Assembly: GCA_964188305.1 (NCBI GenBank)
Contig: OZ076887.1
Length of the DNA stretch: 64,000 bases
Source of the DNA: Podarcis bocagei
Lineage: Eukaryota
Direction: 5' to 3' (one strand)
Below are positions 1 through 64,000 of the stretch, one piece after another. A program made the position numbers and the translations under genes. Numbering within the stretch: the stretch's first letter is position 1; the number at the start of each line of letters is the position of its first letter. The notes below the pieces were generated by a model that worked only from the letters and a program-made list of their open reading frames with translations, had not been told where the DNA came from and searched no databases.

Positions 1-3000
1 CTCCGGGAAGTAAAAACAAAGAAAGGCAACACACAAGGTGTGGGTGGGTGTTTGTGGGGAAACACAAACATAAAAAACCAAGAAGTAAACAACAAACCTG
101 ACAAACACAGCAAGGGAAGAGGAGGAAATAGAAGGAATGAACTCACAGCAAACAGAGGGAAAAAGGGAATTTTCGCCAGATAGGCAAAAGACCTGTCCTA
201 TTCCATCTAAGGCAGGAAGATCTGGAAGGCATGACGACTCCTCCCTGCTGGAATAGGAGGCATAAGGAGAATGTCCTCCAACACAACAGAAATTCACAGT
301 AAATAACATTTTCGCTACAAACACACAGCGTGCTCCTACTTCCTCTTTTCCCTGATAACAAGCAGGGGCAACAAACCAGGATTCTTAGATTAACATTATA
401 TTCAAATGAGGAATCATGGTCTGTTTCACTTCAAACAAGCCATCCTCTGAAGCCAAGGCTCACTGCTTCTGGTTTGAGAAAAGCACAGCACAATTCCCAA
501 GTGTGTTTCTAAGCCTTTGATTGTGGTTGTTGCTCTAACTTATTAGCACGGTGCATCAAAGTTGATCTCCATGTTCACAGTGAACCACTGACCATGCCTT
601 ACTAGGATGAGCGAATGTAGTCTATGTCACATAACTGGGCACTCAAGTCATTATTATCTGAATTTATTAGATGCCTTCTCTTGCCACGGCCAACTCAAGC
701 TATCCTGTCTTGATCATGTCCACGAAAGTTGCCATAGTCTTCCACTTTTGCTCCAACCAGTCCTTACATCATCATGGTGATTGACCCTTTCCAGTGCTTT
801 TTTTCTGGGGGTACACAGGGGTATGAATGCCCCTAAACATTTTGTGCATCTTTGTACTTTTGTCCATTTACTGTATTTATTTTTCCCAATTTGAACTATA
901 AAATGGTGATTTTCTTGAGTCAAAATGAGAGTACTCTTAAACATTTTTTTAGAAAAAAGCACTGACCTTTCTATTGATAGTCACCACAGGACAAGCAACT
1001 TGGGGGAGGGAGTAGATGCCTTACTAGAAAGGGTCCTTGTTGGAAAATGGGAGTGGCAAACTGATGAATTCAACAAAAAAGAATCTTTTGGTATGTTAAA
1101 TTTTAGGCTATGCTTTGAAGCCACTGTGTTTTAATCACAGATAAAACGTTAGGGCATCATAGGGAAAATGTCACTCACACCACCCAAAATAGTCAGAAAA
1201 AGAATAACGCCTAGGGAAAATGGTCTTTTCTCTACACCTTGTCAATTACCATCAGAAGAATGAACTCAAATATATCATTTAAATACCAATGGTACTAGCC
1301 CAGTGATGTAAGACTACCCATGCTTGTGAAAGAAGGTAGGGAATGATTTGAAAATCTCATTTTATGAGCTGCAATCATTAAAATAAAGTCACATTTAAAA
1401 TGTGAAAGATCTGCTAGGAATTTTTATCACTCTTTTATAGCAGCAATGCATGTCACTGCCGTCTCTAGTATTCTTCAGCTTAGACTTTCCAGTCCTCCAA
1501 AACGTGTCAATACAATATTCATCTGTTAAGAAAACAGATGAGTTCTCTTTCACTCGGAAAAAAGGAGCGAGAAAAAGCTAAGAGAAATGGCCACCCACCC
1601 ACAAAGCTCAGCACAAAACATTTTTCAAATAAAAATAAAAAATAAAAAATTAGGCTAAGCAACGACCAAAGCAACACACTCTGCAATAGAGCAGGCGTAA
1701 AAAAAAAATCAAAAGTACTCCAATAGAGAAACTGTCTCAGCGCTACTTTCTTGAAAGATAATAGCATGCACTTGACTTGATACTATATTTTATTTCAACT
1801 GAAATTATTCACAAGTCCTCCCTTTATTTCTACAACAACAAGAACAATCTTGTTGTGTTTAAACAACAGCAGATAACTGCAGAACAGTGATCAAATTTAT
1901 CTTCTCTGACCAATCTACAAAATATCATGAGCAAGGCAAAACTTTGTATGTGATGTCTCTGGGAATGCCAAGAAAACTGACCAATTATGCAGGCTGTCCT
2001 GGGCATTCCAACTCCAGAAACAATACAGAGAAATTCACATCTGAGTAAGGTCCACATAAAAAGGGGGGGGGGTGGCTTTTCAGTTTCTCAGGCCAGATCC
2101 TTATTAAGATTGGCCTTGTGGGTCAAATTTGACAGATGGGCCAGGTCACTCACTTATATATCACACAGCATTATGACATCATATGATTGACAGGTGGTTG
2201 GAGCCACCCACCTGTTAAATACACAGCTGTGCAAGTCTTCCACATCCCTTTTAAAACTCCTGATCTCAGAAGTTAAAGAGGGGAGTGCAGGGAGACTTGC
2301 ACATGCTATAAGACAAACCCCATGCTTCCATTTCAGCCTGAATTATGAACACAGGGACTGTCTTAAAGCCTTTTGCAGAAGTGCTGTTGGAAGTAGTCAC
2401 CCCCTTTTCTTTTAAATGGAGAGGAGAGCTGCTTCAAACTGCGTTTTTGAGACGTGCTTTAAGGCAGCCCGTGTTATCCCATTTCAGCTGAAACAAGAGC
2501 AGCAGGGCTGCTTTACATCACTTCTCAAAAATGCTGCTTGAAATTTCTCCTGTGAGCAGGCGGCAGCAGCAGCAGCTGCCACCCACCCACCCTCCCTCCC
2601 TCCCTGTTACAGGAGAAGTGCACAAGGTGCTTCAAGCATGCTTTGAGAAGCACCTTACTCCCCGCAGAGAACAGGCACGTAGCCAGTACAGGATTAAGCT
2701 CTGTCCTCCTGCCTGGCTGACATCACCAGACACATCAGCTGATGCACGGGTGAGTGTGGTTTGCGGGAAATGGCCTTGCAGGCCACAACTGGCCCATGGA
2801 CCTTCCCCACACCTGACATAGGTCTAATAGCTAATACTTCCATTTCATCTTAACTAGAATTAAGCCCTTACTTACTGCCCAGTACTGAGGAACTTTCCTG
2901 GGAAACAATCTAGAAAAATAATAATCAGAAAGTGAGTGAGTGAGTGAGTATGTGTGCTGGGTGTGCATCCTTAAGGAACTTCCTTAGAAAAGAAGCAGAT

Positions 3001-5319
3001 TTCACAGAACTGATGAAGAAAAGCATGTTCCAGTTCTCCGTCCACCCAAATATCTGGAACTCTGGATTTGCACATTGGTCGGGATGCAGGGGAGTTCCCA
3101 CCCACAGCATTAATATTTGCAGCTTGTGCTGTCCCGTTAAGTACCCATCGCTGATGTTCTAGATTCCTTCGTGCTATATTTACAAATATTCATCACACTT
3201 TCTGCTCGCACTGAAGGAATATAAAAACACTTAATTATGTCCTCATCTGGCAAGCACCTGCAATCAACATCAGCCACTTTAATATTAGGAAATACAGCGG
3301 TCACTGACAACTAAATCACAGCAGATTATCTTCTCAACATGCAAACTGCTATGTCCAATTCACAGAGTAGCTGGCTGCATTTCTGTGAAGTCACATCGTC
3401 TGGCACAAGGAGCTTGCACAGAAAGTGAGCAAAAATCAGCCAGCATACCACAAGCAAACTGTCTACTAGCTCATAAAAGATCAATAGAAACTCCTGCTCC
3501 TTGACAAGTCTTTGAAGTGATGCCTCTTGGACTGGCTGGAATCCTGTGTAATCGACAATATGTAAACTCAGCAGAACTGAGTGGGGAGCAGATGGGAGGA
3601 GACAACTGCCTGAAAAGGCACATCATCTTTCCCCCTCTTTCTCACATTCAAACAAAATCAGATGATTTGTAGTCTACTCTGTAGAAGTCTCTGTAAAAAA
3701 AGGGTGTAAAAATAAAAAAGGTAACCTCAGTCAGGAGCTCCTTATGCATTCCACTACATTCAGAGACTTTCCTATCAATATTACAGGTACTGGTAGCAAC
3801 ATTGATAAAGGCCCTGATCTGCTATCGAGGGAAAGTTCCTTCCCAATTCAACTCCATTAAGAGCTCATATGTTTTCCTCCTACCAGTTGTAAACCCTTGT
3901 TTATTCACAGTTTCCAAGATTCCCTTGGAACAGAGAAATAAAGACGAACTATCAAGAATTGAAAGAACTCAAGCCAGATCTTTCCAAATATGTTTTCCCC
4001 CCAGCAACATCTGGGAGAGCCAAAGGTTCCCCACAGCTGGACTAAGGAGCAAGGTGGGGCACCATGCATATTCTAACTGATATACTTCAGCATCCAATTA
4101 AGATTTAAAAGGCAGAGAAAGACATGCAAGGGAGGAAAGGTAACCAAGTTAAAGAAAGTGGATTCTATGGGGAAGTTGTGGCAAAGCCATTCTCATAGTA
4201 ATGCTTATTGCTAGGCCTACAAATATATTTGGGAGAAGACTTAAGATTGCTTCCCACCATTGCCAACATGGTCACAGGTATGGACTACCACTGAATAAGA
4301 CCAAAGGGAAGGAAGAGCATATAGAAAAGAGCAGGTAAGGTGAAGCAGGACCACCAAGGGACAGAGAGAGGGAAGAAGCAGAGACCAAGGAAAAGAAAGC
4401 AGACAAAGCTGGCTCGGAAAGGAAAGCTCTGTCTGGCATTCACCCATCTATTCAGAAATAACCCATCTCATCTGCAGTATCAATTTCCATGCACATGCCA
4501 ACCATTTGATGGCATATTCATAATAATAGCTAAAGGTTTAAAGCTTAATATTTCAAATCATAGTTAAGAGACAGTGAAGTACCTATACCTCCTACAAAAC
4601 CAAAGCTGAGTGGCCAAGAGCTGATATCAGAAATCATTCGATTAGGAGCTAATTCGCTCTATGTAATTACCCTGCACAACCGCAGGGACTCAGAACATTT
4701 TCACTTTCAAACACAATAACCTGACCTATGGGACAACTGTAATTCCAGTACTGTTATCCGTTTAGTTATTCATGCTTTTTAAGTTCCTCAGAAATACCAA
4801 ATGATATTCTACTGCACTTTTTAAATTTAACTAAAAAAAATGTTTGTTTAAATCATACCACATATTTAGGGTAGCAAGATTAGTTGTTCAAGGTCTTACC
4901 TAGGGAATTAATGTGTTGTTTTGTTATGGCATTGTCCCTCATCTTATGAAAACAGATGCATGTCTTTATTGAAAGCACATTAGGAATTACTAGTTGCTCC
5001 CCACAACGATTAAAGCAGACATTAAGGAAGCAAACCCTAACTGCCAAAGAGAAAACAACAAAAAGCTGAAATGCACCCAGAGTGATAAGCTCAGCCACCT
5101 TCCTTTCCACAAAAGGAATGACACCTGCAGCAATAAAAAGCAGAAGCAGACAGAAAAATGAGGAGGGAAATCATAATTATATTAAAATTGCCCTTTTACA
5201 TATGAAAGACTTCTAGCATTGGTTGCAAAGTTAATGCATTTAATATAGGGCAGCTGAACAGAAAAACGTGGTCAACAAACTGAAACCAAAAGAGTGAATG
5301 CCTGAATAAAGAGAAGTAC

Positions 5320-5388
5320 CTCTAGTTCAACTAGCGCTGCAGTCACTGCATCTGTTACAAGAGCCCCAGCCTGTAGCTTTTCAATTGC
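5320..5388 (-). CDS. TASP1: Taspase 1 exon 4 (69 nt; AIEKLQAGALVTDAVTAALVELE); gene continues beyond the left edge
   Basis: Translation matches recalled vertebrate TASP1; acceptor ttctag| and donor |gtactt; phase 0/0 continues from exon 3. Confidence 0.95.
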
Positions 5389-5529
5389 CTAGAAGACAGA
5401 ATTTTTAGGATATAAAGTTTTGCCTTTTATTTTTTACGTACTAAATCTTCTATACAGAAAAGGCCAAAGAGTCACTTGGTCCCGAGACAGACATTGCAAA
5501 ACATAATTATAATCAAGAAGGGTGCAGGG

Positions 5530-5651
5530 CAGGGATGGGGAACCGGTGGTCCTCCAAAGTTGCTAGACTTCATCAGCACCAGCCAGCTTGGCCAATGGTC
5601 TGGGAATATGGGAGCTGCAAACCACTAGCATCTAGGGGTTCCCCATTCCTG
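5530..5651. mobile_element. Palindromic hAT-like MITE (related copies near 15390, 26450, 33260, 39755, 47012, 47660, 49445, 52120, 53745, 61640)
   Basis: CAGGGATGGGGAAC...GTTCCCCATTCCTG termini; degenerate 8-bp TSD GTGCAGGG/GTGTATGG. Confidence 0.7.
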
Positions 5652-6164
5652 GTGTATGGAGTACTCTGAGAGGGGAAAGAAAGGATCTAAACACTTATTT
5701 CACTATTATTAAATAAAGGCACCACATAATACCAGTAACTCTGACTACATTGTACTTCACATATTAAGATAACACTAGGACATTAAAATACCAACATTAC
5801 CATTTACACAGATAAAAATGGAATTTCCCCCCAGTTTCACTGCATGAAATAGGAAACAAACCAGTCAATAATGAGAAAATAATTTTCAAATTATGGATTT
5901 GTAAAGAAAGCATACTTCTGTTCTGAAACAGATTTCCACCACACACACACTGCATTAACCTAATGCCACACTGTGGGCAAAAAAGATGTTATAAGGCTTG
6001 CTTTCAGATTAGACATTTGTTGGTTTTCTGCCCAGAAAGTAGAGTGAAGTGAAATTCCAAACACAGCAACTAAAAGCAACCCAAACATCTAATGGACTGG
6101 GAAGGGGAGAGGATCTACAGGGAACATCTTCCATTGATGTTCTAACATTTGCACTGGCTTACTA

Positions 6165-6424
6165 CAGTCATACCTCGGGTTGAATGTGCTTCGGGATGAG
6201 CGCATTTGAGTTGTGCTCCGCAGCAACCCAGAAGTAACGGAGCGCGTTACTTCCGGGTTTCGCCGCTTGCACATGCGCAGACGTTCAAAATGACATCGAA
6301 CGCATGTGCAGAAGCGGCGAAACGCGACACGTCTGTGCGCAGACGTGCCATCGCTGGTTACGTTTGCTTCTAGATGTGAACAGGGCTCCGGAACGGATCC
6401 TGTTCGCATCTAGAGGTACCACTG
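6165..6424. mobile_element. Tigger/pogo-like MITE (family B)
   Basis: TA|CAGTCATACCTC...GAGGTACCACTG|TA; internal hairpin ~6225-6259. Confidence 0.8.
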
Positions 6425-7373
6425 TATAACACTGAAGACACATCTGAAGATTTTTTATCCAACAGGGCTCCAATTGACAGAGATTACCTCTGGCCCTTCC
6501 TCACTTCCTATCATGATTTCTACAGGCTGTTGAGCTTGGGTTCCTAACAATGACACAAGGAGATATTCCCAATTGTTATTCCCCAATTTGAGAATTCCTT
6601 CCCTCCAAGGGGTTCAAGAAAGCCCAAGTGAGAAGAAATACAAAATCCCACTTCAACTCAGAAAAATATTTTTATGGTTGTTTCTAAGCAAGTTCTAAAT
6701 ATGTAACTATATAAATAAGGTTGAGATTTTAAAACTCTAAAAACATATTAAATAGTGATAAAGCTGAAGTTAAAATATAAGAGGCAAGGAAGCTGGTTAC
6801 TCTTTAGTCAGTGCAACGCCATCTAGGTCAGATACTATACCAAGCGTAGTAAGAGAAAAAATGGAAATAAAATAGTTAACAGTGTAACCATATGCATGGC
6901 TACTCAGAAGTAAGTCTCACTGACTTCAACAGGACTTACTCCTATGTACATATGTATAAGATTACAGCCTATGTAGAGCTAATAAAAAGACAATTTGTGA
7001 AGATCCAAAGTTCATCAAAAGCATCTTGCAAAATGAGAAAATTAAGAAGAGCAGAAAGATCAAGGCATTTCAAGGTGTTGAAGCAGCTGAAACACTACAC
7101 AAGTAACATAAGCATTCAATTTTTTTCCTTGCACAAGATGATGACTTTCTCAAGTATTGTGCAGAAAATTAAATTTAAAAATTAATTTTAAACGTTCAAA
7201 GTTGCTATCAGGCAGATGACATTTTTGAATTTATAAGTTATATATTTATGGGAGGGGACATCCTTGTGTATACATACAGAAAAGAGTAGCATTTCAATTC
7301 TGTACTTCATGAAGAAATACAGCAACATGTTCCAAAAGATTAAACACTTGCTCCAAAACTAGCAAACTCTTAC

Positions 7374-7441
7374 CTTCCTACATGCTCTTTTGCACACATG
7401 CTTATATTCTTTGGCTTTGGATTCAGAATGATACCCTGCAC
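7374..7441 (-). CDS. TASP1: Taspase 1 exon 3 (68 nt; GAGYHSESKAKEYKHVCKRACRK)
   Basis: Near-identical to recalled TASP1 peptide; tag| acceptor and |gtaaga donor; phase 1 to 0. Confidence 0.96.
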
Positions 7442-8106
7442 CTAATATCAAGGAAGATTTGAAGGGAAGAGGGGAGAGAAGGGATTAATTCAATTAGTTA
7501 GACCCTCCCACTTTATCTAAAATTAACGGAACTAACCTTTTCTCACCAATATAAAATACAGCCCAGCTGCTTCCTAAAGCAAACAAGCATCCATCCCATT
7601 GAAAGTTCATTCATACACACTGCCATCAGTGGGGGAACTGCCTCCACCTAGTGCAATCCAGCAGTATAAGGACATGCATGTGCACAGTGCAACCTCAAGA
7701 ACAGGGACTGAACATGTAGGTCTTCAGCACTCAGTCAGCACCCGGCCTTCTAGCAGAGTGCCAGCTGCATCAGAAATACCCACACACACACCTAACGCTA
7801 AAGTGTGAAACTGCACCACCAGGCAGAAGCAGCTCCCACACTGGGCCACAAATGTAAAAGGGGCCCAATACAGTTTTTGTTTTCAAATGAGAAAGTGCAG
7901 AAGAATATGACGTTAAACATAAAATGAGATGTCTCCAGCTCAAATGAGAAGTGCAAAGATATATGCATCGTACTTCCTATCTTAAATGAGATGAAGCATA
8001 GCCCTGAATGAGAGCAAATTCCTGCATATCAATTTCTTCTCTACCCCCCATCTTCCCCCAAAATATTATACACAAATTTCCTATAGGACACTGCACATGC
8101 CTTCAC

Positions 8107-8251
8107 CTGCATGGACAAGTACAAATCCCACTCGTCTCCCTTTCTGAGCTTGCTTTGCTTCGTGTTCTTTCACCATCTCCCCTACTGCAGTGGTGTGTGA
8201 AGATCTGGAGGGTAGAACTTCTACTGAGCTTATCCCCTTTTCCATGCTCAT
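8107..8251 (-). CDS. TASP1: Taspase 1 first coding exon (exon 2 spans 8107-8323); MSMEKGISSVEVLPSRSS...GFVLVHAG
   Basis: ATG at 8251; N-terminus resembles TASP1 (MTMEKG...FVLVHAG); 145 nt, phase-1 donor |gtgaag; acceptor ttttcag| at 8324. Confidence 0.95.
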
Positions 8252-8905
8252 ACTTCAAGGTTACCATCTTCTGTGGAGAACAGCATACTTCCATCCAAGA
8301 GAAAACACAGCTGAGGACTCTCCCTGAAAACAAATGAATAAGCATACAGTATAGCATTTTTCTGTCCATGGGAGATTTCATGCAGTATATTTTTGTGAAG
8401 GAACTACCATTCCATGTAGGATGACCACCCCTCTCACTACAAAAACAATTATAGGAAACACCAGACAGTAGCCTACATATGTGACAACACAGTATGATAC
8501 AGTCGTATCACATATCTGACTTTTCTATTGTGCTAATAGGCTGGCCTTTAAATAAAAACAGAAATAAATATAGAGAGCAGTTAGTTTTTTAAAACTGCCA
8601 CAGAAAACTTTTAGGTGCCTTTTTAGTTTGATAATTCTAATGGGAATGTTTTACAAATGGAACATCACGATTCTCTCAAATAAAAAACTCAGGTGACCTA
8701 TCAATTTGAAAATAAAACTGAGGCACCCCAAAATAAGGGGCTCCCTTCCCCTTCTGAAACTCCACCTCTGCCACAAAACCCGAGTATTAGAATGTTAACT
8801 ATTTCAGCATGTCCTTTTAGGATCTCAAAACCTACCACCACATTTTGTCAGTGAAGTGCAGCAGAACATTATTAATGCAAAAATCATAGCATATTTTATT
8901 GAAAA

Positions 8906-9040
8906 GAATCATAGAATTAGAGAGTTGGACGGGACCTCAGAGGTCATCTACGCAGGAATCTGTCTCCCATCCAATTTGAAACCATACCAGAGCCTGCTTA
9001 GCTTTGCAAATGTAGCGGTAGCTTTATTGCTGGACCACAT
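8906..9040 (-). mobile_element. Putative 5S-rRNA-derived SINE with CR1-like tail
   Basis: 8962-9011 resembles antisense 5S internal control region; 8906-8950 is the reverse complement of a CR1 3' end. Confidence 0.6.
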
Positions 9041-9329
9041 ATATTCCTTTTTACATTAAGCCTCCCCTCTCTCGCACACACACTGGGAAAGGTGGGAATA
9101 AACGCAGCACCATCCCCATCTCATCACACCCAGAGGCGACTTCAACACAGGCCAGGAAACCTTCTCAAGCAACTTGGTCTTACTTAAGCTCAGGAGAGCT
9201 GCCGGGCGCAGCTGGGCTCTAAGCAACCAACAGAGACGAAGGTGGTGATGGATGGTCCACATGAATGGCCACAAATCGGGGGGGGGGGGCTGGGAAGTTC
9301 CTCAGTCACATGGCAGGAGAAATGTCAAC

Positions 9330-10060
9330 CGCCATCTCTACTCTGAGAGGGGTGTAGCGGGAAAGGGCTCATCCACGCGTCGCTATGGCAACGGGAGCCC
9401 CTGCCTGGGACCCGAAGGGAGCAGCAGCGCCAGGACACGGGGCGAAGAGTCGCGGCTTCGGCGCCTCACGTCCCCCAGGAGAGGACCCGCTGAGGCCCTG
9501 AGTTCAAGGCGCTCGGCTCGAAGGCTCCAGCCTCGCTTCCACCCCTCAGGGACCGCGGACGAGGTTCCCGCGCAGCCCCGGGGCCCGGCGCGCCCTCCTA
9601 AGCTCCGCCCTCCAGCTCCCCAAGCGCTGCCCTCCTCCGTCAGCGTCTGGAGACTGGGGAGCGAGCGACCCAGCCGCCGGCGCGACGAGGCCGGGCTGGA
9701 CCTAGCGTCGCTCACACGCGCGCGCGCGGCCTTGCGTCGGCGCGTGGCGGGAACGCTGGCGCTGCCTGAGGCTGCGTTGGGAACACTCACTCACCCGCCC
9801 GCCCGTTAGCGCGGGCTTGCGGTTCTCTCCCCGGCGCGCGCATGCGCACCCGCGCCGCCGCATGTTTGTCGTCAGCCGGGCGCTTGTGCCTCGGCGAGAA
9901 GGGGAAACGCTAAGAGATGCGGCGGTTGGAGGTTGGAAGAGAAAGCCCGACAAGCAAGGTTTTTTTCGGGCGTCACCTTGACTTCCGGTTCCTGCTACAG
10001 TGCCTCCACCATATGCGGGGCCAAGAGTGGCGGAAGTGCTGCTGGAGAGAAATCGACGTT
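9330..10060. promoter_or_regulatory. TASP1 CpG-island promoter
   Basis: High GC/CpG; NRF1 motif GCGCATGCGC 9838-9847; ETS/GABPA motifs ACTTCCGG 9981-9988 and CGGAAGT ~10031-10037. Confidence 0.85.
9795..9960 (-). other. TASP1: Putative non-coding exon 1 of TASP1 (5' boundary uncertain)
   Basis: Strong donor GG|GTGAGT at 9794, with a tandem GTGAGT 4 nt further, inside the CpG island upstream of exon 2. Confidence 0.6.
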
Positions 10061-10969
10061 AGTTTAACAAGATGGTAGTGAGCATCTTGCTATATGTATA
10101 TTTATTTATATCTCGCCTCCCCCCTCCGACAGGACTCAAGGCTGCTTGCAAATGAAAACAAGAATCATTTTTTTAAAGGAAAAAAATCCCACGGTTTAAA
10201 AACAATACAAAACTATACACATACTGTTGTGAATTAACAAAATAAATCCTGGCAAACTGGGAATATCTCCTCACTCACCCAAGTTTAAGGTATTCCATTT
10301 CAGCTGAGTTTCTTTTTCTTTGAGAAAATAAGTGGCTCACGTAAATGTAAACTTAAGTTTTAATCATATGTCCTTTTAAAATGTGGGGTTTTATTGGGGG
10401 GCGTTATTAGGTTGTTTTTCATGTTGATTATATATTTTGTGGTTTTATATTTTGATTTTGTTCTGTGAACCTCCCTGAAACCTTCGGGTATAGGACAGTA
10501 TATAAATTCAATTAATAATATAAATAATGAAGAAAACTGACAAAATAACATAATTGGAGAAACTAAATACAATAACATGAGGCAAGAAACAAGAGGAGGC
10601 AGTTGGTCCCTCTTAAATGACATTCTCAAATGAACAGAACAGAACAGAACACACACTGAAGGGAGAGGCCGATTCCGGGGCAAAACACACAAGTCCCACC
10701 CACCAAATATCAAACATTCTATTCAAATTAGGCCCCAGTGTTTTCCTTACACATACTGTATAAAATCTGTTTTAAAACATACAAATAATTACTGTTAAAA
10801 AAGCAGCCAGTTCCCAAAAACCTGTTGGAACTCTGGAGTTCCAGAGTCTGGGAGCAGCCACCACTGAGAAGGCCCTGTCCCTCATCCGCACAAAGCATGC
10901 CTGTGTGAGAGCAGCAGGCCCTTCCTGAATATATACATTTTTGAGCAGGCTCTGGAACAAACATTCCTT

Positions 10970-11636
10970 CCTTTTCCTTTTTTATTATTTATGATTTTCA
11001 GTTATATACATTTCAATAGTTTTACAATCATTTTAACATTTCAAAACTCGACTTCCTCCTCTTTCTGTGGTTCCTTAAATTTAGTTTTTATCATTTCCTG
11101 TATATTCTAAATTACCTTAACTTATACTTTTATTCATCTACTTTAATTATATACTCTTATGAAACTGCAGGTTATTACAATAATCCGGCCAATGTCCTTA
11201 TCTGTTTACAATTTGTTTATAAATATTCAACAAACCATTTCCATTCTTTTATATAAAAAAACCTTTGTTATCTTGATTTCTTATTCTTCTGGCAAGTTTC
11301 GCCATTTCTGCATAGTCCATAAGTCTTTGTATTCATTCTTCTCTCGTCGGGACTTCTTTCCATTTTGGGGCAAATAACATTCTTGCCGCTGTAGTCACAT
11401 ACATGAATAAATTTCTATATTGTTTAGGTAATTCTTCCCCTATAATTCCCAAAGGAAAGCTTCTGGGTTGTTGTTTTTTACAAATCTTATTTTAAACATC
11501 TTTTTCAATTCATTATATATCATCTCCCAGTAAGTTTTAACCTTACAAGACCACCACATGTGATAGAAAGTACCTTCTTTCTCTTTGCACTTCCAACACT
11601 TATTTGATTTTGATTTATACATTTTTGCCAATTACT
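10970..11636 (-). mobile_element. 5'-truncated L1-clade LINE (ORF2 C-terminal CCHC region + 3' UTR)
   Basis: ORF 11440-11631 CWKC...HMWWSC; A-rich tail; possible TSD CATTCCTT (10962-10969, 11637-11644). Confidence 0.8.
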
Positions 11637-12018
11637 CATTCCTTTTTCAAAAGAGCGGAAAGGGGACTTTCCTTCACTGGATAAACTTGTCGTACCATCC
11701 AACAACGTTCCTCAGATGAAAATAGGGACATTTCTTACTCCCTGCCCCCCACTCAACTGACCCTCCTCAACCTCCAGCATGGTGATAACAGCAGTAGAGA
11801 GCAGTGCAAGTTTGTTTTATGCTTCTCTCTCAGCCACAGCCTAACACCCAATAATGCTATATGGATATAATACCACTAGGCAGGACTGGAGAGAGAGAGA
11901 GAGTATCTCAAGCCAATGTGAGGGTAGGTGAAGTCATTTATTCTTACAGCATTATCTCCTTTGACTATTTCTTGCTTTAGCTGCACACACAACATACATT
12001 TAAAGCACATCCCACCCT

Positions 12019-12502
12019 GAGGGCCTCGGACGTGAGATCTCCAGGCTGATAGTTGACAGACTGAGGGACATTTTTGGGGGATCGAAACCGGGAAAGGGGG
12101 GGTGAGAGTTTTGGAATCCAAAGGGTGTATAATTATATGTTGTCTCTCTGTTATTTTGTTTTGTAATTAATATAAAAATTGGGAAATTTGTGGAAGGGAA
12201 TTTGGGTCGACCTTAGAAAAGGGTGTAAAGAATGAGTATTGTTGTTTAAATTGAGGTCTATAAGTTAACATTGGTTAATTAAGATGAATAATAATAAGGC
12301 AAAAGTTGGGGATAAGAACTTGCTGAGCTAACTATTGGAATTGGAATACAAGAAGGGGAGGTGTGGGGAAGTCAGGGAAAGATGTTAAGAAAATAAGGAT
12401 CCGAAACTATACTTGTTATTTGTGTTGTGTTAGTTTGTGTTTTTTGTGTTTGTTTAAAAATTTGTGAAACTTTAATAAAAATGTATATAAAAAATAAAAA
12501 AA
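12019..12502 (+). mobile_element. L1-type 3' end insertion
   Basis: 18-bp TSD TAAAGCACATCCCACCCT (12001-12018, 12503-12520); AATAAA followed by an A-rich tail. Confidence 0.8.
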
Positions 12503-12756
12503 TAAAGCACATCCCACCCTAAGGATTCCTAGGAACCATGGTTTACCCAACACAGAGCTTCAGTTCCAGGAACCCTTATCAAATACAGCTTATGAAGATC
12601 ACCCTCAGCATTTGGTCAATGAAGTGACAGTATGGCTCCATAGTGTCTTATTTTAGGGTCTTTCTTTTATTTTATTTTAACATTAATTACCGGGGGCTTC
12701 ATTACCAATTTATTACATTTATTTCCCACCCTGGCAATGATTCTAAGAAGAAAATT

Positions 12757-13095
12757 TGAAATATACTCGGAGTCGAGAGTGGATTTCATGCTCTTTATTC
12801 AGCTCATAGTGGTGAGGAGGAATGAAAGTTCCCCCCAGAATGTCTGTTTTATATACATTATTTACACAATGGGCCCCGCATGATTGGCTAATTCCGGAAT
12901 TCTCCTGTAGGCCAATCAGGTTGTGGATTCACTTCCACCTGGAGCTGGATTGGGTGGCTCCTGTGGACCAATCAGACTGCTGCATTCTGGGTCCTGTTGT
13001 TCTAGGACCAATCAGACTGCTGCATTCTGAATCCTATTGTTCTAGGACCAATCAGACTGCTGCATTTTGGATCCTATTCAACTCAGTACATAACA
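12757..13095 (-). mobile_element. Solo LTR (Gypsy/ERV-like), copy 1
   Basis: TG...CA termini on the minus strand; 5-bp TSD AAATT (12752-12756, 13096-13100); TATA, AATAAA and ~40-bp CCAAT repeats. Confidence 0.88.
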
Positions 13096-13859
13096 AAATT
13101 ATTCCCGTCAATTTTTCTTCTTTGCTCTGGAATACATTACTACAGCTATTGTCATGACCATAGTACTTGTAAGAGGTGGAATCAAATGACTGTATCAAAA
13201 AATTGGTTGTGTACAGTTGCCATGTTCTGAAGAGGACACATTTTCTGACTTCTACTTTTAACCATGGAGCACTATGACGACTCTACCCATGAAAAAGAGG
13301 ATGCGTCCTGGAAAAAGAGGACATAATGTCTGCCTGCTGCTTGCATGTCAGAGAGAGAAAGAGAGGTACGGTATGTCCTTGCTACAACCCCCACTTCATC
13401 TCAAGACCTATTTGTGATATGCACTGTATTTCTGGGTTCCTTTGCAGAGCGATTAAGGTCAGTTGCCTTTCTCTAATGCAAACTTTCCACAGTCGCCCTC
13501 TCAAATGTTTGGACAGGCCCTATGAAGGGCATTGCTGCATCAGCTCATTAAGTCTTTTGCTCACAAGAAGCTACGACAATGTGGTGCTCTAAGCAGCACA
13601 GCTGTCTACGATGGCCATATGTCCTACTTAACAGAAGACAGACCTCTGTTTGAAGAACTGCCAGGTCCAAGTCTAGTGGAAAGATAAGCAAGTAGAGCAG
13701 AAGCCTTGAAGTTGCCCATCAACACCAGACTGAGCAGGCGTACGCGGCTGAGTTTTTAAAGAGTCCACATGACATTATCCAAAATGTGTGTGTATCCTTT
13801 TGTTACAATATACCACTGTCCGATGCATTGTTTCTCAAACTAGCTTCACACAGACTGTA

Positions 13860-14085
13860 CAGTGGGACCTCGGGTTAAGTACTTAATTCGTTCCGGAGGT
13901 CCGTTCTTAACCTGAAACTGTTCTTAACCTGAAGCACCACTTTAGCTAATGGGGCCTCCTGCTGCCGCCGCGCCGCCGGAGCACGATTTCTGTTCCCATC
14001 CTGAAGCAAAGTTCTTCACCCGAGGTACTATTTCTGGGTTAGCAGAGTCTGTAACCTGAAGCGTATGTAACCTGAGGTACCACTG
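13860..14085. mobile_element. Tigger/pogo-like MITE (family A)
   Basis: TA|CAGTGG.ACCTC...GAGGTACCACTG|TA; four similar copies in the window. Confidence 0.88.
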
Positions 14086-15554
14086 TAGTTCCTAGTTTGT
14101 CCTTAGCCACATGGCCTTTGCATGGGGTTGAGATAATCCCTGTCAGGTCAACACCCTCTGCTGTGTGCACAAACCAAAATGAATTGAATCTGTGCAGATG
14201 TGAACAGCTGGAGGGAATAGAAATAACTCCATACAAAAACTTGTTCTTCCATACAAAAACATAATCTCACCTTGGGAAACTACCTCTGAAAGAGACAGGT
14301 TCTAGCCCTTCCCTCTCCTTGGCATATGCTTGTTGTCTATGCGTAAAGGATTAATTTCTTATATTTCTGTGGAGGAGCACTAACTCCTGTGAGCCTCCAT
14401 CTTCAGTCCAAAGATGCTATGACCCAGACACAGGTCGATCACCTCCCTGCATATACAGGATGTTGGAAGATAGCGGTGCTACCTCAAACAATGAGAAATA
14501 ACACAAGGGGTGCTGGTGATGCCATATTTGGTTGGCCTTGGGATGAGTGTGAGGTTCATGTGTTTTTGTTAAACATCTGGTTTAGCTCCCTCAAATTTTG
14601 TTGGATACTTTTTGCATTAATTTTAAATTGGAACTCACTGGAGACAGGGCAGGCTAGAAAGACAATGAAATGAAGAGAGCAAAACCAGCAGTGGGGGCAG
14701 GCAGAGTCCCTCACTTGTTACCAAAAGCAAAAAATTTGATCCTTCCCAGCAGCTTTAAAAGGCCTGGAGGACATGTCTGTTCGGAGCTGCTCCTTCTCTA
14801 CATGAAAGGGTCCCTTGCCTGATATCCTGCCAGCACAAAATGCTTTCTTCAGCTAGTCGCCTTCTCAACATGACCAAAACGTTTCAGCTTGCTTCCCTGG
14901 ATCAGCCAGAATCGCATTCTTTATAGTTCCCAGTTGTCTTAACACCCACTCGCTAGTCCTTCCAGTGCACGAACCGCAGCATGGCAATGTAAAATGTGAT
15001 CTTGCTCTGCCCCTTGCTTTCGCAACTCTAGCTCTGTACTAGGGCCAAGCCAGAAAAGGGGGGGGGGGAGATGAAAATGCTTGAGGCTGGAGTTCTCCTT
15101 TATTTCCACCCACTGACATTAGCAAGAACGGCTGCATGTATGAAACATCTAACCGCAGGACGTCTGGCAGTCCAGCGCTCAATTTTCATGCTACTATATT
15201 TGTTGCTGAGAATGCCCCTACAAATCACCTCCCCTCAAGAGAGCTGCGGTGAGGGAAGGATTTGTGGTCTCATGCATCAGATACAGGTACCCCAAGCCGC
15301 CCTCTGATTCTCAGCATGCCCACAAGATGATTCTTGGTTTTGGGAATGTGTAGGAGTAGGAAGGGAGATGCTGTGACTAGCCCTTGCAACAGGGATGGGG
15401 AACTTGTGGCTCTCCAGATGTTGCTGGCCTCCGTTGATCACCCATGGCCATTGGCTATGCTGACTGGGGCTGATGGGAGTTGGAGTCCCAAAACGTTTGG
15501 AAGACTGCACATTTTCAACTCCTGCTGTATACCCTGCTCATTGCATACAGATAG

Positions 15555-15852
15555 TGTTATGTACTGAGTTGAATAGGATCCAAAATGCTGCAGTCTGATT
15601 GGTCCTAGAACAATAGGATTCAGAATGCAGCAGTCTGATTGGTCTGCAGGAGCCACCCAATCCAGCTCCAAATGGAAGTGAATCCACAACCTGATTGGCC
15701 TACAGGAGAATTCCGGAATTAGCCAATCATGTGCAGCCCATTGTGTAAATAATGTATATAAAGCAGATACTTTGGCGGAACTTTCATTCCTCCTCACCAC
15801 TATGAGCTGAATAAAGTTCATGAAATCCACTCTCGACTCTGAGTATATTTCA
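15555..15852 (+). mobile_element. Solo LTR, same family, copy 2
   Basis: TGTTATG...ATTTCA; flanks GATAG/GATAA; TATATAAA 15755-15762, AATAAA 15810-15815; reverse complement of copy 1. Confidence 0.88.
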
Positions 15853-16079
15853 GATAACATATGAAATGGATATACCAGCACAATTCCTGAAGGAAAAGCA
15901 AAAATCAATGGAGGGCTTGGGGGCATTCTGCCTTCTACAGTACAATAGTTTGGGGGCAAAGTTTTGGGGGACTATTATATTATTCTCCTGGCTCAGTCAA
16001 AGCACAAGAGGGAAGAGGCCAAAGACGCAGCTCATATCTTTCCTGATAATGGATGGTACTTAGTAGACTAACTTCTGTA

Positions 16080-16310
16080 CAGTAGTACCTCGGGTTAAGA
16101 ACTTAATTCATTCTGGAGGTCCGTTCTTAACCTGAAACTGTTCTTAACCTGAGGTACCATTTTAGATAATGGGGCCTCCCGCTGCCGCTGCATGATTTCT
16201 GTTCTCATCCTGAAGCAAAGTTCTTAACCCAAGGTACTATTTCTGGGTTAGCGGAGTCTGTAACCTGAAGCGTCTGTAACCTGAAGTGTCTGTAACCTGA
16301 GGTACCACAG
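16080..16310. mobile_element. Tigger/pogo-like MITE (family A)
   Basis: Same TIRs and interior as the 13860 copy; TA flanks. Confidence 0.87.
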
Positions 16311-16404
16311 TAGGGAAATCGACCTCACATGGGGCCCACCTATGTGATGCCCCTGCACAGATCACTTTGCCAGATTCCCATCCCCTTTTGTGCCTGTAGT
16401 CTAT

Positions 16405-16619
16405 TTATTTATTTGCATTTATATCCTGCCTCTTTCTCGAAGGAGCTCAAGATGGCCTGCCTGGTTCTCTAGCTCTTCATTTCTTCCCCAAAATGACCCT
16501 GTGAGGTAGGTCAGGCTGAGAAGCCCAGGGTCACCCATTGAGCTTCATAGCCAAGTAGGGATTTGAACCCTGTTCTCCCAAGTCCTAGTCCAACACTCTA
16601 ATCACTGCACCACACTGGG
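16405..16619 (-). mobile_element. MIR/CORE-like tRNA-derived SINE
   Basis: Antisense A/B boxes (GGATTTGAACCC...ACTCTAATCACTGCACCACACTGG), CCCTGTGAGGTAGG core, AT-rich tail. Confidence 0.65.
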
Positions 16620-17980
16620 TCTCTGTACAGATGCCATTGGCTGCACATACATCAGGGCAACAGCATTCACTGAATGAATGTACGGTTTTTCTGAAGAGGC
16701 CCATAGTATTCATTCTCTTGTCACAGCATGAAAAGCAGCTTGGAAAGAACCAAGAGGATTCAGAGATACATGACCCAGTACCCCAGCTGTGCAAATTATT
16801 AAGAAATCTTAATTATATTCCATCAACAAAGCGACAACTACATGTATGGTTGGTATCTGTCCATTGACAAATTTCTCCTACGGTCTTGTGGCTTCATAGG
16901 GAAACATCAACATACAAGAGTTTACTAGGACAAAAGGTTTAAGTTCAACTTACCATATTATCAAATCTTTTGAAAACCATTTGGCTGTTATAGTAGGGAT
17001 TCTGATTACAATCACAGTTATATAACAAGTATTAAATAATAATAATTAAATGAAGTGTGAACATTTAAAGTGAACATAAAACACAATTATTGTAATTTAA
17101 AGTAAAACTATAATATAACTAAAGATAAAATTCAAGTTGACAGGTACTGTAACATTTTCAGCTGCTCGTTTTCTTGTTTTGTTTTTTAAAGAAAAAATCT
17201 TCAATAGCACTGTTTATTTAAACTATGTGTCAGCATGGCTTAGCTATGTTATTTTTGGAGGCTACAGGAATATGAAAGGGAATAAAAACCAACTGTCGCT
17301 GTTGATTGGAAATAATAAATTTAATTCTGGAGGGCAGAAATAATAAAAAACATGCATGCCTGTTTATCTCTGCTCGTCTGATCTTTTTCTTTGTGTTATT
17401 AAATAAATCAAAACCTCTTGTGGTTCCAACCTGTAACATAAGATCTTTAAGTGCCTGACTTACACATTCAGCAATCACCACTATGGCTGCCAACCTTGGA
17501 AATGGCTTGATACTAATTCACCTTTTAAATGTGTGCACGCACAGGGTTACTTTTTACTGAGCTTTAAACAAATTCATTAATAGAGTTATGTAGCCACTAC
17601 TTTTCTCTGTTTCCTGACTTAACAATGAAACAAGAATCTGCCTCTTTATGGTTGGGGATGAAGGTCTGTGTGGGGGTACATGTTCAATAAAATGTTACCT
17701 ACCATGCTGAATCTTTGCTGACCTGATGGCCACAATTCTCATCTAAGTCTTGTGTGTGTGCGTTTCTTTGTGGCTGATTAGCTGCTCTCCCTGTGCAAAG
17801 GTCAGAGGGGGCAGGGTTTCTGTTGAGGCAGGTGATTAGCTGTGGGAGGAGCTTATCAGAGCTTGCAGGGCAGTGGCGCACGCCTAGTGGTGCGCGCAGT
17901 TCGATCCATCTTTTAGATTTAGGGGAGCTAGTCTCAAACGTTTGTTGGGGGAGACCTAGGTTTATTTGTGGGGGGAGTTA

Positions 17981-18149
17981 CCGTATTTTTTGCACCATAA
18001 CACTCACTTTTTTCCTCCTAAAAAGTAAGGGGAAATGTCTGTGCGTGTTATGGAGGGAATGCCTACGGGTGGCATGCCTACGGATTTTCCTCCTCTAGAA
18101 ACTACGTGCGTGTTATGGTCGGGTGCGTGTTATAGAGCGAAAAATACGG
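17981..18149. mobile_element. Tc1/mariner-type MITE nested in the CR1 5' UTR
   Basis: TA|CCGTATTTTT...AAAAATACGG|TA terminal inverted repeats with TA duplication. Confidence 0.85.
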
Positions 18150-18219
18150 TATTTGTCCTGTCTTCACGCTTTTTATGATGGAGGACCGATGTAGCCACCC
18201 CCAATGACACATTCTCAAG

Positions 18220-19248
18220 ATAGAGGGGAAGGAAACAGCTGCAGTCGCCTGCGGTTCCTGCGCAATGTTTGCCATCTTGCCAAAGGTTGCAGGCAGCTTT
18301 ACCTGCAGCAATTGCATATTGATTGCCCTCTTAAAAAACAAAGTCCAGCAACTGGAGGAACGTGTAGCTACACTCCAAAGAATTAGAGAGCTAGAGCTCT
18401 TCTTGGAAGCAACAGAGCACACAGTCTCCACCAAGGAGGAGACAGGGGACTCCCCTGAGAAGGAGGCTAGTTCACCAACACAGGAGCCAGATATATGGAG
18501 AAACGTGACTCAAAGAAGTAGGAGGCCCAGGGTTCGCTCTGATTGTTTAGAAATACACAATCGCTTTGAGGTCCTCTCCCCTAGCATGGAAGACGAAGAG
18601 CAGACTCCATTTGAGGATCTCTCCCTCATTACAGTCGATCAGGTATGTGAAGACGAGCAGCAAAGTCAGTCCTCAGGGAATGTGTAGGCGACCTTGGAAC
18701 GGACAGCTCACGGAAGAACCCCGACCAAACCTAAAAGGAGGCGTGTAGTGGTGATAGGGGATTCCCTACTGAGGGGAACAGAAGCAGTGATCTGTGGGCC
18801 TGACAAGATGTCTCGGGAAGTGTGCTGTCTCCCTGGGACTAAGATCCAAGATGTAACTGAACGACTGCAAGGAATCATAAAACCCACTGACAAATACCCC
18901 CTCCTCTTGGTTCATGTGGGAACCAATGACACTGCAAGCAATAGCCTCCAGAAGATCAAAAGGGACTACGAGGCTCTGGGCAGGAAATTGAAGCAATTAA
19001 ATGCACAAATTGTCATCTCATCTGTCCCCCCAGTTGAACGACGTGGCCCAGGGAGAGAGGGAAAAATTGTGGAAGTGAGCAGCTGGCTTCACAAATGGTG
19101 TAAACAGGAACGGTTTGGATTCTTAGATCACGGACTGCAGTTTCTTGAAGATGGACTTCTGGCAAGCGATGGGCTGCACCTCACAACGGTTGGGAGAAAT
19201 GTTTTTGCCAAAAATCTCAGAAACCTCATCAGGAGGGCTTTAAACTGA
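18220..19248 (+). pseudogene. CR1 ORF1 (CxxC..CxxC zinc motif, coiled coil, SGNH esterase), interrupted by TAG at 18685
   Basis: CGSC/CSNC, VIGDSLLR, HVGTND and DGLHL motifs; ORFs 18265-18687 and 18694-19248 share a frame; the start codon may be mutated to ATA at 18220. Confidence 0.88.
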
Positions 19249-19253
19249 CTAAT

Positions 19254-22174
19254 GTGGGGGAGGGAGACAGTGCTCCTGAAGGTAGGAGTCTATCAATTGA
19301 TGAAGATGATCATCCAAATATCATAGACCAAATGGAGCAAACAGCACGCAGACCTAGTGGTGGGAGGAAAAAATCCTTAAATAAGAGACACGGGGGAATG
19401 ATTAATGGACTTCAATGTCTGTACACTAATGCGCAAAGCATGGGAAATAAACAAGGTGAGCTTGAGCTCTTGGTACAGCAAACTAAATATGACATAATAG
19501 GCATCACTGAAACCTGGTGGGATAAGTCCCACGATTGGAATGTAATAATGGAGGGATACAATCTATTTCAGAGAAACAGACCAGACAAGAAAGGAGGAGG
19601 AGTGGCGTTGTATGTCAGGGATGTGTATACCTGTGAAGAGATCCAAGATTTAGAACCTCAAAGCCAAAGTGAGAGCATTTGGGTCAAAATTAAGGGAGAG
19701 AAGAATAACAGTGACCTCATTGTGGGAGTTTACTATAGATCCCCAAGCCAAATGGAGGACATAGATGATGCCTTCCTGGAACAGATGGCCAAGCATGCAA
19801 AAGGAAGGGAGATAGTAGTAATGGGGGACTTCAATTACCCGGATATTTGTTGGATGTCAAACTCAGCCAAGAGCATAAGGTCAAACAGATTCCTCACTGG
19901 CCTTGCAGACAACTTCATTGTCCAGAAAGTGGGAGAAGCAACAAGAGGAACAGCCATTTTAGATCTGGTCCTAACCAATGTTGATGACCTGGTTAGTGGG
20001 GTAGAAGTGGAAGGATCATTAGGCGTGAGTGATCATGCTCTTCTGAAGTTTACTATACAGCGGAAAGGAGCAGCCAAGCATACTAGGACTCAATTTCTTG
20101 ACTTTAAGAAAGCCGACTTCATAAAACTTAGGGAAGTGCTGGGTGAGATCCCATGGACAGTAATACTAAAAGGAAAGGGAGTTCATGATGGCTGGGAGTT
20201 TGTTAAGAGGGAGATAGTAAAAGCACAACTTCAGGCAATACCAATGAGACGGAAACATGGAAGGTGCCTAAAGAAGCCAGGGTGGCTATCTAAAGAACTT
20301 TTAACTGAGTTAAGATTAAAAAAGGATGTGTACAAAAAATGGAAAAGGGGGGAAACCACCAAAGAGGAATTCAAACAAATAGCCAGCACATGTAGACACA
20401 AAGTCAGAAAAGCTAAAGCACAGAATGAACTCAGGCTTGCTAGAGAGGTTAAAAGCAACAAAAAAGGCTTTTATGGGTATGTCTGTAGCAAAAGGAAGAA
20501 CAAAGAAACAGTGGGGTCACTCAGAGGAGAAGATGGTGAAATGCAAACAGGGGACACAGAAAGGGCTGAACTCCTCAATGCCTTCTTTGCCTCAGTCTTC
20601 TCCGATAAAGAAAACAATGCCCGACTTGAAGAATTTGGAGCAAATGATTCAGCAGAGGAAACACAGCCCAGAATAACTAAGGAGACAGTACAAGTATACT
20701 TGGCTAGTTTAGATGTATTCAAGTCTCCAGGGCCAGATGAACTGCATCCAAGAGTATTAAAAGAACTGGCAGATGTGATCTCAGAACCACTGGCAGTCAT
20801 CTTTGAGAATTCCTGGAGAACAGGCGAAGTCCCGGCAGACTGGAGGAGGGCAAATGTTGTCCCTATTCAAAAAGGGGGAAAGAGAGGACCCAAATAATTA
20901 CCGCCCAGTCAGTCTGACATCAATACCAGGGAAGATTCTGGAGCAGATCATTAAGCAAACAGTCTGTGAGCACCTAGAAAGGAATGCTGTGATCACCAAT
21001 AGTCAGCATGGATTTCTGAAAAATAAGTCATGTCAGACTTACCTGATCTCGTTTTTTTGCCAGAATTACAAGCCTGGTAGATGAAGGGAACGCAGTGGAT
21101 GTAGCCTACCTTGATTTCAGCAAGGCATTCGACAAGGTGCCCCATGATATTCTTGTAAAGAAGCTGGTAAAATGCGGTCTTGACTATGCTACCACTCAGT
21201 GGATTTGTAACTGGCTGACTGACCGAACCCAAAGGGTGCTCATCAATGGTTCCTCTTCATCCTGGAGAAGAGTGACTAGTGGGGTGCCACAGGGTTCTGT
21301 CTTGGGCCCGGTCTTATTCAACATCTTTATCAACGACTTGGATGATGGACTCAAGGGCATCCTGATCAAATTTGCAGATGACACCAAACTGGGAGGGGTG
21401 GCTAACACCCCAGAGGACAGGATCACACTTCAAAACGACCTTGACAGATTAGAGAACTGGGCAAAAACAAACAAGATGAATTTTAACAGGGAGAAATGTA
21501 AAGTATTGCACTTGGGCAAAAAAAATGAGAGGCACAAATACAAGATGGGTGACACCTGGCTTGAGAGCAGTACATGTGAAAAGGATCTAGGAGTCTTGGT
21601 TGACCACAAACTTGACATGAGCCAACAGTGTGACGCGGCAGCTAAAAAAGCCAATGCAATTCTAGGCTGCATCAATAGGAGTATAGCATCTATATCAAGG
21701 GAAGTAATAGTGCCACTGTATTCTGCTTTGGTCAGACCTCACCTGGAGTACCGTGTCCAGTTCTGGGCACCACAGTTCAAGAAGGACACTGACAAACTGG
21801 AACGTGTCCAGAGGAGGGCAACCAAAATGGTCAAAGGCCTGGAAACGATGCCTTATGAGGAACGGCTAAGGGAGCTGGGCATGTTTAGCCTGGAGAAGAG
21901 GAGGTTAAGGGGTGATATGATAGCCATGTTCAAATATATAAAAGGATGTCACATAGAGGAGGGAGAAAGGTTGTTTTCTGCTGCTCCAGAGAAGCGGACA
22001 CGGAGCAATGGATCCAAACTACAAGAAAGAAGATTCCACCTAAACATTAGGAAGAACTTCCTGACAGTAAGAGCTGTTCGACAGTGGAATTTGCTGCCAA
22101 GGAGTGTGGTGGAGTCTCCTTCTTTGGAGGTCTTTAAGCAGAGGCTTGACAACCATATGTCAGGAGTGCTCTGA
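19254..22174 (+). pseudogene. CR1 ORF2 (APE endonuclease + reverse transcriptase) with two frameshifts (~20866, ~21058)
   Basis: [26 protein letters not shown] and KFADD motifs across ORFs 19254-20897, 20803-21084 and 21095-22174. Confidence 0.95.
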
Positions 22175-23155
22175 TGGTGTTTCCTGCTTGGCAGGGGGTT
22201 GGACTCGATGGCCCTTGTGGTCTCTTCCAACTCTATGATTCTAAGTCAGGGTTGATAGGACTTTGAGGCTGTAAACATAGCTCCTGAAGAATAACAAGGA
22301 ATCTGAAGAACAGCAGATCTCCCATCTATGGAAGACAACAGTTCCCGAGCCCAAATGGCCTAAGAACCACTTTCCTTCTCACCTGCTACTTGGTCTCCTT
22401 GCACTTAATCAGACCTCCTTGGATGCTGTTTGATGTGTTACATCACAATGGGTGTATCCATACTGCAAACTTACATCACAATGGATGTATTCATACTGCA
22501 AACTGACATTAAATCATTGTGATGTAAGACACATGTGATATGCTGAGATATCTTTAGAGAGCATTAAACCCAACAAGATCCCTTGCTTTGGGCCTCTGGG
22601 GAGAGGGGAGGAAGAGACTGTCATGTAGATACAACCCAAGAATCTATTCAGTTGGCTACATGTGAGCAAACACAGAACTTATAAACAAATACAAGCTGTC
22701 CATATAAAGTGAGGATAGAATAAGCACGCACAGAGAATGAAAGTTGGCTGAATTTTGGAATAATTTAAAATAATACCAAAAAACCCCCACATCCACATAC
22801 CTAGGGGAATTAATTAACAGGCCCAGTACACAGAGAAACAGAAGTAGAGAGAGAGGTAGCACGTCATCCTTCTCCCAAACTTTATTTCCCCTGTGACAGT
22901 TCAAACCACAACTGGCAACTTTTGATTTTCTGTTGGACTAAGCATATGCATACCACACTAACAATAACAGGGCAATTTTAAAACCAATTTGCTGCTTCTT
23001 TGTGGTAGACAGTTCTCTTCCAAATCTATCTAATTTATTTACTACAGGGATGAAGATGCTCTTTAAAGTGGGTGAACCAAATTTGAACAGCCCCCCCCAA
23101 TAATGTTGATACGAGGATCCTTAACCTCAGTGAAGTGAACCCCAAACCCAACATA

Positions 23156-23513
23156 GTAAAGGCAAAGGACCCCTGACAGTTAAGTTCAGTCGCGAACGAC
23201 TCTGGAGTTGCGGCGCTCATCTCGCTTTACTGGCCGAGGGAGCCAACGCTTGTCCCCAGTTTTTCCGGGTCATGTGGCCAGCATGACTAAGCTGCTTCTG
23301 GCGAAACCAGAGCAGCACACGGGAACACCGTTTACCTTCCCGCCGGAGTGGTACCTATTTATCTACTTGCACTTCATGCTTTTGAACTGCTAGGTTGGCA
23401 GGAGCTGGGACTGAGCAACAGAAGCTCACCCCATCGTGGGGATTTAAACCGCCGACCTTCTGATCAGCAAGCCCTAGGCTCAGTGGTTTAGACCACAGCG
23501 CCACCCATGTCCC
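23156..23513 (-). mobile_element. Full-length Sauria SINE
   Basis: 14-bp TSD CCAAACCCAACATA (23142-23155, 23514-23527); GGGAC head, ACCTTT-like tail; homologous to the 58589 copy. Confidence 0.88.
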
Positions 23514-23709
23514 CCAAACCCAACATACCTGCCTTCAATTTGAAGGAATCAAATCCCCAAATACACACAAAAACAATAACCAGTCCAAAATAAGCTGCTC
23601 ACAAGTCCTCCAGCTCTAGAGATGAGCAAAACTGCTGTAGACTGCCTCTTGCAGTGATTTGACACCAGGTTATAAACTTTTACTAATTTCTCCTGATCTC
23701 CTTTAAAGT

Positions 23710-23758
23710 TTGTTGTTGTTTAGTCGTTTAGTTGTGTCCGACTCTTCATGACCCCATG
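23710..23758 (-). mobile_element. Short RTE/BovB-like 3' end
   Basis: (TTG)n followed by TAGTCGTTTAGTTGTGTCCGACTCTTCATGACCCCATG. Confidence 0.6.
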
Positions 23759-26302
23759 TTAATAGAGGCTAAACACAAAACGAGGACAACCACCCAGCTA
23801 ACATTTTGAAAGATGAGAAAGTTGCCGGTTTTGACCTCCAAAGCCCCAAATGGCCTGGGAGCAGAATATTTCAATAACCACTTCGCCTAGCTGAGGATGC
23901 CAAAGAATTTCACTCCCACCTCGGAGACTCTTTTCTAGCATCCAGCTGTAGTGTGTGGGGTGGGGGCCTGTGTCTGAGAGACATGTTATGCCTGCAATAA
24001 AAACTCCCCTCTCTGGGTGTGGCTCCTTCTATAGCTCAGTAGGAACTAGTTGAAACCTTAGCATTACCTATGTTAGCAAATCCTAGCTGCTATGCAAAGT
24101 TCTTGATTGGTTGTTCGCAAATGACATTTTCCTGACTCCTGCTGCTTCCTGGTATTATTGCAAAGTTTCCTCAGAGTGTATAGGCTTCTGAAATCCACCT
24201 GATAACTATACCTGCCATCAGAAATATCAGTTGTCAAACTTTTTGAAATCTTCAGAGTGCACTGTGGGTGCTATAACAAAATGGTTACTATGAAGGGAGC
24301 ATTCATGACTGCTATTTGGTGGATGAGTACTAAAGATTAAGCATTTGGGGCTGTTTTATCCAAAATATAGAACACCTAAGCCTGGCCCAATCACTGTTCA
24401 CTAGTAAAGCAAAGATGGCTTTATTTTAGCAGGTCTTTCAATAATATTGCTTTTCTTAACTCCTGCTGTGTAGTAAATTGTTACAGATCATTTGAACTCT
24501 TATTCTATTGTTGATTGCTTTATTCTTTTAAAACCACCTCAACTATATGTGTAATGCAGAAAAAAGAAGAGAGAAGTGGCAAAAACCAATAGTGAAAGGC
24601 AGCCTGAGCTCTTCAAATTCCCATGAGGACAAGGACTTTTTACGGTGCATGGAATGTAAATCAAGTGTGTTTTATGCATTTCCTCAGAATAAAGTTTCTT
24701 CCGATAGCTTTGCCATGAAAATGTTCCAAATAAATTCTAAGTTAGCCAAGTCCAAATATCTGTGGCTGCTCCAACATGCTCGTATTTCAGATACAAATGA
24801 TTAAACCTTGCCCAGGAGTTTCCATAAGCCAATGCTTTTTAAAATGAAATCTTCCAAGCACTCCACTGTGAGCTGTAAAAGGTGTGATTTCAGAGCACAC
24901 TTGAAACCAAATCATGTCATATATGGCTATTTGCCCTGCCTACACCCCCCCCCCCACCATTCCGAACATGCCAAAAGAGATATACTGTACCATGGACAGA
25001 AGATTCAGCTCCAGTTGGGATGTCCAACTGGGCAATGTTAGTACAAGTTAGGTAATGAAGAAAACATGAGTGCTAGTAACTCTGCCATTTTTCATTAATA
25101 ATAATGCAGCACAGCAGCTTACCTGTACATACACGAGCAGTAGTCTTGGAAGTGTGAGCTGGGCCTCTGTAGGAAAGCAAGGATAATGGCTCTTTTCTAC
25201 CTGGTAGCATCACTAAGGGCAGGAGAATGAGGCTCTGCCCCTTTCATTCTTTCTAAATGCAAATTATTCCTAACCACAAATTGCTTTGAAGCATTCTCTG
25301 CTACACACCTTCACTTTCCCTTTGACACTTGTAGCCTGAGGATAAGAACAAGCATTGCCATTCCAGTAAAGGAAAAAGTTGGGAGGAACTTGTGCTCTCC
25401 AAAATCTGCTCGGGATGAGCACCAAGAATGAACTCCTGAAAATCTGCTAACAGGTTCCTTCCTGGGTATCATCTTAAATAAATAAATAATCTAGCATGGT
25501 CCTAAGCACTGTACTGAACTGAACCCTTACGTGTTGTTTTGGAGAAGATCCAGGGGAAAAAACAAATGGGGGGGGGGGGGATTCAGCCTTATTAACTAAA
25601 TCGTTGTGTAGCTCCATTACAAAAGCACTTTCCTATGATGACCGTGGCATGATTCGGGTGAGAGAACATTGCAGCAATGGAGACCTGTCATGACCCAAGA
25701 ATGGCAGCTGCCATTTATTTGAAGAGGTGAAAGTAGCAAGCAGAATAGTCAGGAGAGTAGTAGGGCCTCCATCTTTGGGCTGGCTGCCAAGCCTGCTAAG
25801 GGGGTTAGGGGGAATCAATTAGATGTTCCAATTTCACCAATGGATTCATTGCTCAATTACATGCAGTAAGAAAATGAAGTCTCTTCAGTGGAGATGAGCA
25901 CCTGGTTATTTCAAGCAAAGGGAACATATAATGGTCTAAGCGCAGAAGGCGTCTTCTTTTTATTTCATTCTGTGTCATGACACAGTCATGTACCCCTGTA
26001 GAATTGCACGGCAGCACCTGCCCTGCAGATCTGTATATTGAAAGGAGATGGCCTTCCCTGAATGCCAAATCCTTCTATTCTCATACAGTTATCTGGCACT
26101 ACCATGGCATTAAAGGTCTTTAAATTGCTTTTAAAAAAAAACCTGAATCAAAATGTGTCAAAGCACGTATTTCCCCAATTTTAGCCTAAGTTTCATGTTT
26201 ACAAACATCAAAAATGACATAGCACTATAAATTTTGCAACTATCGTAAATCTTTAAGAACAGACGAGCACAAGCGTTATTAAAATGAACTAATAATCGTG
26301 TT

Positions 26303-26308
26303 TTTATT
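26303..26308 (-). terminator. Candidate ESF1 polyadenylation signal AATAAA (3' UTR ~700 nt)
   Basis: TTTATT on the + strand ~700 nt past the stop codon. Confidence 0.55.
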
Positions 26309-27008
26309 TACAGTTGTACAAATCATACATTCAAGGCAGTCATACCATGTTTTCAGTTAATCCATTTTGCTAACAAGTTTGCAACTGCAAAATATTCAGT
26401 ACACCATTATTGGGGGGGGGGGAGCGAACCCTTGTCTAACAAGGACGAGGAACCATTTGGTTGCTGAACTAAATCCAACTCCCATCAGCCCATGCAAGCA
26501 TGGCCAATGGCCAGGAGTGGTGGGACTTGCAGTTCAGCAACATAAGTAGGGCCAAAGGCTCCCCATACTGGGCTTATACCACCTCTCAAACACCAGTTAC
26601 CAGCTGCATATTATAAAATTGGCAAAGACTTGAGTCCTATCGGGAGAATTCTGTCTGAATGCACGGCAAACAATCACATGAAAGAGAGCAGGAGTACACT
26701 GCCAAGCCCTCCCACCATGTCGCTGTCTTCTGATGGCAAGTTGGAGAGTGACTTAAAACCTTGCTCTCCCTTGCATCTATGGACAGAATTAAAGGTCTGG
26801 TTTTTTTTTATGAAACTGAATTGTCTGAACTATATTTGGCTATGTTACATGTATATTTTAAGGTTACCTTGTCCGAAAATCATTTGGCAGATATTTTTGC
26901 TAGAATTTAAACTTGAATTAGCAGAAAAGTTTGGTCTTCACCTGTAAATTAACATCAACTCTGATTTCTTCAGAAGTCCAGTTTCCATCTTCAATGTTTG
27001 AGCTCTGC

Positions 27009-27290
27009 TTATTTCACTTTCTGTTTCTTCCTTGCTTGAAACTGTTCTGTTTTATTCTTGACGGACTTGATTAGCCTTGACAATGCAGGATCTATGGATT
27101 TCTTGGCTGCAGGCTCTGCCATATTGTTCCCTCCCCCAGCTGCCTCAGCAAAACCTTGCTCTCTTCGACGAGCTTTCTCCTCCAAAATCTTTTCCACTGC
27201 TTTTGTTTTCTTAAAGTTTGGATCCGAAGGATCCAAATTAAACAAATGAGAGGTATACATGGCTTGGAATCTGGCATCAGCAACATTAAC
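27009..27290 (-). CDS. ESF1: ESF1 exon 14 (last coding exon; VNVADARFQAMYTSHLFNLDPSDPNFKKTKA...RKKQKVK*; NUC153-region)
   Basis: Matches recalled ESF1 C-terminus; cag| acceptor; TAA stop at 27009-27011. Confidence 0.97.
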   Translation of the reverse strand, partial: VNVADARFQAMYTSHLFNLDPSDPNFKKTKAVEKILEEKARRREQGFAEAAGGGNNMAEPAAKKSIDPALSRLIKSVKNKTEQFQARKKQKVK

Positions 27291-27745
27291 CTGCGAAGAG
27301 CAAGAGAGGATGCTTTAACTGCAATAGCTAAAAAAAAGTAGGAGAAAAATGTGCCCTGCAGGATAGTTGTTAATCAAGAATCTAGATCTTAAGGAAATGT
27401 GAAAATGCAACAGCCTGTTTTAAATATTAATTTTGACCCATACAAAAATAGGTTTATTTCATTCCAGGAAGGCGGCATTATTTGGGCCTCAGGAAAGTCC
27501 TAGGAATTTTTCTTCTAGATAGCATATCCGCCCCCCCCCCGCCATAAACACAAAAAAGGATGTAAAACTTTTTTGATTTCTGACACCAAGCTCAAGATCT
27601 GCAACTCAATCCTTTAACTGTCCCTTTGGATAGAATGATATAAAATGTGTTTTTGCATAAATCGTAATATAGTTATTGATCTACTTTAACACAAAATGAC
27701 TAGCACTGTTATTAGACTTCAATAGGGGGAAGCCCGTAGTGTTAC

Positions 27746-27892
27746 CTGGAAGTCATCTGTCAGCAGTTCCTTCTTTTTCACCAATAGTTTCTTTTTCTTT
27801 TTGCTCAGGTTCTGCTGCTCCACTATCTTGTCATAATTGAAGTGTCTCCTTTCATCTTCCTCATCATCCATCACCAGCAGAGCCATTTCAGC
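27746..27892 (-). CDS. ESF1: ESF1 exon 13 (AEMALLVMDD...LLTDDFQ)
   Basis: 147 nt, phase 0/0, cag| and |gtaac; matches ESF1. Confidence 0.96.
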
Positions 27893-28619
27893 CTGTTACA
27901 ATCAAAACAGATAGGATCTGTTTGCACAACATTTCACCGGATATGGGCTGCAGATGTTTCTGTGCCTCATCTAAAGGTTTGGGTTGCTAATGCATAATAG
28001 CAAGAGTTATAATTGCCTCATCGGTGCCTGAATGACAGCCTACCAGCAAGATACTCTGATCTTTCTAACGGAATACCAATATATAAGCATCATTAATAAA
28101 TGTGAACAATAAAAGAAAAACTTCAAAACTAGATCATCCATCTCATGGTTTGTTTTTGCAACTCATTACTTTTTGCAGATTTATTACCATGTAGTTTCCA
28201 TTTTTAAGGTAAATGCAACAAATCATTCCGTCACCCAATGCAACTTTGCGGTAATGTTAACACTCCTAACCCCAGGACCTCATTCCGATGTCTAATCTTT
28301 TTTTCTTTTTCTTTTTGAAGGGTTAGGGTTTATTTCTCTTCATAATTTTGCAGTCCAGTCTTAGCCCAGAAATGAAGATCTGATGATTTCAATGTGACAA
28401 ACACCTTCGATTTACACATACAAAATGTTAATGATTCCACGGAAATAAATATTTTTAAATGTACTGAAAACATTTTAAAATGTGTGCTACTGGTGTAATT
28501 ATCAAATAAACCCTAACCCTTTTCTTTTATATTCATCTTTTTTTTGTATGAGCAAGAAAGCAATTACAGCTGTTAACCGATGTCTAATCTTAATACTACT
28601 TCAGCATGTAATCTACTAC

Positions 28620-28687
28620 CTTCTGCTTTTCCATGTCATCTTCATTTTCTTGGGCATTTTCTTCTTTCTTGGACTTCTTATTTGAAC
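28620..28687 (-). CDS. ESF1: ESF1 exon 12 (GSNKKSKKEENAQENEDDMEKQK)
   Basis: 68 nt, phase 1 to 0, tag| and |gtagta; needed to keep frame between exons 11 and 13. Confidence 0.85.
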
Positions 28688-31600
28688 CTAATTATAAGCA
28701 CAACACAAATAAACAGCAAGTTTTTAAATATCCAAGCGTAACCAGATTGGCGACACTGCAAGAATGTATGCTCACTCTCCTGAATGCACGCTGCAGAAGA
28801 CAGTTACATTTCTTTGAGGAACGTCAGCTGGAAATCAACACGAAGATGCCCACAGAAAATGGCCAGAGCCTTTTCCAGCTATGAGCAAGTAGAGGGAGTT
28901 GTTAGAGCAGGGGTTGCCAACCTGGTGCCTACAGGCACCATGGGGCCCGTGAAGGTTTTCAGAGGTGCCCCTGTGCAGGTGCTCCAGATCCGAGCTTTCA
29001 TTTTTTAAAGAAGTAAGTCTCTAGCCCTCTTAGAAAGAAAGTTATAGGGAGAAATGTGCAGGTACCTTCAAAAGGATTTCTTTGCAACGAGAGTGGTGTA
29101 GCTACCTTTTATATTTTTCTTGGTATTGAGGAATGTTCCCTGTTGTTAGTAGGCAGCAACAGCATCAGTGTGTGTGATCTTCATAGTCAGGGACAGCAGG
29201 ACATTCCCAAGGGTGGTTCTCTCTCTTATTTTGTGTTCTGCCACCCTCCTCATGACAGCCATTTTGTGTTATGCCATGCCTCACAGCAGCCATATCAGGA
29301 CCAGGACCTCCAGCATTTTCTCAAAACTGAAAATGTGTTAACAAGTCCAAAAATCTGCATTGATTTATTTCTAGAATCTAAATTCAAAATCCATCTTCAA
29401 AAGGATGTATTGTTTTACAGGTTCCCAATAGGTGCTTGTTAGGGGAAAGGAAAGAGTTTCCTTCTGAAAGAATCAAGCTTTTAAAATATGAAGTTAAGTG
29501 TGTGCCACATACAAGCTGCATTCACACAGCAATAAGTGAAACTTTCTGGCTTAATGTAGTTTATCTGAAACAAGCAGCGTGCATGCTGCCTGATTGTTCC
29601 AGTTTCTCTCCTCCCCTAGTGCGAGCAGGATAAACAATAAAGCTACAAGTTTTAAGAAACCCTGGCTCCCTGTTATCTCTGAACCAAGCAATGGGGTTTA
29701 CTGTTCCCTAGCAAGTCATGATTACCAAGTCCACAACGAAGTATGGTTTCAGGTTGGCTAGTGATCATGCTTTGTTAGGGAGTAACAACACATCCATCAT
29801 CCTTTGATCAGACAGAACAGGAATCAAAGGATTCCTGGTTTCTTTATGTTACTCATGCCAGGTAAAGTGAGAGTGACTGGGCAGTGAGCACAAGGAAGTC
29901 TGACTAATTGTTACAGGTGAACACACATCATACGATGAAGAAGAACCCAAATCATGCTCCAGGCAGCATATGAAAGGGGCACCCCTCTAAAATTATGTGC
30001 AGTATACATTACGTAAAAGCTGCTCTTTTTCTGCCCCATGTACAGAACTCATTCTAACCAATTCCCCAAAGAAATATGTTTTTCTGTTGAAGTGCAAAAT
30101 TGCCTGTGGCATGAGACATTTTGAAACAAGCAAACCACAATGCTGCATGTGTCTCCAGACTTGGTTTCCAGGAATCAAAAGAGAACAACAATCAAATCAA
30201 TCATCTTATAAAAAACTGTTCAGGTATGATAAAACACAGAATATATTATGTGTTCGTAACAGTAACAATCCCCTGCAGTTTGAACTTTGTTTTATAGGCC
30301 AATCAGGCCCAATTGCTCTCAATTTGTTTTCCATCATCGGCCAGTAGGAAATATGCATTTTGTCTTTTGCTGAAAAAATAAATTCACTACTGAAAAGTTA
30401 ATAATCAGGTTGGAACAGTCATGAAAGTATTTTACAGCAATGCCTTGGAGCCAGGCTCAGTTGTAGCAATTTGCTATTTTACTTGATGTTCCACAGCCAG
30501 CAGATTGCTTTTTCAAACCTTAAAACACATTTGAACATTAAATGAAACCTTTAAAACATTGTTAGAGAGAAACACAAAATGCATTACTTGAATTATTAGC
30601 TGAATATATGTGCTCAAATTCCAGCTACAACACTTAGTTTTATAAAACTCAATGGGTGTGGGTTAGGGCATTTAAGAACCTACTAAGGAAAAGATCTGTG
30701 GTTGCCCCAAAACTTTCAGCGACAATCTGGAGAGCTGTCTGAGTTAACTTGGCTGTTTAATAGGGATTCGACTTGTTTTAAATTGTAAGCCACCCCCTGG
30801 GAAAACTGCTTTAGAACCTTGGAGGCATTTTCCAAAGAAGCTTATGGAAGCAGCATGGAGGAATGCTTTTCAAAAGGAATTTATAAATCTTGCTAGGGAC
30901 TCCAGAAATAGCTATTTGAAATATGGTGGCTTTCATTGTCAGGAACTATTTCAGTAAGGATCAGTTCTACAATGGTTACTTTAATGTAACATAGTACAAC
31001 CACCTATCAACTGCAGAAGGGTATATATAGTTTATTTTTCTCAACGTTGAAGGAACATAAGAATTTACTTAGCTGTGAATTCTCCTCCTGTTTTATTTCC
31101 CTAGACGGTGGTCTAGAATTCAGGGGTGGGGTCTTTAGAAGAGAGGTGGACTAGGAGGTATTTCCCATATTGCCATTATATCATGCGCTATTTTTACAAA
31201 GCAGAAGTCAAAATCCCATAACCCAGCTCGCTTGACAGAAGACACATAAGTAGGCTAACAGGTGGGAGCTGATCAAATCATAAAGGAAACTCAAGCAACA
31301 CAATTTAGCCGTGGGCGTGGGGGAGAGAAGCCATTTCACTCACTAAGGAAAATTATACTGAATTTTGATGCTAGGGTGGGAGAAATATCGGGGCCCTCCT
31401 TGTGTGATGTTTTAGCTTCCTAAAAATAGTATTTTATCAGTTTGCCAGATGACCTGGAGGCTACATTCTTCCCTAACATCTCCCCTTCAAAAGAACTAAA
31501 ATTCTCCCACTATTGGCAAATGACAACTACTCCGTGTTCCTGCTCCTCCCATCCTGGTGGTATTCCTTCTCTCATGCTTCACTGGGCAGCCACTCTAGCA

Positions 31601-31866
31601 GGACACATTACAAAGGAAGTAGCTTCTAAGTATTATTTTTGTTTGTACCTGTCCTACTAATGCTGCCTGACTCTCAAGGATTTCCTCTGCCTAATTTCTC
31701 TAGCTCTTCTCAGTTTAGAATTTCCTATAAATGCCTTGATTTCTTAACCACCACCTAAGCAAAAATACAACCCATCCACTGATCGTTTTAGTTGCTCTTT
31801 CCTATAACTTTTTCTGTTTTCAATATTCTTTCTGACACCAAAAGTGTGGCAAAAACTTATTATATA

Positions 31867-32108
31867 TAGTGGTACGTCTGGTTAAGAACTTAATTCGTTC
31901 TGGAGGTCCGTTCTTAACCTGAAACTGTTCTTAACCTGAGGTACTACTTTAGCTAATAGGGCCTCCCACTGCTGCTGCGCCGCCGGCATGCGATTTCTGT
32001 TCTCATCCTGAAGCAAAGTTCTTAACCCGAGGTACTATTTCTGAGTTAGTGGAGTCTGTAACCTGACGCGTCTGTAACCTGAAGCATCTGTAACCCGAGG
32101 TACCACAG
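31867..32108. mobile_element. Tigger/pogo-like MITE (family A)
   Basis: Same interior; TA flanks. Confidence 0.86.
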
Positions 32109-32369
32109 TACTGGAAAATGCATTTGCCACTTTTTCCCCATGACATGCTGATCTGACATTCTAAAATGAACCAAAAGTATTCTGCTGCATAGCTGCAATC
32201 CATTTAGAGCCTCATCAGCAAGCATGGTTAGATTCCTAAGGGTTCATCATCACATCTTATGACTGAAGGATCTTTAGGAGCCTTTGGAAAGGGAATTTGT
32301 CAACATTTCTATGAAAATCTTAGTACGTGATATCTACTTGACCACCTTTCACAATAAATGACATCTAAC

Positions 32370-32460
32370 CTGCTTTCCCAAGTTCCTCAGCAAAGTATGG
32401 GTCGTTCAAATCAACATCAGATGGGCATTCATCTTCCGTTAGTGTTTCGTCAGCAGCCGC
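32370..32460 (-). CDS. ESF1: ESF1 exon 11 (AAADETLTEDECPSDVDLNDPYFAEELGKA)
   Basis: PSDVDLNDPYFAEE motif; 91 nt, phase 0 to 1. Confidence 0.94.
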
Positions 32461-32813
32461 CTGAAACAAAACACATTGCATTTCAGTTACTAAACACCAG
32501 CAGTGCATTAGTAATACAAGTAAATATAATATACAAACACAAAGTTTCCAAATAAAAGTTTCAAGGAGTAACCTCAGGGTGGATATTTGCAACACAGGAG
32601 GAAAGTGATTTAAGATGGCTGCTTTCACCGAAATCAAAGCCACTATAGGACTGTAGGCATCAATATGGGCTTCATTAACGATTACATGAACACATACACA
32701 AATTTCAATGCTTTATTGACTTTTGAGTGATTGGTTTCATGGAGAATAGCTCTTTCTCCCTTCCTCAGAACCCTTCAACAGTGAGCAGCTGCCGTGCAGT
32801 AGACAAGCAACTA

Positions 32814-33043
32814 CAGTGGTACCTCTGGTTACGTACTTAATTCGTTCCGGAGGTCCGTTCTTAACCTGAAACTGTTCTTAACCTGAAGACCACTTTAGCT
32901 AATGGGGCCTCCCGCTGCTGCCGCGCAATTTCTGTTCTCATCCTGAAGCAAAGTTCTTAACCTGAGGTACTATTTCTGGGTTAGCAGAGTCTGTAACCTG
33001 AAGCGGATGTAACCTGAAGCATATGTAACCCGAGGTACCACTG
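32814..33043. mobile_element. Tigger/pogo-like MITE (family A)
   Basis: TA|CAGTGGTACCTC...GAGGTACCACTG|TA. Confidence 0.88.
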
Positions 33044-35019
33044 TAATGTGTTTGCAAGAACACATCTATCTTTCAGCTGTCTCATACAAGAGGTACCATT
33101 TGTTACTAACCTTCTCCTAGTGATCAACAATTGTTCCTAAACAAATAGCACCCGCTGTACCTTTCTGTATAGAAGCCACTGCTAGCTGGATAGAGCTGGA
33201 AGGTAAGTATTACCAAAGCCGGGACCTTCAGCAATATTTCCCTGCAGAAAGCATTTGTAGCAGAAGTCTTCTTTGCCCTCCAGATGTTGCTGAACTACAA
33301 CTCCAAACAGCCCAGCAAGCATGGCTAATAGTTCAGCAACATCTGGAAGGCCAAAGATTCCCAGACCACTCTTTAGAGACATACATCATTTGACTTACGT
33401 TTAGGATAATTACGAAAAGAATATATGGAAGAGTAAAGCAATACAGTGCAGTGGGTGTGTTATCAAGTGTAGATATGAGAAATTCGGGTGCAATTTCACA
33501 CTTGATCTTAAAGGAAATCACAATCTCTTAGCCTAACCTCTCTTCCAAGATAAGTTATGAGGATAATATGATGCAATCTCTCTATAATGCCTTGTTCTTC
33601 CTTGCAGGAAGTGCAGGTTATTAATGCGATAAAGCAAATAATTAGGATTCAATGAGGCAAACAAGAAAAAGAATCAATGAACCAATCAATGAATCAAGAC
33701 ATTGAACCCAAGGTCATAACCATGTGAGCAATGTCTTGGGCAAATGCTACATTTTCAACAATCGCTGATCCAACACAGAAACATCTTACCAAAAAATAAC
33801 CTATTAGAATTGTGAGATCATCATCTCCAGAATAAATGTACTCCGAAGCACAGTTGTCTGTTCAACAGAATTCCTTGGCTGACATATTCAGAAATAATGG
33901 ACATCCATATGGAGTCAACACTCTCAGAGTAATAAAAGGCCAGCCTCAAAATTAAGCAATGTCTGGCACCCCTCTTGTTGACTTTAGAGGAACAATGAAG
34001 AAAATTCTATCATCATGGGGACACTGCCATTAGTTTTCCAAAAGAAACCCAAAATGTATATTTCTTTGAAGACTTTCCCAGCATTAGAGATACGCTTTTA
34101 AAATTCTGCAGGCAAAATTTGCTCACCACTTAAGACTTTGGACAAAGCTACAATTCTCATCCAAGGCTTGGCAGCTCCAACATGACATTTCAGCAAGAAT
34201 GACCATTCCCTTTAGCAATGCAGAACTTATCAAGGACACAGGATCAAAGGAGGATTTTCTGGATAGGCTAATACACTTATTTTCCTTTAATCACAACTTA
34301 AAAAAAAAATAAAAATCCCATGGCTGCCAAAGGCAATGAAAAGCGCTCAGGCCTGTTATGACTTAGTGCTACCTTGATCAATCACTTGCCTACTCTCAAG
34401 CTTTCTGTTAAAGCACTTTGAAAATAATGTATCTAAGAGGAATAGAACACAAGTTGTAAAGCTGTGTTCCAGGGAACTCATGGTTCCTTTGAGGCTTTTA
34501 TCAGGGGTTCCTCAGCAACAGTGGGAAAGATTCCACATGAACCTGCCAGTACAGCAAGACAGCACCAGACGCTCTCCTCAACATGCCTGCCTCCGCTAGC
34601 TGAGATGTAGTGAATGGCAATGGAGCCGAGCCTTTTCAGCGATGCCAACTTGCTTGTGAAATGCCCTCTCTGAGAGGCTCACACTGAGTTGAACTGGCAT
34701 ATAAGTTTGCTTTTTAAGCTGCTGCTTTTACTTTTGTTATTTTATAACATTAGTTTTTTGCTGTAAAATGTCTGCAGCTGCTCTGGAAATCATTTTTTGA
34801 AGGCTATGGTAGAAAAATTATAAATTAATTAATATCAAGTTTCTCGGAAGACAAGATCGCGTCCACTGTTACTAATCTCCTCTTGCATTGAGCAGCCCCA
34901 AGGGTGTGCTGGCTTTCCAAGCTATATCTGCAGGCATTCCTTGACAGATGAGTTACCCTGGAAAAGGATTCCCCTAAAGAAAATAAATTTGTCAGGCACT
35001 TGATTAAAGTTTTTACTAC

Positions 35020-35141
35020 CTTCTGTTTTTTCTTCAGTTTCCTTTTCTCTTTCTTCTTATCCAAAAACTGTTCCCATGGTGTCAGCGCATCCTTCCCTTC
35101 CAACTTGTTTCTTACCATTTCTTCAGCGCTTTCTTTAAGTC
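35020..35141 (-). CDS. ESF1: ESF1 exon 10 (GLKESAEEMVRNKLEGKDALTPWEQFL...KQK)
   Basis: Matches ESF1; 122 nt, phase 1 to 0. Confidence 0.96.
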
Positions 35142-38100
35142 CTGAGGTCAACCAGAAAAATACATGTAGCCAAGTTAGCTCAATACCTGTATCTGAAAAT
35201 CTGGAGGCAGATAAACATCACACCCGCATGAAGCTACTGTCTGAATAGCAAATCAGAAAATACTACTGGTGAACCAACTGAGGGATTAGAGAGAAGGGGC
35301 TTCATTCTTACTTAGCGGCAATGTCTCAGTGGGTAGTGACAAGAAACATTTCTCCGTCTCTCCAGGACGTTCCTTTGTGGAATTCTGCAAAATGCCATCT
35401 CAGCACCTTATCTATTCTATCTAGCTTTCTGTCTAGATATATATATATGTGTGTGTGGTGCCATTATGAAAGGCTGGAGTCTCTAATATGGAGTTAACAC
35501 CTAGTGTGCACACTTTCTGCCTCCCCCAGTTCTAGCAGTTTTTGTACTGTAGAAAAATGGACAATGAATATGGCAAGGACAGGGGCATCCCTAACAACTG
35601 AGATGGAGCTTTTCTTGTCCTCCATCAATAGTCTTGAAGTGCTCCTGGATGTGCAGTTGAATCTGGAAGCTCCAACTGCAACTGTAGCCAAGATTGGCCT
35701 TCCTCTACTCCAGCTGGGAAGAACTGCAATCCTTTTTGCTTGTTCGAGATCTAGAAATTGTAATTCACATTATATTTCATTTCAAGGCCAGCTGGTTGGC
35801 TCTACTTGGGGCTGTGCTCAGAAACGGTGGAAGCCCACTTCTGATTGGCTTGGCAAAAATGCAAGTGCTCTAGATAAGAGACTAACAACTTGAAAAATAC
35901 AGTTAGGTGAAAACAGCAAAAAATCCACATAAGGGTGGATGGCACCCTTCATAAGGGTGGCATAAGGGTGATTATAGTGCTCCATACTAATTTTTTTCTT
36001 GAAAAATGCTCTGCCACCCAAAAAGTTTGAGAAACCATGGCTCTGGAGACTGCACTGATGGACACCTACCCCTTGTCATCCAGGCACAAATTAAAGAGCT
36101 GCTCTTGACAATTAACAACAGATCTATATGCAGGCTGCTAAAATTATTTAATCTGCTTTGTTGTTTTTAATTTATCCATTTGCTTGATGGTGCATTAGTA
36201 TGCATTTATCACACTTTGAAGGTTAGGTCTATTTGTTTATTATACTTTTACAGTTACTTGGGCTAGACTGGACAATAGATAAATGAGAGACAGAAGGCTT
36301 CTGGTATAACAGGAAATCCAAGATTCAAAGCACTAATTCAGTTATTTAAGAATTAGTTTAGAAAAATCAGAGAAATTTAAACAAAGTGGCTATTACTAAA
36401 ATCAAGTGCAAATTAGTCAGAATAGATAGGCAGACAGAATTTATCAAGTTCTTCGTATATTAATTTTCATTAGCAGCTGCAAGAACAGAAAGATCAAAAG
36501 AAGATGATGTTGCTATCGTCTACCAGTGTATACTCCCAGAGGGAGCTGAAATCATCAGCCCACTAACTTAAGATTGTCATCTCTCTAGTTCCCTTTCGTC
36601 ATCTTTGTGCACAAGAAGAAATCTTTAAGGGTAGCATTCCCAGACCTGTCAACAGCTAGAAAAAGTTGCATATCATATTGAAATGTTTGATTGAAAGAAA
36701 CATCCTCTTCCCCCAGCCCCATCCAATGACGACTTCATAAGGCCAAAAAAACAAAAAACCCACATCCCATGGGAAAGCATACTACTTGAGTTACAAGAGA
36801 CTAGAAAAGAGCATAAATCAATTTCTTCTAAAATTCAAGTTACCTATCATTAAATGTATTCTCTTCTACAGACACTCTTGGGCTTTCTTGTCCAGCTTCC
36901 TGCAAGCCCCTTGTACCCCTGAGAATCTGCTCCCGAAGGCTGAGCGCCTCCAAAATGGAGAGCTGAAGCTGGTAGTGTGTAGCAACTTTCAATCCAAGAG
37001 TGCACTATTTTACATTTACACACATGCACATTCTGTTTGGACATAATGCCAAACCATGGTTTGATACTAAACATAGTTTAGTGCAAACCAGTTTGCTGTT
37101 ACACCTGAACTGACAAACTATGGTTTGCAATGACCCTGCAAACCAAGACTTCAAACCAGCAAGGTTTGGTGTTACATATGAACCAACACACACAGTTCTT
37201 TATAATGGCCATTAAACAGAGGGCCAGATCTCCATTTCTAAGGTTTAGCTTAGAAACAAGTAATTTTTTTAAAATCTTAAAAGAGGTTCGAAGAGATCAT
37301 TTACCCATAAATGATGGAACTGCATGCACAGCCAAAACTTTCTTTTCCAGGTTTAACTGCTACAGCTACAATTCCTGTTTTTCTAAACAGAACCTTAAAC
37401 GCGGCGTGTTGTGATGTGCTAGCAGTGTAATGCTTTTTCCAGCACAGGGAAAAATAATAATTCTGTCATCCAGGAGGACACACTGCCTTTTCACCTAAGA
37501 CCAAAACTATCATGTCCCTTTAATTATATTTTTTACTGAATGGACATGATGGGAGAAAGAGCTCCGTTGAGATCATGTACTATCCCTATATAAGACATAT
37601 TCTGGTAACTGCAAATATACTAAAATATTATTGTTGTTATTATTATTAGCAGTACTAATGTTATTAGTAGTACTAATATTTCCCACCCTTCATCATATGG
37701 TCCTACAGAAGGTTACAACAATTTTTTAAATGCAATATCAAAATCAGCTAAAAGAAATTACAGCCAAGAGAATGAAGTGGCTCCCATAAGAAGATATCCG
37801 AGATGTCAAAGGCCAGGGGAAAGATAGCTGTTAATAATTTTGGAAACAGTCTGATATGTTTGTTCATGTGAGATATATGCAAATAGTGGTTTTTTAAAAA
37901 TGTACTATTGTGATCTTTATCACCTTGCTGTGGTTGTTTTATTGAGTGACTACTACCCAGAATGAGATCGCTTGATTGACGGACAGATATAAATACTTCA
38001 AATGAAAATAAATAAACTGAATGAGTTTTCCAGATTTCTTAATCAACTGCCTAGAAAATGAAATCAATTGCTCCATCTGGTAAAGTTGGAGTGGAAGGAA

Positions 38101-39503
38101 CTGCCTTTTCATGAAACCAGAAAGGGATTGAACTTCCTCCACAGATTAGATTGTCTTAGAAACAGCCAGCCAAATAACTTTCCAAGAACAAATGTGATTG
38201 TCTAAGGGGTGACAATATACAAAGCGTAAGCAATAAAATGAGCTGTTTAGAGCAAACAGAACATATACTTAGAGGCTGAAGGAGGCACAATATATCCCTA
38301 CGTTCATCAATTTAAAAATGTACACATACAGTCACAAAACTTTCTTATTTAACACTTAATACTGAAAATTCAGTGGAACTGTTGAAGATAATGAACTGCA
38401 GAGCCTCCCCACGGCAAACCACCACTGCAGAGAAGCACACTGTGGACCATGTTTTCATGGTTTGTGAACCACTGCAAAGACAGAAATACCTTTGATGAAG
38501 GGTAAGATATAAATCTCTTAATAAGTAAACAAGAACAGAACCCAGACATGGAGTGTGGAGAACTAACAGGCACTGTTCATTCCCCTTCCTTCTTTTTCTC
38601 CATATGAGACTGGCTGTGAAAGTCCTTGTGTTAAGATGTTCCCAACTCACATGGAAACTGCCCTTGTCTAAAAACCGGTTTCGACAGATGCCACAGAGGA
38701 GTGGCTGCTTCATAATGCAAGACATTTATTGCATTAGCATCCCATAGGATTTGGAGACTGGAGAGGACAGATCGGGGGGGGCGGGGGGAGCAGGGCGGGC
38801 GGGGAGAACAAGGAGATTTTATTCACCCTGTTGCAAACTTTCTGCCTGGAGGTTTGCAGAGGGACCTTTCTTCATTTCAATATGCAGTGTAAGAACACCG
38901 TACTTTTTAGAAGCAACAGTCAAAAGAGAGCAGCTGAAAGTGACCTGTGCATGGTTTTCAATCAGAAGACATGGATTAACATTGGGTGTGCATGCTACAC
39001 TCAGGACTCAACTCCTACCTTCAACAGGGGTGGAGTGACGAATACTAAGGAGGTAGAGGAAGCAAAGGGCTGCATTTGTATGTGGAGACATTTGGCAGCT
39101 GCCATTTTGAAAAATGAAACACCATCGTGCCTCCATGGCAACTCTCTCCCATTTGCATATTAAAGGCACAAAGCCCCACTTTGGGTCATAGCTGGCAACT
39201 CCGTCTTTCTTGTGGGGTGGGGAAAACCTCAAGGCCACAAATATAATAGTCAAGGAGTATTTTTCAGCAGCTCACCAACCCCTAATATTATTTCCCCTAA
39301 ACAGTGGTTCGAAGCTCAGCCAAAAATAAGCCCCAAAAGACAGAGAAAAAGAGTGAAAGAAATGTGAGCTTTGAAAAAATATTTCAGTACCTTTTGAAAG
39401 AGTAACTTGGAACTTACATATTTCTATTGCTGAATTTAAGCTGGTCAGTATTAAAAAAGAGAAAGGGGATTAAAGAACACTGCAAATAGTATAAGCCATC
39501 TAC

Positions 39504-39665
39504 CTGGAACCCATTTGATTTCCATTTCCATATCAGTTTCTTGATGTTTCTTTTCTTTTTCCTGGATACTCTTAAGTAGTTCTCTGTACTTTGCTATTTG
39601 CTCTTCATCATCTTTGGAGTGTTGCTTATGTTTATCGCTGTCTGTTGTGTGCTTTACACCAAAAT
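39504..39665 (-). CDS. ESF1: ESF1 exon 9 (...KDDEEQIAKYRELL...MEMEIKWVP)
   Basis: Matches ESF1; 162 nt, phase 1/1; aag| acceptor. Confidence 0.93.
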
Positions 39666-42464
39666 CTTTAAAAGAAAAGAGAAAAAGAGGAACTTCCAAT
39701 AAATAGGTATAGAAGTCTAAAAAGGAGAGACAGCTCATCTTAAGCATAATACACCAGGGATGTGGAATCTGAGGCCTTCCAGATGTTGTTGGACTCCAAT
39801 TTCCATCAACCCCAGCCAGAATGGTCAGGGATGATAGATGATGTAGTTCGTCAACATCTGGAGAGCCACAGGTTCCCCAGCCATAGTCTGTACTGACAGA
39901 ATGGCTCTTCCGGATTTTATACTGGGACTTTTTGCACGCAGAGCATACCATATCACTGAGCTACTGTCAATTATCCTGAATTTAAATAGGTATTGTATTT
40001 GGAAATGAATAGTAGTCAGAAACACTTTTCACCAGCTCCACCTTGTGGAAAGCTAACACAGATTTTCCTCAATAATTGCATTCTTAAATTTAATCAAAAT
40101 TCAGTTTATCCTTTGGAAAAAAAATATTTATAAAGCACAGCAAACCAAGATGAAATGGAATGACTGCATAAACATCTTAATAAATATATAGAAGAGAGTA
40201 AGAAGCACAGAATATTCTTCTCATCTGATCACAGTTTTTACATTTCTATTCTAACAGCTGAAATTCATTTCCCCCCGTTTGTGCTTAATGCCACAATAAA
40301 CACACTGGCTAGAATTCTGTCATGTACCCAGTAAATCAATGAATAAAACATCAGGATCATGTTAAGGAAATGGCTGTGTATTTTTCTATTAAAAGCTTCT
40401 TTCTGAAAACATAATTAAATTCAAGAACTTTCCAAACTGGAAATACACCAAAAAGTCTTTGGTCTGGTGACACAGCTTAAACCACCTTTTTTAACTACAG
40501 TGTACTTTCATGTAGCCTGGAGATCACAATGAATACATAATGCAATAAAAATAAGACATTTTCTGGAGCAATAATCAACAATAGTAGATTAAAAGTATTC
40601 TTTCTGCATTGTGATGCAGCTGTGATAAATTGTACGGAATAAATAGAAAACGGAAGTATTGCTGGCTTATATGTTCACTGAGTAACTGGGATGTTACTCT
40701 ATCAATTTCCAAGTGATATCCCATTTGCTTGTTTATTTCATGCGTGCACACACTCCACATAATACAATTAGTTCCCTCTGTATACCATATAGATCAGTAC
40801 ATCAAAAACTCACTGAAACAACTGGGGGGGAAATATATGGGAATATCAAAGTCCCATTACAATGCTTAAAAAAGTTATATGGGCAATCAAACTAAGTACC
40901 TTTCAACTATATTTTGGATTTCTCTGTATTAAAAATCAAAGTGACAGCCCTTTGGTGTAATGGTGTGTGCCACTGTGAAATTTTTACATGCCTGACTTCC
41001 ACAGATCGTGGCATCAGTATAGATGACATAACTGGATATAAAAAGAGAACCCCATTATGGGGTACTAGTCCTTATCCTAATGTGACCTGGAAGTTCTAAG
41101 TAAATATTCTGCTCTCCTAACACTTAATGTAAAGATCGGAACACTAGTTCTTTGTTACCAGCAAAGATTAATTATCACCTCCTGTAGGAAAGAAGGGTTT
41201 CTACATAGACAACAGAATCTTCCTTTGAAGGTAAACTTAGGGTTCAGGAAGCATGCAAGATAACCAATTTAGTCATTTATCCCTAGGGCCATGCCTTTTG
41301 AACCGCAAACTAGGCAAGGTAAACAAACAGCAAACAGACAGGAACTTGTAGGAAATAAACAGTGGCACACAGGAATGAAGATGTTAAAATCATCTCTTCC
41401 CCATAAGTATATATTAGCTTAGTACGTAAAAACGCCAGCTTTTCAATGGCCGGGTAGCTCAAAAGCTCAACAGGGACCCTCTTTTCACTCCACACTCTCA
41501 AATATAAGCCCTATCCTTCATGGGTCCCCAGACCAAGGAATCGGTGAGAGAGACATTGGAGCCTTCCTGGTACAGGATATTGATGGGGAAAGCAGAACTG
41601 TCACAGCCCTCTGATTCCATGACTTGGGTTCCACCCTCTCCAGGGCAGGTATACCCTTCCCCGCTTTTACTTTTCATGTGGGCACTGTGGCAAATTGTCA
41701 CACTCACTATCTCTAGGCTGCTGATAGGGATCCTGTTACTCTTTGAAAGAGTGTTGTGTGATTTGCTGCCCACTTTTATCTGTAACTTCGCTGTTTGAAA
41801 GCAGCATCCATGCACGCTTGTCACTTTTATTCCAAGTAATAAATCTATCCTTATTTATTTCCTACTGCATGAACTTCTTCTAGGCATTTGGTTAAGGTTA
41901 GAAATGCATATTCATAATGGATGCATGTTTTAACTGCCGCAAAAGTCCCTAAATCTATTGGGAGTGTGCACAAGAGTACATGTGAGTGCTGGATACACAT
42001 GCGGGTCCAGACACACACTTTGTAAAAATGGCAGAAGATTTAAAGTTCTCACCACACTTTCTCTATCATCCCTGAGGAAGTAGAGAAAGATGGATCACTA
42101 ATGCACCAGTAAAGGGCTCAAGCCTGTAAGATGCATACCAAATGTTATCCACAAATGCACACATGAGCTGGCAAGGCTCAGTCTTCACAACCCACAGAAT
42201 ATTAAGTTTCTCTACAACTGCACGATTTCAGGAACCCAATTCCAAGAAACAGAAACATTTCCATGAACGGTAACACTAGCCAGAGCTGCAGCAATTCAAT
42301 TGTTCCCAAGGATCAAAGAAAACATATTCCAACCACACACAAAACTCCAAAACCTTGTTTACAGAATGATGGTTAATACAAATTGTTCGGTCTCAGCTAC
42401 CTGTCAAATTTGCCCCTCCAGGGGTGGGGAAATAAGGATCTGGTTCCCTATCCATGCTTAACTT

Positions 42465-42829
42465 GCTTGGTTCCCAGTATGTTTCTGAGCACAATTCAAA
42501 GTGTTGGTGCTGACCTTTAAAGCCCTAAACAGCCTTGGCGTGTCTCCACCCCCATCGTTCAGCCCAGACACTGAGGTCCAGCTCCGAGGGCCTTCTGGTG
42601 GTTCCCCCTCACTGCGAGAAGCAAAGTTACAGGGAACCAGGCTTCTCGGTAGTGGCTCCCGCCCTGTGGAAAGCCCTCCGATCAGATGTCAAAGGAATAA
42701 ACAACTATGTGATGTTTAGAATACATCTGAAGGCAGCCCTGTTTAGGGACGTTTTTTAACGACTGATGTTTTAATGTATTTTTAATCTCCTGTTGGAAGC
42801 TGCCCAGAGTGGCTGGGTATAAGTAATAA

Positions 42830-42874
<45 letters not shown>
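42465..42874 (+). mobile_element. L2-clade LINE 3' fragment ending in (TTA)n
   Basis: Degenerate FKVLVLTFKALN / FSVVAPALW / HLKAALF peptides typical of the L2 ORF2 C-terminus; microsatellite tail. Confidence 0.75.
42831..42874. repeat. (TTA)n microsatellite
   Basis: About 14 direct units. Confidence 0.95.
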
Positions 42875-42902
42875 GACACTGAACCTTCACAAATGCAAGT
42901 AC

Positions 42903-43041
42903 CTTGCTGTTCTTCCTCCTCTTCCTCACTTGATGAAGCCAAGTATGCTTGGAAGTCCATGTCCAGAAGTTCATCTTTTTTAAATGTTCGGCTGAGGGAA
43001 GTCACTCTCTCATGATCTGTCTCATCCCACGTGATGTCTAC
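42903..43041 (-). CDS. ESF1: ESF1 exon 8 (VDITWDETDHER...DFQAYLASSSEEEEEEQQ)
   Basis: Matches ESF1; 139 nt, phase 0 to 1; aag| acceptor. Confidence 0.95.
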
Positions 43042-44842
43042 CTTAAGACGGGAAAAAATATTGTGCTTTACCTTCAAGTCACACACGTGTATGCATATAC
43101 ATATAAAGACTGGCTTAAAACAAACTCAATCCTCACGCTAGACCACAACAAAGACTCAACCTTCATATTCAGAATTAAAATTTATGGCTGTCAGCATTTC
43201 TTGCTGCACTCTGAAGGGATTTCAGAACAGCCCCATTCCCCAGTATGTCCATGATTTTACACAAGTGAAAAGCGGCAGTGACGAGACTGGGGAAAAAAGA
43301 AAATATGTAAAGACAAATGAGCAAGGGCTGGAGAGAAACCCCCAGAAATTTAGTTCCAACTGCAAATGAAATATTAAAAACTGAAGAGCTAGTGGTTTCT
43401 AAGTGTTGTTTTATGACCTGGTCAGCACTCTGTGCATGGATTAAGTGTTTACTGCCTTGCCAAAGAAACTTCCTTTGAAAGAAAGAAGAAGTAATTTGAA
43501 TTCTAAAAATATATTTTATTCTTGGATATTGTCCTGATTGGCAGTAGTGGTGGACACTATCATTATCACCATCATCCTGTCCTACGGTTTTAGCAGGGTG
43601 TAGAGTAGGGCTCAGTTTACTACTTTTGCATTTATTCACATGGTTCCTGCTAGAGTGTCTAAATTCCTGACACAGTCCTGTTTAAATTCAGAGACCGTCT
43701 ATGCTATTCTTTTCATGTATTGCATTTGAAGTCCTTTATGCCAGTACCAGAACTTATTATGTTGATATATTGGTATTTTTTGTTTGACATGTTCCCTGTT
43801 CAGAGTTAAGAGTTACTTATGTTTTTGTTCAATTATACTGGAATGCAGTGGTTTATGGAAATACACAGCAAATACCATAAACCACAGGTGACGGGGTGAA
43901 AACGGGGTCATAAAACATGAAATGGGTATATCAGAGGTGAAGCAAAAGATGTATTCTCATGCTATTTGGTATATGTAAAATGAAGTTTAGAAGTGAGATT
44001 TCTCTCCTAGAATGTTCTGGTTGATTGTGAAACAAAACAGATCACTTTTAAGTCAACACAGAATCCATAAGGCTCTGTGATTTTAGCAACAGCCAATGTG
44101 GCAACAGGGTTAGAGCACTGGACTTAAGATTCTGAGTTCCTAACCCTGAGCTCCTAACATACAAATGCAATTGTATTCAGAACATGCTTTGCAACAAGCA
44201 TCAGCTATGTGTCACCTTTGTTCCAGGATTTACAAAATTTCAAATGCAAACTTTCCAGCAATGAAAGGTATTTTTTTCCACTTGTACTACACACACAATT
44301 TTAAATATATATATGTGGAGCCTGATGTGTGCAACAAATGATTGGTTACAAAGAGAGAAAAACAGAGTGCTTAGAAAAAATGACTCTGTAAACAAATTTA
44401 CACAAATTCTTTGAAAAAAAATGTCTGTATCCATTTTTTTCCTGAAGTGGAAGAACATGTTAATCAGATGTTTAAAAGATGTGACTAACATGTTTGGAGT
44501 AATACAAATTCAACAGACACATTCAAAACAGCTAGCACAAGAGAAAAAAAAAGGCTATACAGAATGTATTTTAAGCTTTTTTAAAAAGAAAACTCCCAAT
44601 CAACACTGCCAAAAGCACACACACACACCGAGCAAGGTCATGAACCCACAGAAATCCAGTGCACAAGTCCCCAGGAAGATAATACATGAGAACTCCGCGT
44701 TTGAGAACTACATCAACACAATATGGATCATTCCTGTCTTTCTATCTACAGTGTGATCACTGCTGTATTTACAATCTTTACAAATTAAGAACTCGGAAAA
44801 CTAAACAAGTTCCAAAGGGCTACAAAAACACTGTTAAGGTAC

Positions 44843-44951
44843 CTTTGAAGTCGACACAGCAGCAGATGTGAAGTACTTTGGTTTATAAGAGTCCACTTCT
44901 GAGGCCACATCCTTTGGCTCGTCATCAAATGTCACATCATCTGGAATGAAT
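44843..44951 (-). CDS. ESF1: ESF1 exon 7 (RFIPDDVTFDDEPKDVASEV...YFTSAAVSTSK)
   Basis: Matches ESF1; 109 nt, phase 2 to 0; aag| acceptor. Confidence 0.95.
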
Positions 44952-45263
44952 CTTAAAAGCCGAAAAGAAAAGGAATTGTTATTAAAACAGATACAAGGAG
45001 GCTTCAAAGGAACAAATGTTGATAGGCCCAGCCTCTCTCTTAATTAGTATTAGCTGTTATTAGATATATTAGAAAACAGTTGTTGTTCAGTCCATGGTTT
45101 GGGTGAAGAGGTCAGACAAAAGTGTTACATTTCACTCAGCACAGGGAATGTCTGGTCAGCTCCAGTTTAACCCCACTGAAAAAATGGTGACACCCCAATT
45201 ACTGTTGCTGAAGGGGAGGAACCTGTAACTCACAAGGCCTCGAAGGGTAGGAAGCCAGCAAAG

Positions 45264-45818
45264 AGGCAATAGCTTAGTGGACGAGCACAGATGTTGGATG
45301 TGAAAAATCCCAAATTCAATCCCCGGGACCTCCAGACTCTTGGGAAGCAGAGCTGGAAAAGACCTGTCAATGAGACCCTGGAGGCACACGGCCAGACAGA
45401 ATAGCAGACTATACAGTGGTGCCCCGCAAGACGAATGCCTCGCAAGACGGAAAACCCGCTAGACGAAAGGGTTTTCCATTTTTGAGCTGCTTCGCAAGAC
45501 GATTTTCCCTATGGGCTTGCTTTGCAAGATGAAAACGTCTTGCAAGTGTTCCGATTTTTCCCCCGCTCCCCCCCTTTTTCTAAGCCGCTAATAGCCTTTT
45601 AGCCACTAATCCTTTAATAGCCACTAAGCCTTTAATAGCCGCTAAACCGCTAATAGCGCTAATCCGCTAATCCGCTAATAGGGTTGCTTCGCAAGACGAA
45701 AAAAACGCTAGACGAAGAGACTCGCGGAACGGATTAATTTCGTCTTGCGAGGCACCACTGTACTGAGTTACAACAGACCATTGGTGTGACTCTTTTTAAA
45801 AGGTAGCTAAGTATGTTT
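45264..45818 (+). mobile_element. Degenerate tRNA-derived squamate SINE (Squam3-like) split by a family C MITE
   Basis: TAGCTTAGTGG head; body resumes after the MITE at TACTGAG...GACCATTGG. Confidence 0.55.
45414..45760. mobile_element. Tigger/pogo-like MITE (family C), inserted in a SINE
   Basis: TA|CAGTGGTGCCCCGCAAGACGAA...TTCGTCTTGCGAGGCACCACTG|TA. Confidence 0.88.
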
Positions 45819-46611
45819 AAGGTGAAGTTCAGTTTATTTTATTTATTAGTTAACTTTATATATCACCCTTCATCCAAGGATCACAGGGTGGTAGCTGTAT
45901 TGCTGGTTAAATGTTTAATGATTATTCTATTTGTTTAAAAACCAATTAAAATTTGTATTTAAAAAAGGATCACAGGGTAGTTTACAGTATAAAAACTACA
46001 AAAATACCTAAAATAACAAACAAAACCATAGCTCCACCTCTCTGCAGTTGTCACAGAAAGGACCAGTTATCATCATCAGCACTGAGAGTTGTGAATTAAC
46101 CATCCTCTGGTCAAACTGTTCAGCATTTCAGTCGCTTTCAAAGCAATTACTCTCCCCGATATCCAGTAAAACATCACCAACTCCAGTGATGAGTGTGAGA
46201 AACTTAGGAGGGACATACTTCATGGCTCTCTGCTTATAGCACTGACACTGACAGTGAAGGAGCATGACACTCTAAAAAAGTAAATTCAATTTTGTATGCA
46301 ACATTAAAACACAATTTTAACTGTGTTAAAAAGCACCCTAATATTCAAAAGATGCAAGCCACAGTCTGCTGTGGGAAAGGTAGCTTCAGTGCTTTAAAAC
46401 AAGATATAAGGGAGACAGAGTATATCAGGCATTTGAATGTTTCAGCTGGAATTGAGAAATTTGAGTTCAGATTCAGCTTGGCCGTAAACTACTGGGATGC
46501 TAGGGAAAAGTTAACAACTTCTGTTTCAGGAACCCTCTCTCAAAAAGAATAACAACAATTAACCATCTTCACGAAGCTGTCGCAGGAGGAAAAGAAAACC
46601 CTCCACAATAC

Positions 46612-46764
46612 CTCAGGTCCACGAAAGAACAACTGCTTTCAAATTCCAATCCATCACATTCTTCATAAATTTTGTTGGCTGTTTCAGGAGTGTCACACTC
46701 TACAACCGCATAGAAATACTTCAGTCGCTTGAACTGATAGTCTCTCAGTTTTTCCTTATAAATG
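46612..46764 (-). CDS. ESF1: ESF1 exon 6 (...[21 protein letters not shown]...[14 protein letters not shown])
   Basis: Matches ESF1; 153 nt, phase 2/2; aag| acceptor. Confidence 0.96.
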
Positions 46765-47147
46765 CTTTAAAGGAGAGAGAGAGAGAAATCAAGTAAGGCT
46801 AAAAAAATGAAGGAACAATGAAGCAATTATACTGCAATCCAGTTCTCACAGCTGTGTGGCATAAGAGTATACAACAACATATGAAACTCTTCATGATTAT
46901 GACCAAATATCAGACACTAGTGCCACAATGCCGGACTCAGTGAGGACCCTAGGAATATGTTCTGATGTACTTTAGAATCCGAGTTCCTTCACAACTATGG
47001 ATACTCCAGAGCAGCCTTCACTAGCCTGGTGCCTCCTGATATTGTTGGACTCCCACCAGTCCCAGCCAGCATGGGAAATGGTCAGGGATGATGGGAGTTG
47101 GAATCCACCAGCATCTGGAGGGCACCAGGTTGGGCAAGGTTACTCGA

Positions 47148-47282
47148 GAGGCTTCCTCGAACTCGGCCCTCCAGATGTTTTGAGACTACAATTCCATCAT
47201 CCCTGACCACTGGTCCTGCTAGCTAGGGATCATGGGAGTTGCAGGCCAAAAACATCTGGAGGGCCGAGTTTGAGGAAGCCTG
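47148..47282. mobile_element. Palindromic hAT-like MITE
   Basis: Long inverted arms AGGCTTCCTC.AACTCGGCCCTCCAGATGTTTTG / CAAAACATCTGGAGGGCCGAGTTTGAGGAAGCCT; flank CTCTAGAG. Confidence 0.8.
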
Positions 47283-48946
47283 CTCTAGAGTCATGCCAGG
47301 ATATAAAGAGAGTTACTTTTGCTGTACCCAAGGGATTGCATTCGCACATAAATGGTTGTTGTTACATTTTTTCCTTTGAACAGCAGCTTTCATGCTATAT
47401 CTCTTGAAACTCCCTTGATTTGCAAAAGCATCTTGCTTTGTGGCATCAGGAGCTTTCGTTTGAGACAAAGAAGTTCAAAGGTACTCTGAACACAGCCAAC
47501 TATTGGTGAAAAACTTTGAATCCCGTCCCCCGTTTGCCAATCCCTCCTAATGAATAGTTACCCAAACCATGGTAAGAAATCAATGCATGAGTGGCCCTAT
47601 GCAGAAGTGAGCATGATCTTAAATTCATCGGCTGGTCAGGAACTTAGCGCTAATACAGCCTTCTTCAGCCTTGGATCCCTGGATATTGTTGAACTACAAC
47701 TCTCATTAATCCCTGATGGCTAGGCTGGATGGGAATGATGGAAGTTGTTAAGTCCAGCAACATCTGAGGAACCAAGACTGAAGCCTTCTGGACTAAAAGA
47801 ACTGAAAAAAAGAAAAAGAAAAATGAACATGCAATAGTTTAGGTCTCCCCATACAATTCTACCGGCCATTGTTTATAGAGAAAGCCAGATATATCTCTGC
47901 TATAAGAAACATGTGCATTTACATCCCCTAACTTTCCCCAATTACTTATCAGCATTATTATAATATCACCGTATATCTATCTACATGGCACTTGTTCCAA
48001 GGGCCCTATGCTCTGAGAACAGAAGGCAATGAATGAACAAAAGTGGCCATGCTGTTTGTGTTCTCTGAAGCACCAAATGTGTTGAAAATGCTAAACAAAG
48101 GTAAAGCTGCATTATGGTAACAATTAAACTAGCAATTTTTTCCTTTTCAGACTTTTAGAACTGATGGCATGTTTATAGAAGAAAACTGGCAGTGTTCACC
48201 CAGAGGGAGAAAGGTTCCATCTAGTGGTGGAAATCCATTGTGCAGTATCATGTCAATACTTGTCACTTTGATACCCGAGGGTCATTCTGCTCATCCTCCA
48301 CCATCACAAATCCAACATGCAGCTGTAATGTTCAAATTGCTCAGCTGGTCAGCCTTGCCTGCCTCCACAAGAAGCAAACAATGAGGCTTAGTGTTACCTG
48401 CAAACCAGAACTTGTGTTTGTTTCTCTATACAAACCATGAGTGGAAGCCAAGGAGCAAAACAAACTTTGAGTGCTGATTCACATGTAGCACCAAGCTCAG
48501 CCTCTTGGCTTGTTTCTCCCAGATGTAAGCAAGATGTAGCAGAGTAGGAGCAACTGGGCAGTATGCACAGTGAACCATGGTTTATACCCAACCATTGCTT
48601 ACTGTTACATGCGAACCAAACTAATGTTAGGTCCACTACATCCCAAATGCTTTGGTGTGAAGACAAAGTTTTTGGAATGAGATACCAATAGAAAAAAAGT
48701 ATGTTAAACTAGAATCATTATGATATTGATTACTAACTTTAATGCTTCCTAGGATTTCAAAGGGGTTTATTTATTATTTAGTATATTTATTAAAAGTATA
48801 TACTGCCCTTCATTTGAGGATCACAGGGCGGTTTAAAATATAAAAACACAGTACATAATACAAAAACAATAACCCTTCCCAATTTATTGGATTTCAATAG
48901 CAAAATTTTATATATATGGGAATTATTGTATGTCAGGGTTAAACAC

Positions 48947-49047
48947 CTGTCATTCTCTGTGACATCTTCAGGAAGGCTTAATAGCTCAGTTGGACCATTC
49001 ACTTCCTCCTCTTTCATTCTCTCTTTCCCAAACTCTGAAGGATAGAT
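48947..49047 (-). CDS. ESF1: ESF1 exon 5 (IYPSEFGKERMKEEEVNGP...)
   Basis: Matches ESF1; 101 nt, phase 0 to 2. Confidence 0.95.
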
Positions 49048-49760
49048 CTAGAAACAATAAAAAGGGTGCGTGACATAGTATTAAGTGGCTTGAGAACAGC
49101 TTGGGCTTAGATTTTAAATAATAAATTTCCCCATCTTTCCCTTCTGCCTTAACTATGATTTATACAATGAAATCCACTACTCACATTGCACTATGAATAG
49201 GTCTTTATGCATGAGGCTCAGCTGACACGGACAGAAGTTCATGGTAGACTGCTTTAACAGCAGAAATGTCTTAACTTTTGGTGTTCTGTTTTCATGCCTC
49301 ACCAGTATACATTTTCCACAGAGTTCTATACTAAAGGATTCCTTATGGATTCCAGAGGGGGGGGGGATTGCATTTACTGTCCAGTTAAAAGAGCATTCAG
49401 TGAACCTAACTGTGCTGCAGAATTGTAATCTTACTCTAATATAGGAGTGGCAAACTTATAGACCTCCTGGTGTGGTTGGAATTCAAAGTCCCATCAGCCT
49501 CAGCCAACATGGGCAGTAGTGAGAGATAATAGGAGTTGTAGTCTAATAACATACGGAGGGCCACAGTTTTGACACCTCTTCCCACACCTTCAGCGCAAGT
49601 CTAACCAAGTATTTAAACTGAAACACCACAATTTACAATTTCTCCAGCACAACCCATGCTAGTCTCACAGTTGCAACTATTTGCAAAAAGATAGGTGGAT
49701 TCCTTCGCACTTCCCCAAATATGCATTATTTGCAGGCTGCTATTGAAAACAAGTGCTTAC

Positions 49761-49874
49761 CTTTACAGAAAAGATAAAACCACCTTTAGGTGTAAATGAA
49801 TTAAGTAAAGCCAGTAGGTCCTTAGCTTTCAGTCGATCCCAGTCCATGTTGCAAACTGCCAATCTACGTGTGAT
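49761..49874 (-). CDS. ESF1: ESF1 exon 4 ([21 protein letters not shown]...FSVK)
   Basis: Matches ESF1; 114 nt, phase 0/0; cag| and |gtaagc. Confidence 0.97.
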
Positions 49875-50610
49875 CTGTGTGTAAGAAAATAATTTCACAA
49901 CAGCTACCTAGACCTTTAAGGTAACACAACAGACTGCATATATCACCCTAAGTAAACAAAAATGCAGTTATGAAATTAGATTTGTGCACAAGAGGACTCA
50001 CAGTAGAGTATGAGCACAGCTACAGAGCTTTCTGCCTTGGAGAAGAACCAGAAAATGTGATCAACAAATTACATACTGACTTTCCTCCTCCAGTAAAGAT
50101 CATATACCTTTGGCTGGCTGTTTCTTCTTCATATACATACATATACACATCAGGCCAGACAGACAGTTAACCATTCTTGCTTAATCCAAGGAAGGATAAG
50201 AACCCAGGACAGCAAGGATAAACTGCTAAATCCACAAAGACAAAACTAAGGGCAGAAGATACAGAACCAGAATTTCAACTATTTTGAGTGGCTCCTGCTT
50301 TAGTTTTAACCTGGTTGACAGTTGCAAAAACTGCTGCTAGAAGCACTGAAATTTTAAATGTGTTATATAGAAATACTAGAAAAACTCTTGTTCCATATAT
50401 GTTAGGCCTTCCCTCCACCCCTAATGAAAAAGTGATCTGTAAACTTGCTGGGAGTGTGGGAGGCTGCAATCCTATAAATCACTTACTTATGGACTTGCTT
50501 TTTATGAGGACTGGCCTTGAAGGAAGGCAAGAAACGAAAAACACTCTATAGAAAGAGCTACTTAAAAGATAATTATGTAGTTAGGTCTTTCAAGATTCCT
50601 TGAGCCTTAC

Positions 50611-51014
50611 CGCATCTGCACGAGGGGCATCTTTAGCCAATTCTCCCCATCCATGTTCAACTTCAGGCTCCTTTGGATATATCTCAGCCAAATCCTCCTC
50701 CTCTTCATCTTCATCAGAGCTGGTTTCTATATTGCCTTTCCCCCTTGCCAAATCTGGCCCACTGTCGCTTTCATCAATCTCACTTTCATTTCCTGTTTCT
50801 TCTTCATCTTCTGAACCACTTTCTTCTCTCATTTCTCCCTCCTCTCCCAAGGCGCTTTCCTCTTCCAGATCCCCGCTATCCTCTGACTCACTTTCCTCTT
50901 CAGTCTTTTCACTACCTTCCAATTCATCAAGATCAAAGTGCTCCACATTTTCACAAGTTTCCTTTTGCAAGCAATGTTCATTAATGTGCTTGCTGAAAGA
51001 ATTATCTTCCTTTC
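50611..51014 (-). CDS. ESF1: ESF1 exon 3 (acidic region; SDSGPDLARGKGNIETSS...KDAPRADA)
   Basis: ORF 50590-51033; DLARGKGNIETSS motif; 404 nt, phase 1 to 0. Confidence 0.94.
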
Positions 51015-52948
51015 CTAAATGAAGGAAAAGCAATACATTTAAACATACATATGTACAATATAGTATTTTCCAAATCTGAATTACGTCCAGTTATCCCTCA
51101 AAAAAAGATGGCACCTCAGACATGCAGAGTGTGAAGGAGAATGGTATATTGTTAAGATTTTCAGTGGTGATTGAGATGTTCATTGACCAAATTGTAGCTT
51201 ACAATAGCATGCAGCTAACTATCTGGGAAACCAAATGTCCAAGACTACCTGTCAAGTGGCAAAAATAATTTTCTATCACACATGAAAGTGGACAAATTCA
51301 GTAAGAAACTGTTTTTTAAAATGTAAATGTTTTTGATAGCACATTTAGGGAGGAAAATAAACTACTCACTTTGGTGAAAATAGTTTTCATAACACTGTGT
51401 TTTCACGGTTTCTATTTAAAAGAGAGATTCTTGGGGGGGCGGGTCCATGGATGGGCTTAGGCCGGGAAATTAGGCAAGTGCACACACAGACGTGTGTGCG
51501 CACGCACACAAACCCAACACAATAAAATAAATTCTAAGCAGAGAGCTTGTGTGTTTATGTGCATTTTTCCCTGGAGGGGGTTCATAGCTTTCATCAGATT
51601 TTCAAAGGGGTCTGTCACCCAAGAAGGCTAAGTGCCACTGCTCTAAGTCACAGGTAAGAAACCACGACATGCTGTCCTCAGCCCTTGACCTAAATTCTTG
51701 TGGGTGATGAGGGGGGAAACTGGGTAGCAGAAAGAGAGAAATGGCAGTGGCAGGAGAGACAGAAAAGGTGGCAGCCACTAATATGAAACCCCTGGCATAG
51801 TACCTCCCCACTGGGATGGCAGCCACTCATAATGAAGGGTTCTCTGCAACTCACTTTAGGGCTCCCAAAGCCAGCCTTTTGTCCTTGTACTGGGAGCCAA
51901 AAGTCTGGGGGACATGCAGGCTCCTGGATGGCATAAAATGAGGTATAAGTATGATGGCATAGGATCCTGTTTATAGGGATAGGCTAACCATGATGCTGTG
52001 GTACTCTGGTGGTGGAGAGATTCTAACTCTTTGCAAAAGACTGCACTACAACCAGTTCCACTGACACTTGGTGCATTGTACAGCCCTAATCCCCAACTAG
52101 ATTCCGCCATCTATTTCAGGAGTTGAGAATCTGAGGCCCTATAATTACTATTAGTCCCAGCCAGCATGGCCAATCATCAGGAATACTGCAAGCTGTAGTC
52201 TAGCAACATCGAGAAGATGACAGATTCCCCATCCCAACCAATTTAAAGTACAGCTCTAGGACAGTTTTCCTCCTCAAGTTTAACCTATTTTACCTCCACA
52301 GAGTTTACCACTAAGTGCACTTCTTTCCAAATCATGTTTGGAAAACTTACTGATCTTCTGCGACACCACAAAAGCCATTATTGTGCTAGTTTTGGCAAAA
52401 GTAAGCAGTCTCCAATAAAAGAAGTGTTGCATGCAGAAAAAAGAGGCATAGAGAATTATTATTCATTTAGGCTATGCTTCTATGCACTTACTTGGAAGTT
52501 CCATTGAAACCCACATAGGGGTTTGGATGGGCAAATCTCAGTATATTAAACCAGGAAACACGAGCCTTTTTTTTTGCTCCTCCCTTCATGGCAAGGCATT
52601 TTATGTAAATTGGGAAACTGCAGGTACCAGTTTCAACACAAGCCAGGGTCTTAAAGTACATTTCAAACCATGGTTTAGGACAATGGCTTGTTTCAAAGCT
52701 GATGACCATAACTTACCAGTTCAAATGAAATGGAAAGGGGTTCATTAGCTACTTCCTAGTTTCACTGCTGCACCCCACAAAGGGTAAATCAAGGGGGCTT
52801 GTGTGCATAAGCAAAAGACTCATGATTATCTCAGTTTGATAAACTGAGGTAGGATTATCCAAACTGGCTAATAAAATATTACATCCAAGAAAAGCTGAGT
52901 AAGATTGAGAGACAGGTGACAAATTTCAATTAATTACATTCAACCAAC

Positions 52949-53561
52949 CTAATTCATTTTTCTTATGGTTTACATAACTGTCTATGCTGCTATTCTTCAC
53001 TGCTTTTTCTTTTACAGTCTTCAGGTTCTCAGGATACTTTCTGCCTTGCTTGTTCTGCTTTTTTGGTGTAAGTTCCTTTACTTGTTGCAATTCAATCACT
53101 TGTGTGTCTTTTACAGTCTTTTTGGACTTTAACGATTTGCTTTTCTGGCCTTCATTTTTTAAAATACCCAGTTTTGACAATGGGGAACTTTTATCTGTCC
53201 CTTTGCTTTCTTTCCCAGAGTTACTCTCAACAGGAGACTTCTCAGATACTCTCTTTTCTTTAGTCTTGGCCTTCTCTCCCTGAGACTTCTTCTTAGTTAA
53301 TTTTTGGTCAGACTCTGAAAGATCCGAATCTGAATCAGAAAGGTCATAAAAGCGTCTCAGGTCCTCTGTAGAGCTGTGTTGAACAGGCCGCCCTCGCTTA
53401 TCCACAGTGTACTTCAACTTGAATTTTTTATCATGAAACATGGCCTGAAATCTTTTATCAATTTTGATTTTGCGATCTTTTTCTGGCATTTCCCAAAATC
53501 TTGGGTCTTTTGTAATGCGGGAAAACCGCTGGTCACTAATGAGCTCCTTTTTAGACTCCAT
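52949..53561 (-). CDS. ESF1: ESF1 first coding exon (exon 2; MESKKELISDQRFSRITKDPRFWEMPEKDRKIKIDKRF...)
   Basis: ATG at 53561; matches ESF1 N-terminus; 613 nt, phase-1 donor |gttggt; tandem TAGTAG acceptor at 53592-53597. Confidence 0.95.
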
Positions 53562-54459
53562 TTTCACACTTTTAAAAAAGCCAAACTTGAACTACTAAAA
53601 AAGAAAGAAAGAAAGGTTACATCCATAAAGCAATTCTATCACAATGCATCACTCTGAAATTACTGACAGTTTTTATTAAGGAGCAAGACAGCACCAAGCA
53701 TTACAGTAGTTTCACAAGACTTACAGATTAGTAAAGTAGGAGTAGCAAACATAGTGCCTTCCAGACGTTGTTGAACTCCAACTCCCATCATTCCCAGCTA
53801 GTGGTCTTGCTGGTTGCAGTTCATGGGAGTCCAACAGCATCTGCATGACATGGTGTTGGCTACCCCTAAGCAAAGGAAGAAAGTTATACACCAAAAGAAG
53901 CATATGGCACAATCTGGACAAACAGTGAGACCTATGCAACCTTCTTCCTCACTTTTCAAGTTCCATTAAATGTAGCCTGATCTGGATAGGATTACGGCTT
54001 TTGTGAATCTAGTGGCCTGCTCTATCTTCCCCAGAAAAAGGTGCAACTGGAGCACCAGCTATAGCTGGTGGAATCCCATCCAAAACAGGAGGCATGTACC
54101 TCTAACCTCATCAGCTTTTTTTAGTGGCTCAAAGTACTTCTCCCTTGTCTGGATCTAGTGACAGTCTGTTTGTACACAACCTGTTCATCACTGTTTTCAG
54201 GCACCAGTTCAGGACTTCCACTGCCTTCCTGGAATCTGATGCAAAAGACAGCTGAGTGCAATATTATCAGCATACTGTTGATACTCTTTTCTGGAGATTT
54301 CGAGTACCTTACCCACAGGTTTCATGTAGAGGTGAAACAACATAGGAAACAAGCCAATGACGGAGCATAACAGTCATTCCCGGACACTATCTTCTGATAT
54401 TTGCCCTCCAGGTTCAACTGGAACCAGTGCAAAATGTTTTCTCAGAATGTCAAGAAGTA

Positions 54460-54814
54460 CAGTGGTGCCCCGCAAGACGAATGCCTCACAAGACAAAAAA
54501 CTCGCTAGACGAAAGGTTTTTTTTGTTTTTTGAGCTGCTTCGCAAGACGAATTTCCCTATGGGCTTGCTTCGCAAGACGAAAACGTCTTGCGTTTTTTGC
54601 AAGTTTGTTTCCTTTTTCTTAACACCGTTAATACAGTTGCGACTTGACTTCGAGGAGCAACTCATAGAACGCGGTGTGGTAGCCTTTTTTGAGGGTTTTG
54701 GCGATTTTTGAAGCTTTTCCAAAACTTTTCCGACACTGTGCTTCGCAAGATGAAAAATTCGCTAGACGAAAAAACTCGCGGAACGAATTAATTTCGTCTT
54801 GCGAGGCACCACTG
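54460..54814. mobile_element. Tigger/pogo-like MITE (family C)
   Basis: Same TIRs as the 45414 copy; TA flanks. Confidence 0.88.
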
Positions 54815-55747
54815 TATAGGCAAGGCACTGTGAGGTTCAGCAGAACCAACAGAAATGCACCCCACCCCAGTTCCCAACACAGGTTATCAATGAGGAAAAT
54901 CAATCCCAAAACCAGGTGAGAAGCCAAACTGGGAAGAATCAAGATAATCAGCATCATCCAGGAATTACTGGATATGAGAAAACAGCACATACATGAACTC
55001 TGCCTAGAAATGTTTGATACATACAATTATACTGAATAGCAGTGACTAAGGAGGGTTTCTTACAACAGCTTTTTCCAGGGCAGCTGGCATATTGCCATTA
55101 TTTGAAAGGAGAACTCATTATAATCTGCTCCATTCACGAGTCACTCCTCTCTGACTATATTAATCAACCATAGCATGCAAGGATTTAGAAGGCAGGTAGT
55201 AGCAGTGGACAACTTCACAGTTCCAGGGATCCCATTAACATCTCAAGATAAGCAGGACAAGCAGGTGCCATGGGCATATCAACACAACATGTAAATCCAG
55301 GTCAGACTTGAGGAAAAAGACCCTAAGATCTTCTTCAGATACTTTAGTCTAGGAGCCCCTAGCAAATAAGGCTGGACAGATGGCTACCAGAGGGAGGATC
55401 TTTACAGTGGTGGCATCCCAGGAGTAGAATGCTCTTGCCAGAATGACTTGTCTGGTGCCAACACTGAAATCTTTCCAGCACCAGATGATTACCTTTTTTA
55501 TTTTTGAAAAGCTTCCATCTTTCTTGCTTTTTATTAAAAAAAGTATGTTTTAGATCATTTGCAGTGTTTCCATATTCTGCCACTGGATTTCTTTTGCTCT
55601 TGATTTCATTTAAATGTTATGTTTTATATTCTATTTTATACCTTATGATCTTTACTTAAAAACTGCTCAATTTTAGCTGCAGTTGTAGCGACTGCACACT
55701 GGGTACAACAGAGTACAAAACATACATGTATGCTTTGAAATGAAATA

Positions 55748-55988
55748 CAGTGGTACCTCGGTTTAAGAACAGTCCAGTTTAAGAACGATTTGGTTTACAA
55801 ACTTCATAAAACCGGAAATATTGTCTTGGTTTGAGAACTTTGCCTCGGTCTAAGAACAGAATCTGAACGGTGGAAGGGCACCGGTGGCAGAAGGCCTCGT
55901 TTGGGAAAGTGTGCCTCGGTTTAAGAACAGTTTCAGTTTAAGAACAGACTTCCAGAACGGATGAAGTTCATAAACCAAGGTACCACTG
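55748..55988. mobile_element. Tigger/pogo-like MITE (family D)
   Basis: TA|CAGTGGTACCTCGGTTTA...TAAACCAAGGTACCACTG|TA. Confidence 0.85.
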
Positions 55989-55990
55989 TA

Positions 55991-56223
55991 TTTCCCCGAC
56001 TGAAAAGTGCAGAAACCAATGGCTTCAAGTTGCAAGAAAGGAGATTCCGACTCAACATCAGGAAGAACCTTCTGACATTAAGATTTCTGTCTGACAGTAA
56101 AACAGGCTTCCTCGGAAAGTGGTGAACTCTGCTTTTCTGGAGGTTTTTAAGCATCTGCCATGTATGAGCTAGCTGAGATTCCTTGACCCTCGGAGTCCCC
56201 TTTCCAACTCTACGATTCTATGA
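55991..56223 (+). mobile_element. 5'-truncated older CR1 3' fragment
   Basis: Similar to 22005-22242 (aatgg..caagaaag.agattcc...ccaactctacgattctatga). Confidence 0.8.
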
Positions 56224-56237
56224 AGGGAGGTATACAA

Positions 56238-56240
<3 letters not shown>

Positions 56241-56290
<50 letters not shown>
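56241..56290. repeat. (TAA)n microsatellite
   Basis: About 16 direct units. Confidence 0.95.
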
Positions 56291-56519
56291 TACAACAATA
56301 ATAAACCCTCTCCTGAGGAGGAAACAGTTGTTAACCCTGGCTAGCTAACACGGAGCAGAAAAGCGTGGTATACGCACAGGGGGAAAGAACAGCAGCAGTG
56401 AAATAAAGCCGAGAAAAGCGCCTCCTACGAACATTTACGAAGAAGGTGCCGCTGCCTCCCTCATAAGAGGCGCAACCGCTCCACGGGGCCCACGACACCC
56501 GCGTGCTTCCCATACTCAC

Positions 56520-56600
56520 CGCAGCTTCTCCTCAGGATACTCAGGCGCGAGGAACTTCCGGTCTCGGCGGGAGGAGGGGGGGGAAAAGCACACAACCTCT
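56520..56600 (-). other. ESF1: Putative non-coding exon 1 of ESF1 (TSS uncertain)
   Basis: Strong donor CGG|GTGAGT at 56519 at the edge of the CpG island. Confidence 0.65.
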
Positions 56601-56818
56601 CGTCACTTCCGAAAGACTGCGCGCCACTGCGCATGCGCAGCGAGCGCTTCCTGGTAAGGCCGGCCTCCGGCGACTTCCAATTGGAAGGCGCGGTCAGCTG
56701 AGCGGGACGACGGTTAAGCTTCCCAGCGAATGCGAATATAAACTGAAACAGAAGCAATCCGTGGAGAGTGTGGCGCGCGGGTTCGAGGCAGGAGCGCATG
56801 CGCATCGCTTTCTCGGCG

Positions 56819-57007
56819 ATGGGCGCGAGGGCGCTGCTGAGGGGGCCGCGCCGCCGCCTCCTCTTCCTCCTGGGCGGCAGTTCGGGGCGCCGCTCCGCCG
56901 CGGGCCCCGGCGCCCTCAGCCCCTTCGACCGGCAGCTGAAGAGGAAGCAGAAGGAGTGGGCGGCGGCGCGGCCGGAGATGCAGCGCTGCGAGTACCTGAG
57001 GGAAGAG
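56819..57007 (+). CDS. NDUFAF5: NDUFAF5 exon 1 (Arg-rich mitochondrial presequence + FDRQLKRKQKEWAA...YLREE)
   Basis: gcgATGg start (alternative in-frame ATG at 56798); matches the NDUFAF5 FDRxLKRKQK motif; donor |gtgagc. Confidence 0.9.
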
Positions 57008-57627
57008 GTGAGCGCCGCTGGGGAGGCGAGGGCGGAGAGCCCCCGGGCCGGGTTCCTGGATGCGGCCCCCTCGGCCCCCGCCACCCAATGCCGAGAACGT
57101 AGAAGGGACCCTTTTCGTGTACAGTGTTCGGGCCAGCAGCTTTAGCGTCCGGTTTTGCGCACTGGGATCCACGAAGGTTGCGCACTGGGATCCACGAAGG
57201 TCTCAATGTCATTCGGATAGAGTAGCTGAGGATCATTCGACCCACCAAAGGTGGTTGGAGGGGCGGGGCATAACTCTTCAAACCAAGTAAATAAATAATC
57301 CTGCCTCCAGGAAAATAATAATAATAAATAATGCCTTATTTATCTGCTGCTAACCACACTGCCAGCCTTCCAGCAATATGAGTCTAAGTGCATGTGGCTG
57401 ATCGCTAGCAAATGGGAAAACGTCAGTATAAAAATATATAGTCCCAGATTTACTTTGTCGTTCCTGTTCTCTTTTTTGCTGCCTGGATTAAGACAACACC
57501 TAGCGTGAACCATGGTTTGGCTGTTGGGCACACCTTGGCAGGATCCTGCACTCTTCCCTCTGTGCCTTTGACATTGAGACTATGGCTAGTGCAAACCCTG
57601 CAAACTTTACAAATATGTTTCGGACTA

Positions 57628-57896
57628 CAGTGGTGCCTCGCAAGACGAAATTAATCCGTTCCGCGAGTCTCTTTGTCTTGCGGTTTTTTCATCTTGCAAA
57701 GCACGGCTATTAATGGCTTAGCGGCTATTAACGGCTTAGCGGCTTTAAGAAAAAGGAAATGAACTCGCAAGACGTTTCGTCTTGCGAAGCAAGCCCACAG
57801 GGAAATTCGTCTCGCGGAACGACTAAAAAAACGGAAAACTCTTTCGTCTACCGAGTTTTTTGTCTTGCGAAGCATTCGTCTTGCGGGGCACCACTG
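57628..57896. mobile_element. Tigger/pogo-like MITE (family C), opposite orientation
   Basis: Reverse complement of the 45414/54460 copies; TA flanks. Confidence 0.88.
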
Positions 57897-58382
57897 TATC
57901 AGGTCAAAGTGAGTTTTGTGTCTGGTACGAAAATATTCAACTGAGTTTTATACAGAGGTGATCTTTTGAAATTAATGACCATGAGTAACTGCTCCAGTCG
58001 TTTCAATGGCTCTGTTGAGTAAAGGTTAGCTGGTTGCAATCCATAACTTAACCAGCCTTACTGTACATTGTGCCTTGATTTGGGGAGGCAGGGGAGAAAA
58101 ATTGCTGTTCTGCACCAGCAAATGTCTTACAACAGTTCCAGGAAGGGAGGGAGAGTAATAGCCTGCAGGAGCTTTCATGATCACCAAATAATGGTTTGAC
58201 ATTCTGTCTGAATTAAGCCACTGATTGAGCATCACTTTTCAGTTAAATGTGGAAAAAGTTAAGTTTTTCCTAAAATCAAAATTGGTAGTGATACTAGTTA
58301 ATCTGTAGTGGTGGTTAATTTATTCTCTGGAAGTGCTGAACCCATATAGTGAGAACCAACTGTTCCTTCTTCTGTTTCACAG

Positions 58383-58423
58383 GTTGGTGGTAGGATAGCT
58401 GACCGTGTGTTTGACATAACTAG
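58383..58423 (+). CDS. NDUFAF5: NDUFAF5 exon 2 (VGGRIADRVFDIT)
   Basis: 41 nt, cag| and |gtaaga. Confidence 0.95.
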
Positions 58424-58588
58424 GTAAGATATTAGCCTATCCAATTTGTATGTCTAGCTGTTTTCACAAAATCCATGCTATTTCAACTATACTGTAAAGT
58501 TTAAAGAAAGTTGGGTATGGGGAATTATAAAAGCTTCCTGGTATCATTGACAGTAAATTCAGGTAGGTAGCCGTGTTAGTCTGACGCA

Positions 58589-58888
58589 GGGTTAAACCAC
58601 AGAGCCTAGGACTTGCCGATCAGAAGGTCGGCGGTTCAAATCCCCACGACGGAGTGAACTCCCGTTGCTCGATCCCTGCTCCTGCCAACCTAGCAGTTCG
58701 AAAGCACGTCAAAGTACAAGCAGATAAATAGGTACCGCTCCGGCGGGAAGGTAAACGGTGTTTCTGTGCACTGCTCTGATTCACCAGAAGCGGCTTAATC
58801 ATGCTGGCTCCCTCGGCCAATAAAGCGAGATGAGCGCCGCAACCCCAGAGTCGGCCACGACTGGACCTAATGGTCAGGGGTCCTTTTA
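58589..58888 (+). mobile_element. 5'-truncated Sauria SINE
   Basis: Reverse complement of 23156-23490; B-box-like GGTTCAAATCC. Confidence 0.85.
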
Positions 58889-60171
58889 TCTAAGGTGTTA
58901 CTGGACAATTTTTTAATTTTTTTATTAGACAGTAAAACGGTAATGTTTCCATTCAGTGGAAGGTGTGTAATTGGGAGTTGGATTTGGATCAAAACAAATA
59001 TTGTACTGTTTTGTTTCTTGAAAGTTTCATTCTTTGTTTTTGCTTTAAAAACGTTTAAAAATTATATTTCCCCAATATGAATTATAACGATAACAAACAG
59101 AAATGTATTGCATAGAAAATACAGCATGTCACATATGAGAAGTTTAAGAAGTTTGCACTGGTATAATTTAATAACATCTATTAAAAGAGAGCAATCTAGT
59201 AACCAAGATTTGAGAGCATACGTTACCTGGCTGTGGGTCAGTGATAAAGAAGAAAACGTAAATTGAGATATTTTGAGGTAACAGAAGGAAGACTGATAGT
59301 TATTCACCTGCCTGTTTAAAGGTATAGTTAAGAACAAGAGACCAAAATTGGCAGCCATAAATGACACTGAATCTAGATTTGTGCATAAGCTGAATGAACC
59401 AAATGTCCATGCGCTTATACATTTGTATATGAAATAAAATAAAATGACTTTGGGAGTACAGTGTTGTGTGCTGCTGTAACAGCAACTTGTGTAACTAAGC
59501 AACACCTTGTAAAATATGATTAATGAGAAATAGCAGCAGACATAATAGCAAAAATTGAACATGTGCCTAAATGTAATCACGTTTAGAAATAGTGGTTTTT
59601 AGTGAAACTTTAAGTGAGGTACATAGGGTTGCAGTATTCTTTCCACAGATCTGACATCATAATGAAACTTGTCAGAGAAACCTTCCCATCAACCAATTGC
59701 AAGTGGAGGTTGCATACATTTTGCATGTTTTAACTTACAAAATTTTGAGGTGACATCTTTGAAGACATGAACTCATGGGTATAATAAAGAAAGCCTTTGC
59801 AATTACTATTAAGGCATTTGCTCTCCTGGCTGAAGCTGTTACGTTAACGGCATTGAACACGAAGGGACTAACTTATGAGTAAATTTATGAGTAAACATGC
59901 AAAGAATTGTACTTCAGGTAAAATGAAAGGGCACAGCCCTTCAGAGGAATGAGACTTCAGAGGAAGAGACTTGATCAGATCAGGCCTATACATCAAGCCA
60001 GATATTCTCTCTAAATGCCACTTAGTTCAGAGGGACTTACTCTCAAGTAAGTGTACACAACATTGCAGCCTGTGTCTAACTTAGAGAGTAAGAATTGCAC
60101 CAAAGCATTATATATTAGGAGTCTTACTGAGCTGCATCTTTGCAAATAATTTGCATTTATTTTTCCTAAAG

Positions 60172-60235
60172 GACTTTCCCCCTTGCATTGGATCTTGGCT
60201 GTGGACGAAGCTACATAGCTCAGCATTTAAATAAG
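60172..60235 (+). CDS. NDUFAF5: NDUFAF5 exon 3 (TFPLALDLGCGRSYIAQHLNK; SAM-binding motif I)
   Basis: DLGCGR motif; 64 nt, aag| and |gtatga. Confidence 0.96.
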
Positions 60236-60692
60236 GTATGATTTCCTCTGGATCTTTGGCTTAGATTTGAATTACACAGAGAGAACTGAACAGTAGATCT
60301 ACCTTGGGCTTTTCTCTTATGCATAATAAAAATCGATCTAGCCACAGTGGGTTGGATCCAGACTTGCCAATGTCAAATCTGTTTTGAGCCTGTTGTCAGC
60401 AAAATTCTGAGTGCTGTCACAGACAATGCCATATTAATAGCTTAACCCTGTGATTGATAACTTGGATGTAAATCACATTGGCCTCTGATAGGATTTACAC
60501 CCATGTGGATAGGATTGCACTTTATGGTGTACATTACACAATATTGTTGCCCTGCAGAATAAAGCTTTTAGATACGGACCAGGATATTCTTCTTTTTGTC
60601 TGTCTTCACCCAAACTAACTCTCCCATCTCACTCGCCCCTAGATAAAATCGGGTAAACGGTTGGAGACAATTTATGGTCATTTTTGTTTCAG

Positions 60693-60740
60693 GATGTCAT
60701 TGAACAGCTTTTTCAAGCAGATATTGCAGAAAACGCTTTG
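60693..60740 (+). CDS. NDUFAF5: NDUFAF5 exon 4 (DVIEQLFQADIAENAL)
   Basis: 48 nt, cag| and |gtaggt. Confidence 0.95.
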
Positions 60741-60842
60741 GTAGGTAGCTGTCTTGTACTTGCTAGCTGTTTAATCCATGATATTGAAAAGTAAAGCACC
60801 TTAACTACAGTCCTAAGCCATTTCTATTCTAATCTAATTTAG

Positions 60843-60946
60843 AAAAACGCAATAGAATCTGAAATACCCAGAGTCAGTGTTATAGCTGATGAAGAGTTCC
60901 TTCCTTTCAAGGAGAATACATTTGATCTTGTTGTCAGTGGATTGAG
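60843..60946 (+). CDS. NDUFAF5: NDUFAF5 exon 5 (KNAIESEIP...[20 protein letters not shown])
   Basis: 104 nt, tag| and |gtaatt. Confidence 0.96.
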
Positions 60947-61888
60947 GTAATTAATAAGTGAACTAAAGGTAAACAAAATAGTTTCTAGTGATTGCGGCTT
61001 GGCTCTGAAAAGGCTTGTGGGTGTGAATTAAAGCATTTCCATGCATGGGGTGAGGTTGAGGAAGAGCTATCTTCAAAATTCAGTCCCTAGCACTGTAACA
61101 GTTGCTTCTTTGGCGGTGGGGCTTCTGAGCTACCAAGATCTACAAATTATTGTTATGTGAAGGGGAAGGGGTCTGAAAAGCTCTAAAGCACAAATAGAAC
61201 ACTGCATATGTTCCTTTGGATCCTGGCCTCTCTATCTTAAAAACACGTGGAAGCTAACACTTCTGTTGGATACCAAGCCATTACACACTCACCTGGAAAT
61301 AAGTCCTATTGAACTCAATGGGGCCTACTTCTAAGTAGATATGTATGGTAGTACAAAGTTGGTCTCCAAAACCAGTATGTGGTGCTTTTACCATTAAGGC
61401 TTTCTGGCTGGTTTCAGAAATTATTTCATCCAAACTGGGAGTGGTTGTTACCACTAACTACAACTAGTTTCAAAAGCAAGCCAACATCAAACCATGGCTT
61501 ATGAAGCTGGCTTGTTTACACTGCCATAGCTCAAGCAGAATGACAAGCTGAGTTTAATACTGCTGATCATCCAAACACACGAAATGAGGTGGTGGGTGGT
61601 GGTGTGTGGAACAAAAGAATCCATGGCTTAACTTGGTTCCCTCCAGATGTTGGACTTCAACTCCCAACAGCATGACCAACAGTCAGGGATGAGTAGTGTT
61701 GTAGTCCAAAAGGCCTATAGGGCACCAGGTTGAGGAAGGCTGTACTAAGCCGTAGTTCTGTGTTGCACATATGCATGGCTGCATTTGGATGCATCTGGAT
61801 TGTTTAGCAGCAAATACAACAGCAGCCTGCTTTAACGTGGCAAGATTCCCAGTGTATTTGAAAACCTCAGCCAGTTTCAATCCTAGAC

Positions 61889-62022
61889 CTGTAGAGTTGG
61901 AATGGACCCTGAGGATCATCTAGTCCAACCCCCTGCAATGTTGGACTATATAGCTGTCCCATACAGGAATTAAACCTGCAACCTTGGCATTATCAGCACC
62001 ACGCTCTAAACAACTGAACTGG
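61889..62022 (-). mobile_element. tRNA-derived SINE with CR1-like tail
   Basis: Antisense tRNA head (AGTTCAGTTG.TTAGAGCGTGGTGCTGATAATGCCAAGGTTGCAGGTT) plus a tail ending ...GGGTCCATTCCAACTCTAC. Confidence 0.7.
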
Positions 62023-62055
62023 ATATTTGGAGTCGTGTAGAAAATAAGATTCCAA

Positions 62056-62142
62056 GGCTGCAGTCCTATGCATGCTTACCAAGAAGTAAGCCCCACTGAA
62101 CTCACTGGGACCTATTTCTGAGTAACTATGCATAGGATTGCA
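62056..62142. repeat. ~85-bp palindromic interspersed repeat (related copies near 6885, 52480, 60015, 60455, 61285)
   Basis: TGCAGTCCTATGCATG...TATGCATAGGATTGCA inverted ends with internal CCCACTGAACTCACTGGG. Confidence 0.6.
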
Positions 62143-62316
62143 CAGCAAGTGTGGCTCATAGCTCTTGTCTTAGCCTTTTCTTACTCTGTCATATTTTATA
62201 TCCAATACAGTTACCTTTGTGCCAGTAATCCACAACCTGTGCTGCCTGAAACTTGCATTGCTGAGAGAGCTCTATACCTTTTATTAATCAATTTTTCATT
62301 TAATTGTTTTTTTTAG

Positions 62317-62356
62317 CTTGCATTGGGTAAATGATCTTCCCAAAACATTGCACGAG
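62317..62356 (+). CDS. NDUFAF5: NDUFAF5 exon 6 (SLHWVNDLPKTLHE)
   Basis: LHWVNDLP motif; 40 nt, tag| and |gtaagt. Confidence 0.96.
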
Positions 62357-63039
62357 GTAAGTACAAGTATTATGGTTCCTGTAAAGTTGATAGATAGGAA
62401 TTTGGCTGAGTATAACTACTGGTGAGAGTAATATTTAATCATAGAGTTTTTCCAATATTGTGCTGGCCATGTCTTTACATTTTCCAGTTGGAAACTGGGA
62501 ACTATCTCTCTCCCCCCGTCTCTATACACACACACACACATTGAGGGGGTGTCTTTTTAATTGCTACCCCTCCCCAAAAAAACCCACTGTTAAAACATTC
62601 AGGTACTGGAAATGTGAATATATATCTTAATCAGATGCTTTGTTTATGTTCTCCAGTCAACCTATATTCTAAATCATTTATCCTTGTGCCATTAATTATG
62701 TACCTTGTAAAAGTAGGAGGCATTGGCATGCACAGAGTAGTATAAAAATACTGGGATGAGGATGATCAGGGACCCTGAAAATAGACCAATGAGGACTGAG
62801 CACTCCTAGTGAGCAAAGAATGCTGACTTGGGAGGAGGAACACAGGGGAGGGAATGGTATGGCTGGGGGGTGGGGTAGTATATTGTGGTTTACTGCAATG
62901 GGAAGTGTTCTTGTGCATGCTACCTGATCACTCATGCTTCCCTCCTCACCTGACGCAAGTGGGGGAAGCAAACAAGGAAGCCACAGTGAAAACCGGGCTG
63001 TGCTGTCCAAACCAGGGATTGTGGTTTGTTTCTCCCTAA

Positions 63040-63414
<375 letters not shown>

Positions 63415-63806
63415 TAAAGTTGTGTGCTTTTGTTTCTCTATATTCATACCTCAATTCTTCTTGGCCAGTCTTTCTTAAGAAGCTTCCCATTCTGTTGGCT
63501 GGCCCTGTTCTCTTCCTTTTTCCTTCAGAGGCTCTGCCTCTTGGTCATCTTACTAATTAGGTTTCTAATTATCACCTACTCTGTTTTCCCATTTCTCTAT
63601 TTGCTGTAAGTGGCACAAAGCTTTCCTGTTGCTGGCTTGGTGTAACGTGCTTTATCTTACCAAACTCCTCCTCTTCTATTGTGTATGGAATCAAGTTTAA
63701 TTTAAACAAAAGAGCTGTGTTTAGTCTTGCTTGTGTCCCACTATTGGGCCTTTTTGAAGTGCATTATTTTGAATATGTTTAAAAACCTAAACCTTCCTAT
63801 TTTTAG

Positions 63807-63867
63807 GATACTGATGAAATCCAAGTTAATTATCCAGGGATGTTTGAGATTATGGATGATCTGCAAG
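63807..63867 (+). CDS. NDUFAF5: NDUFAF5 exon 8 (DTDEIQVNYPGMFEIMDDLQ); GC donor; gene continues beyond the right edge
   Basis: Matches NDUFAF5; tag| acceptor; donor AAG|GCAAGT. Confidence 0.93.
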
Positions 63868-64000
63868 GCAAGTCTACTTTTTCTCATTAGCAAATTAGCA
63901 GTATAGCATACTATTCTGTATATCATGGTTAAATGCCCTAGGCTTTGTAGAGGGGCATTCCAGGTGGCTAATCCATGACACCTATGTACCCTATACGTAT

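What the first reader, a model, noticed from the sequence alone, without database searches (positions are those of the whole stretch)
19149..19300. Candidate -1 programmed ribosomal frameshift joining CR1 ORF1 to ORF2
Seen: ORF1 ends GCT TTA AAC TGA, placing the heptamer U_UUA_AAC (19239-19245) in exact X_XXY_YYZ register just before the stop. ORF2 is in the -1 frame and open from 19149 through the site (TTT AAA CTG ACT AAT GTG GGG GAG...). About 10 nt downstream is a G-rich segment that can fold (GGGAG/CTCCT with AGAC/GTCT as a possible pseudoknot, or the CTCCT-GAAGGT-AGGAG hairpin). Established: UUUAAAC is the slippery site of coronaviruses, whereas L1 ORF2 is made by termination-reinitiation. 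Inference: this LINE may make a gag-pol-like ORF1-ORF2 fusion (esterase-endonuclease-RT). My recollection that amniote CR1 ORF1s often end in ALN* would make the signal conserved, but this needs checking, as does whether it has been reported. An in-frame AUG at ~19332 offers an alternative route to ORF2.
Basis: partly seen in the sequence, partly recalled or inferred. Interest (0 to 1): 0.75.

Follow-up and report, generated by a model that had tools for sequence, protein, structure and literature searches.

The report
Conserved -1 frameshift site in CR1
The two genes of this lizard CR1 jumping element are joined by a coronavirus-type slippery sequence that is kept letter for letter in CR1 elements of lizards, snakes, turtles, frogs and birds, which suggests these very common LINEs make their endonuclease/reverse transcriptase as a frameshift fusion to the first protein; no protein evidence exists yet.

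Summary
In this decayed but nearly full-length lizard CR1 LINE, ORF1 (esterase) ends GCT TTA AAC TGA. T_TTA_AAC (19239-19245) therefore sits in X_XXY_YYZ register directly before the stop, and ORF2 (endonuclease/RT) is in the -1 frame.

It is not chance. I compared 15 CR1 families (lizard, snake, two turtles, frog, ostrich, hummingbird, other bird-like; median 57% nt identity):
- Of 56 conserved degenerate codon columns, only the last three ORF1 codons show no synonymous variation.
- The stop always follows the heptamer immediately.
- ORF2 is always in the -1 frame and open from the heptamer to the endonuclease.
- 7 of 12 families have no AUG before the endonuclease motif.
- 99 of 169 ORF1 homologues end ALN.
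- A variable 10-nt spacer precedes a conserved G-tract.

Best reading (about 0.7): a conserved -1 ribosomal frameshift that makes an ORF1-ORF2 fusion, with an unusual stimulator or none. I found no published report in the open-access library. The scan noted the same signal earlier on other copies in this genome (s1-347482, s1-345182). Nothing has been tested at the protein level.

The parts
18265..19248 (+). CR1 ORF1 (coiled-coil/zinc-finger-like N part plus SGNH/GDSL esterase), ending RRALN-stop. It is interrupted in this copy by an in-frame stop at 18685-18687.
   Evidence: Translation. Pfam Lipase_GDSL_2. PDB 4c1b match. Homologues. The stop is private to this copy: the family majority has C at 18685.
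19239..19245 (+). Slippery heptamer T_TTA_AAC in X_XXY_YYZ register of ORF1; proposed site of tandem -1 tRNA slippage.
   Evidence: Identical in 15 of 15 CR1 family representatives and in 48 of 65 copies not selected for it. Its three codons are the only invariant-codon columns among 56.
19246..19248 (+). ORF1 stop codon (TGA) directly abutting the heptamer.
   Evidence: A stop (TAG, TGA or TAA) immediately follows the heptamer in 15 of 15 families and in 59 of 65 copies.
19249..19255 (+). Variable part of the spacer. With the stop codon it makes a constant 10-nt distance from the heptamer to the G-tract.
   Evidence: Positions +4 to +10 are variable, but the length is constant in 14 of 15 families.
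19256..19266 (+). Conserved G-tract (GGGGG-A-GGG-A-G), the only conserved element 3' of the site. It is a candidate frameshift stimulator or a protein/ribosome contact. It also encodes G-E-G in the -1 frame.
   Evidence: Positions +11 to +15 and +18/+19 are G in 13-15 of 15 families. The first G is the third base of a codon whose amino acid varies. No conserved pairing partner was found.
19149..20897 (+). ORF2 reading frame (-1 relative to ORF1), open from 19149. It holds a linker FKLTNVGEGD..., the endonuclease N-terminal motif near 19410-19451, and the endonuclease domain. It ends at a frame break in this copy.
   Evidence: Pfam Exo_endo_phos.
19332..19334 (+).
   Evidence: first M at codon 31. 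The position is not conserved: families with an AUG have it at codons 5, 22, 27, 28 or 31, and 7 of 12 families have none before the endonuclease motif.
19273..19288 (+). Not conserved and not above chance.
   Evidence: window MFE -15.6 kcal/mol, z = +0.83. (best hairpin/pseudoknot -7.4, 34 of 60 shuffles as good). Absent in other families.
21095..22174 (+). Reverse-transcriptase part of ORF2, in a different frame from 19254-20897 because this copy has decayed.
   Evidence: Pfam RVT_1.

Best explanation
The ORF1/ORF2 junction of CR1 LINEs is a conserved -1 programmed ribosomal frameshift site.

Proposed mechanism: most ribosomes translating ORF1 read ...R-A-L-N and terminate at the stop that abuts the heptamer, which yields free esterase-type ORF1p. 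A minority slip back one base, with tRNA-Leu moving from UUA to UUU and tRNA-Asn from AAC to AAA. They then continue in the -1 frame (window: ...ALN-LTNVGEGD...) through a 33-62 codon linker into the endonuclease/reverse transcriptase. The product is a gag-pol-like ORF1-ORF2 fusion at a low, fixed ratio.

Shown: the heptamer, its register, the abutting stop, the -1 relation, the open linker, the lack of a conserved ORF2 start codon, and nucleotide-level (synonymous-site) conservation across tetrapod CR1 families.

Inferred: that ribosomes actually shift there, and what stimulates the shift. The only conserved 3' element is an apparently unstructured G-tract exactly 10 nt downstream. The stimulator may therefore be a bound protein, a contact with the ribosome, or nothing beyond the heptamer and the adjacent stop.
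For: 1. Register and frame in the window.

2. The DNA of 15 families carries GCT TTA AAC plus a stop, with ORF2 at -1. The families are the window lizard, the snake Erythrolamprus, the turtles Caretta and Pelodiscus, the frog Dendrobates, ostrich, the hummingbird Calypte, a contaminant contig, and seven bird-like metagenome families.

3. These families share only 49-82% (median 57%) nucleotide identity over the last 150 ORF1 codons. Of 56 codon columns with a conserved degenerate amino acid, only three use a single codon, and those are exactly the heptamer codons. TTA is 6% of Leu codons elsewhere.

4. The -1 frame is closed 1-31 codons upstream of TTT (1-2 codons in seven of the bird-like families), so any shift must occur at the heptamer.

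5. The -1 frame is open from the heptamer to the endonuclease motif in all 12 families with data, while the other two frames carry 2-10 stops there. ORF2 runs 967 to more than 1002 codons from the heptamer in apparently intact copies (Caretta, Pelodiscus, Dendrobates, Calypte).

6. Seven of 12 families have no AUG before the endonuclease motif.

7. 99 of 169 ORF1 homologues end ALN and 8 more end S/TLN.

8. A constant 10-nt spacer is followed by a conserved G-tract, including a G at the third position of a codon whose amino acid varies.

9. Reads from the lizard genome show no listed substitution at 19198-19319 (79 weaker-supported differences not shown) and no insertion or deletion listed at the site. 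No common DNA or RNA form therefore joins the frames.
Against: - There is no direct evidence of shifting (no reporter, mass-spectrometry or ribosome-profiling data).
- No canonical stimulatory structure was found. The 80 nt downstream never fold better than shuffles (z from -0.8 to +1.9). They are almost unstructured in the intact frog copy and in the snake copy (-5.9 and -4.1 kcal/mol). A crude hairpin/H-type pseudoknot search also shows no excess.
- The 10-nt spacer is longer than the usual 5-9 nt.
- Other LINEs translate ORF2 without frameshifting: L1 by unconventional reinitiation and SART1 by UAAUG coupling (PMC5009743, PMC3894237).
- In the related L2 element ZfL2-1, ORF1p is reported as expendable in cell culture (stated in PMC3880073).
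- Lizard, turtle, ostrich and one bird-like family copies do have an in-frame AUG in the linker.
- The closed-access founding CR1 papers could not be read.
Confidence: 0.7

Rival explanations
1. ORF2 is made by termination-reinitiation or another AUG-independent initiation near the ORF1 stop, as in L1 or SART1. The conserved GGGC-TTTAAAC-stop-N7-G-tract block would then be the cis-signal that holds or repositions the post-termination ribosome, not a slip site. ORF1p and ORF2p would be separate proteins.
For: Precedent in other LINEs (PMC5009743, PMC3894237). The stop codon is always directly at the site. No canonical frameshift-stimulating structure was found. The G-tract is conserved and unexplained. 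ORF1p is reported as expendable in the L2 relative (PMC3880073).
Against: No AUG overlaps or neighbours the stop in any of 15 families. This rival does not predict that the conserved letters form a perfect X_XXY_YYZ heptamer in the ORF1 register in every family. It does not predict that ORF2 is always at -1 rather than +1. It does not predict that the -1 frame is already open through the heptamer.
Confidence: 0.18
2. The conserved block is a nucleic-acid signal unrelated to translation. It could be an internal TATA-like promoter (TTTAAA) for a subgenomic ORF2 RNA, a protein-binding or packaging site, or a reverse-transcription signal. The frame relation would then be incidental.
For: The block shows nucleotide-level conservation that extends to the non-coding-looking G-tract. 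No RNA structure was found.
Against: Incidental frame relations would not be -1 with an open linker in 12 of 12 families. A subgenomic RNA would still need a start codon, which 7 of 12 families lack. RNA reads give no pile-up of 5' ends just downstream of the site (table 6), though depth is low.
Confidence: 0.07
3. There is no signal. ORF1p simply needs the C-terminal residues Ala-Leu-Asn, and the codons match by shared ancestry, codon bias or chance.
For: ALN is conserved at the protein level.
Against: All 53 other conserved degenerate codon columns vary synonymously among the same sequences. TTA is a rare Leu codon in these ORFs (6%), and family divergence is near saturation. This rival explains neither the fixed stop position, nor the -1 ORF2 without a start codon, nor the G-tract.
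Confidence: 0.03

Closest known systems
Coronavirus/arterivirus ORF1a-ORF1b -1 PRF (U_UUA_AAC plus H-type pseudoknot)
   Same: The heptamer U_UUA_AAC is identical and in the same register. The downstream polymerase-type ORF is in the -1 frame without its own start. Synonymous sites are strongly conserved.
   Different: No conserved pseudoknot or hairpin was found. The spacer is 10 nt to a G-tract. The 0-frame stop abuts the heptamer. The host is a nuclear LINE RNA, not a viral genome. There is no homology of the flanks (no Rfam frameshift family matched).
Retroviral and LTR-retrotransposon gag-pol -1 frameshifting (HIV-1, RSV, MMTV, PEG10)
   Same: The logic is the same: an abundant upstream structural or accessory protein, with a rare fusion to the enzyme set by slip efficiency. 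The slip site lies at the end of the upstream ORF.
   Different: CR1 is a non-LTR element with no gag, protease or LTRs. ORF1p is an esterase-type protein. Apart from the shift inside HeT-A gag (PMC5009743), the recoding review I read lists no ORF1-ORF2 frameshift fusion for non-LTR elements.
LINE ORF2 translation by reinitiation (human L1 unconventional AUG-independent reinitiation; SART1 UAAUG coupling)
   Same: The RNA is a bicistronic LINE RNA. ORF2 lacks a required AUG. The ORF1 stop lies at or near the ORF2 start (PMC5009743, PMC3894237).
   Different: CR1 has a perfect in-register slippery heptamer, a fixed -1 relation and an ORF2 frame open through the site. None of these is a feature of L1 or SART1. 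No AUG overlaps the stop.
Protein-stimulated -1 PRF (arterivirus nsp2TF: C-rich motif about 11 nt downstream bound by nsp1beta/PCBP; cardiovirus 2A). Recalled from my own knowledge, not checked here.
   Same: A conserved, apparently unstructured sequence motif sits at a fixed distance of about 10-11 nt 3' of the shift site, in place of a stable structure.
   Different: The motif is G-rich rather than C-rich. No binding protein is known. The resemblance is only a lead.

Membership tests
Canonical -1 programmed ribosomal frameshift cassette | X_XXY_YYZ slippery heptamer in the register of the upstream ORF | tested here: met
   T_TTA_AAC at 19239-19245 in the ORF1 register. The same is true in 15 of 15 families.
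Canonical -1 programmed ribosomal frameshift cassette | Downstream ORF in the -1 frame, overlapping the site, with no obligatory start codon of its own | tested here: met
   ORF2 is at -1 in all families. The linker is open in 12 of 12, and 7 of 12 have no AUG before the endonuclease motif.
Canonical -1 programmed ribosomal frameshift cassette | Conservation of the heptamer at synonymous sites across diverged relatives | tested here: met
   Only 3 of 56 conserved degenerate codon columns are invariant, and they are the heptamer codons. Median family identity is 57%.
Canonical -1 programmed ribosomal frameshift cassette | Stable stimulatory hairpin or pseudoknot starting 5-9 nt downstream | tested here: not met
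   MFE z-scores range from -0.8 to +1.9 in 14 families, and the frog and snake regions are nearly unstructured. The pairing partner of the G-tract differs between families. The pseudoknot enumeration is not above shuffles. No Rfam frameshift element matched. These are predictions only; a structure could still exist.
Canonical -1 programmed ribosomal frameshift cassette | Demonstrated trans-frame protein or measured frameshift efficiency | not testable with these tools
   Needs a reporter assay, mass spectrometry or ribosome profiling.
CR1-clade LINE with esterase-type ORF1 | ORF1 with an SGNH/GDSL esterase domain | tested here: met
   Pfam PF13472 E 6e-9. PDB 4c1b ZfL2-1 ORF1p E 2e-21. Homologues named SGNH esterase from turtles, lizards, frogs and birds.
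CR1-clade LINE with esterase-type ORF1 | ORF2 with an apurinic-type endonuclease followed by a reverse transcriptase | tested here: met
   Pfam Exo_endo_phos and RVT_1.
CR1-clade LINE with esterase-type ORF1 | CR1-type 3' end (hairpin plus short microsatellite, no poly-A) | not tested
   The 3' end of the window copy was not examined.
Termination-reinitiation coupling (SART1/calicivirus type) | Start codon overlapping or next to the upstream stop (e.g. UAAUG) | tested here: not met
   No AUG lies at or next to the stop in 15 families.
Protein-stimulated -1 PRF (arterivirus/cardiovirus type) | Conserved unstructured motif about 10-14 nt 3' of the shift site | tested here: met
   A G-tract lies at +11 to +21 with a constant spacer and no conserved fold.
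Protein-stimulated -1 PRF (arterivirus/cardiovirus type) | A trans-acting protein that binds the motif and is required for shifting | not testable with these tools
   No candidate was tested.

The most novel reading that the evidence does not exclude
CR1 LINEs, the dominant retrotransposons of birds and most reptiles, may obligatorily make ORF2p as an esterase-endonuclease-RT fusion through a -1 frameshift older than the frog-amniote split. The stimulator would not be an RNA fold but the conserved, unstructured G-tract 10 nt downstream, acting through a bound protein (host G-tract binder or ORF1p itself) or a direct ribosome contact. That would be a cellular, structure-independent frameshift switch that sets and possibly regulates LINE activity.
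Probability: 0.2. Interest if true: 0.9.

Novelty: new variant of a known kind. Interest (0 to 1): 0.78.

Why it matters
How LINE ORF2 is translated is a long-standing open question, and the accepted models are reinitiation-type. CR1 is the main LINE of birds, crocodilians, turtles and many squamates.

A frameshift fusion would matter in several ways:
- It would change how CR1 ORF2 is annotated. Gene callers now start it at arbitrary downstream codons.
- It would fix the ORF1p:ORF2p ratio by slip efficiency.
- It would tether the enzyme physically to ORF1p, which is relevant to cis-preference and membrane targeting by the esterase.
- It would make CR1 a possible target of host factors that restrict -1 frameshifting.
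- It would provide a natural vertebrate frameshift site that appears to work without a stable RNA structure.

The prediction can be tested directly with a short reporter.

Tried and rejected
- **Downstream structure.** Per-family MFE folds, base-pair probabilities of the G-tract, z-scores against shuffles and a home-made hairpin/H-type pseudoknot enumeration showed no conserved partner and no excess stability.
- **Long-range partner for the G-tract**. A pyrimidine tract about 213-225 nt upstream, which encodes the FSSILP motif, is complementary in about 9 of 15 families. Its codons vary synonymously and there is no covariation, so I treat it as a by-product of coding.
- **G-quadruplex.** Most families have only two G-runs of 3 or more near the site, so this was rejected as a general explanation.
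- **Rfam scan of the junction**. Only a sub-threshold snoRNA hit on the other strand.
- **Wider taxa.** Scans of bacterial/archaeal genome contigs and viral contigs with the ORF1 profile found nothing. Fish, L2-clade and invertebrate relatives could not be sampled, so the signal's reach beyond tetrapod CR1 is unknown. I did not reproduce the earlier scan note's echinoderm-like relative.
- **L004 as a counter-example.** It has TTA CGA TAG and ORF2 at +1. Its close relative L005 has the normal heptamer, and L004 carries an 11-nt insertion in the linker. It is therefore a decayed copy, not a lineage with another strategy.
- **Literature.** Eight full-text searches and nine papers read gave no report of frameshifting in CR1. 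Kapitonov & Jurka 2003 was not held. The 1997 Haas and Kajikawa CR1 papers were not in the library, so prior mention there cannot be excluded.
- **RNA reads**. They cover the element at low depth on both strands and show neither element-specific transcription nor splicing.
Only natural copies were compared.
Full report
**What is in the window.** Positions 18265-22174 (+) hold a nearly full-length CR1 LINE.
- ORF1 (18265-19248) has a C-terminal SGNH/GDSL esterase domain. Evidence: Pfam PF13472, PDB 4c1b, the ZfL2-1 ORF1p esterase, at E 2e-21.
- ORF2 carries an apurinic-type endonuclease (19254-20897) and a reverse transcriptase (21095-22174).
- The copy is dead. ORF1 has an in-frame stop at 18685-18687, and ORF2 changes frame between 20897 and 21095.
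- Reads from the same species show that the stop at 18685 is private to this copy; essentially all family reads have C there.

**Check of the observation.**
- ORF1 ends GCT TTA AAC TGA, so T_TTA_AAC (19239-19245) is in X_XXY_YYZ register.
- ORF2 is in the -1 frame, open from 19149, and reads FKLTNVGEGD... through the site.
- The first ORF2-frame AUG is at 19332.

**Is it conserved?**

Protein level:
- A word-based protein search with the esterase part of ORF1 found homologues in turtles, dendrobatid frogs, lizards and bird-like metagenome contigs. Almost all untruncated ones end RALN.
- A profile search added many bird orders, a snake, a pleurodire turtle and more lizards. Of 169 proteins, 99 end ALN and 8 end SLN or TLN.

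DNA level:
- I fetched the DNA for twelve proteins: Caretta, Dendrobates, Pelodiscus, Erythrolamprus, Struthio, Calypte, one eukaryotic contig inside a 'Klebsiella' assembly, and several metagenome contigs.
- One metagenome scan returned 80 loci, nearly all from one host-rich JGI sample with bird-like CR1 families.
- Of 65 junction-bearing copies chosen only by ORF1 protein similarity, 48 carry exactly TTTAAAC. Fourteen of the other 17 differ by a single base, as expected for dead copies. 59 have a stop codon directly after the heptamer.

**Synonymous-site test.**
- I took one natural copy from each of 15 families and aligned the last 150 ORF1 codons through the protein alignment.
- The families share 49-82% (median 57%) nucleotide identity.
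- There are 56 columns where at least 12 of 15 share a degenerate amino acid. In 53 of them several synonymous codons are used.
- The only three columns with a single codon are the last three: GCT 15/15, TTA 15/15, AAC 15/15.
- Elsewhere in these ORFs, TTA is 6% of Leu codons, GCT 27% of Ala codons and AAC 62% of Asn codons (the first version with 12 families is).

**Frame logic.**
- In every family ORF2 lies in the -1 frame.
- That frame is closed by a stop 1-31 codons upstream of TTT (1-2 codons in seven of the bird-like families, 5 in the turtles). A ribosome coming from ORF1 can therefore only enter it within the last few ORF1 codons, where the heptamer is the only slippery pattern.
- From the heptamer to the first endonuclease motif (L-x-C-x-Y-T-N-A) the -1 frame is open in all 12 families with data (33-62 codons). 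The other two frames carry 2-10 stops over the same stretch.
- In four apparently intact copies ORF2 runs 967 to more than 1002 codons from the heptamer.
- Seven of 12 families have no AUG between the heptamer and the endonuclease motif. In the other five the AUG sits at different places (codons 5, 22, 27, 28, 31). The window's AUG at 19332 is therefore not a conserved start.

**Context of the site.** Anchored on the heptamer, positions -10 to +1 (GGGC TTTAAAC T) are identical in 15 of 15 families.
- The stop is TAG (12 families), TGA (2) or TAA (1).
- Positions +4 to +10 vary freely, but their length is constant.
- Positions +11 to +15 are G in 13-15 families, +16 is A in 13, and +18/+19 are G in all 15.
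- The first G of the run is the third base of a -1 frame codon whose amino acid varies (V, P, S, K, L, M, R, H). The constraint is therefore at least partly on the RNA.
- In the -1 frame the tract encodes G-E-G, and a loose FKLxxxGEGD(Q)SP similarity continues for a few codons.

**No conserved fold.**
- Per-family MFE structures differ.
- The most probable partner of the G-tract lies anywhere from +30 to +140, depending on the family.
- The 80 nt downstream never fold better than dinucleotide shuffles (z from -0.8 to +1.9). In the intact frog copy and in the snake copy they are nearly unstructured (-5.9 and -4.1 kcal/mol).
- A simple enumeration of hairpins and H-type pseudoknots starting 5-13 nt after the site also shows no excess.
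- Rfam has no match.

**Reads.**
- DNA contigs and RNA reads of the same species were laid on 18265-20300 at 90% likeness or more.
- They show many positions where this copy differs from the family. None is listed between 19198 and 19319, although the table is truncated to the best-supported differences.
- There are no insertions or deletions and no RNA joints.
- The frames are thus not joined by a common DNA variant, by transcript slippage or by splicing. The window copy represents its family at the junction.
- RNA coverage is low and on both strands, so it says little about expression.

**Interpretation.** The best explanation is a conserved -1 ribosomal frameshift. It gives an ORF1-ORF2 fusion at low frequency, with free ORF1p as the main product. 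Tandem slippage predicts the junction peptide ...RRALN-LTNVGEGD... in the window.
- In favour: the exact heptamer in register, synonymous-site invariance, the obligatory -1 relation, the short overlap window, the open linker and the missing start codon.
- Against: the absence of a recognisable stimulatory fold, the 10-nt spacer, the reinitiation precedents in L1 and SART1 (PMC5009743, PMC3894237), and the report that ORF1p is expendable for the L2 relative ZfL2-1 in culture (cited in PMC3880073).
- A slip site alone gives low efficiency, which may be all a LINE needs. Alternatively, the G-tract may act through a bound protein, as the C-rich motif does in arterivirus nsp2TF frameshifting. That parallel comes from my own knowledge and is only a lead.
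- I put the frameshift reading at about 0.7, reinitiation using the conserved block at about 0.18, a non-translational signal at about 0.07, and 'protein constraint or chance' at about 0.03.

**Novelty.**
- Eight full-text searches and nine papers gave no mention of frameshifting at the CR1 ORF1/ORF2 junction. The papers included the 2016 recoding review (PMC5009743), the review of non-LTR protein biogenesis (PMC3894237), the Jockey-superfamily ORF1 survey (PMC4120745), the esterase structure paper (PMC3905857) and the 2026 CR1-group survey (PMC13343379). The recoding review lists only HeT-A gag among non-LTR elements.
- The founding CR1 papers are closed-access and could not be checked.
- Within this scan the same signal was already noted on other copies in this genome (s1-347482, s1-345182). 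My tests were run independently and agree, except that I did not sample beyond tetrapods.

**Limits.**
- Everything here is comparative.
- The bird-like metagenome families come mostly from one sample whose species is unknown.
- Structure predictions cannot exclude a fold that forms only with a partner.

Noticed in passing
window 18685-18687: The in-frame stop that splits ORF1 in this copy is private. Essentially all family reads (DNA and RNA runs) have C instead of T at 18685.
   Followed up: yes
window 20897-21095: ORF2 changes reading frame between the endonuclease piece (19254-20897) and the RT piece (21095-22174). The copy is therefore inactive. The exact indel was not located.
   Followed up: partly
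window 19279-19287; L001 about 5810-5820; L006 about 4098-4108: About 35 nt after the heptamer the turtle copies carry a perfect 5' splice-site consensus (GAG|GTAAGT, CAG|GTAAGT). The lizard has AAG|GTAGGA. No spliced reads were seen in the lizard RNA runs.
   Followed up: partly
L004:1418-1500 versus L005:627-700: One metagenome copy has TTA CGA TAG instead of TTA AAC TAG, plus an 11-nt insertion in the linker that puts ORF2 in the +1 frame. Its close relative L005 has the normal junction. The protein clusters ending SRALR (P0032, P0042) have 22 and 36 members, probably the same host locus seen in many samples.
   Followed up: partly
L092 (contig VIDG01000055.1 of a Klebsiella pneumoniae assembly): A 2.9-kb contig in a bacterial assembly is a vertebrate-type CR1 (esterase ORF1, heptamer, endonuclease ORF2). 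It is eukaryotic contamination annotated as 'SGNH/GDSL hydrolase family protein [Klebsiella pneumoniae]'.
   Followed up: partly
P0030, P0004 (protein search hits): CR1 ORF1 esterase sequences are annotated in public records as 'Replicase polyprotein 1a [Varanus komodoensis]'. One is also part of a 'NUBP1 isoform X1' model in a terrapin. These are likely annotation artefacts.
   Followed up: no
L009-L088 (JGI sample 3300005287, Ga0065711): This 'metagenome' holds hundreds of contigs with bird-like CR1 copies from at least five subfamilies, so it is largely host genome.
   Followed up: no
about 213-225 nt upstream of the heptamer in most families (window about 19020-19035): The pyrimidine-rich codons of the conserved FSS(I/V)(L/P)P motif are complementary to the G-tract in about 9 of 15 families. 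There is no covariation, and the codons vary synonymously, so this is probably coincidence.
   Followed up: partly
window 18265-22174: Runs labelled as at least eight different organisms hold about 80% of the sampled 31-mers of this element. The family (or this insertion) is therefore shared nearly unchanged among related species.
   Followed up: no
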